A stretch of DNA of 64,000 nt from a virus: IMG/VR virus record IMGVR_UViG_3300044475_000063, positions 32,001-96,000 of that record; one strand, 5' to 3'. The notes below the pieces were generated by a model. It ran no database searches. It was not told where the DNA came from and saw nothing but the letters and a program-made list of their open reading frames with translations. Position numbers and translations under genes: made by a program. Numbering within the stretch: position 1 is the stretch's first letter; each line of letters opens with the position of its first letter. Below, piece by piece: positions 1 through 64,000 of this stretch.

Positions 1-76
1 ATAGCACCATGACCGAAATCCCCCACGTAATGCCAATCAAAGACTATGAGCGCATCAAGGCGCAGGAGGAAAAGAA

Positions 77-382
77 ATGCCAGCTTTACAAGCAAGCAAT
101 TTCAAATGCTTCATGATTATGCCCGATGGAAAAGAAGTTGAATTGAAAGCATATTGCGAGCCTTTAAACCCGCGCCGCTTTCCATCAAGAATTATGAAAA
201 TGTCACATCGACGGAAAAAGAAAGCAGCTTCGGCATGGCTTAAAAATCTTCTTATTGCGCAGATTCATGCCAAATGTCATTTAACCGACAAAGGCTACCA
301 AGCTTCTGATGTCGAAAAAGTGATGATTGAAACGCTGGATAGTTTTGAAGACAAACCGAAATATAAATTGGAAATACTATGA
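77..382 (+). CDS. hypothetical early protein (101 aa)
   Basis: ATG preceded by an aggagg RBS. Stop overlaps the next start (ATGA at 379-382). Confidence 0.55.
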   Translation: MPALQASNFKCFMIMPDGKEVELKAYCEPLNPRRFPSRIMKMSHRRKKKAASAWLKNLLIAQIHAKCHLTDKGYQASDVEKVMIETLDSFEDKPKYKLEIL

Positions 383-651
383 CCATCAACCTAACCCAAA
401 TCCGCAGCGACTTCGATAACGGCATCATCGTAAGCAAGCAGACTTTGCTTGCTCTGGTGGATTATGCAAAAAGCCTTGAGAAAGATGCGGAGCGCTATCG
501 TTGGCTGCGCGATCCACAAACTGACGTTGCCTTAGTCATTGACAAGTTGTCGCATGAAAAGGATGCATACGGCGGCGATATCTATGAATACCGCGCTAGT
601 GATGAATTGGATTCTGAGATTGATAAGGCAAGGGCTAGCCATGCGCTTTGA
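379..651 (+). CDS. hypothetical early protein with ERYRWLRD motif
   Basis: First ~30 aa (MTINLTQIRSDFDNGIIVSKQTLLALVDYA) are identical to the 49619-50029 product. The C-terminus is unrelated. Confidence 0.65.
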   Translation: MTINLTQIRSDFDNGIIVSKQTLLALVDYAKSLEKDAERYRWLRDPQTDVALVIDKLSHEKDAYGGDIYEYRASDELDSEIDKARASHAL

Positions 652-826
652 ATCCGATAAATCCGGCCTGTACCGCTTCAATACCCAGCAGATGAAGCCG
701 GGGCCGAATGCTACGTTTTTCTGCTGCCGCTGCGCTAAACCAAAACAGATCGTAGGACGCAAAAAAGTAGGCCAGAACGGGCGGCAAAAACTTTACGCTT
801 GTGTGGCTTGCCAGGAGGACAAATGA
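641..826 (+). CDS. small zinc-ribbon-like protein (CxxC...CxxC)
   Basis: 61 aa, homolog of 50029-50214. Start chosen by alignment to copy B. The ORF-track start at 539 is an upstream extension. Confidence 0.65.
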   Translation: MRFESDKSGLYRFNTQQMKPGPNATFFCCRCAKPKQIVGRKKVGQNGRQKLYACVACQEDK

Positions 827-1278
827 GCCTAAAACGCTCAGAGATTAAGCGCAAAGTCTCCTTGCGGCCCTCTTCTATAACTAAGACGCCAAAGCCGCCG
901 AAGATCAAAAGTGCCAAATCTGGCACCTCTAAGGCAGCGCCAGCGCCACGCGCAAAGCTTAAAACAAAGCAACGCGCAGTAACAGATAAGGAAAAAGCGC
1001 TATGGGATGATCTTGCGCAGATTGGCTGCATTGCTTGCTTTAAAGAAGGAATTTACGAGCCTGATGTTTCGATCCATCACATTGATGGTCGAACAAAGCC
1101 TGATTGCCATAAGCTGGTTTTACCGCTGTGCGCAAGTCATCACCAAGACGGCACAGGCAAGAATCCTTATTACATTGCCGTGCATCCTTGGAAGGCTCGT
1201 TTTGAAGCAAGGTTTGGTGCGCAGTTGGAGCTTAGAGCTTTGTGCTTTGAATTGATTCGATATAAGGAGGCGGCATGA
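823..1278 (+). CDS. HNH-type nuclease, Ref/RecA-dependent-nuclease-like (tentative)
   Basis: CxxC ... HHIDGR ... LPLCASHH pattern. aggagg RBS and ATGA overlap. N-terminal ~25 aa shared with the NinG-like 50912-51523. Confidence 0.55.
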   Translation: MSLKRSEIKRKVSLRPSSITKTPKPPKIKSAKSGTSKAAPAPRAKLKTKQRAVTDKEKALWDDLAQIGCIACFKEGIYEPDVSIHHIDGRTKPDCHKLVLPLCASHHQDGTGKNPYYIAVHPWKARFEARFGAQLELRALCFELIRYKEAA

Positions 1279-1595
1279 GGGCGGCGAGGGTTGATGCAAA
1301 CCAAGGGAAAATCGTTGCTGTGCTGCGCAATGCTGGTGTGACTGTGCAGCCTTTGCATACGGTAGGCGGAGGCGTCCCAGACCTCCTATGCGCTTTTCTT
1401 GGCCTAAACTTCCTTGTTGAGGTGAAGGACGGGGCGAAGATTCCAAGCGAACAAAAGCTGACGCCGGATCAAGTAGAGTGGCATCAAAAATGGGGCGCTC
1501 CTGTTCATATTGTTAATTCAGAACAGGCAGCGCTTGAGGTAGTCGAATACTATCAGCGCCGAGTGCGCGAAATGAAAAGGGAAATCCATGACTGA
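1275..1595 (+). CDS. PD-(D/E)xK nuclease (VRR-NUC/resolvase-like, tentative)
   Basis: GVPDLL ... LVEVKD motif. C-terminal YQRRVREMKRE is shared with the end of 50912-51523. Confidence 0.55.
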   Translation: MRAARVDANQGKIVAVLRNAGVTVQPLHTVGGGVPDLLCAFLGLNFLVEVKDGAKIPSEQKLTPDQVEWHQKWGAPVHIVNSEQAALEVVEYYQRRVREMKREIHD

Positions 1596-1800
1596 CAATA
1601 TAAATCACCCGAAGCACTATACCAGCCATCCTAGCGGCATCGAGTGCATCCAGATCACAGAGCATATGTCGTTCAACCTTGGAAACGCGATCAAGTACCT
1701 ATGGCGCGCTGACGAGAAGGGAGCGCCGCTAGATGACTTAAAAAAAGCAGCTTGGTACATTCAGCGCGAGATTGCAAAGCGTGAGCGCGAGGCAAAATGA
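1588..1800 (+). CDS. DUF3310-like phage protein
   Basis: NHPKHY ... IECIQI ... GNAIKYLWR pattern recalled for this family. Confidence 0.6.
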   Translation: MTDNINHPKHYTSHPSGIECIQITEHMSFNLGNAIKYLWRADEKGAPLDDLKKAAWYIQREIAKREREAK

Positions 1801-2099
1801 AAGTCACATACGGCGCACTCGCTGACTTAGTAGGCCAAGCAGAGCCTCTAGACCCAAGCAAGATGCAGTATCGGTCTGTCCCTGCTGTAGTGTGGGTATC
1901 GCGCAAGGATGCCTTAAAGTCTGAGCGAGCATGCAACCAGTGTGTGTTTAAGGGCCAGAAATCTAAAGTCTGTGTCCAAGCTGGGCAACTTGCGCGCCTT
2001 GCTGGTCACAACGACTGCGAGGATAGGGACGTTGAGACAGACAAGACTTTCATCTATGAGCTAGTCCCTACAGACCCACGCCAACTAACCATAGCCTAA
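1797..2099 (+). CDS. conserved hypothetical protein
   Basis: Near-identical to 51894-52196. Followed by a terminator. Confidence 0.65.
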   Translation: MKVTYGALADLVGQAEPLDPSKMQYRSVPAVVWVSRKDALKSERACNQCVFKGQKSKVCVQAGQLARLAGHNDCEDRDVETDKTFIYELVPTDPRQLTIA

Positions 2100-2103
2100 C
2101 CCT

Positions 2104-2126
2104 AAGCCGCCTAGTGCGGCTTTTTT
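2104..2126 (+). terminator. rho-independent terminator
   Basis: AAGCCGC-CTAGT-GCGGCTT hairpin followed by a T-run. Same element at 52201-52223. Confidence 0.75.
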
Positions 2127-2146
2127 GCAACCTCTTCATTTAGTTG

Positions 2147-2175
2147 TTGACGCGTGATAATCTTAGGGCTATGAT
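2147..2175 (+). promoter_or_regulatory. sigma70-like promoter
   Basis: TTGACG - 17 nt - TATGAT. Conserved at 52244-52272. Confidence 0.6.
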
Positions 2176-2212
2176 TCATACATCAGCAGCAAACAACCAA
2201 ACGGAGAAAATC

Positions 2213-2407
2213 ATGAATGCAGACCAAGCAAAAATTATCGGCAAACTCGTAACTGAATCGACCTTGGATTTTCTGGCATCGAAGCACAACACTACCGCCG
2301 TAGTAATTGCCGATCTGGTGCGCGCTGGTCATGAAAACATCAGCAAACAGTTTTATAAACTGATGCAACTAGGTTTGCAACAGGCTATTGTTGAATACAC
2401 TATCTAA
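2213..2407 (+). CDS. hypothetical protein (64 aa)
   Basis: ATG preceded by a ggag RBS. The ORF-track start at 2144 overlaps the promoter. Confidence 0.5.
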   Translation: MNADQAKIIGKLVTESTLDFLASKHNTTAVVIADLVRAGHENISKQFYKLMQLGLQQAIVEYTI

Positions 2408-2447
2408 CCCACCCAGCGCCTTCGGGCGCTACCTGAAAGGATGAATC

Positions 2448-2657
2448 ATGTTTGATGATTACGAAGACGAGCCAGAAGCAAAGCGTATTTTTGATATGGC
2501 CGATCAGTTGGATGATCGATTGGATGATTATGCGCTTGAGCGCTGCAAATCGTCGGAGCACGTTATACGCGGTGGCAATCATGGGCGCGTGTACACCTTT
2601 CACGATGGGAGCAAACTGACCACGGCTGAAACTGGCTATGTTGGTTGCGAATACTGA
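2448..2657 (+). CDS. hypothetical acidic protein (69 aa)
   Basis: aaagga RBS. Its homolog in copy B (52598-52806) has lost the ATG. Confidence 0.55.
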   Translation: MFDDYEDEPEAKRIFDMADQLDDRLDDYALERCKSSEHVIRGGNHGRVYTFHDGSKLTTAETGYVGCEY

Positions 2658-2731
2658 TTGACCGGCCCGCTAGACGGGCCTAAGCCACTAGAACCTAGCG
2701 CAATGGTGCGCTGGTATATTAAGGAGGAAGT

Positions 2732-2920
2732 ATGGATTGGCAGCCTATTGAAGTTTATGACGCGCTCAAAGTTAAGCCAAAAATGGCGGTGTTTCGATTT
2801 GAACCAGTTCCAAGCAAAAATGGTCGGGGCTTGTCTTTGCCGGAGCATTTTGAAATGAAAAGGACTTTCGGCTCTCGTGTCTGCACCCATTTCGTTGAGC
2901 TTCCACAGATTCAAAAATAG
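2732..2920 (+). CDS. hypothetical protein (62 aa)
   Basis: aaggagg RBS upstream of the ATG. Confidence 0.5.
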   Translation: MDWQPIEVYDALKVKPKMAVFRFEPVPSKNGRGLSLPEHFEMKRTFGSRVCTHFVELPQIQK

Positions 2921-2971
2921 CACCTAGCAACCAGCAGTAGAATAAACCAAGTTCACTAAGCGGAGGCTGTC

Positions 2972-3160
2972 ATGATTAGTATCGGTCAGATGGTGCGTGT
3001 TCTGAATTCGGATAATGTGTGTCGTCTTGAATCATGGGAGCGCGATGCTATCCATATGATTCATTCTAAGTCTGTAAATGGGCTGCGGCAGAATCTGCTA
3101 GACCTCCGCGAGTGCCAACTTATCATCACTATTTTTAACAGGGTATATCAAAATGCGTAA
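2972..3160 (+). CDS. conserved hypothetical protein
   Basis: Homolog of 53398-53586. ggagg RBS. Confidence 0.55.
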   Translation: MISIGQMVRVLNSDNVCRLESWERDAIHMIHSKSVNGLRQNLLDLRECQLIITIFNRVYQNA

Positions 3161-3251
3161 ATTGAATTGGGGATTAATCATCGCGCTTCTCACTTGCGTG
3201 ATTATCTGGACTGCTTTTGGCGTGCGTATGTACAGGTACTATCATGGCTAA
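3153..3251 (+). CDS. small single-pass membrane protein (32 aa)
   Basis: MRKLNWGLIIALLTCVIIWTAF... Overlaps both neighbours. Conserved small ORF at 53579-53677. Confidence 0.4.
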   Translation: MRKLNWGLIIALLTCVIIWTAFGVRMYRYYHG

Positions 3252-3453
3252 GATCGGACGACCATCGCACCTTGAAGCAGTAGCTTCTGCGCTTCCTGGC
3301 ACTCGCAACCAGATCGCCAAGCGAGTAGGAATCAGCGCAGCTTGTGTAGGCCGCTTGCTGCGCGTTCTGGAAGCGAATCGGGCGGTTTATGTGGTTACGC
3401 ATGCCGTTCCGAAATGCGGTCCTAAAATGCCTGTATTCGCTTTGAGGCGCTAA
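3244..3453 (+). CDS. small helix-turn-helix DNA-binding protein
   Basis: MAKIGRPSHLEAV...RNQIAKRVGISAACVGRLLRVL. Homolog at 53875-54096. Confidence 0.6.
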   Translation: MAKIGRPSHLEAVASALPGTRNQIAKRVGISAACVGRLLRVLEANRAVYVVTHAVPKCGPKMPVFALRR

Positions 3454-3843
3454 ATGGACCGCGTTGAAATGATCCTCAAGGCCATGCCAGCAACGCGCCT
3501 TGAGATTCAGCTACAAACGCGCATGGGCAAAAGCACGGTGCAGCATATCATTGAGCGATTGCATGAGCGCGGTTGGATTCACATCAGCGGCTGGGAGCGT
3601 ATCCTCAAGAACGGAACGGGCAAGTTCGTCATGCGATATAAAGCAGGTCAAGGCACTGACAAGCCCTGCAAGCTGGAACCAATGCCCCGCGCCGAGCTTG
3701 AAAAGCGCCGCCGCAAAAAGCTTCTCAAGACCGGCGAAATAGAAGAACGCAACAAGCGCAACCTCATGCGGTACTACGAGAAGCGAGCAAAGGAAAAATC
3801 CAAGGCAAAGCCTCAAACGTGGCTTTCTGCGCTTGGTGTGTGA
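3454..3843 (+). CDS. winged-helix-like DNA-binding protein with basic C-terminus
   Basis: TRLEIQLQTRMGKSTVQHIIERLHERGWI. Related to 54089-54502. Confidence 0.55.
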   Translation: MDRVEMILKAMPATRLEIQLQTRMGKSTVQHIIERLHERGWIHISGWERILKNGTGKFVMRYKAGQGTDKPCKLEPMPRAELEKRRRKKLLKTGEIEERNKRNLMRYYEKRAKEKSKAKPQTWLSALGV

Positions 3844-3851
3844 AAAACCTC

Positions 3852-3880
3852 TTGCAATTGGGTTTTTGCTGACCTAGAAT
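3852..3880 (+). promoter_or_regulatory. sigma70-like promoter in front of hairpin RNA
   Basis: TTGCAA - 17 nt - TAGAAT. Confidence 0.55.
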
Positions 3881-3905
3881 TCTAACTGTCAACGCCTGCC
3901 AGCGA

Positions 3906-4046
3906 AGACGAAAAAGAAAATGACTCTGTAGCAGCCCCAAGGTTTTTTGGTGGATCGCAAAATGGAGTGTGGACGTAACAGAGTCCGTTCACACTTCAGG
4001 TTGGCAGACCCGATCCACCAAAGCATCTTGGGGCTTTTTTTCGTCT
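3906..4046 (+). ncRNA. candidate ~150-nt rod-like sRNA ending in an intrinsic terminator
   Basis: Nested pairings: 3906-3915/4037-4046, 3934-3941/4027-4034, 3946-3957/4011-4022, 3964-3975/3986-3997. U7 run at 4035-4041. No ORF. Confidence 0.5.
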
Positions 4047-4271
4047 GCACTGTCTGAATTGACTAGCCTATCGTCGGGAACGAAAGCAACAGGGCGATAG
4101 CGTGAATACTGGAACTGTGGCAAAGCAAGGGAAGCACCAGAATGAGGCGTCGAAGATAGCACCTCACTTGCGCAAGGCTGTCGGGTCAGCGATTCCTCAA
4201 TGGATACGTTGTGATGGGCCTTAGCTAAGTCTAGGTCCGCTCAAACCTCTTGGATAATACGAAAGATAAGA

Positions 4272-4970
4272 ATGAACCTGATGCTTGTAAATACTAAAGA
4301 ACAGACCATGACAAGCAAGGAAATGGCTGAGCTTACAGAAAAGCGCCATGACAGCGTCAAACGGACCATTGAAAACCTTGCTTCTACTGGCGTGATCGGC
4401 CAACCACAAATTGTGGATGGAGAAAAAGCAGGCAACAACGTTGTTGAAAAGCTATATTTGTTTGGGAAGCGTGACAGCTATGTGATCGTTGCCCAGCTTT
4501 CGCCGCTGTTCACTGCCCGACTTGTAGACCGCTGGCAAGAGTTGGAATCCCGAGAATCCTCGGTAGATGGCTTTGAGATTCCCAAGACTTTTGCAGAGGC
4601 ATTGCGGCTTGCTGCTGACCAGCAAGAGACGATTGCAAAACAGGCCTTGCAGATTGAGACGAATGCGCCAAAGGTTGCATTTGCCGAAGCAATTCGCGCC
4701 ACTGAGGGCGTTTGCAGCGTTGAGAAGATCGCAAAAACGCTTGGCTGGGGGCGTAACAAGTTTTTCGACAGGCTGCGCACTGATGGCATTCTGATGGCTA
4801 ACAACCTGCCATATCAGAAGTACATTGACCGCGAGTATTTCACCGTCATTGAGCAGGAACCATACACGGATAGTAAAGGAGTCGTGCACCCTACGTTCAC
4901 GACTCGTGTAACGGGCGCTGGACAGGTGTTCCTTGCCAAAAAGTATGCAAACATCATGGGTGTAGTATGA
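4272..4970 (+). CDS. antirepressor-type regulator (Rha-like N-domain plus KilAC/ANT-like C-domain)
   Basis: N-terminus TSKEMAELTEKRHDSVKRTIENL. C-terminus IAKTLGWGRNKFFDRLRTDGIL...YFTV. Both recognised by eye. Confidence 0.7.
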   Translation: MNLMLVNTKEQTMTSKEMAELTEKRHDSVKRTIENLASTGVIGQPQIVDGEKAGNNVVEKLYLFGKRDSYVIVAQLSPLFTARLVDRWQELESRESSVDGFEIPKTFAEALRLAADQQETIAKQALQIETNAPKVAFAEAIRATEGVCSVEKIAKTLGWGRNKFFDRLRTDGILMANNLPYQKYIDREYFTVIEQEPYTDSKGVVHPTFTTRVTGAGQVFLAKKYANIMGVV

Positions 4971-5272
4971 CTACATTGCCTGATTGGATTCCTGCCGATG
5001 CGTGGGCCGGATACGTTGAAATGCGCAAGAAAAAGCGCGCCGTGATGACTGAGCGCGCTACCGAGCTACGCATTAAAGACCTTGCCAAGCTGCGCGATGC
5101 AGGGCAAGACGTAGGCGCGGTCTTAGATCAATCGACTGCGAACGGCTGGACTGATGTGTATCCGGTGAAAGAGCGCCGTGTCGAGCCGCGCAACCAGTTC
5201 GACACTTCGCGCCTTGGAAAGCACGGGCAGGCTACCGCAAATAACGCACTTGATTGGTTGGAGGGGAAATGA
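4967..5272 (+). CDS. hypothetical protein (replication-region)
   Basis: Start overlaps the previous stop. Function unknown. Confidence 0.55.
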   Translation: MTTLPDWIPADAWAGYVEMRKKKRAVMTERATELRIKDLAKLRDAGQDVGAVLDQSTANGWTDVYPVKERRVEPRNQFDTSRLGKHGQATANNALDWLEGK

Positions 5273-5433
5273 AATACATAATTATTTATAGCGATGGCTG
5301 TTACGAAAAAGCGGGTAGAGGAACTGGTTTTCCCACTACTGAAAAAGATGAGGCAAAAGTTTTTGATTCTGAAGATGATGCTCATGAATATTGCGCGTGG
5401 TTGATAGAGGCAAAAGTTATTCCGTTGAAATAA
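5269..5433 (+). CDS. small hypothetical protein (54 aa), AT-rich
   Basis: ATGA overlap with the upstream stop. TAA lies 1 nt before the next ATG. Below the ORF-track cutoff. Confidence 0.35.
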   Translation: MKYIIIYSDGCYEKAGRGTGFPTTEKDEAKVFDSEDDAHEYCAWLIEAKVIPLK

Positions 5434-5434
5434 T

Positions 5435-6067
5435 ATGATTGATAATCTAGAAGAAAAGCGCCGCTTCGCCTCGCTCATGACTGCCCTTGCTGACTATTAC
5501 GAGAAGTCGCTTTCTAAAGGTGTCCTGTCTCTCTATTGGGAAGGGCTGCGCCAGTATGACTATGAGGCAATCGAAAAGGCCGCATGGGCGCATACGCAAC
5601 TACCAGACGAGGCGGGGCGCTGGATGCCCAAGGTCAGCGACCTAAACAAGATGCTGGCGGGGCGCACCTCTGACCAAGGGCAGAGTGCATGGAGCAAGGT
5701 TGATCGCGCCGTGCGCACCATTGGCCCTTATAGCGACGTTGCTTTTGACGATCCGATTATCCACCGAGTTATTCAGGAAATGGGCGGCTGGATTCATCTT
5801 TGCGGACAAGACGAGAAACAATGGCCTTTCACAGCAAAAGAATTTGTTACGCGCTACCAGTCATACAAAATGACCGGTGATATTCCAGAACATGCGGGCT
5901 ATTTGACAGGAATCGCCTCATCGCAAAATGAGCATTCAGGTAATAAACAAAAGCGCGAGATTCATTTAATAGGCGATAAACAAAAAGCAATCGAATTAAT
6001 CCTTGGCGAGAAAAAGAAAGTCGAATCGCTAGGTTTATCAGTTCCAAAAGCAGCAGACGCTATTTAA
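5435..6067 (+). CDS. hypothetical replication-module protein
   Basis: 210 aa. The last residues VPKAADAI and downstream 39 nt are shared with 56592-56786 (mosaic joint). Confidence 0.55.
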   Translation: MIDNLEEKRRFASLMTALADYYEKSLSKGVLSLYWEGLRQYDYEAIEKAAWAHTQLPDEAGRWMPKVSDLNKMLAGRTSDQGQSAWSKVDRAVRTIGPYSDVAFDDPIIHRVIQEMGGWIHLCGQDEKQWPFTAKEFVTRYQSYKMTGDIPEHAGYLTGIASSQNEHSGNKQKREIHLIGDKQKAIELILGEKKKVESLGLSVPKAADAI

Positions 6068-6079
6068 AAGGAGAAGGAA

Positions 6080-6280
6080 GTGAAGAAAAACGAATACCCT
6101 TATTTGCAAATTATTGTTCACCACGGTCCGACAAATTCAACATCGATAACTGGCGATGAAGGAGTTATTGCTGCTGGGGTTTCATATCTTCCTCGGTCAA
6201 TGCAAAACAAACTTAAGGTGGAAACAATCAAGCGCTGGTCACGATTCATTAAAAGCAAATCAAAAGGAGAAGGAAAATGA
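6080..6280 (+). CDS. hypothetical protein (66 aa)
   Basis: GTG start after an aaggagaaggaa RBS. Confidence 0.45.
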   Translation: MKKNEYPYLQIIVHHGPTNSTSITGDEGVIAAGVSYLPRSMQNKLKVETIKRWSRFIKSKSKGEGK

Positions 6281-6471
6281 AGAAATCTCGTCTTGCATCA
6301 GCAATCAAAGAAGCAAAGCGGTTTTTAGAAATTGCAGAAACCGTAGAAATTGATCCGGACAGCCGTAATGATTACATCTACAGAAGCAAAGAATCGGCAT
6401 CTGTTCGCCGCGCTAGTATGGATTTGACTAATGCACTTGTTGAATTGCGTAAAGGAGATTACACAAAATGA
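6277..6471 (+). CDS. hypothetical protein (64 aa)
   Basis: aaggagaaggaaa RBS. Overlaps the previous stop. Confidence 0.5.
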   Translation: MKKSRLASAIKEAKRFLEIAETVEIDPDSRNDYIYRSKESASVRRASMDLTNALVELRKGDYTK

Positions 6472-6701
6472 GCAAAGCGAAATTAACCGACTGGTTCCCT
6501 GCTGATGTTAAGCCGGTGCATGTGGGTGTGTATGAGGTTCTTTATGAGAATGGCTGCTTTGGTAGCCGATATCGATACTGGAATGGCGTTCGGTTTTGCT
6601 ATCAATGTATGAATTCTCAGAAAGCTTTTCAAAAAAGGAACAATCACACTGGGCTTGACGCCTTTGTATCTTGGCGCGGCATCGCTGAAAAACCAAACTA
6701 A
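6468..6701 (+). CDS. conserved hypothetical protein
   Basis: Homolog of 56800-57033 (WFPADVKPVHVG...WRG.AEKPN). Confidence 0.6.
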   Translation: MSKAKLTDWFPADVKPVHVGVYEVLYENGCFGSRYRYWNGVRFCYQCMNSQKAFQKRNNHTGLDAFVSWRGIAEKPN

Positions 6702-6713
6702 AGGAGAATCACA

Positions 6714-7088
6714 ATGTACACTTCTGGCCGACTGATATACCAAGAGGATAGTGATGTATATACGCACATACTTCGTGATGTGACGGGCAATCGCATCATA
6801 CATCAAGGTCCGCAGGATTCTCGCGGTGAGGCTGAGGCAAATGCGCGAAGGCTTGCCGCATGTTGGAACGTTTGCGATGGGCTTGAAACTGCTGACCTTG
6901 AGGTAGGTGCGACGCTTGGAGATATTTGCGCCGATAGAAACGGCCTTGTAATCAAACTAGGTAAAGCGCAAGAAAAACTAGACATGGCCCGATCTATGCT
7001 GGAAGAGGCTTTAGATACATTTGACGACAACCCAGCAGAGGGCCATGAAATTGCAGACCGTATCCGTAGCTTTTTGGAGGTTAAATGA
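6714..7088 (+). CDS. hypothetical protein (124 aa)
   Basis: aaaggag RBS. Confidence 0.55.
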   Translation: MYTSGRLIYQEDSDVYTHILRDVTGNRIIHQGPQDSRGEAEANARRLAACWNVCDGLETADLEVGATLGDICADRNGLVIKLGKAQEKLDMARSMLEEALDTFDDNPAEGHEIADRIRSFLEVK

Positions 7089-7435
7089 GCAATGCAGAAC
7101 TATTGACTCTGGCAGCTAATGCCGCAGGATTGAAAGTCTTTAGCGTTACTCATCGTGGCATGGGTGGCTACAGTGACGATACTTTGCTCGGCTTGATTAT
7201 TGCGGATAGCGTTGGAACTCTATGGAATCCGCTAGAGAATGATTCTCAGGCGCTGCGCTTGGCGGTTGATTTGGGATTGCGATTGACACTGCCTAAATAC
7301 AAAGGATTTGGCACGACTGCCGATCATCAGGCGGATGGTATTGCTGGTTGCACGGCTTTCCGAGATGACCCAATGGCGCAGACGCGAGAGGCTATTGTGC
7401 GCGCTGCCGCCGAAAAAGGAAGGGCTATGCAATGA
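7085..7435 (+). CDS. hypothetical protein (116 aa)
   Basis: ggagg RBS and ATGA overlap. Confidence 0.55.
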   Translation: MSNAELLTLAANAAGLKVFSVTHRGMGGYSDDTLLGLIIADSVGTLWNPLENDSQALRLAVDLGLRLTLPKYKGFGTTADHQADGIAGCTAFRDDPMAQTREAIVRAAAEKGRAMQ

Positions 7436-7854
7436 AGGTTAAATCTTCCCGATTAATGGGTGTTAATGATATCGACGATTTGTTCAAGGCCAAGGCGCGC
7501 TTGATGCCTGATGATGTGAGCGAGATTCAGCTTAGGGTGCTTCTGGCGCTCGATTCGGCCAAGCGCTCACGCTGCCCACCAGGCCTCGCAAACCTGCTTA
7601 TCAAGCACATGGTCATGGCTGCTGCAATCGGTAGCCAGATGCGAGACCAAAGCTTCTACAATCTGGCGCAAAGGGCCTATGAGGCGCTTTACAACGCTTG
7701 CATGCGAGATACGGTGGACCTTGATCTAACAACCGGCGAGTACAGCGTAATCAAGCGAACGATTGCGCTATACTTGAACCATCTGCCTAAAGTCGAGCGC
7801 GGCTTGTTTGAGTTTGCAAGCAATCATGCTCAGAAAGTTTTAGCGCAAGGTTAA
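7432..7854 (+). CDS. conserved hypothetical protein, last early-right gene (possible late regulator, by position only)
   Basis: Homolog of 57342-57764. Both copies precede the tRNA/packaging region. Confidence 0.6.
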   Translation: MKVKSSRLMGVNDIDDLFKAKARLMPDDVSEIQLRVLLALDSAKRSRCPPGLANLLIKHMVMAAAIGSQMRDQSFYNLAQRAYEALYNACMRDTVDLDLTTGEYSVIKRTIALYLNHLPKVERGLFEFASNHAQKVLAQG

Positions 7855-7856
7855 AA

Positions 7857-7890
7857 ATAGCGGCTAATTTAATAATTAGCCGCTATTTTT
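7857..7890. terminator. bidirectional terminator hairpin
   Basis: 13-bp stem ATAGCGGCTAATT/AATTAGCCGCTAT flanked by A-run and T-run, between convergent genes. Confidence 0.75.
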
Positions 7891-8400
7891 CTATATTTCT
7901 ATATCAGCCCAGCTTTTCCCAAGTTTTATCATGCTTACGGTCGAATGGTGAACATTGAAGAGTTTTCCTAGCTCTTTGTTCGACATTCTAATCATAGAGG
8001 CTAGCTTTATATATCTAGCCTCTTCTTTGGTTAAGATTGATCTAGGATTCAACTCGCCAAAAATAGGTCGGCATGGCGATCTGCCTTTTGAAACCATATC
8101 ATTTGAATTGTCTTGTGCAGTACCAAGAAAAAGATGATTTGGGTTGGTACAGATAGGGTTATCACATTTATGGCATACCATAAAATCACCCGGCTCTATA
8201 CCAAAATGCAAAGCATAAGAAATTCTATGCGCGAATACAGATTGTCCGCGCTTGCCAACATGGGCAAGCCTCGCGTATCCCTTTTTGTCTACGAAACCAT
8301 TCCAAGACCAGCAATTGTCTTGCTTGACAACCTTTGACAGGTATCTCTGTTCTATTTTTGACAGAGGATCATTGATAAGAGGTAAAATAAGAATAGCCAT
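7891..8400 (-). CDS. HNH homing-type endonuclease with C-terminal HTH
   Basis: CWxW...GYAR...HR..Y...CHKCDNP.C.NP.HL..GT...N motif. GGAG RBS before the ATG at 8400 (ORF-track start 8448). AT-rich. Absent from copy B. Confidence 0.8.
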   Translation of the reverse strand: MAILILPLINDPLSKIEQRYLSKVVKQDNCWSWNGFVDKKGYARLAHVGKRGQSVFAHRISYALHFGIEPGDFMVCHKCDNPICTNPNHLFLGTAQDNSNDMVSKGRSPCRPIFGELNPRSILTKEEARYIKLASMIRMSNKELGKLFNVHHSTVSMIKLGKSWADIEI

Positions 8401-8493
8401 GAAGACTCCATGAAAGTCATTTGTGGTTAAAAGCCAACACGTGTGCAACCACTGTTGGCTTTGTCATTCTAACTCAGATACAATGAATTTGTC

Positions 8494-8569
8494 GCGGGGA
8501 TAGCTCAGTTGGTAGAGTCTCTGATTTCCAATCAGATTGTCGTCGGTTCAAGCCCGATTCCCCGCTCCA
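8494..8569 (+). tRNA. tRNA-Gly (anticodon UCC)
   Basis: 76 nt hand-folded cloverleaf: 7-bp acceptor, GCTC/GAGT D-stem, TCTGA/TCAGA anticodon stem, loop TTTCCAA, T-loop TTCAAGC, encoded CCA. Confidence 0.85.
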
Positions 8570-8574
8570 AGAAT

Positions 8575-8708
8575 TAGCGAAGGCAGATAGCCATGAACAA
8601 AAGCGCGTGCGCAAGTAGTCATGCTGGCATACTGGAAGTAGCTAAAGCAAAGCCGCTAATGCGTTATTAGGAATTGCGCCACACAGTTCGGAAACTGCGG
8701 CATGTGGC
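8575..8708 (+). ncRNA. conserved structured RNA module M1 (unknown class)
   Basis: No ORF. Nucleotide-level conservation with 58540-58672. Helix GCCACA/TGTGGC encloses hairpin CAGTT-CGGA-AACTG. Confidence 0.4.
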
Positions 8709-8718
8709 AAGAATAGTT

Positions 8719-9001
8719 GGTCCGATACCGCAGGGGCGCTCGGGACAATAAACGCCCCAGCATAAGCGCCGCCCTCCTTTCCCCAGCTATCGCTAGTGGG
8801 CGCAACAAGTAATTAGGCGTGATTATGCAGAGCCAAGTACAAGGGCGCAGAGCGTGGAAGCCGCTAGTTGTTTGTCTCGCAAGAGACGCCACATAAAACC
8901 AGCCCGTGACGCCCTATTGCAGGGCATATGAGCGAACGAAGTAAGGGCGGCAGTCTTTGCATCTTAGTAGGCCAAGGAAACGTTGGTTGGTTTTATGTGG
9001 T
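8719..9001 (+). ncRNA. conserved structured RNA module M2 (unknown class)
   Basis: 5' two-thirds conserved with 59160-59330. 3' closing helix GCCACATAAAACCA/TGGTTTTATGTGGT corresponds to a different but still complementary helix in copy B. Confidence 0.45.
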
Positions 9002-9086
9002 GCAATGCTCGGGGATTTTTTTGTCTATTGCCTATCTAGAGTAGAATGTCAAGACAGAATTCACCATCACAGATTCAAGGCAAAAC

Positions 9087-9509
9087 ATGGCACTTACTCC
9101 AAAGCAAGCACTATTCGTCAAAGAATACCTAATCGACCTGAATGCAACTCAGGCCGCGATTCGTGCTGGTTATTCGGAAAAGACGGCTTACTCTATTGGT
9201 GAAGAAAACCTGAAGAAGCCTGAAATTGCAGAGGCGATTGCCGAGCATCAACAGGCCAAGGCAAAGAAGCTAGATATCACTGTTGATACGATACTTGCGG
9301 AGCTTGAGGAAGCGCGTCAATTGGCTCTAGAAACTGGTAAGGCTGGCCCAGCAGTTCAGGCTTCGATGGGTAAGGCAAAGATTTTAGGTTTGGAAAAGCA
9401 AGTCATCGATCATACATCTAGCGATGGCACTATGACGCCTAAAGCGCCTATCGTTGTTGACAAGGATACTGCTGCGCAGGTGGCGGCGAATATCAATGGT
9501 GGCATCTGA
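9087..9509 (+). CDS. terS: terminase small subunit (Terminase_2/P27-like)
   Basis: LTPKQALFVKEYLIDLNATQAAIRAGYSEKTAYSIGEENLKKPEI signature. Immediately upstream of TerL. Confidence 0.85.
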   Translation: MALTPKQALFVKEYLIDLNATQAAIRAGYSEKTAYSIGEENLKKPEIAEAIAEHQQAKAKKLDITVDTILAELEEARQLALETGKAGPAVQASMGKAKILGLEKQVIDHTSSDGTMTPKAPIVVDKDTAAQVAANINGGI

Positions 9510-10926
9510 CGACCCAGAGGTAATCAAGGCAGTAACTCGCGCACTATGCCTTGAGGATCACCTATTCTTTACTCGCTACTTCTTTAAGCTGCGCGAGGGG
9601 ATTAAATTCCGCGTCAACTGGCACCATAAGCGCATGGCTGAGGCTATCCAGCGCGTGATTGATGGGCATTGCAAGCGGCTAATCATCAATGTGCCTCCTG
9701 GCTCGTCTAAGACGGAAATGGCGGTTATTAACCTGATTGCGCGTGGGCTTGCGATTAATCCTCGTGCGCGCTTCCTGCACCTATCGTACTCTGCTGACCT
9801 TGCCGAACTGAATAGCGCCAAGGCAAAGGAGCTAATCACGTCCAGCGAGTATCAAGAGTTATTCACGATCCCGATTAAGACCGACTCCAAGGCGCGGGGC
9901 CGCTGGAACGTGGTTGATGAAAAAGGCGTGTCTATCGGCGGATGCTATGCGACCTCGACGCTTGGTCAGGTAACTGGCTTTCGTGCCGGTCACATGGCTG
10001 ATGGGTTTCAGGGCGCGATCATCATCGATGATCCATTAAAGCCTGTAGACAGCCTATCAAAGACCAAGCGCGATGCAGTCAACAATGCCTTTATCAATAC
10101 CGTGCAGAGCCGCAAGGCATCGCCTGATACTCCTATCATCGTCATCATGCAACGCCTCGCAGACGAGGATTTAACGGGCTTCCTGTTGAATGGCGGCGAC
10201 GGCAAAGAGTGGGAGCATGTTTGCATCCCAGCTATTGACGACGATTCCGGCAAGAGCTATTGGCCTGAGAAAGAGCCTATCGAATCGCTCTTGCAACTTA
10301 AGGAAAAGGGTAACTTCACCTTTGAGGGGCAGTACCAGCAGCGACCATATGTGCTAGGTGGTGAAATTATCAGGGGCGAATGGTTCGGGCGCTATAGCGA
10401 ACTGCCGCCGCAGAAATGGTGTGTGCAGCGCGCCGTATTCGCTGATACAGCCATGAAAACAGGCGAGCAGAACGACTACACGGTATTTATTGATGCCGCG
10501 CTCTATACCGATGGCAAGGTACGTATCCTTAACCTATGGCGCAAGAAAGTGAATGCCGTGGGCCTTCTTCAATTAGCCAAAGAGGTTTGGGCCTCGACAG
10601 AAGGGCTAGCTAGCGCCATGTACATTGAAGACAAGGCATCTGGCACCGGCCTAATCCAGCAGCTACAGGAAAACGACGTATTTATCCCGGTTATCCCAAT
10701 CGAGCGCACCAAAGACAAGCTAACCCGCGTCATGGAAGTGCAGCCAAGGATTCAGGCTGGCGGCGTTTTGCTGCCTACCTATGCGCCTTGGGTAACTGAG
10801 TTCATTAGCGAATGTGAGGCATTCACTGCAAACGATAGCCATAAACACGATGACCAAGTAGACCCGCTTGTAGATGCTGTAAATACGTTCATGGCTAACA
10901 GTTTCAACCTATCAGCCTTGGTTTAG
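9496..10926 (+). CDS. terL: terminase large subunit
   Basis: Walker-A-like VPPGSSKTE, IIIDDP Walker B, C-terminal nuclease region. Start at MVASDD overlapping the terS end. Unrelated to the copy B TerL. Confidence 0.85.
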   Translation: MVASDDPEVIKAVTRALCLEDHLFFTRYFFKLREGIKFRVNWHHKRMAEAIQRVIDGHCKRLIINVPPGSSKTEMAVINLIARGLAINPRARFLHLSYSADLAELNSAKAKELITSSEYQELFTIPIKTDSKARGRWNVVDEKGVSIGGCYATSTLGQVTGFRAGHMADGFQGAIIIDDPLKPVDSLSKTKRDAVNNAFINTVQSRKASPDTPIIVIMQRLADEDLTGFLLNGGDGKEWEHVCIPAIDDDSGKSYWPEKEPIESLLQLKEKGNFTFEGQYQQRPYVLGGEIIRGEWFGRYSELPPQKWCVQRAVFADTAMKTGEQNDYTVFIDAALYTDGKVRILNLWRKKVNAVGLLQLAKEVWASTEGLASAMYIEDKASGTGLIQQLQENDVFIPVIPIERTKDKLTRVMEVQPRIQAGGVLLPTYAPWVTEFISECEAFTANDSHKHDDQVDPLVDAVNTFMANSFNLSALV

Positions 10927-10945
10927 ATAAGAGAACATAAATAAA

Positions 10946-10963
10946 AACCCGCCGAAGCGGGTT
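10946..10963 (-). terminator. terminator of the reverse-strand cassette
   Basis: AACCCGC-CGAA-GCGGGTT hairpin. The T-run (TTTTTATTT) follows only on the minus strand. Confidence 0.65.
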
Positions 10964-10970
10964 GATTATG

Positions 10971-11345
10971 TTAGCCGTCGCCGGAGCCGTAGCCGTAGCC
11001 GGAGCCGTAGCCGTAGCCGGAGCCGGAGCCGTAGCCGTAGCCGGAGCCGGAGCCGTAGCTGTCGCCGGAGCCGTCGCCGTAGCCGGAGCCGTAGCCGGAG
11101 CCGTCGCCGGAGCCGGAGCCGTAGCCGTAGCCGGAGCCGGAGCCGTAGCTGTCGCCGGAGCCGTCGCCGTAGCCGGAGCCGTAGCCGGAGCCGTCGCCGG
11201 AGCCGTAGCCGGAGCCGTAGCCGGAGCCGGAGCCGTAGCTGTCGCCGGAGCCGTCGCCGGAGCCGTCGCCGGAGCCGTCGCCGGAGCCGTCGCCGGAGCC
11301 GTAGCCGTAGCCGGAGCCGTCAGTAAAAGTTTTATTGGTAGCCAT
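10971..11345 (-). CDS. (Gly-X)n repeat protein, X = Ser/Tyr/Asp (124 aa)
   Basis: MATNKTFTD then 115 aa with Gly at nearly every second position (57 of 115; the few exceptions are DSY motifs). AAGGA RBS 8 nt before the ATG. Overlaps the upstream gene end. Terminator downstream. Confidence 0.55.
   Translation of the reverse strand: MATNKTFTDGSGYGYGSGDGSGDGSGDGSGDGSGDSYGSGSGYGSGYGSGDGSGYGSGYGDGSGDSYGSGSGYGYGSGSGDGSGYGSGYGDGSGDSYGSGSGYGYGSGSGYGYGSGYGYGSGDG
10974..11318. repeat. hexanucleotide tandem array (GCC-GNN)n, 345 nt, with ~90-nt higher-order repeats
   Basis: Direct reading: gccgga/gccgta/gccgtc/gctgtc units without interruption. Open on both strands. Confidence 0.95.
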
Positions 11346-11706
11346 CAATGCTGTCCTTTGCAGCTTGGGTAGCTGGGATCAGTTCGCAGATGCCAGTCAG
11401 ATAAATTTCTGGGTTGACCACATCGACTTTCCCGCCGTCTTTTTTAAGGCCGTGTTGAGCAACGCCCGATAGCGCAACGCCGTCTTTAGCTTTCCACGAC
11501 CACAGGCGGCGCGAGTTTTTCAGAACTGCGGTATCGCCGTCAACGCTTACGACTTCGCCAGCATGCACACCAGCGGCATAGCAGCGTGCGATTACGTACT
11601 TGCCAACGAATGGATGAGGTAATACGGCTTGATATACTTGAGCCGACGCGCCAAACAAGGCGGCAAGTTCTTTAGCTTGGCCGATGGTGAGTTCGTTAAT
11701 GTTCAA
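11332..11706 (-). CDS. hypothetical protein (124 aa), partner of the repeat gene
   Basis: Reverse-strand ORF with aggagaag RBS. The RRLWSW motif is reminiscent of a phage DUF family. Absent from copy B. Confidence 0.6.
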   Translation of the reverse strand: MNINELTIGQAKELAALFGASAQVYQAVLPHPFVGKYVIARCYAAGVHAGEVVSVDGDTAVLKNSRRLWSWKAKDGVALSGVAQHGLKKDGGKVDVVNPEIYLTGICELIPATQAAKDSIDGYQ

Positions 11707-11841
11707 TTTACTTCTCCTATGGTTTTGCCTTTCGGCGTTGTGCTACGGATGACTAATGATAACTAAGGTTTCTCTATCTGTATATTTGAAATAAACTATA
11801 AAATACTAGAGTAAAATAGAGAAATACTATGAGGGGTTAAG

Positions 11842-13197
11842 ATGGGCCGACCATTGGGAAGTAAGAACAAGCCGAAAGAGCCGCAGCAGAATGTAGTTGT
11901 GACGGACGGGTACGCTGAGGCATTTACGGGAGCAGGAACAAATCGGGACCGTAGCAGCTACACGCGCATCGGGCGCACCGCCATGCTGCAACAGATGGAA
12001 TGTTCGCTACTGTACTTGGGTGATGGCTTTGCGCGCAAGATTGTGGACGTTCCAGCAGAGGAAATGACGCGCTCGGGCCTTGAGCTTGAGGATTTAGAGG
12101 ACGAGGAACTAGAGCAATTCGTCATGGCGCGTCTTGATGATCTGGACGCCATGCGGCACTTTAACGATGCGGTGGCGTGGTCTAGGTTGCACGGCGGCGC
12201 TGTGATGATCTTCGGCCTGAATGATGGCGGCACGCTTGATGTGCCTCTTAATCCCGAAGGGATCAAGAGCGTTGAATTTCTCCGAGTCTATGACCGCTGG
12301 CAAGCGACTATCCAGACCCGCGTGACCGATCCGAACAGCCCGGACTACGGCAAGCCGGACATCTGGCTCATTTCGCCGCTTGATGGTGCGCAACCGTACA
12401 AAGTGCATAACTCGCGCCTTTGGATGTTCGACGGCGACCGCATTCCAGACTTTGACCGCAATGCCAATCTCGGCTGGGGCGCATCGGCCCTGCAAGCCTG
12501 CCAAGATCAGCTTAAGCGCCTCGGCATGGGCCACCAATGGACGCTGGCGATTCTTGAGAGGGCGCAACAGGCAGTTCATAAGATTCCACGCCTCGGCCAA
12601 ACGCTGCAATCCCCAGGCGGCGAAGCAATGGTACGCAAGCGCGTGGACGTTGTAGACATGGTGCGCGGCATCCTGAATACGATTGTTGTAGACGGAGAAG
12701 AGGATTACCAAGTAACAACAGCTACGCTAACCGGCTATACGGACGTGCTAGACCGCTTTGCAGAGGCTTTGGCTGCTACTAGTGGCATCCCAGTATTTAA
12801 GCTGATGGAGCGCACGCAAGGGGGGTTGAGCAATACCGACAAGGGCGCTAGCGATGCTTGGTATGCTCGCATTGAGTCATGGTGGAATAATCTGCTTCGT
12901 AAGCCTCAAGACTTGCTAATCCAGTACATCATGATTTCTAAGAACGGCGAAGCGCCAGATTACAAGCTGTGCATGGCCCCGCTGTCGGTACTGAGCGCGA
13001 CTGAGCAAGCAGAGGTTGATTTGAAGAAAGCACAGGCATTGCAGGCTCGTGCAGATGCAGCTATTAAATTCATGACTGGTGGTGTTCTTGCGGCGGATGA
13101 TGTACGCCCTTCTATCGCGGAAGAATATGGTCTGAAAGAAGATAGCCAAGCGCCGGGGATTATTGAACCAGATGACGGCATGACAGAAAATGGCTAA
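11842..13197 (+). CDS. portal protein (DUF1073/HI1409-like)
   Basis: 451 aa after the terminase. Near-identical core to 62234-63592. Confidence 0.85.
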   Translation: MGRPLGSKNKPKEPQQNVVVTDGYAEAFTGAGTNRDRSSYTRIGRTAMLQQMECSLLYLGDGFARKIVDVPAEEMTRSGLELEDLEDEELEQFVMARLDDLDAMRHFNDAVAWSRLHGGAVMIFGLNDGGTLDVPLNPEGIKSVEFLRVYDRWQATIQTRVTDPNSPDYGKPDIWLISPLDGAQPYKVHNSRLWMFDGDRIPDFDRNANLGWGASALQACQDQLKRLGMGHQWTLAILERAQQAVHKIPRLGQTLQSPGGEAMVRKRVDVVDMVRGILNTIVVDGEEDYQVTTATLTGYTDVLDRFAEALAATSGIPVFKLMERTQGGLSNTDKGASDAWYARIESWWNNLLRKPQDLLIQYIMISKNGEAPDYKLCMAPLSVLSATEQAEVDLKKAQALQARADAAIKFMTGGVLAADDVRPSIAEEYGLKEDSQAPGIIEPDDGMTENG

Positions 13198-14203
13198 ACA
13201 ATGGTTATATCCTCATGCTCAAGAGAGGCAACTTGATAAAGCGATGCAGGCTTATGCACGTCAGGTGATGGCTGACGTTGATGCTGTTATAGTATCCAAC
13301 ATGGGTTACTTCATGTCGAAGGCTAAGCTTGATGCTGAATCTAGCGAAGAACCAGAAGAACAGGAGTCCTGGAGTGAAGAGCTAGCACTTTTAGTGGCTA
13401 TTCTTTTGACGCGATCTGCTAGCTATGATTTCTCAGCAATCTACACTGCTGGTAGAAACATTGCCGCATTTAATGATTATCAATTCAAATCAGTAATTAA
13501 TTCTGTATTAAACGTTGTTCCGCGAATAGCAGAGCCTTTTTTAAACGGAATTCTTTCTGATTGGTATAAAAAAACCACGGATTTAGTTAAAGACAAAGCT
13601 TCTGAATACATAAAGTCAGTAGAGGCAATTATTAGAAATCAGTCGGCAATTGAATCAACTCAAAAAGCAGCAAAAGAAGTAATAGCAAAGAGAAAAGAAG
13701 TTTTCTCAGGCAAAATGACATTCACTGCTATTAATGAAACAGGGATGCTGAACTCAATGCTGCAACGTAGCCGCTTGATGGCAATTGGAGCGCTGTCGTA
13801 CATCTGGACTACTCAACGGGACGAGCGAGTTAGGCCGCTTCACCAGCAAAGGCAAGGTAAGATGTTTTCATGGACTGTTCCTCCATCAGATGGGCATCCA
13901 GGTATGCCGATTCGTTGCCGATGCATCGCTACGCCAGTAATTGATTTCGATTTTGAAGGACAATTCCCAACTGATCCAGCAAAAGTTTTTGAGCTTCGGC
14001 AATATCGACGTGGAGTTTCAGAAAATCAGCGCCTAGAAAGAAATAAAGATTATGGCGCAGCATTTAGAAGTGGGAAATTGACGCCCGGGGAAATTATTTC
14101 TCTTAACAGAGATAAGACCTCTGCACGATCTGTTGTAAACTCCTTATTGACAAGCGGGCGACTCACCCAATCCCAACTAAACAATCTCTACAAGGATTTG
14201 TGA
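13190..14203 (+). CDS. head morphogenesis protein (Mu F / SPP1 gp7-like)
   Basis: RDERVRPLHQQRQGKMFSW...GHPGMPIRCRCIA motif. Follows the portal. Confidence 0.8.
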   Translation: MAKQWLYPHAQERQLDKAMQAYARQVMADVDAVIVSNMGYFMSKAKLDAESSEEPEEQESWSEELALLVAILLTRSASYDFSAIYTAGRNIAAFNDYQFKSVINSVLNVVPRIAEPFLNGILSDWYKKTTDLVKDKASEYIKSVEAIIRNQSAIESTQKAAKEVIAKRKEVFSGKMTFTAINETGMLNSMLQRSRLMAIGALSYIWTTQRDERVRPLHQQRQGKMFSWTVPPSDGHPGMPIRCRCIATPVIDFDFEGQFPTDPAKVFELRQYRRGVSENQRLERNKDYGAAFRSGKLTPGEIISLNRDKTSARSVVNSLLTSGRLTQSQLNNLYKDL

Positions 14204-14685
14204 TGGCTACTAGAGATAGAGACATGGGCTTAAAAAAAATACTGAATGGTATGCGTGTGCTGAAGCGTAAATCAATCACTATCGGCCTTCACGAAGATTT
14301 AGGAATTCATCCCGGAGAGCATAATTCAGAAGGTCTTACTCATGCTCAGATCGGGGCTATACAGGAGTTTGGCGCTACGAGGACATTCTTGGACGGACAT
14401 ACGATGGAGATTCCGTCTCGCCCATTCACAAGAGATTCTTTCGATAGAAACCTAGAAAATATATGGCGAGACATACAGAGGTCATTTGAGGCAGCAAAAC
14501 CAACTGGAAATTTTATACAAGCAATGTTTGATGTTGGCAAGCGTCATGCAGAATACCAGCGGAAAGTAATGGATGCTTGGTCTGATCCGCCAAATTCTGC
14601 GCGGACTATCAAGTACAAAAAGAAAAATGATCCGCTTGATTGGACTGGTGCAATGATCCATGCAGTAAAGGCAAAAATAGAATGA
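14200..14685 (+). CDS. HK97 gp10-like protein (first copy, tentative)
   Basis: IGAIQEFGAT...IPSRPF resembles the NEFGT...IPERSF motif of 22166-22624. Confidence 0.5.
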   Translation: MMATRDRDMGLKKILNGMRVLKRKSITIGLHEDLGIHPGEHNSEGLTHAQIGAIQEFGATRTFLDGHTMEIPSRPFTRDSFDRNLENIWRDIQRSFEAAKPTGNFIQAMFDVGKRHAEYQRKVMDAWSDPPNSARTIKYKKKNDPLDWTGAMIHAVKAKIE

Positions 14686-14888
14686 ATTGCGAAAAAGGAG
14701 ATATTGCTATAGTTACAGCAATCGGAGAATTGGAAGGCAAGGTAGTTATCCTTACTGATCTTATAAAAACCGAAAAGGGGTATGCTTGGAGATATGAGCC
14801 TCCCTTGCTAAAGCTTAAAAATGGCAACGAACAATCTAGCTTATTTGATAGCGCTTTAATGCCTGTAGAAATGAAATTTTCCAATTAG
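14682..14888 (+). CDS. hypothetical protein (68 aa)
   Basis: ATGA overlap with the previous gene. AT-rich. Confidence 0.45.
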   Translation: MNCEKGDIAIVTAIGELEGKVVILTDLIKTEKGYAWRYEPPLLKLKNGNEQSSLFDSALMPVEMKFSN

Positions 14889-14930
14889 GGCACTTCGATA
14901 GGCTATGATCGCCTTTGCAGAGTGGGCAGG

Positions 14931-15128
14931 TCATAACTTCACCACTTCTTCAAGATGAATAGTGGCCTGGAATCGATTTGGAACAAGCGCAGAAAAATAT
15001 GATGAATGCTCTTCAAACCTGATTTCCTTAATCATGTATGTTACGCCAACAATATCAATTAAGCCATTTGAATCGTAGACTTTTTTGTACGCCTCAAAGG
15101 TTTTGCGGTTGTTTGTGGTAATCATCAC
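14931..15128 (-). CDS. hypothetical protein (65 aa), last gene of the reverse-strand island
   Basis: Start overlaps the stop of 15125-15463. Confidence 0.5.
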   Translation of the reverse strand: MMITTNNRKTFEAYKKVYDSNGLIDIVGVTYMIKEIRFEEHSSYFSALVPNRFQATIHLEEVVKL

Positions 15129-15463
15129 GCTTCCCCAAAAAGGGCAGCGACCAGCGGGTCACGTTGCACACGCTCAGGAAGCAACTCACCCTGAACATTG
15201 CGCGGCTTCTTAAAGGTGTAGAACTGCACTTTTTGGCTATCGTCGCCAAGAATTCTCTTCTCGCCTTTAAAAATCCCCTCGGCTTGATAAAGACCACGGA
15301 ACAAGCTCGTGGCCTCCTGAATGCTCAAGCCTAGCTCTTTGGCTACATACTGTGGACAGCTTTCGCCGTCGCGCTCTATGATTTCCTCAACCTCGGCCAT
15401 GAGTTCTAACCGTGACTTCTTCGTAGCCGCCTGCAAAAACTTGATAGTGAGCGATTTAAGCAT
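15125..15463 (-). CDS. hypothetical protein (112 aa)
   Basis: Reverse-strand operon member. Confidence 0.55.
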   Translation of the reverse strand: MLKSLTIKFLQAATKKSRLELMAEVEEIIERDGESCPQYVAKELGLSIQEATSLFRGLYQAEGIFKGEKRILGDDSQKVQFYTFKKPRNVQGELLPERVQRDPLVAALFGEA

Positions 15464-15502
15464 TTTAAGTTCCGATGGTTGATTTGCATTAATCTATCAC
15501 AA

Positions 15503-15649
15503 TCAATGCTGGACTTTTTGAAAGCATTTCTTAGGGCCTTCCCAACTGCCGCCAGATTTTGAGCAATTAGCAATTTCCTTTTCGTTGGCAAGAAATACAA
15601 AGCTCAAGAACGCAACAAAGCATAGAATTGACAGAAAGAGGCGCATCAT
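15503..15649 (-). CDS. small secreted/membrane-anchored Cys-containing protein (48 aa)
   Basis: MMRLFLSILCFVAFLSFVFLA signal-like N-terminus. ATGA overlap with the upstream stop. Below the ORF-track cutoff. Confidence 0.45.
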   Translation of the reverse strand: MMRLFLSILCFVAFLSFVFLANEKEIANCSKSGGSWEGPKKCFQKVQH

Positions 15650-16104
15650 TCCTCCGTGTTGATTGGTTCTTGGCTTAGACCGCGCCAGAAAAGAAGATCA
15701 CTTTTCCACCAAGCATGTTTGCCCATAGACGATGCGCTATTCACATCATAAGCACCATACATGAAAGCAGCTCCATCCCAATAGCGATAGAACTCCTCGC
15801 CGCGATCTACAGTTGCTAGATACACCCCTTTTTTATTCCGATCAGGAAGCTCATTTACTCCATATCGCCAATCAGTTAGAGGAATCGCCGCATTGATTTC
15901 GTCCGCTACTTCGGAGAAGGATTTGACCTTAATTCCACTCATGCGAAGATTAAATGGCCCGTCAACGAAATAGACATAACCACGGCTTGAAATCATGCCG
16001 ATGTTGAATAATCCGCCATTGCGCAGCCCATAGAACTTAGCAATCCTCTCAGCGAAGCGAGTTTTGCCGTTGGGAACGCCGTATATGATTAGGGATGGTT
16101 TCAT
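15646..16104 (-). CDS. hypothetical protein with N-terminal Walker-A-like GVPNGKT
   Basis: MKPSLIIYGVPNGKTRF. ATGA overlap with the lipoprotein gene stop. Confidence 0.55.
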   Translation of the reverse strand: MKPSLIIYGVPNGKTRFAERIAKFYGLRNGGLFNIGMISSRGYVYFVDGPFNLRMSGIKVKSFSEVADEINAAIPLTDWRYGVNELPDRNKKGVYLATVDRGEEFYRYWDGAAFMYGAYDVNSASSMGKHAWWKSDLLFWRGLSQEPINTEE

Positions 16105-16373
16105 TTGCACACCTGTTTTCCATTGTTGTCCATGCGAGGCGTAATTGCTGCGCCTCGGTTATAAGCGCCGTCCCAGCCAAGATAGTGACAGCCGGTGCGC
16201 GCATCAATTAGAACCCACATACCGCTGCGCCCATTTGGTGGGTCTGAGTCATCGCGTACAGTGTTGTCATAGGGCTTCGCTTCGGCTTTTATTGGGGCGA
16301 TTTTAGGCTCACATTGAGGCGAGCCAGAGCAGCCAGATAAAAGAACAAACAAAACACCAAAGAAGATTTTCAT
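16101..16373 (-). CDS. lipoprotein (90 aa)
   Basis: Signal peptide with lipobox LLSGC. Confidence 0.65.
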   Translation of the reverse strand: MKIFFGVLFVLLSGCSGSPQCEPKIAPIKAEAKPYDNTVRDDSDPPNGRSGMWVLIDARTGCHYLGWDGAYNRGAAITPRMDNNGKQVCK

Positions 16374-16618
16374 TTCTCGCGCTCCTTAAGCATGGCATCG
16401 GCAATTAAGAAAGCTTGCTTAGCCGCAAAATCATAAACATCAACAAGATAGTTATCCCCTGGCCGTGTTAAATCGACATTGAGCCACGCTTGCATCGCCT
16501 TTGCCGCGAAGTAGTCACGGATCGAAAGGCCGGGGAATTGCCAAGTATTAGGGCCGTCTTGATGCCCCTCTACGCCAGAAGTAGAAACTGGGAATGCTGG
16601 CTCACTAACTTTGCTCAT
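16370..16618 (-). CDS. hypothetical protein (82 aa)
   Basis: Overlapping start/stop with neighbours. Confidence 0.55.
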   Translation of the reverse strand: MSKVSEPAFPVSTSGVEGHQDGPNTWQFPGLSIRDYFAAKAMQAWLNVDLTRPGDNYLVDVYDFAAKQAFLIADAMLKEREK

Positions 16619-16986
16619 TCCTTCTCTCCCGGCAGCACTACGTCTCCGTCTTGGATGGCGCGGCGGATGGCGGCGTTGGCGATTGTTCGCTTAGAGAACA
16701 AAGCTGCTGAATCGCTTACTGCGTCCAATTCCTCATTGGTCATGCGAGTCTCTGGAGACTTAGGTTCTGGCTTGATGCGGAACGTGCCATGCAGAGGAAA
16801 ATTCCAATCATCATCCTCCATATCCTTAAAGAAAGCTTTGCCATCTGCAACACCAGCGAATCGTTGCACAACTTCTCCGTTTGCCTTGGCAATAATGAAT
16901 TCTGCTAGTTTGTGAGGTTTTTTCATTTGCATTCCTTTGAAGTATATTTCAGAGCGAATTTCTGCCATAAAGTCTACGGCGCTCAT
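16615..16986 (-). CDS. hypothetical protein (123 aa)
   Basis: ATGA overlap with the upstream gene. Alternative internal start at 16926. Confidence 0.55.
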   Translation of the reverse strand: MSAVDFMAEIRSEIYFKGMQMKKPHKLAEFIIAKANGEVVQRFAGVADGKAFFKDMEDDDWNFPLHGTFRIKPEPKSPETRMTNEELDAVSDSAALFSKRTIANAAIRRAIQDGDVVLPGEKE

Positions 16987-17201
16987 TTTGAAAGTTCCCA
17001 GCCTTCCTCTTGAAGCTTTTCAGCATAGAGGCGGTTAATCGAGAACATGTAGTAGAAATTGGCGAAACCGAACGTAAAGAACGAGATAGCCGCTTGAGGC
17101 CACATGCCACGGCTGATGAAAACGAGGAAGCCGAAGAAGAAAGTAGTCCAGCTAAAGCCCTCGGGGACGTGGCGGGTGATGTTGTTGCGGGTTGCGATCA
17201 T
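16983..17201 (-). CDS. two-pass membrane protein (72 aa)
   Basis: Two hydrophobic segments: WTTFFFGFLVFI and AAISFFTFGFANFYYMF. Confidence 0.6.
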   Translation of the reverse strand: MIATRNNITRHVPEGFSWTTFFFGFLVFISRGMWPQAAISFFTFGFANFYYMFSINRLYAEKLQEEGWELSK

Positions 17202-17335
17202 TACATTTCCTTTGGGTGGACTCGTTCGGTTTTAATGAAAAGTGGGATAAAACCAAATAGACACACTTTGGTTGTACGATGAAGTTTTTCATTTTGTGGG
17301 CCAGATAGGTGATAGCTCACATCAAAAGTAATCAT
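17201..17335 (-). CDS. small hypothetical protein (44 aa), first gene of the island
   Basis: TAATG overlap with the next gene. Below the ORF-track cutoff. Confidence 0.35.
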   Translation of the reverse strand: MITFDVSYHLSGPQNEKLHRTTKVCLFGFIPLFIKTERVHPKEM

Positions 17336-17438
17336 TTAAATCTCCTATAAATTATTCAGTAACAACATCATGCCTTAGATGGTTGCGCGTTACCAATAGA
17401 TTTTTTCTATTGAATTTGGATTGTGATATTATTCCGCT

Positions 17439-18530
17439 ATGGCTACCTATCAAAGATACGACCGCGCCGAATTTAAGGCAACCAAGACTGACGAGGGCTT
17501 TCTAGTCGATAGCCCTATCGTCGGTCGAGTCGGCATTCAAGAGTATCGCCGCGCTGATGGCACGATGCGACGTGAGTTGCGCTTGCCTGAGAATGTATTC
17601 CATGCCGATGCGCTGGCTTCAATGCGCGGCAAGCCGATTACTAGCGGCCATCCGGGCTCGGGAAAAGTTACTGCGGCTGATTCTCACCGCGTGACTATTG
17701 GAACGATCCTGAGTGAAGGTCGTCAAGATGGCGATAATATGCGCACCGACATTGTTATCCATAATGTGGCGGCAATGGGGAAGAATAAAGAGCTTTCCCT
17801 AGGATATACGTGCCATATGGACGAAACGCCCGGTGTGCATCCGGTGTATGGCCCTTACGACGCTATTCAAGGCGTCCCAATTACCAATCATTTATCCGTT
17901 GTCCCCGTTGCTCGCGCTGGCGCAATCGCCCGCTTGAACTTGGATAGCATGGATCAGGAAGATTTTTCAACCCAGCAGGAGCAACAAACTATGAGCATGG
18001 TCAAAGTACGACTTGACAGCGGCTTAGAGTATGAATGCGCTCCCGAAGTCTCGGTGGCGCTCGACAAGCTGCGCTCCGATGCTGCGGAAGCTGCAACCAA
18101 ACTCGCGGCCATTCCAACCCTGACGGCAGAGCGCGATACGCTGAAAGCGCGTGTTGACGGCTTTGCGGCAGAACTGACTAAGGCTAAAGACGAAGGCAAG
18201 GCCGCTGGCCGCGCCGAAGTTGAAGCTAAGGCCAAGCTGGATGCGGTTGCTACTGCATTCAAGATCGACGCTAAAGACATGACTGAGCGCCAAGTCAAGG
18301 AAGCGGTTATCAAAGCCGTTACCCCAGCGCTGGTTCTGGATGGCAAAGACGATGCCTATATCGATGTTGCCTTCGCAATGGCCCAAGAGTTCAAAGGCGA
18401 TGCAGCCATGGCAGATCAGCGCCAGAAAGCGCAACATCGCAACGACGGAGGCGATAACAAAGCCCAAGGCAGCATGTCGGCGCGTGACAAAATGATTGCT
18501 CGTATGAGCGGTAAGAAGGAGGACAAATAA
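17439..18530 (+). CDS. prohead scaffold/protease-like protein (DUF2213-like)
   Basis: N-terminal GIQEYRRADG...GKPITSGHP pattern. Ala/Lys/Glu-rich coiled-coil C-terminus. Sits upstream of the capsid gene. Confidence 0.65.
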   Translation: MATYQRYDRAEFKATKTDEGFLVDSPIVGRVGIQEYRRADGTMRRELRLPENVFHADALASMRGKPITSGHPGSGKVTAADSHRVTIGTILSEGRQDGDNMRTDIVIHNVAAMGKNKELSLGYTCHMDETPGVHPVYGPYDAIQGVPITNHLSVVPVARAGAIARLNLDSMDQEDFSTQQEQQTMSMVKVRLDSGLEYECAPEVSVALDKLRSDAAEAATKLAAIPTLTAERDTLKARVDGFAAELTKAKDEGKAAGRAEVEAKAKLDAVATAFKIDAKDMTERQVKEAVIKAVTPALVLDGKDDAYIDVAFAMAQEFKGDAAMADQRQKAQHRNDGGDNKAQGSMSARDKMIARMSGKKEDK

Positions 18531-19018
18531 TGCCTATCCCACAAACTACCTTCGGCCAGTACTCGGCTGCTGGCTTCGCTGGCTTGCTGTACGATTCTGG
18601 CTTCCGCGACACTATGTCTTATTCGGCAGAGGGCGCGATTCCATTCGGCACCTTCGTTAAACTGGGTACGAACAAAGAACGCCAAGTTCTGGCCCCTACC
18701 ACTGCTGCCGGTCAAGCCGCGCTGCTGATTGGCGTAGCTGCCGCAAGCGCCATGGCAGAACAAGCCTACCCTTCGACTGGCGCGGCTGCCGCATATGCTG
18801 CTACTGAAAGCGTATCGGTGCTGAAAGACGGCCGTATTTGGGTCCAAACCAATGATGCCGTAGTAGCTGGTGCAACCGCTAACTTTGTGCTGGCTAACGG
18901 CACTGTTACCGATGAAGCCGTTACTACCGGCATCGAAGCCTTCACGCAACTGACCGTGAAGTTTATCACCGGCACGACTGCTGCTGGCCTCGCTGTTGTG
19001 GAGATTGCGCCAAAATGA
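18530..19018 (+). CDS. head decoration/cement-like protein (tentative)
   Basis: 162 aa between the scaffold and major capsid genes. Confidence 0.5.
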   Translation: MPIPQTTFGQYSAAGFAGLLYDSGFRDTMSYSAEGAIPFGTFVKLGTNKERQVLAPTTAAGQAALLIGVAAASAMAEQAYPSTGAAAAYAATESVSVLKDGRIWVQTNDAVVAGATANFVLANGTVTDEAVTTGIEAFTQLTVKFITGTTAAGLAVVEIAPK

Positions 19019-19995
19019 ACATGAAAACTGACAACATGCACTACGATGCCCAAGACCTGCGCATCATCGAAAACACCGGCCTGCTGCGTGAGGATGCTGG
19101 CGAGTCGGTATTCTTCGCTCGACAACTGGAGTATGTGCGCTCCAAGACCTATGATGTTGAGTACGTCAACCTGTCGGCAATGGAACTGTTCCCGATTGAT
19201 ACTTCGGTTCCCTCTGGCGCGAAGTTCATTACGTGGCGTCAATGGGACGGCGTAGGCTCGGCAAAGATCATCGCCAACTATGCGGACGATCTGCCACGCG
19301 TTGACGTGCAAGCGCTGGAAATGACCACTCCAATCCGTTCGATTGGTGACAGCTACGGCTACGACGTGCAAGAGATTCGTTCGGCGCAGTTCGCTGGCGT
19401 GGCTCTGGACGCAAAGCGCGCTACCCAGGCTCGCAAGGTCATCGACCAGAAGTTCAATCAACTGGCATGGTTTGGCGACACCGTATCAGGTCTGCCGGGC
19501 TTCCTGTCGAACGCGAATATCCCTGCTGTGGTTCTGGCTGCTGATGGTACTGGCTCGTCCAAGACCTTCGCAAGCAAAACGCCAGATAATATCATCCGCG
19601 ATATGAATGCTTTGGTGAACTCGATCTTCGTTACCACGAAGGGCATTCACCGCGCTAACGAACTGTGGATGCCTCTGGCTCAGTATGCCTACATTAGCTC
19701 GACTGCTCGCAGCGCAACCAGCGATACGACCATTCTCGACTTCTTCCTCGCCAACAACCCGTTCATTCAATCGGTCAAGCCGATCTTCGAACTGACTGGC
19801 GCTGGCGCTGGCGGTGTTGATCGCATGGTGGCTGCTGAAAACAGCGCTGATAACTACCAGATGAACATCACCATGCCGTTCATGCAGCACCCTCCACAGC
19901 CTCGCAACCTGTACTTTGAAGTCCCTTGCGAAGCCCGCTTCGGCGGCGTAACCATCGAACGTCCGCTGGCATTTGCATACGCTGACGGCATCTAA
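19015..19995 (+). CDS. major capsid protein
   Basis: 326 aa, by position after scaffold/decoration. Strong terminator downstream. Confidence 0.75.
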   Translation: MNMKTDNMHYDAQDLRIIENTGLLREDAGESVFFARQLEYVRSKTYDVEYVNLSAMELFPIDTSVPSGAKFITWRQWDGVGSAKIIANYADDLPRVDVQALEMTTPIRSIGDSYGYDVQEIRSAQFAGVALDAKRATQARKVIDQKFNQLAWFGDTVSGLPGFLSNANIPAVVLAADGTGSSKTFASKTPDNIIRDMNALVNSIFVTTKGIHRANELWMPLAQYAYISSTARSATSDTTILDFFLANNPFIQSVKPIFELTGAGAGGVDRMVAAENSADNYQMNITMPFMQHPPQPRNLYFEVPCEARFGGVTIERPLAFAYADGI

Positions 19996-20023
19996 ACTCG
20001 CGTGATGGTGAGTGTGTAGCACT

Positions 20024-20051
20024 AGCCCGCCCTTCACCGGGCGGGCTTTTT
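20024..20051 (+). terminator. rho-independent terminator after the capsid gene
   Basis: AGCCCGCCC-TTCACC-GGGCGGGCT followed by TTTTT. Confidence 0.8.
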
Positions 20052-20067
20052 ACTTTTGGGGAATTAC

Positions 20068-21414
20068 ATGGCACTTTTCGGGCGTACAAAACAGCAGGCG
20101 CTAGCTGCGATAGCGCGCACAAAAGATCGCAAGGGGCGTCGTCGCGTAGGTGGAGGGCAGGGGAATATTGTTCCAGCAGTTTCGCCTCTGCGTTTTGTTA
20201 CCACGCAAAACAGGATGGCTAGCGGCCTTGGAACCGTTCCTGCAAATCGTTCTGCATGGGACTTCCGTATGCCTTACGTAATCGCCAGTGGCGACGTGGA
20301 TGGTATCGTTTTCACATGGACCAATCAGAACCCAGCAGCCCCAGACTCAACCGCGCTTTCGCCTATTGTTCTGAATGACGTCTACATCGAAAACTCTAAC
20401 GCAACCGCTGCAAAACAGCTTTCGCTCGACGGACAAAGCTACCCATACACGCTGGTATCTGGAGCCAATGATATCCGGCATGTGAAATTGCTCCCATCCG
20501 ACCTTGGCGTTTCAGTTTTCACGCCCGGCGATACCTTGTACGTAAAAGGCCGTGGCAGCATGACTCCTGGTATGCAGTTCCCGAACATGGCAGACCGTAT
20601 TCCAGTATCGGACGCTAGCAAAATTTTGTGGACCCTCTACGACCCTACCGCTACTACGCCATCCGCGCTGTCAACGCCGGGAGTCCAGACGGTTGTATCG
20701 GGGGCTGCCTTCCCGATTACCAGCAGCGGCGGATTCTGCCCGTTTGCTCTCGGCACGTTTGTGCAGCCGTTGGCCTCTCGTAAGCCAACGTTTGCCGGCT
20801 TCGGCGACAGTAATTTGTTTGGCTTCCGGGATACCGCCCTTTTGTACCATGGAAAAGGCGAATTCCAGCGCATGCTTACTGGCAACGGAACGAATAGCGA
20901 CCTCATGGCAGGCGGGAATTTCTCTGTGACTGGTTACACGATTCAGCAGATTAACCACCCAAAAATCATCTACTGGAGCCAGTTTGCGGACAAGATTATT
21001 GATGAAGTTCTGGTCAATTCGTTTGGCTCCACTGGTGTAACCGACCAAGCCACTATTCGGCCTATTAAACAAGCTCTATGGGACGCCTATAAATCAGCAA
21101 ACCCAAATGCTACGGTGTATAGCTGCGATGTCGGCCCGCGCACTAATGGTGCATGGACACTTGCAGATCAGTCGGACCAAACTTATTTTGCTGGCTTTGG
21201 TCCGGGCGGCAACATTGAGACGTTCCGCACATGGTTTATTGCACAGGCCGGGCTGCCGAACACCTACAACACGCTGGTGCAGTTCACTGCATGGCGCGGC
21301 AGTCCAGACCCGCTGAAATGGCCGGGGGGTGGCCTTACTGATGACGGCACTCACGCGCTATCAACGACCGTAGCAGCAAAAGCAGCACAACTGCGTAGTA
21401 TTGTTTTGTCTTGA
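20068..21414 (+). CDS. protein with C-terminal SGNH/GDSL-type hydrolase domain
   Basis: FAGFGDSNLFGF (block I) and LTDDGTHAL (block V Dxx H). Basic N-terminus. Confidence 0.6.
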   Translation: MALFGRTKQQALAAIARTKDRKGRRRVGGGQGNIVPAVSPLRFVTTQNRMASGLGTVPANRSAWDFRMPYVIASGDVDGIVFTWTNQNPAAPDSTALSPIVLNDVYIENSNATAAKQLSLDGQSYPYTLVSGANDIRHVKLLPSDLGVSVFTPGDTLYVKGRGSMTPGMQFPNMADRIPVSDASKILWTLYDPTATTPSALSTPGVQTVVSGAAFPITSSGGFCPFALGTFVQPLASRKPTFAGFGDSNLFGFRDTALLYHGKGEFQRMLTGNGTNSDLMAGGNFSVTGYTIQQINHPKIIYWSQFADKIIDEVLVNSFGSTGVTDQATIRPIKQALWDAYKSANPNATVYSCDVGPRTNGAWTLADQSDQTYFAGFGPGGNIETFRTWFIAQAGLPNTYNTLVQFTAWRGSPDPLKWPGGGLTDDGTHALSTTVAAKAAQLRSIVLS

Positions 21415-21484
21415 TATTTAGACATAAAAACAGAAATCTTCTGCAAGGTTATAATCTAATTTCATCATCACTACGGAGAATCAA

Positions 21485-21772
21485 ATGAAAATCGAAAACA
21501 TTAGCGCACGTCTGTACATTCTTTCGGATGGTACTAAGCTGATCCCTAACGAAACTACCAAAGGCGTTTCTGACAGTCTTGCAAAAGAAGTCGAGGGCAT
21601 CAAAGAACTAAAGGTGACGCAAGAAACTAAGGCTCAAGAAGTTGAGTTCAAGGAAGTACCAACTACTGTCAAGGAACTGAAAGCGGCGCTTGATAGTCTG
21701 AATGTTGAGTACGCATCGAATGCCGACAAGGCTGAACTGCAAGCCCTGTACGACGAAAACAAAGCCAAGTAA
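21485..21772 (+). CDS. hypothetical head-associated protein with HeH/SAP-like C-terminal motif
   Basis: TVKELKAALDSLNVEY...KAELQALY. Confidence 0.5.
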   Translation: MKIENISARLYILSDGTKLIPNETTKGVSDSLAKEVEGIKELKVTQETKAQEVEFKEVPTTVKELKAALDSLNVEYASNADKAELQALYDENKAK

Positions 21773-21774
21773 TC

Positions 21775-22194
21775 ATGACGACCGCGCTGGAATATTTTCG
21801 CATCATCGGCAAGCAGTTCGCCGCGCTATCTGACGCTGAGGTACAGGCATGGTTAGATATGGCGACGACACTTGGTGCTGCCGGTTGTCTCTTGGGCGAT
21901 CCGGCTAACCTTGCTACGGCGCTTTATGCTGCACACTTGCTGCAACTAGATGCGGAGAATTCCAGCGGCGAAGGCGGGCGCGGGCCTGTGAAGTCAGAGA
22001 AAGAAGGCGACTTGGCCCGCTCCTATGGTACTGGCGGCTATACCGATGGCTGGCTAGGTTCCACAGGCTACGGGCAACAGTACGCAAACATGCAGCTTGG
22101 ATGCACTGGCGCTACGATCATGACGCGCTATGGTCAAGATATCCCACAAGGAATCGAGGTAATCAATGGCCTCCCGCCATACTACAGACCGTGA
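21775..22194 (+). CDS. head-tail adaptor (DUF4054-like, tentative)
   Basis: Position and N-terminal pattern FAALSDAEVQAWLDMA. Confidence 0.55.
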   Translation: MTTALEYFRIIGKQFAALSDAEVQAWLDMATTLGAAGCLLGDPANLATALYAAHLLQLDAENSSGEGGRGPVKSEKEGDLARSYGTGGYTDGWLGSTGYGQQYANMQLGCTGATIMTRYGQDIPQGIEVINGLPPYYRP

Positions 22195-22624
22195 TTTGGG
22201 CCTAAAGCGCTTCATGCGAGAACTTCAGAAGGCGCGAGTCACTGAGGTTGTAGTGGGTGTGCAGCAAGGCTCTGATAACGCCGATGGTGAATCTATTGCT
22301 GAGTATGCCGCATACAATGAGTTCGGCACAGAAAAGATTCCTGAGCGCTCTTTTATGCGCTCAGCGTTTGATGAAAACGTAAATGACCTGAGCAATCAAC
22401 TGGATCGAAGCTATGCGCAGATTCAAGCAGGAACGATGACCGTTTATCGTGCGCTCGGCTTAGTCGGTTTGCGCCATCAAGATCAGATACAGCACAAGAT
22501 TGATACGAACGTGCCGCCGCCCAATGCGCCAGCAACGATTGCAGCTAAAGGATCAAGCCACACGCTGATTGACACAGGCGCTATGCGCGCTTCAATTCGA
22601 TACATTATCAGGCCCGTACGATGA
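22166..22624 (+). CDS. HK97 gp10-like head-tail joining protein
   Basis: IAEYAAYNEFGTEKIPERSFMR motif. Confidence 0.6.
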   Translation: MASRHTTDRDLGLKRFMRELQKARVTEVVVGVQQGSDNADGESIAEYAAYNEFGTEKIPERSFMRSAFDENVNDLSNQLDRSYAQIQAGTMTVYRALGLVGLRHQDQIQHKIDTNVPPPNAPATIAAKGSSHTLIDTGAMRASIRYIIRPVR

Positions 22625-22959
22625 GTTTTAGAAAGCCACAAACGATTATCCGCACTACGCCGGGACAGTATGCCGATGGCAAGTGGGTAGAAGGCGCACA
22701 AGTTACTGTGCCTATTTTGGCATCGGTTCAGCCTGTAACGGCAGAAGATCAGATCGTCATGCCAGCCGGTAAGCGATTGTCAGACTACGTGAAGCTTTAC
22801 ACCTCGACGGAGCTAATCCCGTTGAGTGAAGGTAGTCAGCAGCAGCCTGACCGCTTAGTTTGGCGCGGCAAGGAATATGAATGTATTGAGCTTGGAGTAC
22901 GACAGATGCGGGTAATTGACCACTTCAAAGCGATCTTCTCATTGGTGCAGCAATCATGA
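22621..22959 (+). CDS. head-tail/neck protein (by position)
   Basis: Overlapping starts in the late operon. Confidence 0.5.
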   Translation: MSFRKPQTIIRTTPGQYADGKWVEGAQVTVPILASVQPVTAEDQIVMPAGKRLSDYVKLYTSTELIPLSEGSQQQPDRLVWRGKEYECIELGVRQMRVIDHFKAIFSLVQQS

Positions 22960-23474
22960 TTTCAGATACCGTATTGCAGCGCCTAATTGTGCAAATCAGC
23001 GGCGAACCATCCGGCAAAGTTATCTGGATGAATGAGAATGCGCCGCGCCCCGTTTTGCCATATCTGGCGATTCGGGTTAGCCCTGCGCGCCGCATCAACA
23101 AAGACCGCTATTCAGACGTAGATGCTAACGGAATTCAGACGGTAGTAGGCGACCGAGAATTTACCTTGAGTGTGCAAGCGTTCGGCTACGATAGCCCTGT
23201 CTCGTACTTGCAAGACTTTGCCGACAAGCTGCAACTAATCACGAACAATGACCGCTTCCGCGCCCAAGGAATGGCTTTGCGCGATACAAGTACGGTCATG
23301 GATATTTCTTCGTTGCTGAGCAATACTAAAATCGAGAAACGCGCCAATCTAGATTTGACTATCGGCTATCGCTCGGTGCAGACGGATAATGTGGGCGTCA
23401 TCGAAACCGCAAACATCGAGGGGCGCGACAATGGTATTAATTCGCCCGTTTATACCATCATCGCTAACGTTTAA
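22956..23474 (+). CDS. tail completion/terminator-like protein (by position)
   Basis: Last gene before the sheath. Confidence 0.5.
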   Translation: MISDTVLQRLIVQISGEPSGKVIWMNENAPRPVLPYLAIRVSPARRINKDRYSDVDANGIQTVVGDREFTLSVQAFGYDSPVSYLQDFADKLQLITNNDRFRAQGMALRDTSTVMDISSLLSNTKIEKRANLDLTIGYRSVQTDNVGVIETANIEGRDNGINSPVYTIIANV

Positions 23475-23558
23475 ATCAGAAATAGCAATTGTTTTTACCT
23501 ATTGAAATTAAAGGTATAATCAGTTTTATCTAAACCACGTTTGATAGGAAGCCCGAGA

Positions 23559-24890
23559 ATGGCTACTCTCCAAGACATCACAAATGTAGTTATTACTTTG
23601 AACACTGCTTCTGTTCAGCGTGGTAACTTTGGTATTCCCCTGATTGCTGCTCCTTTGGCGTCTTTCTCTGAGCGAGTCCGTAGCTACACGGATTATGACG
23701 CTCTGAATCCAGATAACCTCCCGGCAAATGTGCAAACCGCACTGTCGGACGCATTCGGCCAAACACCTCGCCCTTCCGTGGTTAAAGTAGGCCGCTTGAG
23801 CATTGCAAGCGTGGTTATTACGCCTGTTGATGCAACGCCTAACGGCGTGTACTCGCTGAACGTAGGCGCTACGCTTGTTTCGGTGACTGCCGTTGCATCG
23901 CCAACCACTACCACTATCGCCGCGCAGCTTGCAGCCGCGATTACTACTGCGCTTGGCGCTGGTGGCACGGCAACCGCATCCGGCGCTAACGTGACGATTA
24001 CTTACAGCGGCAATGTTATCCCGCTAACCAACTTCGTAAAAGTGGCATTCGGCATGATTACCCCATCGTCTACTGCTGGTATCGTCGCAACCGATCTGGC
24101 TGCAATCCAAGCTGCTGATAGCGTTTGGTACTTCCTGATTATGGCGGAGCGTACCAAGCAACGCGTACTAGATGCTGCTGCATGGGTTGAGACGCAAGAC
24201 AAGATGTTCTTCGCCGCAGCAGACGAGGCTGCGATTCTGACTCAAGGCGGCACTACTGACCTTCTGGCGCAATTGAAGGCGCTGAACTATTTCCGAACTG
24301 TTGGCGCATATCACAGCACCGCAGCGACCGAATACGCCGATGCCGCATGGGTTGGCCGCGTCTCGCCTACTCAGCCGGGTTCGGAAACTTGGGCGCTGAA
24401 ACGCCTTGCTAGCGTCACTAGCGACAATCTGTCGAAAACCGATCAAACTACGATCTTTGGCAAAGGCGGCAATACCTTTGAGCGCTATAGCGATCAATTC
24501 TCGCTGACCAATCTGGGTAAAGTTGCTGCTGGTGAGTGGATCGACGTTATCCGCTTCCGCGACTGGCTGAAAGATTACATTCAGACGAGCATGGTTCAAC
24601 TGATGGTGAACCGTGACAAGATTCCGTACACCGATGCGGGTATCCAACTGCTGGCAACCAATCTGCGCGCCTCGCTGCGCCAAGGTCAGACCGTTGGCGG
24701 CATCGCACCGGATGAAACCGCAGAGGATGGCACCAAACGTCCCGGCTTCAATATTACTGTGCCTCGCGCTTCGGAAGTTGACGACGCAACCAAAGCATCG
24801 CGCATCGTCTATCTGAAATTCAACGCCCGCATCGCTGGCGCTATCCATGTAGCCGATATTAACGGCGCGCTGGCTTACAGCCTTGACTAA
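23559..24890 (+). CDS. tail sheath protein (DUF3383-like)
   Basis: 443 aa directly upstream of the tube gene. ATG at 23559 with an aggaag RBS. Confidence 0.75.
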   Translation: MATLQDITNVVITLNTASVQRGNFGIPLIAAPLASFSERVRSYTDYDALNPDNLPANVQTALSDAFGQTPRPSVVKVGRLSIASVVITPVDATPNGVYSLNVGATLVSVTAVASPTTTTIAAQLAAAITTALGAGGTATASGANVTITYSGNVIPLTNFVKVAFGMITPSSTAGIVATDLAAIQAADSVWYFLIMAERTKQRVLDAAAWVETQDKMFFAAADEAAILTQGGTTDLLAQLKALNYFRTVGAYHSTAATEYADAAWVGRVSPTQPGSETWALKRLASVTSDNLSKTDQTTIFGKGGNTFERYSDQFSLTNLGKVAAGEWIDVIRFRDWLKDYIQTSMVQLMVNRDKIPYTDAGIQLLATNLRASLRQGQTVGGIAPDETAEDGTKRPGFNITVPRASEVDDATKASRIVYLKFNARIAGAIHVADINGALAYSLD

Positions 24891-24904
24891 TCAGGAGAAA
24901 ACAA

Positions 24905-25333
24905 ATGAGTGCAGGTGATGTGCAACGTACTTATGACCCGCAACAGGTGATTATCACTGTTGGCGGTGCAATTGTAAGTGGCTTTACGGACGGCGACTTT
25001 ATTACCGTAAGATATGACGAAGAACGCTACAACGTTAAGGCAGGCGCTGATGGCGAGGTAGCACGAGCCAAGAATGCTAACCGTATGGGGACATTTGAAA
25101 TTACCCTTTCGGCTACTAGTGCTGCAAATGCTGAATTGTCGGCGCTGTTCAATCTGGAAATGCTCGGCGGCTTTGACGTAGTTCTGCCTGTTGCTGTGGC
25201 TGACTTGTCTGGAACTTCTGGCGCCTTTGCTTCCAAGTGCTGGATTAAGCAAGCGCCTGATTTCACTCGTGGCAAGGAGGTAGCAGACCAGACGTGGGCT
25301 ATTTCGGCTGCTGATTTGACCATTTCGTACTAA
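24905..25333 (+). CDS. tail tube protein (DUF3277-like)
   Basis: 142 aa between the sheath and chaperone genes. Confidence 0.7.
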   Translation: MSAGDVQRTYDPQQVIITVGGAIVSGFTDGDFITVRYDEERYNVKAGADGEVARAKNANRMGTFEITLSATSAANAELSALFNLEMLGGFDVVLPVAVADLSGTSGAFASKCWIKQAPDFTRGKEVADQTWAISAADLTISY

Positions 25334-25361
25334 GTAGTAACCTCACCATCACGGAGAACAA

Positions 25362-25823
25362 ATGCAACGCGAAACTTTTATCATCGGTAACAAAGAATTC
25401 TCGGCAATGAAGATCGCGCCGTTCCAGGCGAACTCTATTGCTTTGAAACTGCAAAAGATCATCCTGCCAGTATTGGGTGAATTCACTGGTGGCGGCAAAG
25501 GCAACTTGATGGATATGGATATCAGCGGCCCGCTTAAAACGCTGTCTGAGAGCCTTGACGACAAGGTTATGACTGATATCGTGCTGCCGATGTTTAAAGC
25601 CTCTGGCGTGGTTTGCGTAAGCGAGAACGTCAAGGTTGATAGCGAAGGCGCTATCAATAAAGTATTCGTTGACGCCGATGGCTTGGCTGATCTATACGAA
25701 CTGATTTACGAAGTCGCCATGTTCAACTTCAAGCCTTTTTTTATCAAGCTGAAGGACCGCTTTGGAGCCAGCGTTACCGGAGCAAATCAAGCGGAATTGA
25801 CTTCAGCCGTTGCGGCAGTCTAA
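25362..25823 (+). CDS. tail assembly chaperone (G-like)
   Basis: Lies between tube and tape measure. Contains a T7 slippery run near its 3' end. Confidence 0.7.
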   Translation: MQRETFIIGNKEFSAMKIAPFQANSIALKLQKIILPVLGEFTGGGKGNLMDMDISGPLKTLSESLDDKVMTDIVLPMFKASGVVCVSENVKVDSEGAINKVFVDADGLADLYELIYEVAMFNFKPFFIKLKDRFGASVTGANQAELTSAVAAV

Positions 25824-26005
25824 GCCCTACGTTGCAAGATGAGCTTTGGCTATGGCGTCCAATACTAGCTGGGAAATGCACGCTAGAGGGAGTTAAAAGC
25901 GGAGTAGTGACAGTAGAGGATTTGCTTAAGCTAAATGCTTTGCTTGATATGTCTGAATGCTACCAAGCCTATGCAGATGAGAAATCGAAAAGCAGCCGGA
26001 AATGA
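25362..26005 (+). CDS. tail assembly chaperone frameshift product (GT-like)
   Basis: -1 frame extension ...DELWLWRPILAGKCTLEGVKSGVVTVEDLLKLNALLDM... No independent start or RBS. Confidence 0.5.
25736..25742 (+). other. putative -1 frameshift slippery run T TTT TTT
   Basis: Zero-frame codons CCT TTT TTT ATC. The -1 frame is open from here to the TGA at 26003-26005. Confidence 0.55.
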
Positions 26006-26019
26006 CCGGCTGTTTTTTT
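25993..26019 (+). terminator. terminator-like hairpin before the tape measure gene
   Basis: CAGCCGG-AAATGA-CCGGCTG followed by T7. Confidence 0.55.
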
Positions 26020-26030
26020 AAGGAAGAGAG

Positions 26031-27815
26031 ATGATTGTACGGGAGCTTTTAAGTCGCTTCACTTTCGCGGTTAATGAAAGCCAATTGCGCCGCTATGAGC
26101 AAGGCGTGAATAACTTCCGTCGCCAAGCAGACGAGGCTGCGGAATCGTTCCGTAATATCTTCTTGGCCTTTGCTGGCTTTGGCGCTTTGCGCTCTATTGC
26201 GCATGTCGCAGATGATATGCAATCGCTTGAGGCCCGAGTAGGCCAATTGCCGCAAACGATCACGAGTGCTGCTGATGCTTTCGACGTTGTTACGGCCAGC
26301 GCAAGCGCCGCACGTCAATCTATTGACGCATACACCAACTTCTACATTAAGCTGCAACACGCTGGCAAAGATTTCATCAAGACCCAAGAGGAAGGGCTTT
26401 TGATTACTGATACGATCAGTAAAGCCCTTATTCTTGGCGGCGCTACGGCGCAAGAGCAAGCTTCTACGCTGCTCCAATTTGGCCAAGCAATCGGCTCAAA
26501 TGTGCTGCAAGGCGATGAGTTCCGCGCCCTTGCGGAATCCGCGCCTCAATTGGTCGATGCAATTGGTAAGCAACTAGGAATTGCTCGTGCTGACCTGAAA
26601 AAATACGCTAGTGAAGGAAAGCTAACCTCTAAAGTAGTAGTAGAGGCGGTGAAAGCTATTTCTAGCCAGTTCGATGACAGGTTCAAAGAAATGCCGCTGA
26701 CTATCGGATCAGCAACAACTATCGTTGCTAACCGATGGGCTGTATTTATCAATCGCTTGAATCGTGAAAGTTCTGCCGTCACAAAAACTGCTAATTTTTT
26801 CTTGAAGTCGTTTGATACCATCGAAAAAGGTTTGGCGGATATGGTCAAGTTCTTCGGAGGCGCAACCAATACTCTCAAGTTCTTCGGTATCGCCTTGGCT
26901 GCTGCATTGGCTCCGTTCGTGTTCCGCACTGCTGCGGGAGCAATCGCATTCCTGCTTTCTCCTATGGGCCTATTACTGGCTTCGCTGCTGCTGCTTGGCT
27001 TGGCTATTGAGGACTTCTACCAATGGATGACAGGCGGTAAATCTGTATTCCAAGAGTGGTTTGGCAACTTTGATGATGCCAAGAAAAAGCTTGATGAATA
27101 TAGTGGCTGGATTCAGGCAGTGAAAATTGCTGTTGTATCCGCTGTTGGTGTGATGGTTGCAAATTGGATTTGGGCTGCTGGCATTGCCATAGTGAGTGCT
27201 GGGCAAGCATTTGGTGCTTGGATAGCTGGCCTTGTACGTTTTGGTATTGCAATGGCAGTTAATTTATTAGCAGTTGGCGCTTGGGTTGTAGGAATTTTGG
27301 CGCAAACCGCAATTCTTGTGGCTGGTTGGATTGCATCATTCGTAAGTATGGCGCTGGCTGCTGCACCAGTGATTTTACCAATCCTAGCAATTATCGCTGC
27401 TATAGCATTGGTTGTATCAGGTATTTACTACCTGTACAAAAATTGGAATAAAGTATGGACAGGAATAAAAGATATAGCATCTAATGTATGGGATGGTATA
27501 TCAGGCGGATTTAGTGCTATGGTAAATAAGTTAAAAGTCTACTGGAATTCTTTTAAATCATTCTTCGGAATGAAGGTAGATACAACTATCGGCGCAACTG
27601 GAACAGCACCTGTTGTTACTCCTACCGTTGCTGCTGGGGCTGCTGTTTCTGCTGGTGGAGTTGCTGGCGGTAATTCATCTGTTGTTATTAATCAGACTTT
27701 GCCACCAGGAAGCCCGGCGGAAACAGCAGAAGCAGCTAGGGTAGCAACTCAACAGGCTTTGGATGATGCAGCAATTAGCCGTTTATCTCGGCAGATGGGG
27801 CAGGTAGGTGGATGA
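26031..27815 (+). CDS. tail tape measure protein
   Basis: 594 aa. N-terminal tape-measure domain pattern (LQFGQAIGSNVLQGDEFRALAESAPQL). Central hydrophobic Ala/Gly/Ile-rich segments. Confidence 0.85.
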   Translation: MIVRELLSRFTFAVNESQLRRYEQGVNNFRRQADEAAESFRNIFLAFAGFGALRSIAHVADDMQSLEARVGQLPQTITSAADAFDVVTASASAARQSIDAYTNFYIKLQHAGKDFIKTQEEGLLITDTISKALILGGATAQEQASTLLQFGQAIGSNVLQGDEFRALAESAPQLVDAIGKQLGIARADLKKYASEGKLTSKVVVEAVKAISSQFDDRFKEMPLTIGSATTIVANRWAVFINRLNRESSAVTKTANFFLKSFDTIEKGLADMVKFFGGATNTLKFFGIALAAALAPFVFRTAAGAIAFLLSPMGLLLASLLLLGLAIEDFYQWMTGGKSVFQEWFGNFDDAKKKLDEYSGWIQAVKIAVVSAVGVMVANWIWAAGIAIVSAGQAFGAWIAGLVRFGIAMAVNLLAVGAWVVGILAQTAILVAGWIASFVSMALAAAPVILPILAIIAAIALVVSGIYYLYKNWNKVWTGIKDIASNVWDGISGGFSAMVNKLKVYWNSFKSFFGMKVDTTIGATGTAPVVTPTVAAGAAVSAGGVAGGNSSVVINQTLPPGSPAETAEAARVATQQALDDAAISRLSRQMGQVGG

Positions 27816-28468
27816 GTGAGCAAGTAGGGATTCTGTTTAGGGATGGGAAACCATTATCTAGGTTTGAATCTGATCTATTTTCCATGGAGTTTGACGCTGT
27901 TCTTACAGAGGGCCACTCATGGTCAAATGATATTACGTCTAACCCTGTAGAGCGTGGCGTAGATGTTACTGACCATATCCGCGAGATTCCAGATCAAATT
28001 ACACTTGTTGGGTTTGTTACTAATACGCCTTTTCTTGAAGGCGTAGATACAAACACAATTACAGATGACGACGAGGATAAAGTACAAGCAATAATTGATA
28101 GGATGCGTCTTATCAGGGCAGAAAGATCAACTGTAGTCATATATACTAAATATGTTCAATATAAAGATATGGCTATTAAGTCAATAGACTTTACGCGTGA
28201 TTCAAGCAATACAAATTCTGTAATTTTCACAATACAATTCCAGAATATAAAATTGGTTGAAACACAAACAGTTGATGTTCCTGCTGGTATAAGCAAAAAA
28301 CTAGACAAAAAATCTGGCGATGCGGTAAAGAAAAAAACTGAGCCACAAAAGGCAGGCGGGGCAAAGCAGCCGAAGGAGCCTGAAAAGGCAAGTTCCGTAC
28401 TTTCAAACACTTTGCCAAAACTAAAAGATTTTATTTTGGGGAAACAGCCAACAATCCCAGGATCGTAA
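27812..28468 (+). CDS. tail/baseplate-associated protein
   Basis: By position after the tape measure. Lys-rich C-terminus. Confidence 0.5.
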   Translation: MSEQVGILFRDGKPLSRFESDLFSMEFDAVLTEGHSWSNDITSNPVERGVDVTDHIREIPDQITLVGFVTNTPFLEGVDTNTITDDDEDKVQAIIDRMRLIRAERSTVVIYTKYVQYKDMAIKSIDFTRDSSNTNSVIFTIQFQNIKLVETQTVDVPAGISKKLDKKSGDAVKKKTEPQKAGGAKQPKEPEKASSVLSNTLPKLKDFILGKQPTIPGS

Positions 28469-28473
28469 TAATC

Positions 28474-28839
28474 ATGACAATAGCATTTGAAATACCATTA
28501 CTTTCTGAAACTGCGGATCAAACGCTAGATATCACGATTGATAGCATTCCTTACACAATGCGCGTATTGTGGAATGTGCGCTTTGAATACTTCTCTCTAA
28601 GCATCTATGAGAAGGGAGGCGATGCTATCCTGACCAATGTTAAGATGGTTCCATACTTCCCACTGGTAGGCATATATAGGAAATTTCCTTTTGCTGGCGA
28701 TCTTTATTTTCTTCATCGTGGTGGAAAGACCTATCGCCCAGGATATGAGGATATTGGAGGATCGGCCTATGGGCTGTACTACTACGATCCAGAAACGCCG
28801 ATTGAGTACCCTATACCTTTAGAGCCTGTGGAGCCTTGA
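28474..28839 (+). CDS. small baseplate/tail protein
   Basis: By position. Confidence 0.5.
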   Translation: MTIAFEIPLLSETADQTLDITIDSIPYTMRVLWNVRFEYFSLSIYEKGGDAILTNVKMVPYFPLVGIYRKFPFAGDLYFLHRGGKTYRPGYEDIGGSAYGLYYYDPETPIEYPIPLEPVEP

Positions 28840-28840
28840 T

Positions 28841-29773
28841 ATGCCATTGTTCAATAGGGTTGCTGAGTTGGTTGTAGGCCAATCAGGCAAGGAAGGCTTG
28901 CTCATTAAGGATTTGCGTATTTCATTTTCGATTGAGAAGACGCTCACGGAGACGCTTAACACGTCAACAGTTCGCATCTACAACCTGAATCCGACCTCGC
29001 GCAAGCTGGTGGAGACGCCAAACAATGCGGTTATATTGAAAGCTGGATATAGTCAGGACAAAGGGGCGCTGACAATCTTTGTTGGAATCGTGCGCCGCTC
29101 CTTGACAGTGCGCGAGGGTGTTGATTGGGTGACTGAGCTAGAGCTTGATGACGGACTGATTGCATACCGTGACAGCAAGTTTTCGACTAGCTTTGCTCCG
29201 GGCGCAAAAGGCGTTGATGTTCTTAAGCAGGTCGCTGATAAATTCGGCATTACTGTAGGCAAGCTGCCGGATGCAATCGAGCAAAAGATTTACCCTAACG
29301 GCTTCTCGTTCGTTGGCCGCGCTCGTGACGCTATGGCAAAGGTCTGCAATTACTTGGGCCTTGAATGGTCGATTCAAAATCAGACTATTCAAGTTCTGAA
29401 AAAAGGCGGCTACCGAGAGCGCACGGCAATTGTCATTTCACCAGAAACCGGCATGATTAAGTCGCCGCAGCTTGAGGCTAAGACGATGAGTGATAAGCTA
29501 GCAGCAAAGCAGGGCTTGACGACGAATAGCGCAGGCGTAGTGACAAAGAAATCAGATAAACTGACTGTCAGCGGGAATCCGCCAAAAGACCGCCTTGAGG
29601 TGCAGGGATACAAGGTTGAGACTCTTATGCAGCCTACTATCTTGCCTGGTGACGTAGTTAAGATCAAAGCAGAAGGTGTTGATAACTTCTTTAAAGTGGA
29701 GAAAGTTACCCATCAAGGAGATACTCATGGTGATGAATGGGTATCCGAATGCAGCGTACGATTTATAAGTTGA
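28841..29773 (+). CDS. baseplate hub protein (gpD/XkdQ-like, tentative)
   Basis: 310 aa, by position upstream of the spike-like gene. Confidence 0.5.
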   Translation: MPLFNRVAELVVGQSGKEGLLIKDLRISFSIEKTLTETLNTSTVRIYNLNPTSRKLVETPNNAVILKAGYSQDKGALTIFVGIVRRSLTVREGVDWVTELELDDGLIAYRDSKFSTSFAPGAKGVDVLKQVADKFGITVGKLPDAIEQKIYPNGFSFVGRARDAMAKVCNYLGLEWSIQNQTIQVLKKGGYRERTAIVISPETGMIKSPQLEAKTMSDKLAAKQGLTTNSAGVVTKKSDKLTVSGNPPKDRLEVQGYKVETLMQPTILPGDVVKIKAEGVDNFFKVEKVTHQGDTHGDEWVSECSVRFIS

Positions 29774-29774
29774 T

Positions 29775-30449
29775 ATGGCAGAAGAAACTAATGACTTCGT
29801 AGCGAGCCTGCGAACCCTAATTCAAAGCGAACTACTGGACTTCAATACGTCCGTAGAAGGCACTGTGCGAGCCTATGCAAACGGCTTGGCTACGGTTCTT
29901 CCTGACGCTACTAAACGATTTGCAGACGGCGATACGCTGCCCTTCCCCCAGCTTTTCCAAGTTCCCATCCGTTGGCCTTCTTTTAATGGTGGAAGTTGCG
30001 GCATCAAAGGCCCGATTCGTGTAGGTGATAAAGTTCTAGTAGTGTTCGCGCAGCAAGCACGAGATGGGACTGACGACGAACGCCGCTTTGATATGACTGA
30101 TGCCTACGCTATCCCATGCGGAAATGCACAAGCTGGTCAGGCATCAAACAATGCTGACATGATTATGTGGTTTGGTGATGCGTATATCAAATTGACAGAA
30201 AGCGGCGCTCTTGAGATTAATGCCCCAGGCGGCAGTAAGATTATCACGCCAAACAATGAATTTACCGGAAATAATAAAGTTGATGGAAATCAGCAGACTA
30301 TCGGGACAACAACTAATACTGGAGCAACTGCAATGAATGGCGGATTTAGTAGCATTGGCTCTGCAACCAATGATGGTAAAAACATTGGTGACGATCATCG
30401 CCATAGCGGCGTACAAACTGGCACTGGTCAGTCTGGTCCAGTTGTATAA
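29775..30449 (+). CDS. baseplate spike/gpV-like protein (tentative)
   Basis: N-terminal pattern VEGTV...GDKVLVVF typical of gpV/Gp138-N OB folds. Confidence 0.5.
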   Translation: MAEETNDFVASLRTLIQSELLDFNTSVEGTVRAYANGLATVLPDATKRFADGDTLPFPQLFQVPIRWPSFNGGSCGIKGPIRVGDKVLVVFAQQARDGTDDERRFDMTDAYAIPCGNAQAGQASNNADMIMWFGDAYIKLTESGALEINAPGGSKIITPNNEFTGNNKVDGNQQTIGTTTNTGATAMNGGFSSIGSATNDGKNIGDDHRHSGVQTGTGQSGPVV

Positions 30450-30457
30450 TCTAGAAT

Positions 30458-30808
30458 ATGAACGATTTAGCCCTAGACCCTGCAACTGGAGATCTTTCCA
30501 TAGTTGGCTTTGAACTTTATGTAGTTCAAGGCGCTGATGCTGTACGACAACAGCTTGATATGAAATTATCGCTATGGACTGGCGCATGGTTTCTGGATAC
30601 TGAGTTTGGTACACCATATTTGGATAGTGTCTTGGGCAAACAAGTAAGTTTGAATGGTGCTATATCAGCGCTTAAAAAGTCGATCCTTGAAGTTCAAGAC
30701 GTGGATAAAATTACACAATTCAATTTCAGTTTTGATCGACAGCAACGGAAAATAAGCGTTTCTTTTGAATGCTCAACGGCATACGGACTAATTAGGACTA
30801 GCACATGA
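30458..30808 (+). CDS. small baseplate wedge protein (gpW/gp25- or DUF2634-like)
   Basis: 116 aa immediately upstream of the J-like gene. Confidence 0.5.
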   Translation: MNDLALDPATGDLSIVGFELYVVQGADAVRQQLDMKLSLWTGAWFLDTEFGTPYLDSVLGKQVSLNGAISALKKSILEVQDVDKITQFNFSFDRQQRKISVSFECSTAYGLIRTST

Positions 30809-32220
30809 GTTTGACCTCAACAGGGCTTGAGCGACCACGCCTAGCCGAACTAAAGGCCGATCTGGATCAAAGCATTACTGATGTGCTTGGTCCGGTAAAT
30901 GTCGCGCCAGATGCAGTTCTAGGACAGATTGACGGCATCAATGCCGCTGCCTTAGATGATGTATGGGAAGCAGTTCAGGATAATTATGACAGTATGTATC
31001 CATCTAGCGCGGAAGGTGTTAGTTTGGACCGTGCTGTATCGTTCTTGGGCCTTGTGCGAATCCCTGCTGCACCTGTTGTAGTTACAGCAGCTATCTATGG
31101 CACAGAAGGGGCAGTAGTTCCTGTAAATGCGCTGGCACATGCTGACGTACAATATTTCAATACTTCTCAAGTCACGATTACTCAAGCAAGCGTGATTGAT
31201 ACTATTGTTGGTGTTGCAGCCGCATTTGATGCGGTTACTTACACGGTGACACTTAATGGTACGCCATACTCTTATTTGTCAGGCGCTGGCGCTACAAAAA
31301 CTTCTATTGCACTTGGCTTAAAAACTGCAATTGGCGCTGCATATATAGTTTCTGTAACTGACGATAAGCTGCGCATCAGCGCATTGGATGGCGAAACGCC
31401 ATTTCCTATTCTCATAACTGATAATCTGACGCTTGATAGCATCGGCTCTCCTGCTATCTTCGTTTCTGTAGTTAGTGGCGCTCGTGGTTTGCCTGTTGGT
31501 GCATTATCGAATGTAGATACTCCTGTATTCGGCTGGACTGGTATATATAACTTGCTTCCAGGCGCTGGCAGTCGAGATGTTGAGTCAGATATTGATTTGC
31601 GCCTACGTCATGCTACGGCATCTCGTGCTACTGGTTCAGCAACCGTTAAGGCAATTCGTGCGCGCTTGCTAGCAGAGGTTCCAGGGGTTACGGCTGTCTC
31701 TATCTATGAGAATCGTACCAGCAGTGTAGTTTCTTCGCGTCCACCTCATTCATTTGAAGCAGTTGTACAAGGTGGAGTAGACCAGCTTGTAGGAAACAAC
31801 ATTTGGGAAAATAAACCAGCAGGTATAGAAACTTATGGCAACGTGACAGTTAATGTCACTGATGATAATGGCGATCTGCAAGCTACTAAATTTTCGCGCC
31901 CAACCTCTAAATATCTATGGGTACGCGTGACTGTTACCGCACTTTATCCAGAAGAGGATTTGCCGTCAAATACTGAGCAAGCAATCATAGATGCTGTGTT
32001 AGCAACATCAAGCGCGCTCACTGTTGGAGAGGACGTTATTACTCAGCGCTTTATCGGACCGATTTATGCCGCAACTACGGGCATCGGAATGATTACTGTT
32101 GAAACTGCTTTGACTAATTTACCCGGCGATACTCCAACCTACACAACTGCAAACAAAGCAATCTCGTTTGCAGAATTAGCTATTGCTGCTCAAAGTCGAA
32201 TCACGGTACTTGGCCTATGA
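30805..32220 (+). CDS. baseplate J-like wedge protein
   Basis: 471 aa, by size and position. Confidence 0.6.
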   Translation: MSLTSTGLERPRLAELKADLDQSITDVLGPVNVAPDAVLGQIDGINAAALDDVWEAVQDNYDSMYPSSAEGVSLDRAVSFLGLVRIPAAPVVVTAAIYGTEGAVVPVNALAHADVQYFNTSQVTITQASVIDTIVGVAAAFDAVTYTVTLNGTPYSYLSGAGATKTSIALGLKTAIGAAYIVSVTDDKLRISALDGETPFPILITDNLTLDSIGSPAIFVSVVSGARGLPVGALSNVDTPVFGWTGIYNLLPGAGSRDVESDIDLRLRHATASRATGSATVKAIRARLLAEVPGVTAVSIYENRTSSVVSSRPPHSFEAVVQGGVDQLVGNNIWENKPAGIETYGNVTVNVTDDNGDLQATKFSRPTSKYLWVRVTVTALYPEEDLPSNTEQAIIDAVLATSSALTVGEDVITQRFIGPIYAATTGIGMITVETALTNLPGDTPTYTTANKAISFAELAIAAQSRITVLGL

Positions 32221-32873
32221 TGGATTACTCTTCTGTAGCTCGTGTTAGATTGGCGGGTAGAATAAATCAAAAGCCTTTAGTAGAGGCGGTTGCTACTTCT
32301 TTGCCTAAGCAATTGACCATTGTTGAAGCAACTCTTGACCAACTAAAGAATGAGCGCTCAATCGATACAGCAATTGGAGTGCAGCTAGATAGGGTAGGTG
32401 AGATTGTTGGCGAACCACGTAATGGGCGTGATGATGAAACTTATCGTCAATACATAAAATTCCGTGTTTTTGTTAATGTATCAAAAGGTAGGCCGCATGA
32501 TGTAAGCTATGCAACTAGATTTATTACGCAAGGGGATGATATCCAATATCAAGAATTCTTCCCGGCGCAAGTTGTAATGTTTAGTGATGGCTATGCAGCA
32601 AATCAGGATACGCCATCGCTTTTACAAGATGTCTCTCCCGCAGCAGTTTTTGATATCCCTTTAGTAGTTTCATTTGGCGAGACGCCATTTAGAACTTCTA
32701 CAGTTAATATGAATATCGACAATGATTCTGAACTTGCTGGTATACAATTAGGGGTGTTTGTTACGCTTCGTAATAAACGTTTAATGACGTTAAGCGGCAA
32801 GCGAATAAGAATTAAACAAAATTATCGTACATACACTAGCGATACTAGACTAAATGGGGTTTATCAAGCATGA
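32217..32873 (+). CDS. baseplate/tail-fibre adaptor (gpI/DUF2612-like, tentative)
   Basis: By position after the J-like gene. Confidence 0.5.
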   Translation: MMDYSSVARVRLAGRINQKPLVEAVATSLPKQLTIVEATLDQLKNERSIDTAIGVQLDRVGEIVGEPRNGRDDETYRQYIKFRVFVNVSKGRPHDVSYATRFITQGDDIQYQEFFPAQVVMFSDGYAANQDTPSLLQDVSPAAVFDIPLVVSFGETPFRTSTVNMNIDNDSELAGIQLGVFVTLRNKRLMTLSGKRIRIKQNYRTYTSDTRLNGVYQA

Positions 32874-33310
32874 CGACATTTGCTGAAACTTCTGTGCAAT
32901 ATCCAGATGGGCAATCAAATGTCTATCCATTGCCTGAAAATATTATGACTCAAGGATTTGCGCCTAAGCAATCAGGAGTTCGCGGGCAACCTCTAGCGGC
33001 TAATTGGCTTAATTGGCTTTTCCGAGAGCTTTTTCGACGTGTAAATAAAGATAGGCTTACTGATGGGAATGGCTCAGGTATTTTGTCCTCTGCTGATTCT
33101 GATTCGTTTGTAACTATTCATGCTGTTGTAAAAACAGACCCTACAAAATGGATATCCGCTATTGGTTATAAGACTGCAAATGGAGTACCAGCAATGAAAG
33201 TTACTAGTTCAGGAACGCTTGCTTTAGGTACTCTTACAGCAACAGATATCCCAATCACTGGTGCAACTGCAAGCACTATTGCATTGCGTGTAACCGTTAC
33301 GGGGGCATAA
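32870..33310 (+). CDS. tail fibre protein (short)
   Basis: ANWLNWLFRELF motif common at fibre N-termini. AT-rich region. Confidence 0.5.
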   Translation: MTTFAETSVQYPDGQSNVYPLPENIMTQGFAPKQSGVRGQPLAANWLNWLFRELFRRVNKDRLTDGNGSGILSSADSDSFVTIHAVVKTDPTKWISAIGYKTANGVPAMKVTSSGTLALGTLTATDIPITGATASTIALRVTVTGA

Positions 33311-33612
33311 TGGCACTTACCGCAGTTGAAGAAGGACAATTACGCGACCTTCTACAATATTTTTCTGGACTTTCTGACATTGGGGCTTCTTCTTCCGATG
33401 TTATGGCCGCACTTGCTTATGGAGAAGTGGTAGTAACAGACTTGCCAAGTGCTGGGACTTATAATGCTAGTGATGTTTTTTATCTTGCACAAAATGGGCA
33501 GGACGTTAAAACTAGCGTAACAGATTTTGCAACTTATGTAGCCGCTGCTGTTACTGGCGGTATTCCAATCGGCGTAACCGCTGAAGAACTTTACTTCATG
33601 AGTCAATCATAA
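33310..33612 (+). CDS. hypothetical fibre-region protein
   Basis: Abutting starts and stops. Confidence 0.45.
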   Translation: MALTAVEEGQLRDLLQYFSGLSDIGASSSDVMAALAYGEVVVTDLPSAGTYNASDVFYLAQNGQDVKTSVTDFATYVAAAVTGGIPIGVTAEELYFMSQS

Positions 33613-33932
33613 TGGCAAACGGAACTTTAGCCCAAGGCCGATTAACGGCTAATACAATTGTGCCTGTTTATCCTGTACCTTCGGGGAAGGTTACTAACTA
33701 CAATATTAGGATTGTAAATAATGATCCTATTAATGCTGTAGCAATTAGATATACTCATTCAGTTGCTAATAATGCGCAGGCCAATGGTGAATATATGCTT
33801 CCTAAAGATATTGTTTTGGAAGCTGGAGGTTTTTTTGAGGAAACTGCTTTAATGATAAGCGGCAATAGGTTTATTAACCTATTTACAACTGGTAGCCAAG
33901 TAGATTATAACGTTTATGGGTATGAAAAATAA
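33612..33932 (+). CDS. hypothetical fibre-region protein
   Basis: Abutting starts and stops. Confidence 0.45.
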   Translation: MANGTLAQGRLTANTIVPVYPVPSGKVTNYNIRIVNNDPINAVAIRYTHSVANNAQANGEYMLPKDIVLEAGGFFEETALMISGNRFINLFTTGSQVDYNVYGYEK

Positions 33933-34714
33933 TGGGCCATTATACTAAACCTGTTCAAAATACGAACATAATTTCTAGCGCTGCAAATAATATAGCCACT
34001 GGCAAGTTTGGCAATGGTAATGTGGCATTTATTAATTCAACCCAAACATTTACTATTCCAGCTGTTAATATTAGGGTTAGGGGTTGGGGCGCTGGTGGGA
34101 ATGTAGCAGCTATTAGCAATGCTGGCGGCGCTGGTGCTGGTGGATTTTTTCTTAAAACGATTACCGGCCTAACTGTTGGGGCAACTGTTTCAGCTACAGT
34201 TGGGGCAACTGCTGGCTCAAGCACATCTTTTGGAGCTTATGCTTCGGCTACTGGCGGCGCTAGCTCTACAACCTCTTCTGGTGGGGCTGGTGGTAGTGGC
34301 TCTAGTGGCGATATTAATTCCACAGGTGGTTCTGGTGGGGTCAATGGAGCATCTGGCGGTGTAGGGGGGGTTTTTGGAAATGGCGGCGCTGGCTGGTTAT
34401 CTGGCGGAACGTCAAGTATGAATGGCAATTCTGGCGGTGGTTCATCTAGTTCTACTATACCTGCTGGTAATGGTGTATTTGGTCATGGTGGAAATATTAC
34501 AAGCGGCAATGGTGAACCCGGTGATAACTATTCCATAGATTGGATTGGTACTGGTGGTGGCGGCGGTCCTTCCACTGCTGGTAATGGAGCAGGACACGGA
34601 GCAAACGGGGGGGGTGGTGGCGGAAGTACCAATGGAGCAAACTGCGGAGATGGTGGATTCCCTGGCGGTGGCGGCAGGATTGGCGCTCGTGGTCTAATTA
34701 TCGTGGAGTGGTAA
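33932..34714 (+). CDS. glycine-rich domain protein (fibre region)
   Basis: 260 aa with GGxGG-type runs throughout. Contains G7 and G8 homopolymer tracts. Confidence 0.65.
   Translation: MGHYTKPVQNTNIISSAANNIATGKFGNGNVAFINSTQTFTIPAVNIRVRGWGAGGNVAAISNAGGAGAGGFFLKTITGLTVGATVSATVGATAGSSTSFGAYASATGGASSTTSSGGAGGSGSSGDINSTGGSGGVNGASGGVGGVFGNGGAGWLSGGTSSMNGNSGGGSSSSTIPAGNGVFGHGGNITSGNGEPGDNYSIDWIGTGGGGGPSTAGNGAGHGANGGGGGGSTNGANCGDGGFPGGGGRIGARGLIIVEW
34364..34370 (+). repeat. poly-G tract (G7) inside 33932-34714
   Basis: Direct reading. Confidence 0.9.
34607..34614 (+). repeat. poly-G tract (G8) inside 33932-34714
   Basis: Direct reading. Confidence 0.9.
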
Positions 34715-34715
34715 A

Positions 34716-34889
34716 ATGACGTCCTATGCTCGCGTGATTGATGACGTTGCAGTAGAGATTTTTGTTCCATTGCCGGGATTTACGCTTGAAGAATCCTTCA
34801 CGCCAGAAGTAGCGGCAATGTTTCAAGAGGTTCCAGACAATGTAAAAGTTGGATGGATTTATAAAAACGGTAAATGGGTTAAACCATAA
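34716..34889 (+). CDS. small protein (57 aa), possible fibre assembly factor
   Basis: MTSYARVIDDVAVEIFVP... Starts 1 nt after the previous stop. Below the ORF-track cutoff. Confidence 0.4.
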   Translation: MTSYARVIDDVAVEIFVPLPGFTLEESFTPEVAAMFQEVPDNVKVGWIYKNGKWVKP

Positions 34890-34901
34890 TAGGAACTGAA
34901 A

Positions 34902-35006
34902 ATGAAAATTTATGAAATGTCTGGTCATGGCGACCCTCCACCAAAGCCTACTACGCCTCCTACTCCACAAGCAGTTCCCCCAGTAGACGACGAGACGAAA
35001 GTCTAA
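34902..35006 (+). CDS. small Pro-rich protein (34 aa)
   Basis: Short ORF filling the gap. The stop lies 1 nt before the next ATG. Confidence 0.3.
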   Translation: MKIYEMSGHGDPPPKPTTPPTPQAVPPVDDETKV

Positions 35007-35007
35007 A

Positions 35008-35406
35008 ATGCTGTACGCGGCATTTAGTCTGTTAATACTGATTGCCGCTGTCCTCAACAAAGAGGATAAAAAAACGCTCGTGCTCTGCCTAATGGTAAGC
35101 GCGGGTTTTTTTTCGCCACTCCCAAACAACGATTGGTTGATGTTTTATGTTTGTGGCATTTGCACTGAATTGTGCGTTGCCATGTTAGCGTGGCACTTAA
35201 ATTGCGCCGCATCTAGATCAATCGTGGTAGTGTCGCTGTTGATGGCGATATGTCACACAACAGGAATTATTTACGATGGATATCCGCCACTCAGCCCATA
35301 CAGAATTCTCGTGCCAGCGTTTGAGCTTGCAGAGCCGTTTTTCATCATTCTTACTTCGCGTTGGGTTTCAAACCTACTTCACAATCATGAATCGCCGCCT
35401 GTCTGA
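35008..35406 (+). CDS. multi-pass membrane protein (holin candidate)
   Basis: Several hydrophobic helices. Upstream of the endolysin candidate. Confidence 0.55.
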   Translation: MLYAAFSLLILIAAVLNKEDKKTLVLCLMVSAGFFSPLPNNDWLMFYVCGICTELCVAMLAWHLNCAASRSIVVVSLLMAICHTTGIIYDGYPPLSPYRILVPAFELAEPFFIILTSRWVSNLLHNHESPPV

Positions 35407-35815
35407 TTACGCATTGACCGTGTTACGGATTTACATGGGGGGGAATGCCATTGTTGCGTGGCATACGGCTATTAGCGAGCCTAGATCATTGATTGCAGAG
35501 GCTACACGCACTCCAGATTCACTAGTTCTTATTTGGCTTCTAGGCATTGTAGGAGTACTTTTTGCGGTAGACGTTATAATAAATGACATTATGCCGCAGC
35601 GATTTATTTGGAAGCGAGCGCTTAAATACAGGCATTTCCTATTTTCAGCGCTCGCATATTGCTATGTTGCGCAATTGTTTGTCGGTGTTATGGCTCATCA
35701 AGGCTTAGCACTGCTTATTTCTTTCGTCTGGAATGCTTCGATAATTATGATTGCGGCATTCTTGGACGCTAAAAAACGTTCAAGGGACGCGGGATGCGCA
35801 ATGTTATACAACTGA
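35387..35815 (+). CDS. multi-pass membrane protein (holin/antiholin candidate)
   Basis: Start at MNRRLSDY. Hydrophobic helices. Confidence 0.5.
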   Translation: MNRRLSDYALTVLRIYMGGNAIVAWHTAISEPRSLIAEATRTPDSLVLIWLLGIVGVLFAVDVIINDIMPQRFIWKRALKYRHFLFSALAYCYVAQLFVGVMAHQGLALLISFVWNASIIMIAAFLDAKKRSRDAGCAMLYN

Positions 35816-36225
35816 GAAAGTTTGTCTTTGCATGGCTGATAGTTCTTTGGAGCGTAGCCGCATGGGCCGCTGAATCAACCTTTGCAAAAGATATGGCCTC
35901 GATTCCACTAGAGGCTATTCAGTTGACGGTTTTCCTTTCTTTTATTGGTGGCTTAGCATTCACTACCAACAAAATATCAAAGCCCGATGTAGTCGTAAAA
36001 AATGTTTGGCTTGAAATGGCAAAGGACATTCTTGCTTCTGTAGTCGCTGGTCTTGTTACTTTCTTCTTCGGCTTGTGGGTCGGCGCTCCGTGGGCGCTTC
36101 AAGCTGCACTGATTACCATTGCTGGGTTTGGTGGTTCTAAAACCCTTGATAAATACCTCAACGATGCACTGTTTTCTTGGATCGAGAAAGCAAAGGCAGC
36201 GCCTACCGGAGATAAAGCACCATGA
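35794..36225 (+). CDS. membrane protein (holin-associated candidate)
   Basis: N-terminal signal/anchor plus at least 2 TM segments. Confidence 0.5.
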   Translation: MRNVIQLRKFVFAWLIVLWSVAAWAAESTFAKDMASIPLEAIQLTVFLSFIGGLAFTTNKISKPDVVVKNVWLEMAKDILASVVAGLVTFFFGLWVGAPWALQAALITIAGFGGSKTLDKYLNDALFSWIEKAKAAPTGDKAP

Positions 36226-36611
36226 AACTGACTCTTAAGCGCGAACCATCGACTACCAAATCTACGCCGAGTAAGCTGTATGTAGATGGCGTCTTTGAGT
36301 GCTATACGCTTGAGGACGTTGTTAGGCCGTCTAAAATCTACGGTGAGGCGGCGATTCCTGCTGGGACGTACAAAGTTATCATCAATATGTCAAATCGCTT
36401 CAAGCGGCTTCTACCGTTGTTGTTGAACGTGCCGAATTATGAGGGCATCCGTATTCATCCGGGCAACACGGACAAAGACACAGAAGGCTGCATTCTTCCA
36501 GGCGTGACTCGTAGCGTTGATTTTGTCGGCAATAGCCGTGTGGCCTTCGATGCGCTTTTCGCCAAGATGCAGAAGGCGGATTCCATTGAAATTACTATCG
36601 AGCCAGCATGA
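36222..36611 (+). CDS. endolysin candidate, DUF5675-like with His...Cys motif
   Basis: IRIHPGNTDKDTEGCILPG resembles L,D-transpeptidase/peptidase H-x(n)-GC active sites. Lies between membrane proteins and spanins. Confidence 0.55.
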   Translation: MKLTLKREPSTTKSTPSKLYVDGVFECYTLEDVVRPSKIYGEAAIPAGTYKVIINMSNRFKRLLPLLLNVPNYEGIRIHPGNTDKDTEGCILPGVTRSVDFVGNSRVAFDALFAKMQKADSIEITIEPA

Positions 36612-37099
36612 TTTCTATCATCGCCCAATACAAGCGATGGTTTGAGATAGGCACTATTGCGCTGGTGATTATTGGCGCATTGTGGGGCTTTCATGCTTTC
36701 TCGGAAAGGCAGCGCGAGATAGGCAGAAACGAGATTCGCTTAGAATGGCGTGAGGCCGAAGTTAAGCGCATAGAGGCTGAAAACAAACTATTGGCCGTAC
36801 AAAATGCGGCTCGTGATATAGCAAACAAAGAAGGACAAGAACGTGAAAAAGCTATCAATAATGCTTTTGCCGCTAACAGCGCTGCTCTTGTCAGCCTGCG
36901 CGGCACAATCTCAAACCAGCAGGCCCAGCTTGCCACCGCCAATATCGAAACCCTCCGTCGATATTCCAGCACAGCCAGCGCCGTATTTGCAGAATGCGCA
37001 GCAGAATATAGCGAAATGGCAAAAGAAGCTGCAAGAGGCTATAACGCCGCCAGAACGCTAGATCAAGCTTGGCCTACTTCTCCTGCCGAAGCAAAATAG
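36608..37099 (+). CDS. i-spanin (Rz-like)
   Basis: N-terminal TM (IGTIALVIIGALWGF) and a coiled-coil periplasmic domain. Contains the embedded o-spanin ORF. Confidence 0.7.
   Translation: MISIIAQYKRWFEIGTIALVIIGALWGFHAFSERQREIGRNEIRLEWREAEVKRIEAENKLLAVQNAARDIANKEGQEREKAINNAFAANSAALVSLRGTISNQQAQLATANIETLRRYSSTASAVFAECAAEYSEMAKEAARGYNAARTLDQAWPTSPAEAK
36843..37061 (+). CDS. o-spanin (Rz1-like lipoprotein), embedded in the +1 frame
   Basis: MKKLSIMLLPLTALLLSAC lipobox, Pro-rich mature part. Lies wholly inside 36608-37099. Confidence 0.7.
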   Translation: MKKLSIMLLPLTALLLSACAAQSQTSRPSLPPPISKPSVDIPAQPAPYLQNAQQNIAKWQKKLQEAITPPER

Positions 37100-37313
37100 G
37101 AACCCACTTAGCAAGCCATTCCTTGTCTGCTTTCGAGTAACGGCGAAGTTTGATCTTCGCCCGCTTCACGCAAGACAAAAACAGTTCCTCGCTCGATTGA
37201 ATATCGCCAAGACGCCCTATAAGCGCTTGGCGTTCTTCCTCATCACGCATTGAGATATCCATAGAAGCCATCCTTAAAACTATATTCTGAATGGCTTCTA
37301 TGATACCGTCCAA
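37074..37313 (-). CDS. hypothetical protein (79 aa), last gene of the leftward arm
   Basis: Its 3' end overlaps the i-spanin 3' end by 26 nt (convergent). Confidence 0.5.
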   Translation of the reverse strand: MDGIIEAIQNIVLRMASMDISMRDEEERQALIGRLGDIQSSEELFLSCVKRAKIKLRRYSKADKEWLAKWVPILLRQEK

Positions 37314-37358
37314 TTGATTGTTGCTATCAAAATGCGTGGGCCTCGCCTAGTTCGTTGG

Positions 37359-38207
37359 TCATGGCTCGTCCACTTCACGATAGATAAAGCACTTTTCGCA
37401 TTGGTCATTAAGGCCAATACCTGCTGGTTTCCATTGGTGGGTGCATGAATCACTTAAGCCGGCAGCTTTGAGGGCAGCACGACCATCGTCAAGAGCTTTA
37501 GCCCATCGGCCAGCCCAATGGGGCTCTTTCGGTTGGTTCGGCCACGTTACAAGGATATTTCGTAGCGCTTCTACCAGCACCTTGTTAGGCTGTGTTTGCG
37601 CTTCAATATCTCGTGCAAATGCAATCAGCGCCGCGTCAGGAACGTCATCAGATGTTTCTATGCCAAATTGCGCAGCAGTCATCAACACCGCAGTATCATC
37701 TAAGCCATCGCTATGTGTCGCCTTGTTAGGCGCACTGTTGGCGAGAATGGCACGGGCGAACTGCAAGTAACCGAAGCTTTTGCAGAACTCGCTATAGCCG
37801 CCCAACTCATCGAAAATCGCGCCGATACGCTCATCGCTCATCACCACTGGCTTAGCTTGTGCAGCGATGGCGGCGCGGGCGTAGTCCTTCATGGCGCTGA
37901 TGTTCCAGTAGCGCACCTTGGCGATCTCGCCGTCTGCATTTGGCAGCGGTGGAAGTTCCGGCTCTTCCGCTCCGCTGGCTGGTGGAGTGGCAGCGCGGAG
38001 CATCGCTTGCCGCGCCGTCTCGGATTGCGCCAAGGGGATAGCGTGAGGCTTGTCCAGCGCACCGAATAACTTGGCCGCTTCGCGTAATTTGCCATCGCGC
38101 AGCAAGCCGGTGTCTTGCCATTCGATCTCGTCTGCGCAGCATTCCGCCAGATTGGCCGCGACAAATTCCTGCGCTTTGCTGCGCGCATCTTTCATTTCGT
38201 TGCTCAT
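37359..38207 (-). CDS. hypothetical early protein (282 aa), paralog-family member
   Basis: MSDERIGAIFDELGG...FARAILA module similar to the N-terminus of 41436-42938. Confidence 0.6.
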   Translation of the reverse strand: MSNEMKDARSKAQEFVAANLAECCADEIEWQDTGLLRDGKLREAAKLFGALDKPHAIPLAQSETARQAMLRAATPPASGAEEPELPPLPNADGEIAKVRYWNISAMKDYARAAIAAQAKPVVMSDERIGAIFDELGGYSEFCKSFGYLQFARAILANSAPNKATHSDGLDDTAVLMTAAQFGIETSDDVPDAALIAFARDIEAQTQPNKVLVEALRNILVTWPNQPKEPHWAGRWAKALDDGRAALKAAGLSDSCTHQWKPAGIGLNDQCEKCFIYREVDEP

Positions 38208-38464
38208 GCTTTCTCCTTTGCGATAGCCGCATCGATTGCCGCATCAATCCCCATGCCGCCAGCATGGATGCGCTTGCTCATTGGCTCCCAGGTTGAATCG
38301 CCAACATCGCGGAGCCATTTGTATCGCTCAGCATCGGCAGCGAGGGACTCGATGCGAGCGCGGAGTTCGGCGATTTCTGCACGGTACAGTTCGCAGTTAT
38401 GTTCGTGACTGACGAAGCCGTGTTCTCGCAAGCGCTCTTGATGAGTCTTGATTTCGTTGTTCAT
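38204..38464 (-). CDS. hypothetical coiled-coil protein with ERYKWLRD motif
   Basis: Same motif as the 379-651 product. Confidence 0.55.
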   Translation of the reverse strand: MNNEIKTHQERLREHGFVSHEHNCELYRAEIAELRARIESLAADAERYKWLRDVGDSTWEPMSKRIHAGGMGIDAAIDAAIAKEKA

Positions 38465-38467
38465 GGT

Positions 38468-38713
38468 TTATTCCTTAGTTGCGCGATTTTCGTATTGTTC
38501 GGACTCGACAGAGCGCGAGTAAGCGCCGTAGAGGTACATTGGGACAAAGACAGCGGCCATCACGCCAGCGCCTAATAGTGCGCCTTGCCAGCCCCCTTTA
38601 GAGCCAGCCAGCGCGCCAATGAGAAGGAATGCGACTATCAGCAATGTGCCGGGATGCTCCCCTACGTGCGGAAGAGTCCCGCAGCCGCGTATGATGTGGC
38701 GAAGTGTTTTCAT
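38468..38713 (-). CDS. two-pass membrane protein (81 aa)
   Basis: LLIVAFLLIGALAG and LLGAGVMAAVFVPMYLY segments. Confidence 0.55.
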   Translation of the reverse strand: MKTLRHIIRGCGTLPHVGEHPGTLLIVAFLLIGALAGSKGGWQGALLGAGVMAAVFVPMYLYGAYSRSVESEQYENRATKE

Positions 38714-38715
38714 GG

Positions 38716-39132
38716 CTATTCCTTGGTTGCGGTAATGGCGGCTCTTTGGCGATCAATAGACGCCTTGGCGGCATCGCAGCAGCATCCTGCTCCCCGGTGG
38801 TCATGCATGCCGCCGTTCGGGTCTTCGTAGTCGCAGCCTGGATTGCAGAACGGCCAGTCCGGAACAATTTCTATTGCCGTCGCTGTATTTTGTCGCATCA
38901 GGCGGTATTGTTCAGCGTCCTTTGCCATTCTGCTTACTTGCTCTAGCACAGTAACGTTTCCACCGTCTGGTTGATCCATGTAGTAGGTCGATGGAAGCAA
39001 AGAAGCAACTGCATCCATAGCAGCTAGCCAGCCTTCCCCGCGTAGTTGTTCCGCATCATCGCCAGAAGGCGCGGCGGGTGGTTGAGGGGGCATGTCAGTT
39101 TCGCCGCCGATAAAATCGGCTCGCTCCCACAT
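38716..39132 (-). CDS. hypothetical protein, probably the 3' part of a split gene
   Basis: Starts with MWERADFIGGETD, a motif that is internal in paralog 41436-42938. Overlaps 39024-39932 by 109 nt in another frame. Confidence 0.45.
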   Translation of the reverse strand: MWERADFIGGETDMPPQPPAAPSGDDAEQLRGEGWLAAMDAVASLLPSTYYMDQPDGGNVTVLEQVSRMAKDAEQYRLMRQNTATAIEIVPDWPFCNPGCDYEDPNGGMHDHRGAGCCCDAAKASIDRQRAAITATKE

Positions 39133-39932
39133 GCCAGGAAATCTGTATCTGCAAACAGGTTAGCCGTGGCGTTGCGGACATAAGCAGCCACAGCTTTCCC
39201 CAGCAAGTTACCCTCTTCAGTCAGCGTATTCACATACGGATGCTCGATGTGGCTGGCTTCGCTCCAGCCCACCGGACGACATGCTTCCCACCATGCAATA
39301 GCCGCTTTAATGACGCCTTCCGGCACCTCTACAACTGCTTGCAGGGAGGGTGCTGGGTTGGTGTATAGTGGAGTAACTTCCCAATGCTTCGCTTTTTGAT
39401 CTCGCATCTCAACCATTTCTGATTGCGAATTGGTATAACGCATTTTCCCGGTTACAGTATTTACGCAGAACCATGCCAACGGCTCTTGCTTCTCCCCCTC
39501 GCGCAGCACAGGAGCAGCCTTGTAAGCTTGCAAAGCTCGCTCCAGACGATCTCCAACCTCTTCGCCATGACCGTTCTGCCAGCCAGTCCACGATTGTTCG
39601 TTGCAGCCTTCATGCAGAGCATCCAACGCGGCAATTACTTCGTCGGCTAGCATAACCTTGTCTAGGCTTTCGCGCAGCACGCGCTCAGCCTGAACAGGGC
39701 GCGGACGCTTAGTCGCAGGGTCCCAATCTTCTGCTTTCAATTGCGCACGCGGAGGGAACATGGCGGCGTCAATTTCAGCATCAGTCAGCGGTAGCGATTT
39801 CAGCACGCGCTCAGCATTAGCCTGTGCCGCGTTGAGCTTCTGCCACAGTTCCGGCGACTCTCCGCAGTCTTTGAAGTCAACCAGCTTCATCGCCTCTATG
39901 CACTGGCGGAGGGCTTCGTGGGCGGTAATCAT
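39024..39932 (-). CDS. hypothetical early protein, probably the 5' part of a split gene
   Basis: 302 aa. The C-terminal ~36 aa overlap the next ORF out of frame. Confidence 0.5.
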   Translation of the reverse strand: MITAHEALRQCIEAMKLVDFKDCGESPELWQKLNAAQANAERVLKSLPLTDAEIDAAMFPPRAQLKAEDWDPATKRPRPVQAERVLRESLDKVMLADEVIAALDALHEGCNEQSWTGWQNGHGEEVGDRLERALQAYKAAPVLREGEKQEPLAWFCVNTVTGKMRYTNSQSEMVEMRDQKAKHWEVTPLYTNPAPSLQAVVEVPEGVIKAAIAWWEACRPVGWSEASHIEHPYVNTLTEEGNLLGKAVAAYVRNATANLFADTDFLACGSEPILSAAKLTCPLNHPPRLLAMMRNNYAGKAG

Positions 39933-40345
39933 GCGAATGGGCCCGTTCGATTGTCGTCGCCCATCTTCTTCAAACCTTGCAGAATATGGGTTGCCAGAGT
40001 CATGTATTCGCTGATCTGGCTTTCAGTCGGTGGCTCGCTGCTGTATTCGCTGATCGCCTGCAACGTGTCGCATCCGCTGCACGAGCCGTAGCTGACTTTC
40101 ACATACCAGTAATCATCAGGCTGATAACCACCGGCCGCGATTACGAAAACGAGCGTTCCTTGGTAGTCACCGTCATCAATCTGGTGGATGCGGGCCGGAT
40201 CTGGTGAGTCGTATTCGCTATCGCCGCCTACTACGCGAACAACGGCTTCTACGATATCCTTGTAACTGTCAGGATGCTTTGCTGCGAACACAGAACGCAA
40301 CGACTCACGGTTTGCATCAAAGCGCTCGATAAATTCTTTGATCAT
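39929..40345 (-). CDS. hypothetical protein (138 aa)
   Basis: aggagaag RBS. Overlapping stop/start. Confidence 0.55.
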   Translation of the reverse strand: MIKEFIERFDANRESLRSVFAAKHPDSYKDIVEAVVRVVGGDSEYDSPDPARIHQIDDGDYQGTLVFVIAAGGYQPDDYWYVKVSYGSCSGCDTLQAISEYSSEPPTESQISEYMTLATHILQGLKKMGDDNRTGPFA

Positions 40346-40375
40346 TCTCTTCTCCTATGCTGGCACTGCCGGCGG

Positions 40376-40606
40376 TTAGACTTCTGGTGGTGGTGGAAGT
40401 GGCTGCCAATGTGTTGGCTGGCTATCTCGGGTATCACGAGTTCCAAACGTGCGCTCACGGTCATCGGACCAATATGGCCGAGGTTTTTTGGCGTAACGGT
40501 CATCGTTGTACCATCCGAAAACAATCTTATCGCGTTCGCCTCGGCGTGCAAAAAGCATGATTCGGCTACCATCACGCGGAGCGGTTTCGATTGGCAGCCA
40601 GCTCAT
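40376..40606 (-). CDS. DUF551-like protein
   Basis: MSWLPIETAPRDG...THWQPLPPPP pattern. Confidence 0.55.
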   Translation of the reverse strand: MSWLPIETAPRDGSRIMLFARRGERDKIVFGWYNDDRYAKKPRPYWSDDRERTFGTRDTRDSQPTHWQPLPPPPEV

Positions 40607-40749
40607 AGCATCACTCCCTTATACCAAGCCGCAAACTCAGGCGCATAAAACAGCACCACACAGCCAGCCACCAGACCAGCAAAACCGGCAAAGTAGTAGA
40701 GCGCTCCGGTCAGCAACCATGGGCGCGATGTTGGGATGGCGGCCTTCAT
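40603..40749 (-). CDS. small membrane protein (48 aa)
   Basis: LLTGALYYFAGFAGLVAGCVVLFY. ATGA overlaps on both sides. Below the ORF-track cutoff. Confidence 0.4.
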   Translation of the reverse strand: MKAAIPTSRPWLLTGALYYFAGFAGLVAGCVVLFYAPEFAAWYKGVML

Positions 40750-40943
40750 TGCGAAGCCGCCATAGCGTAGATTTCTTCCTGTACCGATTCACGCGGCGTG
40801 CTCATATCGCCGAACTCGGCATAATCAGTAGCCGACCAGTCCCACCACATAGCGATGCCCATGCTTGGAATTTTGTGGGAGCCGATGAAGGTATAACGGA
40901 CGCGCCATTGCAGACGGTGAATTGCTTTGATGATCTTGCTCAT
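40746..40943 (-). CDS. hypothetical protein (65 aa)
   Basis: aggagaga RBS. Confidence 0.5.
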   Translation of the reverse strand: MSKIIKAIHRLQWRVRYTFIGSHKIPSMGIAMWWDWSATDYAEFGDMSTPRESVQEEIYAMAASQ

Positions 40944-41025
40944 GCTTCTCTCCTATTGGTTGTGGGTACTGCCTCAGTGCTTAACCCGGCTCGGGGCCGG
41001 GATGGGTGATGCTGCTGTGATTTGA

Positions 41026-41190
41026 TTATTCCGGCTTTACATCGATCTTGATGATGATGTCGTTGCCTTGGCCGTCGGAAGAGTTAATCATTGCCATAGT
41101 GTCGCCGGTTGCAACGCCAGCGAAGCCATAGGCGGCATTCAAGCGCTGAGTAGCGTAACGAACGATGTCTGCGAGGATTGCGTCTTTCAT
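41026..41190 (-). CDS. small hypothetical protein (54 aa)
   Basis: gaaggagaaacaca RBS before the ATG. Below the ORF-track cutoff. Confidence 0.45.
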   Translation of the reverse strand: MKDAILADIVRYATQRLNAAYGFAGVATGDTMAMINSSDGQGNDIIIKIDVKPE

Positions 41191-41219
41191 TGTGTTTCTC
41201 CTTCTTGGTGGTGGTTGAA

Positions 41220-41300
41220 TTACTTCCCAGCTTTGATGAACTGCGCAGCCATTGGAGCTACGATCAGAGACAGCAGAAGCCAGATGATGAAAATGTGCAT
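41220..41300 (-). CDS. very small hydrophobic peptide (26 aa)
   Basis: MHIFIIWLLLSLIVAPMAAQFIKAGK. aggagaa RBS. First ORF after the internal promoter. Confidence 0.35.
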   Translation of the reverse strand: MHIFIIWLLLSLIVAPMAAQFIKAGK

Positions 41301-41345
41301 GGTGTTCTCCTATTTGCGCTGCGGGATTCGCTGCGGCATGTAGTA

Positions 41346-41374
41346 ACTATACGCACTAGATTATTTAGCGTCAA
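41346..41374 (-). promoter_or_regulatory. near-consensus sigma70 promoter inside the leftward arm, with overlapping palindrome
   Basis: Minus strand TTGACG - 17 nt - TATAGT. Inverted repeat GTCAAC-TTTTAT-GTTGAC at 41370-41387 overlaps the -35. Confidence 0.6.
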
Positions 41375-41410
41375 CATAAAAGTTGACTTGTGTGGAAATA
41401 CAACAGGCGT

Positions 41411-41432
41411 AAAAAAGCCCAGTTAGGGGCTT
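41411..41432 (-). terminator. rho-independent terminator after 41436-42938
   Basis: Minus strand AAGCCCC-TAACT-GGGCTT followed by T6. Confidence 0.65.
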
Positions 41433-41435
41433 GTG

Positions 41436-42938
41436 TTATTCCGCTGGCTTGGCGGCGAGAGCGCGGATAGCCATTGCCTGTTCGGTGAAGGTCACGATGC
41501 CTTGATCGGCCTGATAGTCCTCGATAGTACGCGCCGCTTCCTCAATCCCGGCAGCGCGGCCCTTGGCGAACGCCTCGTCGCGTTCAGCCATCAGCCCGTG
41601 CGTTACCTTGCAGGCTTGCTCATTGGCGCGACGCATGCCTGCCTCGAATGCCTGGCTCAGCGCATCGCCCTGTGCGACAGGTGGCACCTTCCATGCCAGC
41701 GTGTACTTGCCGCATGCGCTTTGTTGCGCTTTCATCATCTCGCCAGGCTTAATATTTACGGGGATTACCCCGGTAACGAAGTTGCCATTGCTATCTGGCC
41801 AGCCACCATTTTCGGCAACGTGGATTTCTACACCGGCCGGTGGCGCATCACCCTGACAAGCACCAGCGTCAACCGCTTTCTGCTTCCAGTATTTGATTTC
41901 CGCCCTGGCGTCCGAAAGCCGTAGATCGGCCAGCGCATCACCCTGCGCGGTGGATGACTGGGCGGAAAACTTCGACACAACGGCTGCTGCTGCGTGAATA
42001 GCGCCGTTGAACGCAAAGCGCTTGTCCGGCGTCATCGAAGGATCAGGCTTTATCGCCAACACAGCGGCGTGAATAGCCTTCGCATCTACTGGTGCTACAT
42101 CTGCCTTCGCTTTCAGCCGCTCAATCTCCCGGCGCACGATGCCCAGCGCGGCGAACTCGTACCCTGTCAGATCGCCATCCGGCACACACGATTGCAGGCC
42201 CAGCAGGTCAACGATGCTGCGCAGGCGCGCGGTGGCGTCGACGTCCCAGGCTGGCGCTGTCTCAGTCTCGCCCCCGGTAAAGTCGGCCGGCTCCCACATG
42301 CCGGGGAGTTCTTCGGCTGGCGCTGCATCTGCTGGGGGATGGGCGGCTTCCAGTTCCCATTCACCGTACATGCCGCCTGTTCCGTTTTCACCAACCACGT
42401 TGTAAGGTTTAGTTTGGTCAGGGTAGATGCGTTGAATCACCCCTTCTCGCTTAAAACTATCCGTGGTTATTACTCGATCCCCGGCAGAGAACTTCATAGC
42501 AACACCTGCCTGCTTGGAGGATGCTGTCACATCAGCGGCTACAGGCGCGGCGGCTGGCTGTGGGGAGGCGACAGTGAGAATCTGACTAGGGACAACCTGA
42601 GACGATGAAGTATCTCCGTCTGCGCGCACTTGATAAAAAATGTGCGGTCGCTTGTCCTTGCTCCAACGGGTTTCAGATTTCGTGATGATGCCGCCGTAAA
42701 TGTGGCCAAACTCGTTGCGTACCTCTACCCTGTCTCCCTTATAAAATGATGGAATTCCTTCCGGCACCGCCACTGTCGGCACGCTGGCTACTGGCGCGGA
42801 CTGGCGGGTGGCGGCGATGGCGCGGGCGAACGCTCGGTAGTTCTCGACGCCGCCCAGCGCTGCATACGGCTCAGCAATCACATCGATCTGCTCGTCGCTC
42901 AGCCCTTGAATGTCTTTGTTCGTTTCCATGGTGGTCAT
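41436..42938 (-). CDS. large hypothetical early protein (500 aa), multi-module paralog-family member
   Basis: Contains LSDEQIDVIAEPYAALGG...FARAIAA and an internal GMWEPADFTGGETE. Confidence 0.65.
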   Translation of the reverse strand: MTTMETNKDIQGLSDEQIDVIAEPYAALGGVENYRAFARAIAATRQSAPVASVPTVAVPEGIPSFYKGDRVEVRNEFGHIYGGIITKSETRWSKDKRPHIFYQVRADGDTSSSQVVPSQILTVASPQPAAAPVAADVTASSKQAGVAMKFSAGDRVITTDSFKREGVIQRIYPDQTKPYNVVGENGTGGMYGEWELEAAHPPADAAPAEELPGMWEPADFTGGETETAPAWDVDATARLRSIVDLLGLQSCVPDGDLTGYEFAALGIVRREIERLKAKADVAPVDAKAIHAAVLAIKPDPSMTPDKRFAFNGAIHAAAAVVSKFSAQSSTAQGDALADLRLSDARAEIKYWKQKAVDAGACQGDAPPAGVEIHVAENGGWPDSNGNFVTGVIPVNIKPGEMMKAQQSACGKYTLAWKVPPVAQGDALSQAFEAGMRRANEQACKVTHGLMAERDEAFAKGRAAGIEEAARTIEDYQADQGIVTFTEQAMAIRALAAKPAE

Positions 42939-43120
42939 TCCTTAGGTTTTGGTTTCACCGCATCGGTGACGTTTTTGCCTGCGGAGTGGAGCAGGTCAGC
43001 GGTGCGACTGAACGGATGACGCCCGGAGTCGGCGGATTCCGGCAGCGTTACCACATCAACCACGACAGCGACTGGGGACAGCGTGACAGCTACAGCGGCT
43101 TTTACGAGTTTTAGCAACAT
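42935..43120 (-). CDS. hypothetical protein (61 aa)
   Basis: Overlapping start/stop with neighbours. Confidence 0.5.
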   Translation of the reverse strand: MLLKLVKAAVAVTLSPVAVVVDVVTLPESADSGRHPFSRTADLLHSAGKNVTDAVKPKPKE

Positions 43121-43864
43121 TCACCCCTCCGTTTTGCTGAGTGCGCGAATGGCGGCGGCATAAGCCAAGCCCATCAGGTTATGTTTATTGCGCGGCGTTA
43201 CGGTACGCTCGTTTGTCTGACCATCAGGGCCGTTTATGACGTGCGTTTCCTGCGTCTGCTCAATCAGCTTCGCCGCCTCTTCCAGCGCAGCAGCGCGGCA
43301 CTGGTGGCCGTAGGTGCGGAGCATGTTGCGGATACGCTGCTGCTCCACGCGGCTCCAATCGCCTTCAATAAGATCAAGCAGCGGCGGCAACTCCCCTGCT
43401 ATGGGCTGGGCCGGTGCTGGGTCATCGCAGCCGGGCTTGCATTGACCGAAGCCTTGGCATGCACAACCACGCAGCGCCGCTTGCGCATGCTGCTGTGGGG
43501 CGGAGGCTCGCTCCTTCAGGTTGCCGACATGGCGAACTGCATCAGCCAGCGCCGCGCGCTCAACACTTAATTCAGCTTGGACATCGGCCACAGCCTTTGC
43601 TGCAACTGCTGCGGTGTGGGCGTCGATGTGGCCTACTAGTGCAGCATGATTCTCGCGGTAATTTTCAATTCTTGCGGCGTATTGGCCTAGCAGGTTGTTG
43701 AATTCAGGCGTGTCTATAGTGCCTGTTATCACGATAGGCTGAGTAAAAAGCACGCGCCCCAACCAGTCGCATTTGTTGACCATTTCTTCTTGCTTTTTTT
43801 TAGTCGTTGCAAACCATTCGGCTTCTTCGTTAGGGCGCATCTGATATATTATTTCTTGGCTCAC
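43121..43864 (-). CDS. hypothetical early protein (247 aa)
   Basis: Operon member. Confidence 0.6.
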   Translation of the reverse strand: MSQEIIYQMRPNEEAEWFATTKKKQEEMVNKCDWLGRVLFTQPIVITGTIDTPEFNNLLGQYAARIENYRENHAALVGHIDAHTAAVAAKAVADVQAELSVERAALADAVRHVGNLKERASAPQQHAQAALRGCACQGFGQCKPGCDDPAPAQPIAGELPPLLDLIEGDWSRVEQQRIRNMLRTYGHQCRAAALEEAAKLIEQTQETHVINGPDGQTNERTVTPRNKHNLMGLAYAAAIRALSKTEG

Positions 43865-44091
43865 TTTGGTTCCTCTTTGATGGTGATTTCGCTTGCTGGT
43901 ATGAGTTCAGGATTGCCAGCTAGATAGACTGCTGTAGACCAACCAGCGCCAATCGGGCTTGGGAAGCGCTGGAACTCTTGAATGTAATGCTTGGTTCCCT
44001 TGTAGACCACAGGCCAGCCCAATTCCTGCGCATTCATTAGCATGCGAGCGTGTTTGTATTCTGCTTCGGCTGGGCTGGTTTTGTCTGTCAT
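43861..44091 (-). CDS. hypothetical protein (76 aa)
   Basis: ATGA overlap with the upstream small ORF. Confidence 0.55.
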   Translation of the reverse strand: MTDKTSPAEAEYKHARMLMNAQELGWPVVYKGTKHYIQEFQRFPSPIGAGWSTAVYLAGNPELIPASEITIKEEPK

Positions 44092-44267
44092 TTTTTTTCT
44101 TCAAAATTAGCGCACGATGTAAGTTCACCATTGTTATTTCGGAAGAAATACAAATCATTACCTTCTCGGCGCTCAACATTATATGTTTTTCCAAGTGTAA
44201 CAATCCCATCTTCAATATCCCACTGTGCAGCAGAATTGGTAGCTTTATATGGGGTGATAGTTTTCAT
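44088..44267 (-). CDS. hypothetical protein (59 aa), AT-rich
   Basis: aggagaggg RBS. Ends in an A8 run overlapping the next start. Below the ORF-track cutoff. Confidence 0.45.
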   Translation of the reverse strand: MKTITPYKATNSAAQWDIEDGIVTLGKTYNVERREGNDLYFFRNNNGELTSCANFEEKK

Positions 44268-44315
44268 TTTTCCCTCTCCTATTTATCCCGCAGCCCAACG
44301 CCGCGCCATGTAGAA

Positions 44316-44344
44316 AGCATACCTATCCAATTATCCGGCGTCAA
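44316..44344 (-). promoter_or_regulatory. sigma70-like promoter
   Basis: Minus strand TTGACG - 17 nt - TATGCT. The -35 overlaps the NinB-like stop codon. Confidence 0.5.
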
Positions 44345-44622
44345 CCAAAATCGCTAAACGATACGCCAATGTTGCAGCCAAGCCACAGCATGAATTCAAT
44401 AAAACAATCAGCGCGTGAAACGTCCATACGCGATGTTTTCTCCGGTAGCGGAATGTCTGAAACGGGCCTGCCGTCTGCCTCTGCAAGCGACGCTTCAAAG
44501 TATGAACACAAGACTATCTTCCACTCAGCAGACGTTAGATAAACGCCTTCGTGATGCCATGAGCGCGCAAAATCGCCTATTAGGGCGTGAATGGCTTTAT
44601 TTTGTTGCGCACTCCTAAGCAT
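44341..44622 (-). CDS. ninB: NinB/Orf-like recombination mediator (short)
   Basis: QNKAIHALIGDFAR...EWK...TSRM...FIEFM aligns by eye with lambda NinB (QNRKLWACLGDVSR...SWK...TSRM...ELLEL). Confidence 0.55.
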   Translation of the reverse strand: MLRSAQQNKAIHALIGDFARSWHHEGVYLTSAEWKIVLCSYFEASLAEADGRPVSDIPLPEKTSRMDVSRADCFIEFMLWLGCNIGVSFSDFG

Positions 44623-45707
44623 TAGTACGCGATGCTCACGTTAGCAACTTTGCCTTGCGCAATCAGCTTTACCGCCATCATTGCCTGCTCTGCTGATAAG
44701 CCTCCAGCAATAAGGCATTCCATTGCATCGCGGTTGATTTTTGCTTTATGTTCCTTGTTGCGCTCGCGTGCGGCTGCTTCGTCAGCTACGCGCTGGGCTT
44801 CCGCTGCAATACGGTCCTGCTCTGCCTTGATCGCACGCTGCTTATCTTCCTCTGCACGCTTCTCGGCGGCGATACGGCGCTGCTCTGCCTCGGCTGCTTC
44901 TGCAATGCGGCGACGTTCTGCGGCTTCGGCGTCACGTTGGGCCTTTTCTTCAGCTTGCTTGATTGCCAGTGCTGCCGCCTCTTCCTTGCGCTTGGCTTCG
45001 GCTTGGGCTGCTTCCAATTCCTTGCGCGCCTTCTCTGCCTCAGCCGCTGCCTTTGCTTCGGATTCGCGCTGGGCCTTCTCTGCTGCCGCTTTGGCAATAG
45101 CCGCTTCATGCTCGGCCTTAGCTCGGGCTTCTGCTTCGGCGCGCAAGCGGGCCAGTTCTGCGGCTTCCTCGTCGCGCTTGATGGCTGCTTGCAGCGTGTC
45201 GTTCAGCTTCTGCAAAACTGCTTCCTTGGTAGTAGCGGCTTGCGCCATCATTTCTTCCCAATCGGCAGTAATGGCGATAGCCTCAACACGCGCAATCTCG
45301 GTTCGGATATCTGCCGCCTCGTTGAATGCACCAAGGTTCTGCGAGATTTCCTCGTAGCGCTTTTGTAGGGCGGCTACACGGTCTTTCTCGCGCTGTTCGA
45401 TTTCGTCCAACTTAGTTTGGTGAACGGTAATCATCGCCTCAATGCGAGATTCAATCTCGGCGGCTTCCGAGTCAACAGCGCGGCCCAATCGCAGGTATTC
45501 TGCCTTAGCTTCCTTGCGGACGCGCTCCAATGCTCCCTTGGTCTTGCGCAGGCTGAATACGTGGCTACGCGCTTCCTTGTTACCTTTGGGCGATTCGTAG
45601 TTGAACACTAGCGCCGCATTGTCCGCTTCCAGCTTTGCCAGTTCGGAATAGAAGGGTTGATAAGCTGCTACTTGCGTGGTTTGTGCATCAAGGATTTCGG
45701 TAGTCAT
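44622..45707 (-). CDS. DUF1351-like protein with long Ala/Glu/Lys/Arg low-complexity coiled coil
   Basis: N-terminal pattern and position next to the SSAP/exonuclease. ~170 aa AEAKR-rich segment. Confidence 0.55.
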   Translation of the reverse strand: MTTEILDAQTTQVAAYQPFYSELAKLEADNAALVFNYESPKGNKEARSHVFSLRKTKGALERVRKEAKAEYLRLGRAVDSEAAEIESRIEAMITVHQTKLDEIEQREKDRVAALQKRYEEISQNLGAFNEAADIRTEIARVEAIAITADWEEMMAQAATTKEAVLQKLNDTLQAAIKRDEEAAELARLRAEAEARAKAEHEAAIAKAAAEKAQRESEAKAAAEAEKARKELEAAQAEAKRKEEAAALAIKQAEEKAQRDAEAAERRRIAEAAEAEQRRIAAEKRAEEDKQRAIKAEQDRIAAEAQRVADEAAARERNKEHKAKINRDAMECLIAGGLSAEQAMMAVKLIAQGKVANVSIAY

Positions 45708-46357
45708 TAGGCTTCTCCATGTTCTTCGTAAATTTGCTCAACACGGCGGCGCAGGTAGGCTTGCGCAACCTTCACTTTTGCGATCATTTTTGCTTCGATT
45801 TCTGCATCGCGCTTGATCGTGGCGCGGGTTACTCGTAAAGCTGGGTCGATATGGTCAACTTCGTGCAGCGATGCTTGCTCCCACTTGCGTAGTTCTTCGG
45901 GAGTGCTTACCATCGTATAGGCTACCTCGCCTTCGTCTACATCGTAAAGAGCCATGTAAGACCACAGTTGATAGTCATAGCCTGATTTCTTTGCGATGGC
46001 TAGAACTTCCTCGCTGGTGGCGGGGAACGTCGCTAGTGACCATGCGTTTTTAATGTCGATAACTTTGGTCTTTGGAACCAAGATATCGCACTCACCAGTT
46101 ACCCATTCATTCGTTAAGCGAACCGTGTTTTTCTCATGGCGCGACAGCGTGACCATGTTGTAAAGGTCAATTGCTGCCTGTTCGCACTCAATGCCCTTTT
46201 TTAAATACTTGGTGTCGATTTCCTCGCGGAAGCCGTAGACGTATTCCTTGGCAATGCCGTTCAGGAAGGTTTTAGCGCCGACACTTAGGCCATCAGCGCC
46301 TTTGCCATCAGCCATCAACTCAGCAATCGAAGAAGCGCGGAAAGTGATATCGATCAT
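45707..46357 (-). CDS. PD-(D/E)xK exonuclease (lambda Exo/YqaJ-like, tentative)
   Basis: ECDIL...VIDIKN motif. ATGA overlap with the annealase stop. ORF-track start 46420 is an extension. Confidence 0.6.
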   Translation of the reverse strand: MIDITFRASSIAELMADGKGADGLSVGAKTFLNGIAKEYVYGFREEIDTKYLKKGIECEQAAIDLYNMVTLSRHEKNTVRLTNEWVTGECDILVPKTKVIDIKNAWSLATFPATSEEVLAIAKKSGYDYQLWSYMALYDVDEGEVAYTMVSTPEELRKWEQASLHEVDHIDPALRVTRATIKRDAEIEAKMIAKVKVAQAYLRRRVEQIYEEHGEA

Positions 46358-47100
46358 TTCTGCACCTCTTTTTGCGCCGCGATCATAGCCAATTCCTGAT
46401 CTGCATTCAGGGTGTACCACGCCTTAATTTCCTCAATTGTGTATTCTCCAGCCTTAACCGACTTCATCGCGTTTTCAAACTTCTTAGCGCTCATGATCGG
46501 CAGCGCCTTGGTTTTGGCTTGCTCGGCTTGACTTGCGCCGTTGCCGTCGTCATCGCTGTTTGCATCGGTCGAAGCGAGGCCGCAAACGGATTCGTAAGTA
46601 ACCGCCTTGGCATAGGTGATTGCGCTCTTAATCTTCTGAATCTCGTTTTTTGCACCAGTTCCATCTGGCGGCACAACGAACGGCACAGATTCAGAGTGGC
46701 CCAGCGAATGCGACAGAATGCACGTTACCTTAATCATGCTGCCGTTTTGCTCGATCTGCCAATCAGCCGACAAGCCGTGCTTACTCAGATAAGGCGCTAC
46801 AGTGTTGACCACGTTGCCAAGCGACGAATACCACGACTTGAACTGAGTATTGTATTTATCCTTGATGATCTTGATTGCCTCGCCTTTGAAAGCAGCCTTA
46901 GCAGCAGTGAAAGCCTTGCGCGCTTCATTGGCATCGTGACGCTCTTTCAAGGCCATCATGCGCTCGATAGTGTCGATATTGCCGCTTTGCAGGGCAACCA
47001 TCAGCATGTTGTCAGGCGTCGCCGACAATGCCGTCTGAGGCTGCGCTACAGGCAAAGCTTGCGCCCGCTGGTCATCGACCAACTGAATTTCTTGGTTCAT
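46354..47100 (-). CDS. single-strand annealing protein, ERF-like
   Basis: FKSWYSSLGNVVNTVAPYLSKHGL ... ILSHSLGHSE ... QKIKSAITYAK matches the ERF pattern recalled from P22 Erf. Confidence 0.6.
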   Translation of the reverse strand: MNQEIQLVDDQRAQALPVAQPQTALSATPDNMLMVALQSGNIDTIERMMALKERHDANEARKAFTAAKAAFKGEAIKIIKDKYNTQFKSWYSSLGNVVNTVAPYLSKHGLSADWQIEQNGSMIKVTCILSHSLGHSESVPFVVPPDGTGAKNEIQKIKSAITYAKAVTYESVCGLASTDANSDDDGNGASQAEQAKTKALPIMSAKKFENAMKSVKAGEYTIEEIKAWYTLNADQELAMIAAQKEVQK

Positions 47101-47104
47101 GGTT

Positions 47105-47685
47105 TCTCCGTGATGGGTAGTGTAAGGAGGGGATTTTCACCCCATTCCTTTTTAAGCGTGGTCGCTGTATGCAATAACTCTGGCGGGACGTTGTTTATCC
47201 TGAGTCTACTCAGAACCCGTCTTTGCATCTTCGATTCTGACCATATCGACCATGGGCATGTGCGCGTTCATGCTAGCGTGTGGTGGCCGGTGCTGATATC
47301 CGGCATTGGGCGTCTTATCCACGTTTCCCCATCCTTACTACCCAGCGTTTGGAACCCTGGTTGACAAGTAAGCGCATCAGCTTGCGCATTCACCACATCG
47401 AAACGGGCTAGGGCTTGATACCTAGCTAATCGTATGTCGGTCATACGACTACCAACCAGTTGCGGAACCCCTTTTTAACGAGTCGGTTAAGCCTCTTTTG
47501 TCGCCTTCAGGTTGGTTAAGCACCCTAAGCTCCGTTTCCGCCGACCTTGCTTAGCACGTCCTTCCGTGCTGCCGTTTCGATGTGGTTCCTAGCACTTACG
47601 CGGCTAGGTTACGATACTAGGAATTAATCCCTTGTCCTAGTAGCTTGCTAGATTCTTTCGCCGTTCTTGGCTCTAGCGGGCCAAA
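47105..47685 (-). ncRNA. large structured RNA candidate R (unknown class), paralog of 59461-59974
   Basis: ~580 nt with no credible ORF. 14-bp long-range helix 47572-47585/47393-47406. Blocks at 47555-47573, 47404-47424 and 47280-47296 are identical to blocks in the plus-strand copy. Confidence 0.5.
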
Positions 47686-47689
47686 AGGA

Positions 47690-47869
47690 TTACTTAACCG
47701 CCTTGTCAATCACGTCAACAAACAGCCAGCCGACGAAAGGCAAGAGAATCAAGCACAAGGTAAGTATAGCAACCTTATCCGCGTCATCGTTATCCTTTTT
47801 GTGTCGCTGCTGCATTTCTTTCCAGCTTTCGTTGCGTTTAGGCCACTTGTCGAATGGATCGTTAAGCAT
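47690..47869 (-). CDS. small C-terminally anchored membrane protein (59 aa)
   Basis: MLNDPFDKW... then AILTLCLILLPFVGWLFV. Confidence 0.5.
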   Translation of the reverse strand: MLNDPFDKWPKRNESWKEMQQRHKKDNDDADKVAILTLCLILLPFVGWLFVDVIDKAVK

Positions 47870-47870
47870 T

Positions 47871-48173
47871 TCATTCCCCTTTGGTGTGAACGTACATATC
47901 ATCGCGCTCGCGCTGCTCTGCGCGCATCTGCTTTTCAAGTGCGCGGCGGTCGCAAAGGTGCGTTACCTCGTAGCATGGGCCGTAGCTCAGTTTGATCCCG
48001 CCGCTTTCTGTTGCAAACTCTACGCCATCGTCTGCATAAACGCGAACGATAGTGCCGTCTTCGATAATACAGGTCAGAGTTACCGCCTGCACCTGCTTTA
48101 CAGGCATGCTTAATCCGCCGCCTATGCTGATATCCGTCTCAAGGTTGCTTACTACTAAGCCGATTGCTGGCAT
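47871..48173 (-). CDS. first leftward early protein (100 aa), unknown function
   Basis: ggagga RBS before the ATG at 48173. Not recognisably a repressor. Confidence 0.55.
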   Translation of the reverse strand: MPAIGLVVSNLETDISIGGGLSMPVKQVQAVTLTCIIEDGTIVRVYADDGVEFATESGGIKLSYGPCYEVTHLCDRRALEKQMRAEQRERDDMYVHTKGE

Positions 48174-48197
48174 ATTTCCTCCGTGTCGATGTGATGA

Positions 48198-48226
48198 ATA
48201 GTACATGCAATCTAGTTGATACGCAA
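48198..48226 (-). promoter_or_regulatory. leftward early promoter
   Basis: Minus strand TTGCGT - 17 nt - TACTAT. Inverted repeat ATACG-N6-CGTAT at 48219-48234 overlaps the -35. Confidence 0.55.
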
Positions 48227-48250
48227 TATCGTATTTTTACAACAGTTAGA

Positions 48251-48279
48251 TTGATGACGGATAACTCTCGTGCTACTAT
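48251..48279 (+). promoter_or_regulatory. rightward early promoter
   Basis: TTGATG - 17 nt - TACTAT. TTGAT(A/G)ACG repeated at 48216-48224 and 48251-48259. Confidence 0.55.
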
Positions 48280-48307
48280 TGAGGCTCAACAACCAAAGAG
48301 GTAACAC

Positions 48308-48571
48308 ATGACCGACATTGAGCAACCCAAGGAAGCAAAGAAGTACCCGAACGACACCAGCGGCAACCTGTTCGACTACATCAAGCGTAAGTTTGACCTT
48401 ACTACAGACGAAGCGCTGGCTCAGAAAACCGGCCTATGGAAGAACGACATCAGCCGCATCCGCAACGGCAAGCGCAAAGGCCTGACCAATAGCAACAAGC
48501 TGAAAATCCACGTATCAACCAAGCTGTCGATAGCAAAGATTGAGCGGCTTATTGCGAAGGAGGAAGAATGA
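48308..48571 (+). CDS. Cro/Ner-like helix-turn-helix regulator
   Basis: First rightward gene. LTTDEALAQKTGLWKNDISRIRNGKR HTH-like segment. Confidence 0.6.
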   Translation: MTDIEQPKEAKKYPNDTSGNLFDYIKRKFDLTTDEALAQKTGLWKNDISRIRNGKRKGLTNSNKLKIHVSTKLSIAKIERLIAKEEE

Positions 48572-48804
48572 GCGACGTTATGTTTTACGGCGTGTTGCGC
48601 ATGCCCTACGAAATGGCGATGGATGGCGAGATTAGCCGCTGGCAGTTCTGGCAGCGCGCACAGGAGGCCGTAGAACGAGTTGCGAAAGCTGAGGCCCGAG
48701 TAGCTGAATTGTCAGCCGCAATCGACAAACTAGCCGCTTGCAAAGGCCGCTATCACACAGAAGCTAATTTTAAGGAACTGCTTGCAGTTCGGGAGGGGAA
48801 ATAA
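48568..48804 (+). CDS. hypothetical protein (78 aa)
   Basis: ggaggaag RBS and overlap. Confidence 0.55.
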   Translation: MSDVMFYGVLRMPYEMAMDGEISRWQFWQRAQEAVERVAKAEARVAELSAAIDKLAACKGRYHTEANFKELLAVREGK

Positions 48805-49142
48805 TGGGCAATGCAATCCGTTTTGGAATACTTGGCGATGCTGGCTTGTCGCCCGTTATCGGTGAAGAATTTGAAATTGATGGAACCAAAGAACAATTTG
48901 CTGTTCACCCTTCTACCTATCGTGAGCGCGTTGAATTAGATTTCCTTTGGTGCGCAACTCATGTTGAAACAGGACTTCGCATTGCAAAAGGAAATGATAT
49001 CGATGAGGTTATTGAATTAGCGCGAGTGGCATGGAAAGATAAAACGCCTGAGCAAATCGAGTCTGCACTGGTTAATGGCCGCGCCATGCGACGCCAAGCA
49101 TTTCTTCAAAATCTAGATATATCTGACTTATGTAATGACTGA
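48804..49142 (+). CDS. hypothetical protein (112 aa)
   Basis: TAATG overlap. Confidence 0.55.
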   Translation: MGNAIRFGILGDAGLSPVIGEEFEIDGTKEQFAVHPSTYRERVELDFLWCATHVETGLRIAKGNDIDEVIELARVAWKDKTPEQIESALVNGRAMRRQAFLQNLDISDLCND

Positions 49143-49202
49143 TATTCCCCACGTAATGCCAATCAAAGACTTTGAGCGCATCAAGGCGCAGGAGGAAAAG
49201 AA

Positions 49203-49622
49203 ATGAAAATCGAACTGACCAAAATAGCAGAAGTTGAAGTCTCGGCGCTGGAAGTTGAAGCGGAAGTACGTTATTGGGAAGATGCTTCAATTGATGGCGT
49301 AGAAGATACCGAAGGCAAGATTCCTCTGCGCGATGGCGATTGCTGGCGTCCAATCATCAATCTGGCGACAGGCTTTATCAAAGACTGGCCGCAAGGCGTA
49401 ACAGCCAATGTTCATTACAAGGTCTGCGACCAAGGGCAATACTGGTTGCTGGATGAGGAAGGAAGGCGCGTAGCCAAGTGGAAGGGTTACTATGTCCCTG
49501 ACAGCCTCCTATGCCCGAATGGTAACGGCTACGGCGATTACATCATTCTCCAAATCGAGCAAGACGGCCATATCAATAGCTGGCGCTCTGCAATCGATAG
49601 CGAAGAATGGGAGGCGGTATGA
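49203..49622 (+). CDS. hypothetical protein (139 aa)
   Basis: aggagg RBS. The upstream 70 nt are homologous to window positions 9-76. Confidence 0.55.
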   Translation: MKIELTKIAEVEVSALEVEAEVRYWEDASIDGVEDTEGKIPLRDGDCWRPIINLATGFIKDWPQGVTANVHYKVCDQGQYWLLDEEGRRVAKWKGYYVPDSLLCPNGNGYGDYIILQIEQDGHINSWRSAIDSEEWEAV

Positions 49623-50029
49623 CCATCAACCTAACCCAAATCCGCAGCGACTTCGATAACGGCATCATCGTAAGCAAGCAGACTTTGCTTGCTCTGGTGG
49701 ATTATGCGATTGAGTTGGAAGGCAAGCCAATCACGCGGCAAGAGTATTGCAGCGAGCGCCCAGCGCGGTTTGTAGTATGTGCCGCCAATAAATACGGCGA
49801 TCTTGTTTTTACCGGCGTGCGGCATTTCTGTCCCGTTATGCAGGTCAATATGCAAGCCTACGATATTCCGGCGCTTCGCAAAGAGCGCGGCGAGGTGCAG
49901 GGCTTCATCGACCAGTTTGGCGTGTTCATGACACGCGAGGAGGCGGCAATCGTGGCAAAAGAATCGGGGCAGCTTGCGCGTTATGGCAATCATTGCCCAA
50001 CCGTTTTGTTTAGCGAGGACTTGTACTGA
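49619..50029 (+). CDS. hypothetical protein sharing its N-terminus with 379-651
   Basis: Identical first ~30 aa, different C-terminal domain (…GFIDQFGVFMTREEAA…LFSEDLY). Confidence 0.6.
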   Translation: MTINLTQIRSDFDNGIIVSKQTLLALVDYAIELEGKPITRQEYCSERPARFVVCAANKYGDLVFTGVRHFCPVMQVNMQAYDIPALRKERGEVQGFIDQFGVFMTREEAAIVAKESGQLARYGNHCPTVLFSEDLY

Positions 50030-50214
50030 TGCGATTTGAGAGCGATAAGATTGGCTTATACCGCCAAGCCACAGCAACGCGCAGCCCCGGCCCGAATAGC
50101 ACCTTTTTCTGCTGCCGCTGCGCTAAACCAAAACAGATCGTAGGACGCAAAAAAGTCGGCCAGAACGGGCGGCAGGCTTTGTATGCTTGTGTGTCTTGTC
50201 AGGAGGTGAAATGA
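50029..50214 (+). CDS. small zinc-ribbon-like protein
   Basis: Homolog of 641-826. Confidence 0.65.
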   Translation: MRFESDKIGLYRQATATRSPGPNSTFFCCRCAKPKQIVGRKKVGQNGRQALYACVSCQEVK

Positions 50215-50915
50215 AGCCGGTAATTATTAGTGATGCTGAACTGTGGCTGGGCGATTGTGCAGAAATTTTGCCGTTGATTGGTAAGGTGGATGCTGTTATT
50301 ACTGACCCACCATATGGTATTGGGGAGCGTAAAGGGACAATTTCCAAGGCCAGAAACCGCAATAATTATGAAAATTTTGATGATACTCCAGAAGCAATAA
50401 AAAATGAGATAGTCCCACGTTTTGAGCTTGCGCTCTCATTGGCTAATAGAGCAATTATGACTCCGGGAGGAAAGTGCTTTTCGATGTATCCGGCCCCTGT
50501 TGATATCGGCATGTCTTTTCAACCTGCAACATCGTCAATGACGCATTGGGGCCGCGCCACTTGCCAGCCAATTTTTTATTATGGGAAAGACCCGATGGCA
50601 GGGAAAACCATTAAGCCAATTCACTATCAGCTAACCGAAGCTCCGGAAAAAAATGGCCATCCATGTCCTAAGCCAATTGGATTTATGATGTGGATGGTTG
50701 ATAGAGGATCATTAAATGGCGAAGTAATTTTAGACCCATTCATGGGAAGTGGCACAACTGGAGTGGCATGTGTTCAACTTGGACGAAAGTTTATTGGCAT
50801 TGAGCGCGATGAACGATATTTTGAAATTGCTTGCCAGCGCATCGAGCGTGCCGTATCTCAAGGCCAGCTTTTTGCGCCAGCGCCTGTTAAACAAATACAG
50901 GAGCCTATGTTTTGA
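50211..50915 (+). CDS. DNA methyltransferase (beta-class N6A/N4C, DPPY)
   Basis: VITDPPYG near the N-terminus and ILDPFMGSGTTGVA near the C-terminus. No cognate nuclease evident. Absent from copy A. Confidence 0.8.
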   Translation: MKPVIISDAELWLGDCAEILPLIGKVDAVITDPPYGIGERKGTISKARNRNNYENFDDTPEAIKNEIVPRFELALSLANRAIMTPGGKCFSMYPAPVDIGMSFQPATSSMTHWGRATCQPIFYYGKDPMAGKTIKPIHYQLTEAPEKNGHPCPKPIGFMMWMVDRGSLNGEVILDPFMGSGTTGVACVQLGRKFIGIERDERYFEIACQRIERAVSQGQLFAPAPVKQIQEPMF

Positions 50916-51523
50916 AGCGCACCGAGCTAAAACGAAAAGTTGGCTTGCGGCCTTCGTCTATAACTAAGATGCCAAAGCCGCCGAAAGGGCCAAGAAAGCG
51001 TAAATGCGTGGTCTGCAAAGAACTGTTTGAGCCGCGCAGCATGACGCACAAAGCCTGTAAGCCAGAATGCGCAGCAATCCACGCAGAAGCGGTCAGGAAG
51101 GTGCAAGAGCGCAAGTCTGATCGAGAGCGCAAGCAAGCATTAAAAACGCGCCAAGACTGGTTACGCGAGGCGCAAGCAGCATTCAATACTTGGATTCGGC
51201 TGCGCGACCATGACCAGCCCTGCATTAGCTGTGGGCGGTTTCATGCTGGCTCCTTTGATGCGGGGCATTTTCGCTCTGTAGGTGCTGCACCAGCTTTGAG
51301 ATTTGATGAGAATAATTGCCATAAACAATGCGTCCCCTGCAACCAACACAAAGGCGGAAACATTCTTGAGTACCGTATCAGACTGATTGAAAAAATAGGC
51401 CGTGTTGCTGTCGAATGGCTAGAGCGTGAGCCGCCGCCAGCTAAGTACACGATTGAGGATGCGCAGCGGATTAAAGCTGAATATCAGCGCCGAGTGCGCG
51501 AAATGAAAAGGGAATTGCCTTGA
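50912..51523 (+). CDS. ninG: NinG/Rap-like recombination protein
   Basis: CxxC...CKPEC...CISCGR...DAGHF...CVPCNQHKGGN pattern. TTG start overlapping the MTase stop. Confidence 0.7.
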   Translation: MKRTELKRKVGLRPSSITKMPKPPKGPRKRKCVVCKELFEPRSMTHKACKPECAAIHAEAVRKVQERKSDRERKQALKTRQDWLREAQAAFNTWIRLRDHDQPCISCGRFHAGSFDAGHFRSVGAAPALRFDENNCHKQCVPCNQHKGGNILEYRIRLIEKIGRVAVEWLEREPPPAKYTIEDAQRIKAEYQRRVREMKRELP

Positions 51524-51897
51524 AACTTACAAAAATTCAGCGCGCAACCTTGCGAGAAATGTTCGGTGGCCTGTGCGCCTATTGCGGCCAGTCATTGGGC
51601 GACCGATGGCATGCTGACCATAAAGAACCAGTGTTGCGAGGATATGCACCTACGAGTGAAGAAAATCCTTTAGGAATCCTGCATACACAGCGCGACCAGA
51701 TAGAAAACCTGATGCCAGCATGTGCGCCATGTAATCTCGATAAGGCCAGCTATTCGCTGGATCAGTGGCGCGGAAAATTGGAGCGCTCGGCATCCTCGTT
51801 GCAGCGTTACAGTTCTACGTACCGCCATGCTTTCAGGTTTGGCCTTGTAGCTCCGATTGCTGAAAAAGTCGTTTTCCACTTTGAGAAAGTCAAATGA
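51520..51897 (+). CDS. HNH endonuclease
   Basis: CAYCG...HADHKEP...NLMPACAPCNLDK. Confidence 0.75.
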   Translation: MKLTKIQRATLREMFGGLCAYCGQSLGDRWHADHKEPVLRGYAPTSEENPLGILHTQRDQIENLMPACAPCNLDKASYSLDQWRGKLERSASSLQRYSSTYRHAFRFGLVAPIAEKVVFHFEKVK

Positions 51898-52196
51898 AAG
51901 TCACCTATGGCGCACTAGCTGACCTAGTAGGCCAAGCAGAGCCACTAGACCCAAGCAAGATGCAGTATCGGTCTGTCCCTGCTGTAGTATGGGTGTCGCG
52001 TAAGGATGCCTTAAAGTCTGAGCGAGCGTGTAACCAATGCATCTTCAAGGGCCAGAAATCGAAAGTCTGCGTACAGGCTGGGCAGCTTGCGCGCCTTGCT
52101 GGGCATAACGACTGCGAGGACCGAGACACTGAGACAGACAAGACTTTCATCTATGAGCTAGTCCCTACAGACCCTCGCCAACTAACCATAGCCTAA
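51894..52196 (+). CDS. conserved hypothetical protein
   Basis: Near-identical to 1797-2099. Confidence 0.65.
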   Translation: MKVTYGALADLVGQAEPLDPSKMQYRSVPAVVWVSRKDALKSERACNQCIFKGQKSKVCVQAGQLARLAGHNDCEDRDTETDKTFIYELVPTDPRQLTIA

Positions 52197-52200
52197 CCCT

Positions 52201-52223
52201 AAGCCGCCTAGTGCGGCTTTTTT
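52201..52223 (+). terminator. rho-independent terminator
   Basis: Same hairpin as 2104-2126. Confidence 0.75.
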
Positions 52224-52243
52224 GCAACTTCGCAATTTTGTTG

Positions 52244-52272
52244 TTGACGCGTGATAATCTTAGGTCTATGAT
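52244..52272 (+). promoter_or_regulatory. sigma70-like promoter
   Basis: TTGACG - 17 nt - TATGAT, as at 2147-2175. Confidence 0.6.
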
Positions 52273-52322
52273 TCTTCACATGGGCAGCGCATTGTGTGCT
52301 GCGGAGATAGGAGCAAGACATC

Positions 52323-52550
52323 ATGGAAACCAGCAAAGAGGGCATCAAGTTTCAAATAAAAGAAACGCACATCGCAGACATCAAAGCTGGCGACACCGTG
52401 CTGCATAACGGGCATCTGAAAACTGTTTGCGGTAAAAATATCAAGAGCGACAAATTCCTCGGCACGTCTTTGTTTGGCGATACATACATGGGTGGTCGCT
52501 TGATGGTTAAGAAAGCTGAGATATTCCACGCAATGCCTGCCCGTCACTAA
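52323..52550 (+). CDS. hypothetical protein (75 aa)
   Basis: ORF after the promoter. Not homologous to the copy A gene at this position. Confidence 0.5.
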   Translation: METSKEGIKFQIKETHIADIKAGDTVLHNGHLKTVCGKNIKSDKFLGTSLFGDTYMGGRLMVKKAEIFHAMPARH

Positions 52551-52597
52551 CCCACCCCGCCCGCGACAAGCGGGCGCTACCTGAAAGGATGAATCAC

Positions 52598-52806
52598 GTT
52601 TGATGACTATGAAGAAGAGCCAGAAGCAAAGCGCATCTTTGACATTGCCGATCAGCTAGATGATCGCTTGGATGATTACGCGCTTGAGCGCTGCAAATCG
52701 TCGGAGGACGTTATACGCGGCGGCAAGCATGGGCGCGTGTACACCTTTCACGATGGGAGCAAATTGACCACGGCTGAAACTGGCTATGTTGGTTGCGAAT
52801 ACTGAT
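52598..52806 (+). pseudogene. homolog of 2448-2657 lacking a start codon (ATG to ACG)
   Basis: Frame otherwise intact and conserved. In-frame TGA lies 2 codons upstream. No internal Met. Confidence 0.5.
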
Positions 52807-52879
52807 TAACCGGCCCGCTAGACGGGCCTAAGCCACTAGAACCTAGCGCAATTGTGCGCTGGTAGATATAGGAGGAAGT

Positions 52880-53170
52880 ATGAGCAAGCATACGCCGGGA
52901 CCTTGGGTAATCAATCGCAATCAAACTGATTGCGGCGAAGATAAAATCAGCATTGAAGCCGCTGATGAATATTTTATCGCGCAAGTTGATCCCGGAGTAA
53001 GTCAAGAAGCAAACGCTAGCCTGATCGCTGCCGCGCCTGAACTGCTGGAAGCTTGCCAATTGATGCTTACTGCAATGAAGCTGGCAAATTGGGAGGGCGA
53101 TTTTGCAGCGCTAAAAGGAATTGCGGCGATTGCCAAAGCAACCGGCGAAACTCATGAGGAGGAAGTATGA
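52880..53170 (+). CDS. hypothetical protein with PGPW...AAAPELLEA motif
   Basis: ggagg RBS. Confidence 0.55.
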   Translation: MSKHTPGPWVINRNQTDCGEDKISIEAADEYFIAQVDPGVSQEANASLIAAAPELLEACQLMLTAMKLANWEGDFAALKGIAAIAKATGETHEEEV

Positions 53171-53346
53171 GTGAAGATGAAAAAGACGAGTGGTTTTCTA
53201 AGGGATACAGTTCCTATACTTCACTGGGAGATATAACGCCACCTGAGAATGCCACTCAAGAACAGAAACACGAATGGTATGAAGGCTGGCAACAGGCTGT
53301 GCGCGACAGTTATGAGTTCCATGATGATTATGGAGCTTCACTTTAG
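53167..53346 (+). CDS. hypothetical acidic protein (59 aa)
   Basis: ATGA overlap. Below the ORF-track cutoff. Confidence 0.4.
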   Translation: MSEDEKDEWFSKGYSSYTSLGDITPPENATQEQKHEWYEGWQQAVRDSYEFHDDYGASL

Positions 53347-53397
53347 CACCTAGCAACCAGCAGTAGAATAAACCAATTTCACTAAGCGGAGGCGGTC

Positions 53398-53586
53398 ATG
53401 GTAACAGTGTCTCAGATGGTAAGGGCGTTAAATTCGGATCAGCATTGCCACATGGCTTCATGGGAGCGTGACGCGGTGCATCGAGCGCATATTCGATCTT
53501 GCCACGGCCTGAAGCCTTATCACCTGACGCTCCGCGAGTGCGAATTAATCATCACTATTTTTAACAGGGTGTACCAAAATGCGTAA
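53398..53586 (+). CDS. conserved hypothetical protein
   Basis: Homolog of 2972-3160. Confidence 0.55.
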   Translation: MVTVSQMVRALNSDQHCHMASWERDAVHRAHIRSCHGLKPYHLTLRECELIITIFNRVYQNA

Positions 53587-53677
53587 ATTCAACTGGCCGT
53601 TTTTGATCGCCATGCTAATCAGCGCTGGCATTTGGGGCGCTGTAATCTGGCGCGTGTGGAGTGCTAATCATGGCTGA
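53579..53677 (+). CDS. small single-pass membrane protein (32 aa)
   Basis: MRKFNWPFLIAMLISAGIWGAVIW. Homolog of 3153-3251. Confidence 0.4.
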   Translation: MRKFNWPFLIAMLISAGIWGAVIWRVWSANHG

Positions 53678-53882
53678 AATTCGCATGACAGAGCGTGAAA
53701 AAGCTTTGAGCCGTGCTAGTGAGGCTGGCGAGAATGATTTTTTTCGCCGTGGCTCAATAAACCCAGCGTATGAAAAAGATGCAGGGCTAAAGCAAGCATG
53801 GGAACAAGGCTATAAGCGCGCCAAACAAAACGAAATTGCGTGGCAAAGGTATGAGCAAAACATCGGGAGATATCATGATTAA
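53670..53882 (+). CDS. hypothetical protein (70 aa)
   Basis: ATG at 53670 overlapping the small ORF end. No copy A counterpart. Confidence 0.45.
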   Translation: MAEIRMTEREKALSRASEAGENDFFRRGSINPAYEKDAGLKQAWEQGYKRAKQNEIAWQRYEQNIGRYHD

Positions 53883-54096
53883 AATTGGACGACCATCGCA
53901 CCTTGAAGCAGTAGCTTCCGCGCTTCCCGGCACTCGCAACCAGATCGCCAAGAGAGTAGGCATCAGCGCTGCTTGTGCAGGCCGTTTGCTGCGCGTTCTG
54001 GACGAAAAAAAGGCGATCTATGTGGTTACACATGCCGTTCCAAAACAAGGCCCCAAAATGCCTATATTCGCGTTGAAGAGGCAAACAAATGGCTAA
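53875..54096 (+). CDS. small helix-turn-helix DNA-binding protein
   Basis: Homolog of 3244-3453. Confidence 0.6.
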   Translation: MIKIGRPSHLEAVASALPGTRNQIAKRVGISAACAGRLLRVLDEKKAIYVVTHAVPKQGPKMPIFALKRQTNG

Positions 54097-54502
54097 GATG
54101 GGCCGTCCCGATTGCCGCGATAAAGTCTTGGCTGCGCTTCCTGGCATCCGTAGCCAAGTTGCAAAACGCGCTGGCGTTGCAGTTTCAAGCGCTGGAAAGT
54201 GGCTCGATATCCTGCACAAGGAAGGCTTGCTCTACATTAGCCAGTGGCGCACTCAAAAGGGTAATGGCGCTCGCTTGCCGCTTTACAAGCTAAAGGTAAC
54301 GGGCAAAGAGGTAGACCGGCCTCGACCACCAGCGCTAGGCGAAGAAACGTACCAGCAGCGCTACAACGAGCGCCATCCGCACCGCCGCACCGAGATTCGC
54401 AAGGCGTATGAAGAACGCCAGCGGCAAGCAGCGCTCAAGCGGAAGAAGGCCATAGCAGCTTGGGCCGCGCCCCTGACTACTGTTGTTTCTAAGTCGTGGT
54501 AA
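54089..54502 (+). CDS. winged-helix-like DNA-binding protein with basic C-terminus
   Basis: Related to 3454-3843. Confidence 0.55.
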   Translation: MAKMGRPDCRDKVLAALPGIRSQVAKRAGVAVSSAGKWLDILHKEGLLYISQWRTQKGNGARLPLYKLKVTGKEVDRPRPPALGEETYQQRYNERHPHRRTEIRKAYEERQRQAALKRKKAIAAWAAPLTTVVSKSW

Positions 54503-54687
54503 CTCTATAGCAGTTTTTTAGTGTAGAATCGTATTCGTTGGGCTAGTAATCCAACACCTCAGACGAAAGCAAAGCATGAACACCTATCAGAGTATTTTCT
54601 GGAGCGACATGGGCGAAAGCCTGTCCTTCCGTCCGGGGTTACGTCCTGCTGGCCTTACTAACCAGCCTCTCCAGAAAGTGCTTTGAT

Positions 54688-55002
54688 ATGAAAATCAAGA
54701 AACTTACCAAGCTACTCAATATTGCCGATCTGGCTATTGAGCATCAAAAAGCGCAAAACGCTACCAAAGAAGCGCAACGCCGCTATCACATCGCATGGCA
54801 GAAATACGAAACTGGTGACGAATGGCGGGGTGATGACGAAGATTTTTACGTCCATCCAGAAGAACGAATATCGCGCCATCATCCTGAATTTGAAGAAGCT
54901 TGCAAGGCAACCAAGGCTGTTTATGAAAAATACAAAGCGAAGAAACGCGCCGAGTACAACATCAGCCGCCGTCTTAAAACAGCAATTCGTAATCTGAAAT
55001 AA
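54688..55002 (+). CDS. hypothetical basic protein (104 aa)
   Basis: ORF after a 185-nt gap. Confidence 0.5.
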   Translation: MKIKKLTKLLNIADLAIEHQKAQNATKEAQRRYHIAWQKYETGDEWRGDDEDFYVHPEERISRHHPEFEEACKATKAVYEKYKAKKRAEYNISRRLKTAIRNLK

Positions 55003-55014
55003 ATAAGGTATCAA

Positions 55015-55944
55015 ATGAGGGACTATTCCAAAATTGGGCCTAAGTTCTGGATCGGGAAAACCGGGAAAGAGCTTCGTGCGCGAGGGCTTGAGGCTCAGAT
55101 TGTCGCAATGTATTTGTTGACTAGCCCTCATGCAAACATGCTTGGCCTCTACTATTGCCCGTTAATGTTCATCGCGCATGAGACAGGAATGGGCATGGAA
55201 GGGGCTAACAAGGGGCTTCAAAGCTGCATTGAAGTGGGGTTTTGTGAGTATGATGTCAACACTGAGATGACTTGGGTTATCGAAATGGCTTCATATCAGA
55301 TAGCAGACAGTCTTGCAGAGAAGGATTTGCGAGTAAAAGGCGTCATGAATGAGTATGCCAGTCTGCCAGATAACCCTTATTTGGCGCGGTTTTACGATAG
55401 ATATGGCCAAGCTTTCCTGATGTCAGAAAAACGGATTCCTCAATGCTCTGAACAAGCCCCTTTGAAGCCCCTTGAAAGCCAAGAGCAGGAACAAGAGCAG
55501 GAACAGAAGAAAGAGCAAGAGCAGGATGGTTACGCCGGGGCTTCGCCCTCGTCGGCCCCGAAAAAAAATCAGATGAGCGTTGTAAGGCAAAACAAGGAGC
55601 CAGCACCGACCAGCGCAACATGGCACTCATATTCCGATGCTTACGAATTGAGGTATAGAGCGCCTCCGGTTAGGAATGCAAAGGTTAATGGTCAGCTTGC
55701 CCAACTGATTGCAAGGCTTGGGGCGGAAGAAGCGCCAGCAGTAGCGGCCTTCTACGTGAGCCACAACAATCGGTACTACATCAACAAGATGCACTCTGTA
55801 GACCTTTTGCTTGCCGATGCTGAAAAACTTAGGACGGAGTGGGCGACAGGGCGTAGGGTCACAGCAACAGCCGCCCAAGAGGCGGATAGGCTACAAGAAA
55901 CCGGCGATATGTGGAGTCGGATCATGGACGAACAAGGAAAGTAA
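55015..55944 (+). CDS. putative replication initiator/replisome organiser (tentative)
   Basis: By position. N-terminal domain, then a QEQEQEQEQKKEQEQ linker and a basic C-domain. Not homologous to copy A at this position. Confidence 0.5.
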   Translation: MRDYSKIGPKFWIGKTGKELRARGLEAQIVAMYLLTSPHANMLGLYYCPLMFIAHETGMGMEGANKGLQSCIEVGFCEYDVNTEMTWVIEMASYQIADSLAEKDLRVKGVMNEYASLPDNPYLARFYDRYGQAFLMSEKRIPQCSEQAPLKPLESQEQEQEQEQKKEQEQDGYAGASPSSAPKKNQMSVVRQNKEPAPTSATWHSYSDAYELRYRAPPVRNAKVNGQLAQLIARLGAEEAPAVAAFYVSHNNRYYINKMHSVDLLLADAEKLRTEWATGRRVTATAAQEADRLQETGDMWSRIMDEQGK

Positions 55945-55947
55945 AAA

Positions 55948-56595
55948 ATGGCATCGAAAGAACTTATTCAGGCAATAGCAGCTACGGCAGAACTATGCGG
56001 TGCAAAGCTATCGGAAGCGGCGGCAAAGATGCTTGTAGCCGATCTGTCGCACTTCAACGAGCAAGACGTTATGGCGGCGTTGTCTCGCGTAAGGAAAAGC
56101 GGCAAGCGATTCTCATTGAGCGCAATCACTGACGAAATGTCTGAGGTTGATGGCCGTCCTGGCGTTGAGGAAGCTTGGGCGCTAGTTCCCCATTCGGAAG
56201 AGGCTTCTGTCGTGTGGACTGAGGAAATAGCAAAAGCGCATGGCGTTGTCTATGATCTTCTGAGAACAGATAAAGTCGCTGCGCGAATGGCATTCAAGGA
56301 AACTTATGTCCGTATTGTTGCGGAAGCAAGGGAGCAAGGTATCCCCGTTAAATGGTTCCCCTCGCTTGGCGGCGATGTGCTGGGCCGTCAGCAAGCATTA
56401 ATTGACGCCGTTAATAAAAATCGCCTCAAGGCAGAATATGCGATCAGGTTATTGCCGCCTGATTATGCTGATGGGCTTTTAGCTCTGACGAATAATCAAA
56501 CTATGATGCTTCCAGCGCCTGATCCAGAAGCAAAAAAACGGGTTTTTCTAATGCTAGAAAATTTGAAACAATCTTTGATTAAAAATCAATCATGA
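55948..56595 (+). CDS. putative replication accessory protein (tentative)
   Basis: By position after the initiator candidate. Confidence 0.45.
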   Translation: MASKELIQAIAATAELCGAKLSEAAAKMLVADLSHFNEQDVMAALSRVRKSGKRFSLSAITDEMSEVDGRPGVEEAWALVPHSEEASVVWTEEIAKAHGVVYDLLRTDKVAARMAFKETYVRIVAEAREQGIPVKWFPSLGGDVLGRQQALIDAVNKNRLKAEYAIRLLPPDYADGLLALTNNQTMMLPAPDPEAKKRVFLMLENLKQSLIKNQS

Positions 56596-56786
56596 GTTAT
56601 GCGATAAGGGCAGAAGCAGAGGCGCGGCATCCTGTCGTAAGTAGTCAAGGCCGCGATCCTAGAGCATGGGCAAAGAGAATAATTTACCGCGCCGAGAGAA
56701 ATGATAAATCTCTCTTGCACGTTCAAATTCAATTTGCTTATGAAGCAATGGGTTTAGAAGTTCCAAAAGCAGCAGACGCTATTTAA
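56592..56786 (+). CDS. hypothetical protein (64 aa)
   Basis: C-terminal VPKAADAI and downstream sequence shared with 5435-6067. Confidence 0.5.
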   Translation: MSYAIRAEAEARHPVVSSQGRDPRAWAKRIIYRAERNDKSLLHVQIQFAYEAMGLEVPKAADAI

Positions 56787-56799
56787 AAGGAGAAGGAAA

Positions 56800-57033
56800 A
56801 TGAAACAGAAATTGACGCCGTGGTTCCCTGCTGATGTTAAGCCGGTGCATGTGGGGTTATATGAAACTGATTGCTACAACACTTGTCAAAAAAGTTACCA
56901 ATTTTGGAACGGAGAATATTGGGGACTTCAATGTTTTGAAGAAGATATCAAACCATTTTTTCCTGAACGTGCAAAAAATAAAAGCCGTTATCAATATGTT
57001 TGCTGGCGCGGCCTTGCTGAAAAACCAAACTAA
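56800..57033 (+). CDS. conserved hypothetical protein
   Basis: Homolog of 6468-6701. Confidence 0.6.
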   Translation: MKQKLTPWFPADVKPVHVGLYETDCYNTCQKSYQFWNGEYWGLQCFEEDIKPFFPERAKNKSRYQYVCWRGLAEKPN

Positions 57034-57045
57034 AGGGGAATTACC

Positions 57046-57333
57046 ATGTACGAAGAATGGGACTACGGGCCTTTCAAGAAAGGGGATGAGGTTGAGCTTT
57101 TTGGCCTTAAAAAAGACATTTTACTAAATGGAAAAACAATTCGTATCTTAGAAGTTTTTCAAGTTGGTGTACTCCAAGGATACTATATGTCAAGCGTGGA
57201 AAATCGTTTGGTAGGATTTGAAAATTGCCGCCGACGTAAGCCGCCAATGACCGGCTTAGATAATATTCTTGCGCTTTTCAAAAAAGAACCAGAAGATCGC
57301 CCAATCAACACTAAGACGCCTGAAATGGCATAG
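57046..57333 (+). CDS. hypothetical protein (95 aa)
   Basis: aaagggg RBS. Confidence 0.5.
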   Translation: MYEEWDYGPFKKGDEVELFGLKKDILLNGKTIRILEVFQVGVLQGYYMSSVENRLVGFENCRRRKPPMTGLDNILALFKKEPEDRPINTKTPEMA

Positions 57334-57341
57334 GAGGGTAA

Positions 57342-57764
57342 GTGGCAACAAAATCATCCCGCCTAATGGGCGCAAAAGGCTTGTACGAGGTGCTGGTTGC
57401 CAAGTCTAGGCTTGAGCCAGAAGATGTGCGCGAGATTCAGCTACGGGTGCTTTTAGCGCTTGATTCGGCAAAGCGCTCGCGCTGCCCACCGGGCCTAGCA
57501 AACCTGCTAATCCGCCACATGATTATGGCAGCAGCAATCGGAAGCCAGATGCGCGATCAGTCGTTCTACAAGCTGGCGCAACGGGCCTATGCAGAGCTTT
57601 ACAAGGCCAGCATGAGAGACACGCAAGACCTAGACCTGACAACCGGCGAGTACAGCGTAATCAAGCGCACAATCGCGCTTTACCTTAACCACTTGCCAAA
57701 CGTAGAGCGCGGCTTGTTTGAGTTTGCAAGTAATCATGCGCAGAAAGTTTTGGCGCAAGGTTGA
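57342..57764 (+). CDS. conserved hypothetical protein (possible late regulator, by position only)
   Basis: GTG start after aggagg. Homolog of 7432-7854. Confidence 0.6.
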   Translation: MATKSSRLMGAKGLYEVLVAKSRLEPEDVREIQLRVLLALDSAKRSRCPPGLANLLIRHMIMAAAIGSQMRDQSFYKLAQRAYAELYKASMRDTQDLDLTTGEYSVIKRTIALYLNHLPNVERGLFEFASNHAQKVLAQG

Positions 57765-57782
57765 AATTATTTGGAGATAATT

Positions 57783-57983
57783 ATGACGTATGAACGTTAC
57801 AAAGTATTAAATGGATCGCAGAGCAAACATTGTTGTTTTGAGGCCACTGTGATTGATACAAATAAGCCAGTAATGTTGCGCGGAGAGAAAATGAGTTGGT
57901 TTCATACCGTAGCTGAATGTTTCGAGTTGGAAGATGCTATGTTAATTTGCGCCGCGCTCAACGCTAAGGAGAAAAAACCATGA
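57783..57983 (+). CDS. hypothetical protein (66 aa)
   Basis: ATG at 57783 (ORF-track start 57771). Confidence 0.45.
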   Translation: MTYERYKVLNGSQSKHCCFEATVIDTNKPVMLRGEKMSWFHTVAECFELEDAMLICAALNAKEKKP

Positions 57984-58234
57984 TGCGAATTAAACTATTC
58001 GGCCTGTTTATCGCCTTCGCCCTGCTGGCGCTGGTGCGCCCGCGCAAGTGCCTGAAACTGTTGGAGGCGGCTGACCGTGGCGTTAAAGCGGCGCACGAGG
58101 CAGAGCTATACCGCCAAATGAACATGCTAGTACAGCGTGCTGAAGAAGTGCCAGCAGCTACGGTAACGGCGGAAGATGCTATGCTAAACGGAGCGCAAAT
58201 AACTGGAATGATTCGGCGTTGCACGGCTATGTAA
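57980..58234 (+). CDS. signal-anchored small protein (84 aa)
   Basis: MMRIKLFGLFIAFALLALV N-terminus. Confidence 0.5.
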   Translation: MMRIKLFGLFIAFALLALVRPRKCLKLLEAADRGVKAAHEAELYRQMNMLVQRAEEVPAATVTAEDAMLNGAQITGMIRRCTAM

Positions 58235-58376
58235 AATTAAGTGTTGTATTTTTGCACTAGCGTTGACTTTGAATAATGGTTAAGGCATCATTACTACATC
58301 GAGCACCACTTTCCAGATAGGACTGGGTTCAAGCAACTTCCGCGCTGGCGAAGTGAAAGGCCAGCAAAAGATCAAA

Positions 58377-58452
58377 GCGCCGTTGGCAGACAGGATGATG
58401 CACCGGAATTCTAGTCCGACGTAAGGGAGTTCGAATCTCTCACGGCGCGCCA
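58377..58452 (+). tRNA. tRNA-Arg (anticodon UCU)
   Basis: 76 nt hand fold: perfect 7-bp acceptor, loop ATTCTAG (U33, UCU, A37), T-loop TTCGAAT, encoded CCA. C27-A43 and G13-A22 mismatches. Confidence 0.8.
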
Positions 58453-58460
58453 GTTTCAAA

Positions 58461-58534
58461 GCGGGTATAGCTGATTGGCACAGCAGAAGCCTTCCAAGCT
58501 TACGACTCGGGTTCGATTCCCGATATCCGCTCCA
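58461..58534 (+). tRNA. tRNA-Gly (anticodon UCC)
   Basis: 74 nt hand fold: acceptor GCGGGTA/TATCCGC, D-stem GCTG/CAGC, loop CTTCCAA, T-arm TCGGG-TTCGATT-CCCGA, CCA. Confidence 0.8.
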
Positions 58535-58539
58535 AGAAT

Positions 58540-58672
58540 TAGCGAAGGCAGATAGCCATGAATGAAAGCGCATGCGCAAGTAGTCATGCTGGCATACTGG
58601 AAGTAGCTAAAGCAAAGCCGCTGATGCGTTATGAGGAATTGCGCCACACAGTTCAAAACTGCGGCATGTGGT
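58540..58672 (+). ncRNA. structured RNA module M1 (copy B)
   Basis: Conserved with 8575-8708. The hairpin loop changes (CGGA to CAAA) while the stems are kept. Confidence 0.4.
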
Positions 58673-58680
58673 AAGATTAT

Positions 58681-58909
58681 GGGCCTGTGGCTGAGAGGAA
58701 AAGCACTCCTAATAATGGAAGGAGACAGGTAAAACTGATTTTCAAGTCGAAAGTTTTGCATGGTACACGGTTTGCAGAAGCACCTATAGCGGCCTGATTC
58801 AGGTGGCGGTTAAACAGCAAGGGAAGCGCGTTTCCAAGCTATGCAAAAGCTAGTAGTAATGCACTAGTACATGAAAATTACATGGGTTCAATTCCCATCA
58901 GGTCCACCA
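58681..58909 (+). ncRNA. tRNA-like RNA with ~150-nt insertion at the variable-arm position
   Basis: Acceptor GGGCCTG/CAGGTCC + A + CCA, D-arm GCT-GAGAGGAAA-AGC, stem CTCCT/AGGAG with 9-nt loop AATAATGGA, T-arm ATGGG-TTCAATT-CCCAT. 229 nt in total. Confidence 0.45.
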
Positions 58910-59150
58910 GTTGCAAGAATAGTAGTTGTAAGAGCCAATGCGAGACCCTGCGCGATCAACCTGCCCGGAGCAGGTTCCGTAAGGAAGGGGTGGCAGACCG
59001 GAAAGACGGTCACTGAATAGCAGTAGTGACGAGAGGACGTGGCAACCGCACGTTTGGCGAAGTTTGCTAATTCGGGACAGGCAACTGAAACATTGGAGTC
59101 ATGACCAATGGAACCAAGAGCTAAAACCTGATTACGTGGTTGACTAATTT
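58910..59150 (+). ncRNA. structured RNA module M3 (copy B only)
   Basis: No ORF. Local hairpins CCTGC-CCGGA-GCAGG, TTCC-GTAA-GGAA, GACCG-GAAAGA-CGGTC, GTCACT-N10-AGTGAC, CGTG-N7-CACG. Confidence 0.35.
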
Positions 59151-59159
59151 TGAATAGTT

Positions 59160-59428
59160 GGGCCGATACCGCAGGGGCGCTCGGGCCAATAAACGCCCCA
59201 GCATAAGCGCCGTCCTCCTTTCCCCAGCTATCGCTAGTGGGCGCAACAAGTAATTAGGCGTGATTATGCAGAGCCAAGTTAAGGGCGCATAGCGTGGAAG
59301 CCGCTAGTAGTTTTGTCTCGCAAGAGACGCCACAAGAAAGCCGATTTGTGAGATACGTGGTATATCAGCGCCCTCATAAGATGAAGTCCCTTGGTTCGAT
59401 TCCGAGGACAAGTCGGCCTCCTTGTGGC
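59160..59428 (+). ncRNA. structured RNA module M2 (copy B) with a tRNA-sized minihelix at its 3' end
   Basis: 5' part conserved with 8719-8890. Helix 59329-59344/59413-59428 encloses 59340-59417, which has a 10-bp acceptor-like stem stacked on T-arm CCTTGG-TTCGATT-CCGAGG. Confidence 0.45.
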
Positions 59429-59460
59429 CCCTACTATAAAACTGTAGGAATATAGATGGT

Positions 59461-59974
59461 GCATAATTCAATTGACGAATTGAATGTATGCCGAATGGTT
59501 CACGAAACGAGCCATTACATATCATCGGCAGCACGGAAGGACGTGGGTAAGCGCTGCAAATAGTCGGCAGAGAGATTGCGGCAATCCTAGGTGATTTGCT
59601 CTCATCATGCCAAGTTAGGTATCAAGCCCTAGCCCGATGATCTGTAATAAAGATTGGATGATGCCGGTCGTTACACGCCTGACTCTCGTTATAGAGTCAC
59701 TACACGCATGCTGATTGATAGGGATGGATACGTAGAACTGGACGCAGGGGCTATCCATAGAGTCTAGGCCTTGACCTAGAGCGCAAACTCCCCTAACTAC
59801 GATATTAGTCAGCAGTCGTGTGGTGCAATGCGGAGGCTGATCCGCGAAGCGTTCTATGAGTCCGATTGATTACCGGGATACTCGCAGGTTGGCTAGGCTT
59901 CGCGGGCCTAAACTTTAGCGCAGAATAATGCCAACAAAGCCAGAGTTCAGCACTGGCCACCACTTCAGTTTCAT
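59461..59974 (+). ncRNA. large structured RNA candidate P (unknown class), paralog of 47105-47685
   Basis: Helix 59521-59528/59634-59641. Blocks at 59527-59545, 59616-59636 and 59947-59963 are identical to blocks in the minus-strand copy. No ORF. Confidence 0.5.
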
Positions 59975-60052
59975 GCCAAGAGTAGCTCAACGGTTAGAGC
60001 GACGGATTAATAACCCGGATTATGCTGGTTCGATTCCAGCCTCGCGGCACCA
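59975..60052 (+). pseudogene. degenerate tRNA-like element ending in CCA
   Basis: D-arm GCTC-AACGGTTA-GAGC and T-arm GCTGG-TTCGATT-CCAGC are good. The acceptor has 2 mismatches and the anticodon stem has only 3 bp (loop TTAATAA). Confidence 0.4.
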
Positions 60053-60074
60053 GTTCTTTCCCGCAGCACCTTTC

Positions 60075-60102
60075 GCCCTGAATCCTATCAGGGCGTTTTT
60101 TT
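60075..60102 (+). terminator. rho-independent terminator closing the RNA island
   Basis: GCCCTGA-ATCCTA-TCAGGGC followed by GTTTTTTT. Confidence 0.8.
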
Positions 60103-60176
60103 GTCTAAAACGCCGCATTCAATTGCCGCATTAAGCCGCAAAAGCCGCACCATGCAAAATGCGCTAATATAGCGGC

Positions 60177-60755
60177 ATGGGACGAAAATCAGCACTCACG
60201 CCCGAGCAATGGGCAACCGTACAGCACCGCCATATCGTAGGCGGTGAATCTATTCGCATGCTTGCAAAAGAGTTCGGAGTCAACGAATCATCCATGCGCC
60301 GCAAGATCGGGCCTAAAGTGGTTGAGGCTGGCGAGACAGAGGACTTGCGAGAGCTAGCAGGGCGAAAAGCAAGAATCGACAGCGAGGCAAAGCGTATCAG
60401 CGCAGAGATTGAAGCGTTGCCGATTGCTAAGCAAATGATTGTTTCCGATCTGGCGCGTAAGCTGGGTGCGATCACAATGCACCTAAGCTCGTCAGGCGAA
60501 TATATGTCCTCATTGGTTCATCGCGTTACTGGTATTGCTTGCGGGCTATCCGAAAAGATTGATGACGCTGACCCAATGAAAAGCATTGACGTGCTTAAGC
60601 AAATTTCAAGCTTGGTTCACCTTGCTAACGAATCCTCGCAAATTCCTATGAACTTGATTAAGGCGAATAAGGAAACGATTGACGCTATGAGCGAAGCAGC
60701 AGAAGGCAATAGCTCGCGCCCAACAGCGCCGGTCTATCAGATCGTCCACGAATGA
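60177..60755 (+). CDS. terS: terminase small subunit (HTH type), unrelated to copy A TerS
   Basis: N-terminal HTH (ESIRMLAKEFGVNESSMRRKI), coiled-coil middle. Overlaps the TerL start. Confidence 0.65.
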   Translation: MGRKSALTPEQWATVQHRHIVGGESIRMLAKEFGVNESSMRRKIGPKVVEAGETEDLRELAGRKARIDSEAKRISAEIEALPIAKQMIVSDLARKLGAITMHLSSSGEYMSSLVHRVTGIACGLSEKIDDADPMKSIDVLKQISSLVHLANESSQIPMNLIKANKETIDAMSEAAEGNSSRPTAPVYQIVHE

Positions 60756-62185
60756 GCGCTATTGAGATTTTCCCGGCGTATGAGGAATATCTGCAGCCGG
60801 CTCGCTTCAAGGTTGCATACGGCGGGCGCGGATCGGCTAAAACGCGCACATTCGTAACCATTCTTCTAAGCAACGTCCTGCATTTTGGCTGGCGAGTTGT
60901 TGCTTTTAGGGAGTTAATGGAAAGCATCGAGGACTCAGTTTATCAAGAAGTGGTTGCAGAGATTACGCGCCGCGAGTGGGATAAATGGTTTGACGTGCTT
61001 AAGACAGAGATTCGCTGTCCTGTCAGCGGTGGTGTATTCAAGTTCTCAGGCATTAAATCGAGCGCTAAGCGCCTCAACAGCCAAAAGCTTAAGGGTTTCT
61101 CAGACTTTGATGCCGCATGGCTGGAGGAGGCCAATCCTGTGTCTGTCGAGTCATGGAATGCGCTCATTCCTACCATGCGTAAGCCGGGTTCAGAAATTTT
61201 CGTATCCTTTAACCCGGAAAACCCACTTGAGGAAACCTATAAGCGGTTTGTGACTGAGCGCAAATACCCTGATTACTTGGGTGGAAAGCGCTATTGCATA
61301 GTCAAAAAGCTGAATTACGATGCAAACCCGCGATTCCCTCAAGAGTTGCGCGACGACATGGAGTTAATGAAGGCGACGGACTTTGAAATGTACCGTCACG
61401 TCTATTTGGGTGAGCCTGTGAGCAATTCTGACTTGTCGATCATCAAGCCGATATGGATTGAAGCGGCAATGGATGCGCACCTGCACATTGCGGACTTCCC
61501 TATGGGAGGCGGCAAGATCGGCGGATTTGACGTATCTGGAGGCGTTGAGGGGGATATTGCAACACCCAAGGCAAACGATCCAAACGCCTTTGCATGGCGT
61601 CATGGCTGCATCCTGCAATCGCTTGAGGAATGGCATGACGAAGACCCTAATCGCGCCGCTGCGACGTGTTATGAGCATGCATATCGCTCTCAAGTGGACA
61701 CGCTCAATATTGACGATATTGGCGTTGGTGCCTCTGTTCCTGGCGAACTAAGGCGCTTGCAGGGCGAAGCCTATGCAAAGAGCGTTAAGATCAAGCAGAT
61801 CAATTTCCACGGCTGGACAGCATCCGAAGGACCGCAAGACCCTGATGCAGAGTACATGCCGGGTAAAACGAACTTTGATATGTTCGCCAACCTCAAGGCG
61901 CAGGGATGGGGAACGCTGGCAGATCGCTTTAGGGCAACTTGGCAAGCGCGTAACGGTCTGCCATACGACAAAGACAAGCTAATCAGCCTGCCTAGTGGTT
62001 TGTCTCTTGTTGACAAGCTTAAGGCAGAACTAGCCCAGCCGCGACGCGAGATTATCAATGGACGATTCAAGGTAGAAGGCAAGAAAAAGCTCAAAGAGCG
62101 CGGCATCCCATCGCACAACTTGGCCGATGCGGTTGTTATGGCATTTGCGCCGGGTGATAGCTTTGATCTATCAGCACTGATATGA
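60752..62185 (+). CDS. terL: terminase large subunit (PBSX/XtmB-like), unrelated to copy A TerL
   Basis: Walker A YGGRGSAKT near the N-terminus, DAAWLEEA Walker B. 477 aa directly upstream of the portal. Confidence 0.8.
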   Translation: MSAIEIFPAYEEYLQPARFKVAYGGRGSAKTRTFVTILLSNVLHFGWRVVAFRELMESIEDSVYQEVVAEITRREWDKWFDVLKTEIRCPVSGGVFKFSGIKSSAKRLNSQKLKGFSDFDAAWLEEANPVSVESWNALIPTMRKPGSEIFVSFNPENPLEETYKRFVTERKYPDYLGGKRYCIVKKLNYDANPRFPQELRDDMELMKATDFEMYRHVYLGEPVSNSDLSIIKPIWIEAAMDAHLHIADFPMGGGKIGGFDVSGGVEGDIATPKANDPNAFAWRHGCILQSLEEWHDEDPNRAAATCYEHAYRSQVDTLNIDDIGVGASVPGELRRLQGEAYAKSVKIKQINFHGWTASEGPQDPDAEYMPGKTNFDMFANLKAQGWGTLADRFRATWQARNGLPYDKDKLISLPSGLSLVDKLKAELAQPRREIINGRFKVEGKKKLKERGIPSHNLADAVVMAFAPGDSFDLSALI

Positions 62186-62233
62186 TTAATTAAATAGGAT
62201 ATATAATTGATTTATTGAATATCGGGATTAATC

Positions 62234-63592
62234 ATGGCACGAACTAAAGGCGCACTCGGCAAAAAGACATTGGAGCGAATGCAGCAAGGCGGAGGTGTAA
62301 CTGTAACAGACTCATATGCTGAGGTCTTTACGGGCGCAGGGACAAATCGGGACCGTAGCAGCTACACGCGCATTGCCCGCACCGCCATGCTGCAACAGAT
62401 GGAATGCTCTCTGCTGTACTTGGGCGACGGCTTTGCGCGCAAGATTGTGGACGTGCCAGCAGAGGAAATGACGCGCTCCGGGCTTGAGCTTGAGGATTTG
62501 GAGGACGAGGAACTAGAGCAGTTCGTCATGGCGCGGCTTGATGATCTGGACGCCATGCGGCACTTTAATGATGCTGTGGCGTGGTCTAGGCTGCATGGCG
62601 GCGCGGTGATGATCTTCGGCCTGAATGATGGAGGCACGCTTGACGTTCCGCTTAATCCAGATGGAATCAAGAGCGTTGAATTCCTCCGAGTTTATGACCG
62701 CTGGCAAGCGACTATCCAGACCCGCGTGACCGATCCGAGCAGCCCGGACTATGGAAAGCCTGATATTTGGCTCATTTCTCCGCTCGATGGTGCGCAACCG
62801 TACAAAGTGCATAACTCGCGCCTTTGGATGTTTGACGGCGACCGCATTCCCGATTTTGACCGCAATGCTAATCAAGGCTGGGGTGCATCGGCGCTACAAG
62901 CTTGCCAAGATCAGCTTAAGCGCCTCGGAATGGGCCATCAATGGACGCTGGCTATCCTTGAGCGTGCGCAACAGGCTGTGCATAAGATTCCGAATCTCGC
63001 GCAGACATTGCAAGCGCCAGGAGGTGAAGCACTGGTACGCAAGCGCGTTGACGTCGTTGACATGGTGCGTGGCATCCTGAATACCATCGTTGTAGACGAA
63101 AAGGAAGCATACGAAGTCACCACGGCCACGCTAACGGGCTATACGGACGTGCTAGACCGATTTGCGGAGGCACTGGCGGCTGTATCGGGCATTCCAGTGT
63201 CCATCCTCATGGGGCGCTCGCAGGGAGGCTTAAGCAATACCGAAAAAGGCACCATGGATGCTTGGTACGCTCGTATCGAATCGATGTGGAATGACATTCT
63301 GCGCAAGCCGCAAGATCGCCTGATTCAGTACATCATGATTGCGCAACAAGGCGAAGCGCCGGACTATAAGCTGTGCATGAAGCCTTTGAGCGTTCTCAGT
63401 GAGCAGGAAGAAGCCGATGTGGAACTGAAAGAGGCGCAAACTTGCAAAGCCCGCGCAGAGGCTGAGAGCATCCGAATTGCTGATGGCGTACTCGATCCGC
63501 TGGAAGTGCGCGAAACGCTCAAGGATGATTATCCTCTGTTCTCCACGCCACCAGAGCCGCCAGAAGCACCAGAGGTAACTAATGGCATCTAA
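62234..63592 (+). CDS. portal protein (DUF1073/HI1409-like)
   Basis: Core nearly identical to 11842-13197. The termini differ. Confidence 0.85.
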   Translation: MARTKGALGKKTLERMQQGGGVTVTDSYAEVFTGAGTNRDRSSYTRIARTAMLQQMECSLLYLGDGFARKIVDVPAEEMTRSGLELEDLEDEELEQFVMARLDDLDAMRHFNDAVAWSRLHGGAVMIFGLNDGGTLDVPLNPDGIKSVEFLRVYDRWQATIQTRVTDPSSPDYGKPDIWLISPLDGAQPYKVHNSRLWMFDGDRIPDFDRNANQGWGASALQACQDQLKRLGMGHQWTLAILERAQQAVHKIPNLAQTLQAPGGEALVRKRVDVVDMVRGILNTIVVDEKEAYEVTTATLTGYTDVLDRFAEALAAVSGIPVSILMGRSQGGLSNTEKGTMDAWYARIESMWNDILRKPQDRLIQYIMIAQQGEAPDYKLCMKPLSVLSEQEEADVELKEAQTCKARAEAESIRIADGVLDPLEVRETLKDDYPLFSTPPEPPEAPEVTNGI

Positions 63593-64000
63593 GACCCGCG
63601 CTTGGTTGTATCCTCACACAGCCGAGCGCAATTACCAGCGAATGCTAACCGCCTACGTGGACGAGTTCACGAAGGAGGGATTGGCGCATCTGAAAGAGCT
63701 TGAATTGCTGCGCATGGATGGTTGGAGCGATGATCTGACAAATGCTATTCTTTACATTCTGCAAACTGCGCTCACGGCAGGGCAAAGGGTAATCGCACGT
63801 CTGCCCGAAGTCTACGCGCAGGTCAACCAGTTCAATGACCGACAGTTTCGGCTAGTGGTCAAGGCTGGCACAGGTCTAGAGATTGGGCCTAGCGGACGAT
63901 TGCCGCCCGGTTCTGTGCCATTCGGTAACGTATCCGACCCGCGCTTGATTCGAGCACGTTTCGGTGTAGGCGTGGACGTTTATCGCTCCGAACCTTGGTT
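63582..64000 (+). CDS. head morphogenesis protein (Mu F-like), 5' partial
   Basis: MASKTRAWLYPHTAERNYQ aligns with MAKQWLYPHAQERQLD of 13190-14203. Runs off the window. Confidence 0.65.
   Translation, partial: MASKTRAWLYPHTAERNYQRMLTAYVDEFTKEGLAHLKELELLRMDGWSDDLTNAILYILQTALTAGQRVIARLPEVYAQVNQFNDRQFRLVVKAGTGLEIGPSGRLPPGSVPFGNVSDPRLIRARFGVGVDVYRSEPW

Follow-up and report, generated by a model that had tools for sequence, protein, structure and literature searches.

What is encoded by two largely diverged stretches of one phage genome that lie on opposite strands and still share several blocks in the same order? The stretch of DNA analyzed (the window) is 64,000 nt long, positions 32,001 to 96,000 of IMG/VR record IMGVR_UViG_3300044475_000063; copy A lies on its plus strand (59461-59974) and copy B on its minus strand (47105-47685). 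The three shared blocks described in an earlier note on this DNA are present as given: block 1 (59527-59545) is the exact reverse complement of 47555-47573, block 2 (59616-59636) is that of 47404-47424, and block 3 (59947-59963) matches the reverse complement of 47280-47296 apart from a single T/C difference; all three are colinear in the two copies. When each copy is compared with the whole window by blastn, these blocks are its sole notable matches (E 6e-5, 2e-4 and 0.03). A fourth shared block, GUGGUG(C)AAUGCG-N-A-RGCUGA-U-N-CGC (59820-59845 / 47396-47372), had been missed. The description of both stretches as ORF-free holds loosely, in that they carry no coding evidence, although mechanical ORFs of 43-76 aa overlap both.

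The long-range helix proposed around blocks 1 and 2 is borne out in both copies and is longer than first described; in copy A AUUACAUAUCAUCGG (59514-28) pairs with CCGAUGAUCUGUAAU (59634-48) with one mismatch, and in copy B CCACAUCGAAACGG (47585-72) pairs with CCGUUUCGAUGUGG (47406-393). The block 3 hairpin carries the reported compensatory change (GCCAG/CUGGC versus GCCGG/CCGGC). MFE folding lends weak thermodynamic support to copy A (z = -0.64) and moderate support to copy B (z = -2.87); the argument for the predicted structure depends on comparative data. These data favor the original reading of a conserved RNA fold over protein coding or a plain DNA repeat, as compensatory changes preserve the helices in hundreds of homologues and the element is always co-directional with flanking genes and tRNAs. 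The unit itself has to be redrawn, however; what had been taken for a single 0.5-kb element with one closing helix resolves into two separately closed modules, one holding blocks 1 and 2 and the other block 3. Each is found alone in most other phages, and only 6 type 2 matches occur in 100 type 1 loci.

Each copy is thus very probably a tandem of two homologous structured-RNA modules, cotranscribed with the flanking genes, with type 1 (blocks 1 and 2; about 120-190 nt in the window) followed by type 2 (block 3; about 120-150 nt); copy A alone has an extra 170-nt spacer module between them. In the common plan, a closing helix, P1, and a linker of 2-3 nt lead to hairpin H1 (5 bp, conserved loop of 6 nt); next come an insert, variable and 28-270 nt long, and an invariant A, and the 3' half consists of hairpin H2 (5 bp, mostly GCCGG...CCGGC, conserved loop of 8-9 nt), joined to P1' without a linker. 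Type 1 loops read GANGGA in H1 and (U/A)N-UCRA-NY in H2; those of type 2 read GGCUGA and AGA-UCAGC-A, of which GCUGA and UCAGC are complementary and could form a 5-bp kissing helix. Pseudoknot pairing between type 1 loops and insert is no more frequent than with shuffled inserts. The usual form is a single module of about 100-180 nt. The modules of the window are laid out as follows.

59514..59648, plus strand: type 1 module of copy A; P1 59514-28 / 59634-48, linker CA 59529-30, H1 59531-46 (loop GAAGGA), insert 59547-59612, A 59613, H2 59614-33 (loop UAUCAAGC)
59649..59817, plus strand: spacer "module X" of copy A; hairpin GACUCU-CGUUAU-AGAGUC 59681-98, then ACUACACGCAUG 59699-710, leading into type 2
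59818..59965, plus strand: type 2 module of copy A; P1 GUGGUG 59820-25 / CACCAC 59958-63, H1 59830-45 (loop GGCUGA), insert, H2 59939-57 (loop AGUUCAGCA), the two loops complementary
47393..47585, minus strand: type 1 module of copy B; P1 47585-72 / 47406-393, H1 47569-54 (loop GAAGGA), 131-nt insert, A 47427, H2 47426-07 (loop UAUCAAGC)
47278..47398, minus strand: type 2 module of copy B; P1 47398-91 / 47285-79, H1 47387-72 (loop AGCUGA), H2 47304-286 (loop AUAUCAGCA)

All four type 1 and type 2 modules belonged to the seeds of the models that score them: with model R1, type 1 reaches 64.1 bits (E 3.5e-12) in copy A and 59.5 bits (E 3.7e-11) in copy B, and with model R2, type 2 reaches 66.1 bits (E 3.9e-14) and 79.2 bits (E 2.6e-17), respectively. 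The MFE fold recovers P1, H1 and H2 of type 1 in copy A and every type 1 helix in copy B, where the P1 of type 2 overlaps the final 6 nt of the type 1 P1'. A close relative, L004, has type 1 and type 2 arranged as in the window copies. The module X hairpin, with a covarying stem, and the motif after it also occur upstream of type 2 in L261 (Undibacterium), L281, L284, L288 and L294. Module X was considered as a degenerate type 2 and rejected, since R2 with filters off gives no type 2 detection there; the 15-mer GTCACTACACGCATG was discarded as a family probe, as it returned mostly chance matches and about 5 true relatives.

Both modules show strong covariation, and each is present in well over 100 contigs of IMG/VR. 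The exact block 1 17-mer occurs in 100 contigs, more than 95 of them with full-length R1 matches; a 19-mer from the H2 hairpin alone adds at least 120 further contigs, and all 117 of those searched with R1 match. Upstream H1 stems in these H2-anchored contigs covary (GCGUG/CACGC, GCACG/CGUGC, GCGCU/AGCGC, GUGUG/CACAC). In alignments partly selected or fitted to the structure, the H2-anchored set is 97.8% paired in P1, with both sides changed in 6/7 pairs, and 98.3% paired in H1, with both sides changed in 5/5; none of 500 shuffles reaches these values, and slid controls pair at 23-40%. Type 2 is present in at least 120 contigs with covarying outer P1 pairs; at 98.9% paired, its predicted kissing helix includes seven G-U pairs and one double change (ACUGA/UCAGU), and G-U pairs are tolerated in the module stems.

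Stems with compensatory changes and strictly conserved loops extend over phages of alpha-, beta-, gamma- and delta-proteobacteria and a cyanophage, the carriers including temperate lambdoid phages, phage P1, and T1-like and N4-like virulent phages. A type 2 copy is present in 1600 of 5426 complete E. coli genomes (about 30%). Phage P1 carries three tandem type 2 copies directly after tRNA-Asn/tRNA-Thr, Stx2-converting phages carry one in the early-left operon leader, as does mEp460, and the Komagataeibacter phage phiKX1 has a type 1 module 119 nt after tRNA-Met. Further tandem arrays are seen in L039, L048, L060 and L134; divergent type 1 pairs just 270 nt apart occur in L061 and in Sphingomonas L274, and the ORFs around the L061 pair have no PHROG match. 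In bacterial genomes, the block 1 17-mer has 56 matches, about the number expected by chance for 596 Gb, some 11 of which are real by R1. Against GenBank phages, blastn finds no match for copy B and, for the copy A region, only tRNAs and an unrelated RSP15 segment. When the ORFs lying up to 4 kb on either side of 100 loci were clustered all against all, no cluster was shared by more than 8 loci, and so no conserved protein partner emerged.

Searches of Rfam 15, with the window at the gathering threshold and with both copies and the E. coli type 2 locus at E<=10, returned only tRNAs and chance matches; the modules match no model for C4/CI antisense RNA, tmRNA, RNase P RNA, group I/II introns, ribozymes or riboswitches, and both copies fall outside GOLLD and ROOL. 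The modules carry no annotation in the records examined, and small ORFs have been annotated over module RNA (plp of phage P1 and small mEp460 ORFs). The literature searched does not describe them, the supplement of a 10,006-csRNA catalogue (PMC10690425) and the P1 genome paper lying outside that search.

In architecture the modules resemble tRNAs. Aligned to standard tRNA numbering, type 1 keeps the tRNA-like positions G10, G18G19, G53, UCRA and C61. Its H1, in the D position, follows a 2-nt linker C-R, opens with an invariant G10-C25 pair and has an invariant GG at positions 18-19; its H2 has 5 bp, with G53-C61 closing the UCRA-bearing, T-like loop (a G-C closing pair in 53 of 54 sequences) and 0 nt between H2 and P1'. 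P1 length has a mode of 8 bp, with 7-9 bp in 109/160 instances, and a second mode near 16 bp. As in tRNAs and tRNA-like RNAs, including the tRNA-like domain of tmRNA, a 7-9-bp acceptor-like helix runs directly into a 5-bp T-like arm closed by G-C, with a 2-nt linker at positions 8-9. The differences are as follows: an insert of 28-270 nt replaces the anticodon arm, the D-like stem has 5 bp and a 6-nt loop, the T-like loop has 8-9 nt rather than 7, more than 90% of instances encode no CCA (ACC comes after P1' in about 9%, against about 1.6% expected), and type 2 has the 5-bp kissing helix in place of the D/T contact. Unlike known tRNAs, tmRNAs and C4 RNAs, the modules escape the corresponding detectors; RF00005 matches neither at E<=10 and ARAGORN calls neither, and of chimeras in which a grafted anticodon arm replaced the insert it called 8/159, fewer than of the loop-shuffled controls (22/159). 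As GG and UC are invariant at the elbow positions, the proposed G18G19/U55-C56 contact gives no covariation signal.

The modules are also placed like tRNA genes, being phage-encoded, in polycistronic transcripts, and co-oriented with and spaced as real tRNAs. A tRNA gene lies within 2 kb of 35/160 type 1 and 8/56 type 2 instances, and every neighboring tRNA is on the module strand (74 for type 1 and 19 for type 2, 93/93); abutting tRNAs are 2-9 nt upstream or 4-20 nt downstream. The layout of copy A, type 2 and then a tRNA within 6-20 nt, recurs in L307, L349, L401 and L301, and in one type 2 module the insert itself consists of a D-arm and a T-arm. The RNA cluster to which copy A belongs contains the following.

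58263..58291, plus strand: sigma-70-like promoter candidate (TTGACT-17-CATCAT) from a consensus scan only, at the head of the 1.8-kb ORF-poor RNA cluster; weak, as consensus hits are no more frequent than in shuffled sequence
58377-58452, plus strand: tRNA-Arg(TCT), by ARAGORN and Rfam
58461-58534, plus strand: tRNA-Gly(TCC), by ARAGORN and Rfam
58681..58909, plus strand: third tRNA-derived RNA with a conserved insert of about 150 nt, read from sequence
59975..60052, plus strand: tRNA-Ile, anticodon AAT, by ARAGORN; Rfam tRNA 47.2 bits; two acceptor-stem mismatches
60074..60102, plus strand: strong intrinsic-terminator-like hairpin, 8 bp (6 G-C) plus U7

The tRNA-Ile(AAT) gene begins 10-12 nt past the type 2 module of copy A, and the terminator-like hairpin closes the cluster immediately before the probable small terminase gene (60177), with the terminase large subunit and portal downstream. 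Copy B is situated in the leftward early operon, some 0.7-0.9 kb in and ahead of erf/exonuclease; the contexts of both copies recur among IMG/VR loci. The RNA at 58681-58909 has an acceptor GGGCCUG/CAGGUCC (G3:U70) with a 3' ACCA, a canonical T-arm (AUGGG-UUCAAUU-CCCAU) and a D-like hairpin loop GAGAGGAAA; it has an unannotated homologue in Ralstonia phage RSP15, with covarying acceptor and T stems, and is called by neither ARAGORN nor Rfam. With its canonical D and T loops, large insert and ACCA, it represents an intermediate form.

The likeliest reading of the modules is tRNA mimicry, the main rival being a put/nut-like antitermination RNA. It is proposed, tentatively and from sequence comparison, that the modules mimic tRNAs and are acted on by the enzymes that process tRNAs, which would yield stable RNAs or punctuate the operon. 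The modules would derive from tRNA genes; P1 (7-9 bp) stacked on H2 (5 bp) would copy the stack of acceptor and T-arm, H1 would occupy the place of the D-arm, contact between the H1 and H2 loops would form the elbow (through G18G19 and U55C56 in type 1, through Watson-Crick kissing in type 2), and the free-form insert would stand in for the anticodon and variable arms. Given their tRNA-like appearance from the acceptor/elbow side, the modules may be excised from polycistronic phage transcripts by the tRNA-maturation machinery, with the 5' cut made by RNase P and the 3' cut by an RNase E/Z-type activity or by the RNase P cut of the neighboring tRNA. The products would be stable L-shaped RNAs with a lineage-specific cargo domain, and the operon would be punctuated, by copy B at the boundary between early and recombination genes and by copy A between the RNA cluster and the late genes. 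Bacterial YrlA, mascRNA, and the C4 RNA of P1/P7 and CI RNA of P4 are tRNA-like structures processed by RNase P. In the engineered tRNA scaffold a cargo RNA is placed between the D- and T-arms in place of the anticodon arm, and the chimera is processed and stabilized like a tRNA; the modules likewise carry their insert at the place of the anticodon arm, but are natural and have non-canonical conserved loops.

The occurrence of the modules across temperate and virulent phages argues for independence from polymerase and lifestyle, and so for tRNA mimicry. Against it stand the failure of the tRNA detectors to accept the modules, also with a grafted anticodon arm, the 5-bp H1 stem with its 6-nt loop, the 8-9-nt H2 loop and the usual lack of CCA; the P1 length mode near 16 bp is likewise a misfit with the 12-bp ruler of RNase P. 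The loops and the type 2 stem sequences, all near-invariant, point to a specific partner rather than mere mimicry of shape. A more far-reaching reading, which is doubtful, unites types 1 and 2 and the intermediate at 58681-58909 in an unrecognized superfamily of tRNA-derived phage RNAs that would be autonomously active, either in protein-independent antitermination from Burkholderiales phages to P1/Stx phages or as a new self-processing ribozyme, beyond serving as a passive processing signal.

Cis-acting processive antitermination, in which the nascent module (put-like, or nut-like with Nus factors) binds RNA polymerase and causes terminator read-through, is rather unlikely; read-through would switch on the delayed-early (recombination) and late (terminase/structural) genes, which the positions of copy B and copy A fit. 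As with HK022 put and lambda nut, there are two copies per genome, in opposite operons, between early promoters and delayed genes or terminators, and the divergent type 1 pairs of L061 and L274 resemble elements just past divergent promoters. In the E. coli prophage CE10, mEp460 and Stx2a_WGPS2, type 2 lies in a gap of about 720 nt between a cI-like repressor gene and the first early-left gene, the PL leader, and in CE10 two terminator-like hairpins come next. A terminator lies within 150 nt after type 2 in 11/43 loci, compared to 1-5/43 control windows, and a boxA-like (C/U)GCUCUU is fixed 15-16 nt upstream of type 2 in 24/109 loci, compared to a 0.55% background, although the boxA-bearing loci may be one enterobacterial lineage and therefore not independent. 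Type 1, however, shows no terminator enrichment (4/141, equal to background) and no boxA (2/156), and both window copies lack boxA; lambda nut consists of boxA plus a small boxB and needs N protein. The modules occur in T1-like virulent phages and also in N4-like phages, the region in question being transcribed in N4 itself by phage-encoded polymerases; tandem triplicates in phage P1 and direct abutment to tRNAs are unexpected for a put-like site. Compared by description, put RNA, at about 70 nt and with two stem-loops (PMC9378689), differs in architecture from closed multi-helix units of 100-300 nt with an insert.

A new class of self-cleaving ribozyme, processing polycistronic and tRNA-containing phage transcripts, is improbable, even with HDV-like "theta" ribozymes next to phage tRNAs as a precedent. 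A compact multi-helix junction with a handful of near-invariant loop and linker nucleotides that tolerates a variable peripheral insert would suit such an activity, as would the lack of a protein partner, the scatter among unrelated phages, the tandem copies and the 2-20-nt spacing from tRNAs; no Rfam ribozyme model shows any likeness, however, and the conserved nucleotides lie in hairpin loops apparently in mutual contact, not around an obvious scissile junction. Equally improbable is an assembly unit like GOLLD/ROOL, in which type 2 loops would pair between molecules or tandem copies to give multimers. GCUGA/UCAGC can pair in trans as in cis, the tandem arrays would offer neighboring partners, and the longer conserved leader seen in some lineages (module X) has type 2 as its 3' portion, but most instances are single modules and type 1 loops are complementary only at GG/UC. 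The likeness to GOLLD/ROOL raised in the earlier note survives as an analogy (phage-borne, tRNA-adjacent, of unknown function), not as membership, since the Rfam search of both copies gave no match even at E<=10. Like those RNAs (PMC12286853), the modules are ornate with variable insertions and have no protein partner; unlike them (about 500-800 nt), they have conserved units of 100-190 nt, are 3-6 times smaller, match in neither sequence nor structure, have hosts among Proteobacteria and cyanobacteria, and form a simple closed junction with two interacting hairpins.

Still less probable is a cis-regulatory leader, a riboswitch or translational operator of the next gene downstream. Some type 1 modules end 10-30 nt before a Shine-Dalgarno sequence and start codon (L034, L043, L051, L062) and the H1 loop GAAGGA resembles a Shine-Dalgarno sequence, but that loop has A, U, C or G at its third position, a variation that would disrupt anti-SD pairing; the genes that follow are not related to one another, many instances precede tRNAs or further RNA modules rather than ORFs, and no alternative-pairing expression platform is seen. 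Readings without RNA function, as tRNA pseudogenes in decay or as a site acting at the DNA level (attP core, origin, pac), suggested by the tRNA-like dimensions and the place in tRNA clusters, can be given hardly any weight against non-tRNA loops strictly conserved over a wide phage range, compensatory changes in all stems, tolerated G-U pairs and invariable placement on the transcription strand.

If confirmed, the modules would add two abundant structured-RNA families to phage biology, families that had escaped annotation even in textbook systems (P1, Stx2-converting phages, mEp460), and would provide a natural counterpart of the engineered tRNA scaffold, with P1 or lambdoid lysogens in E. 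coli K-12 as a tractable test bed. Models R1 and R2 would remove hundreds of spurious "hypothetical protein" calls, and the modules may be a control element so far missing from the early-to-delayed and early-to-late boundaries in phages without a recognizable N or Q.

The three blocks of sequence common to copy A (59461-59974, plus strand) and copy B (47105-47685, minus strand) are exact, keep the same order in both and lie where the earlier note had placed them; the closing helix it described is likewise present in both copies with unrelated sequences, and is longer than first claimed (in copy A it spans 15 bp, one position being mismatched, and in copy B 14 bp). A fourth common block, GUGGUG(C)AAUGCG..RGCUGAU.CGC, had been overlooked. 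None of the 4227 models of Rfam 15 matches either copy, whether the cut-off is the gathering score or E<=10. Minimum free energy stability is by itself unimpressive (z = -0.64 for copy A, z = -2.87 for copy B), so the case for structure must be comparative. The proposal of a single 0.5-kb element was not borne out: blocks 1 and 2 fall in one module (type 1) and block 3 in a separately closed one (type 2), which makes the 0.5 kb a composite. In copy B, type 1 runs directly into type 2: six nucleotides form both the end of the P1' strand of type 1 and the beginning of the P1 helix of type 2. Copy A has type 1, a 170-nt spacer module and type 2. Four IMG/VR contigs, and likewise an Undibacterium prophage, have the spacer hairpin and its ACUACACGCAUG motif 5' of their type 2 module. 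Joint occurrence is a minority arrangement, with six type 2 matches in 100 type 1 loci by R2, the narrowly trained covariance model of type 2. Two IMG/VR loci (L306 and L343) carry type 1-like H2 loop variants, GGTATTAAGCC and GGTATCAATCC, directly 5' of type 2 as in copy B; the fused arrangement thus recurs in other lineages.

The module marked out by blocks 1 and 2 is widespread, with the predicted plan P1 helix, H1 hairpin, variable insert, invariant A, H2 hairpin and P1'. In IMG/VR, 100 contigs contain the 17-mer CAGCACGGAAGGACGTG of block 1. About 90% of them have a hairpin NNGG-UAUCAAGC-CCNN with a covarying stem 50-270 nt 3' of the 17-mer and, 3' of that hairpin, a perfect complement to the 7-17 nt in front of the 17-mer. 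The H2 19-mer GCCGGTATCAAGCCCGGCC, an independent anchor, adds at least 120 contigs, where the 5' partner hairpin retains the loop GA(A/U)GGA and its stem covaries (GCGUG/CACGC, GCACG/CGUGC, GCGCU/AGCGC, GUGUG/CACAC). R1, the covariance model of type 1, detects the module at over 95 of the 100 17-mer loci and at 117 of the 117 H2-anchored loci searched; 56 bacterial-genome loci gave about 11 strong matches, in Burkholderiales, Undibacterium, Comamonas, Nitrosomonas, Rhodanobacter, Sphingomonas, Acetobacteraceae and delta-proteobacterial MAGs. P1 is 97.8% paired in the H2-anchored alignment, with both sides changed in 6 of 7 pairs, and the corresponding figures for H1 are 98.3% and 5 of 5; these values were reached by 0 of 500 shuffles, and slid controls were 23-40% paired, although the pattern scanner and the covariance-model alignment are both biased towards the proposed structure. 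Type 1 is also present in cultured phages (Caulobacter DMCA, Komagataeibacter phiKX1/2, Acidovorax AP1, N4-like Alcaligenes QDWS595, Iodobacter PhiPLPE and cyanophage Pan3), whose records have no annotated feature at the site. Some type 1 modules form outward-pointing pairs around a 270-nt spacer, as though two divergent promoters each had one module placed directly 3':

L274 (Sphingomonas sp. Leaf32), 7100-7248 (minus) and 7518-7678 (plus): outward type 1 pair
L061, 6217-6365 (minus) and 6635-6795 (plus): outward type 1 pair

Block 3 is part of the second predicted module, with the plan NNNN-GGUG / AAU / GCGCA-GGCUGA-UGCGC / insert / A / GCCGG-AGAUCAGCA-CCGGC / CACC-NNNN; the pattern GGTGAATGCGNNNNCTGATNCGC is matched in at least 120 IMG/VR contigs. 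The type 2 P1 covaries in its outer four pairs, and the two loops are Watson-Crick complementary (H1 GCUGA with H2 UCAGC), this predicted loop-loop helix being 98.9% paired with seven G-U pairs and one double change. Types 1 and 2 share clearly homologous H2 hairpins, A-GCCGG-[..AUCA..]-CCGGC. R2 finds exactly two matches in the window:

59818-59965, plus strand: type 2 module of copy A
47278-47398, minus strand: type 2 module of copy B

Among complete E. coli genomes, 1600 of 5426 carry type 2. The module is also present in mEp460, in Stx2 and Stx2c phages, in N4-like phages and in many T1-like phages of Klebsiella and Escherichia; in phage P1, three copies lie in tandem between tRNA-Thr and tciA. 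Among the records listed, none annotates an RNA feature at the site, any feature given under a match being a small CDS, and Rfam yields no match to the E. coli locus. Over the three tandem modules lie two annotated ORFs, a small hypothetical one and the phage P1 'plp' lipoprotein ORF, which JL22 and RCS47 place on the opposite strand; both calls may be spurious:

L424 (phage P1 OP279344), 2502-3314: tandem type 2 under ORFs
L421 (JL22), 2515-3326: tandem type 2 under ORFs

In one IMG/VR type 2 instance (TGTTGGTGAATGCGCAGGCTGATGCGCTTAAAACTGTAGCTCAGTTGGTAGAGC...) the variable insert is a canonical tRNA D-arm and T-arm without an anticodon arm.

Copy B lies in a leftward early operon, 3' of two small ORFs and 5' of erf and an exonuclease gene; the point of divergence from an HTH regulator lies at ~48.25 kb. 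A small hairpin (GGGGUGAAAAUCCCC, with AAAAAGGAAU in front of it; 47120-47150, minus strand) just 5' of erf, ~20 nt before its start codon, is kept with a changed stem in two related contigs (L004, L077); a translational operator and a weak terminator are its possible roles. Copy A lies within a 1.8-kb ORF-poor cluster, ordered as promoter-like site, tRNA-Arg, tRNA-Gly, a tRNA-derived RNA (150-nt insert, ACCA end), a degenerate tRNA, type 1, spacer, type 2, tRNA-Ile and a strong terminator, after which come the small terminase, large terminase and portal genes. In the tRNA-Ile call (59975-60052, plus strand) the anticodon is AAT, which is unusual, and the acceptor stem contains two mismatches. 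Across loci, the modules have no protein family as a constant neighbour; the recurring contexts are those of the window, 5' of recombination genes and 5' of terminase. Elsewhere in the window, an Rfam Betaproteobacteria-1 RNA motif match (4066-4186, plus strand; 57.2 bits, gathering score 49.4) suggests a betaproteobacterial host.

58681-58909, plus strand: tRNA-derived RNA, ~150-nt conserved insert between D- and T-arms
L001 (Ralstonia phage RSP15), ~2990-3215: its homologue, 79% column identity
59340-59418, plus strand: degenerate tRNA-like element, 10-bp acceptor-like helix GCCGAUUUGU/ACAAGUCGGC, canonical T-arm CUUGG-UUCGAUU-CCGAG

The degenerate element scores just 16.6 bits with the Rfam tRNA model and is not called by ARAGORN. 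The RNA at 58681-58909 has the acceptor GGGCCUG/CAGGUCC with G3:U70, canonical D and T loops and a 3' ACCA, and covaries with its RSP15 homologue in the acceptor and T stems; neither is called by ARAGORN or Rfam, and the RSP15 copy is without annotation. With canonical loops and a large insert, the two are a predicted intermediate form. More widely, tRNA genes lie within 2 kb of 35 of 160 type 1 and 8 of 56 type 2 instances, and 93 of 93 of these tRNAs are on the module's strand, with smallest gaps of 2-9 nt upstream and 4-20 nt downstream; modules also occur as tandem copies and divergent pairs. In standard tRNA numbering, type 1 has an acceptor-like P1 of 7-9 bp, a 2-nt linker, a D-position hairpin opened by G10-C25 with invariant G18G19, an H2 loop closed by G53-C61 and containing U-C-R-A, and zero nt between H2 and the P1 3' strand.

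These tRNA-like positions, together with the intermediate RNA, lead us to favour the reading that the modules may be tRNA-derived mimics. Unlike tRNAs, they have non-canonical loop sizes and rarely CCA; tRNA detectors reject them, even with an anticodon arm grafted in. The lengths of P1 include another class at around 16 bp, which misfits the ruler of RNase P. The main rival is processive antitermination, to which the E. coli prophages point: there the PL leader, which separates the repressor gene from the first early gene, contains type 2 and, 3' of it, two terminator-like hairpins; terminators are enriched 3' of type 2, and 22% of type 2 loci have a boxA-like motif at a fixed distance 5'. 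However, type 1 shows neither terminator enrichment nor a boxA-like motif, boxA is absent at the window copies, and the occurrence of modules in N4-like and T1-like virulent phages and beside tRNAs also argues against it. A ribozyme, an oligomeric scaffold, a riboswitch, and a pseudogene or DNA site are less likely.

A phage-encoded tRNA-like structured RNA is a known kind of thing; the two families, their common plan and their abundance appear undescribed: Rfam has no model for them, the phage and E. coli records examined annotate no RNA at these sites, and the literature searched, outside which a description may exist, has none of either family. If the modules are tRNA-derived mimics, tRNA-processing enzymes would excise and stabilise them, and they would bear variable cargo.
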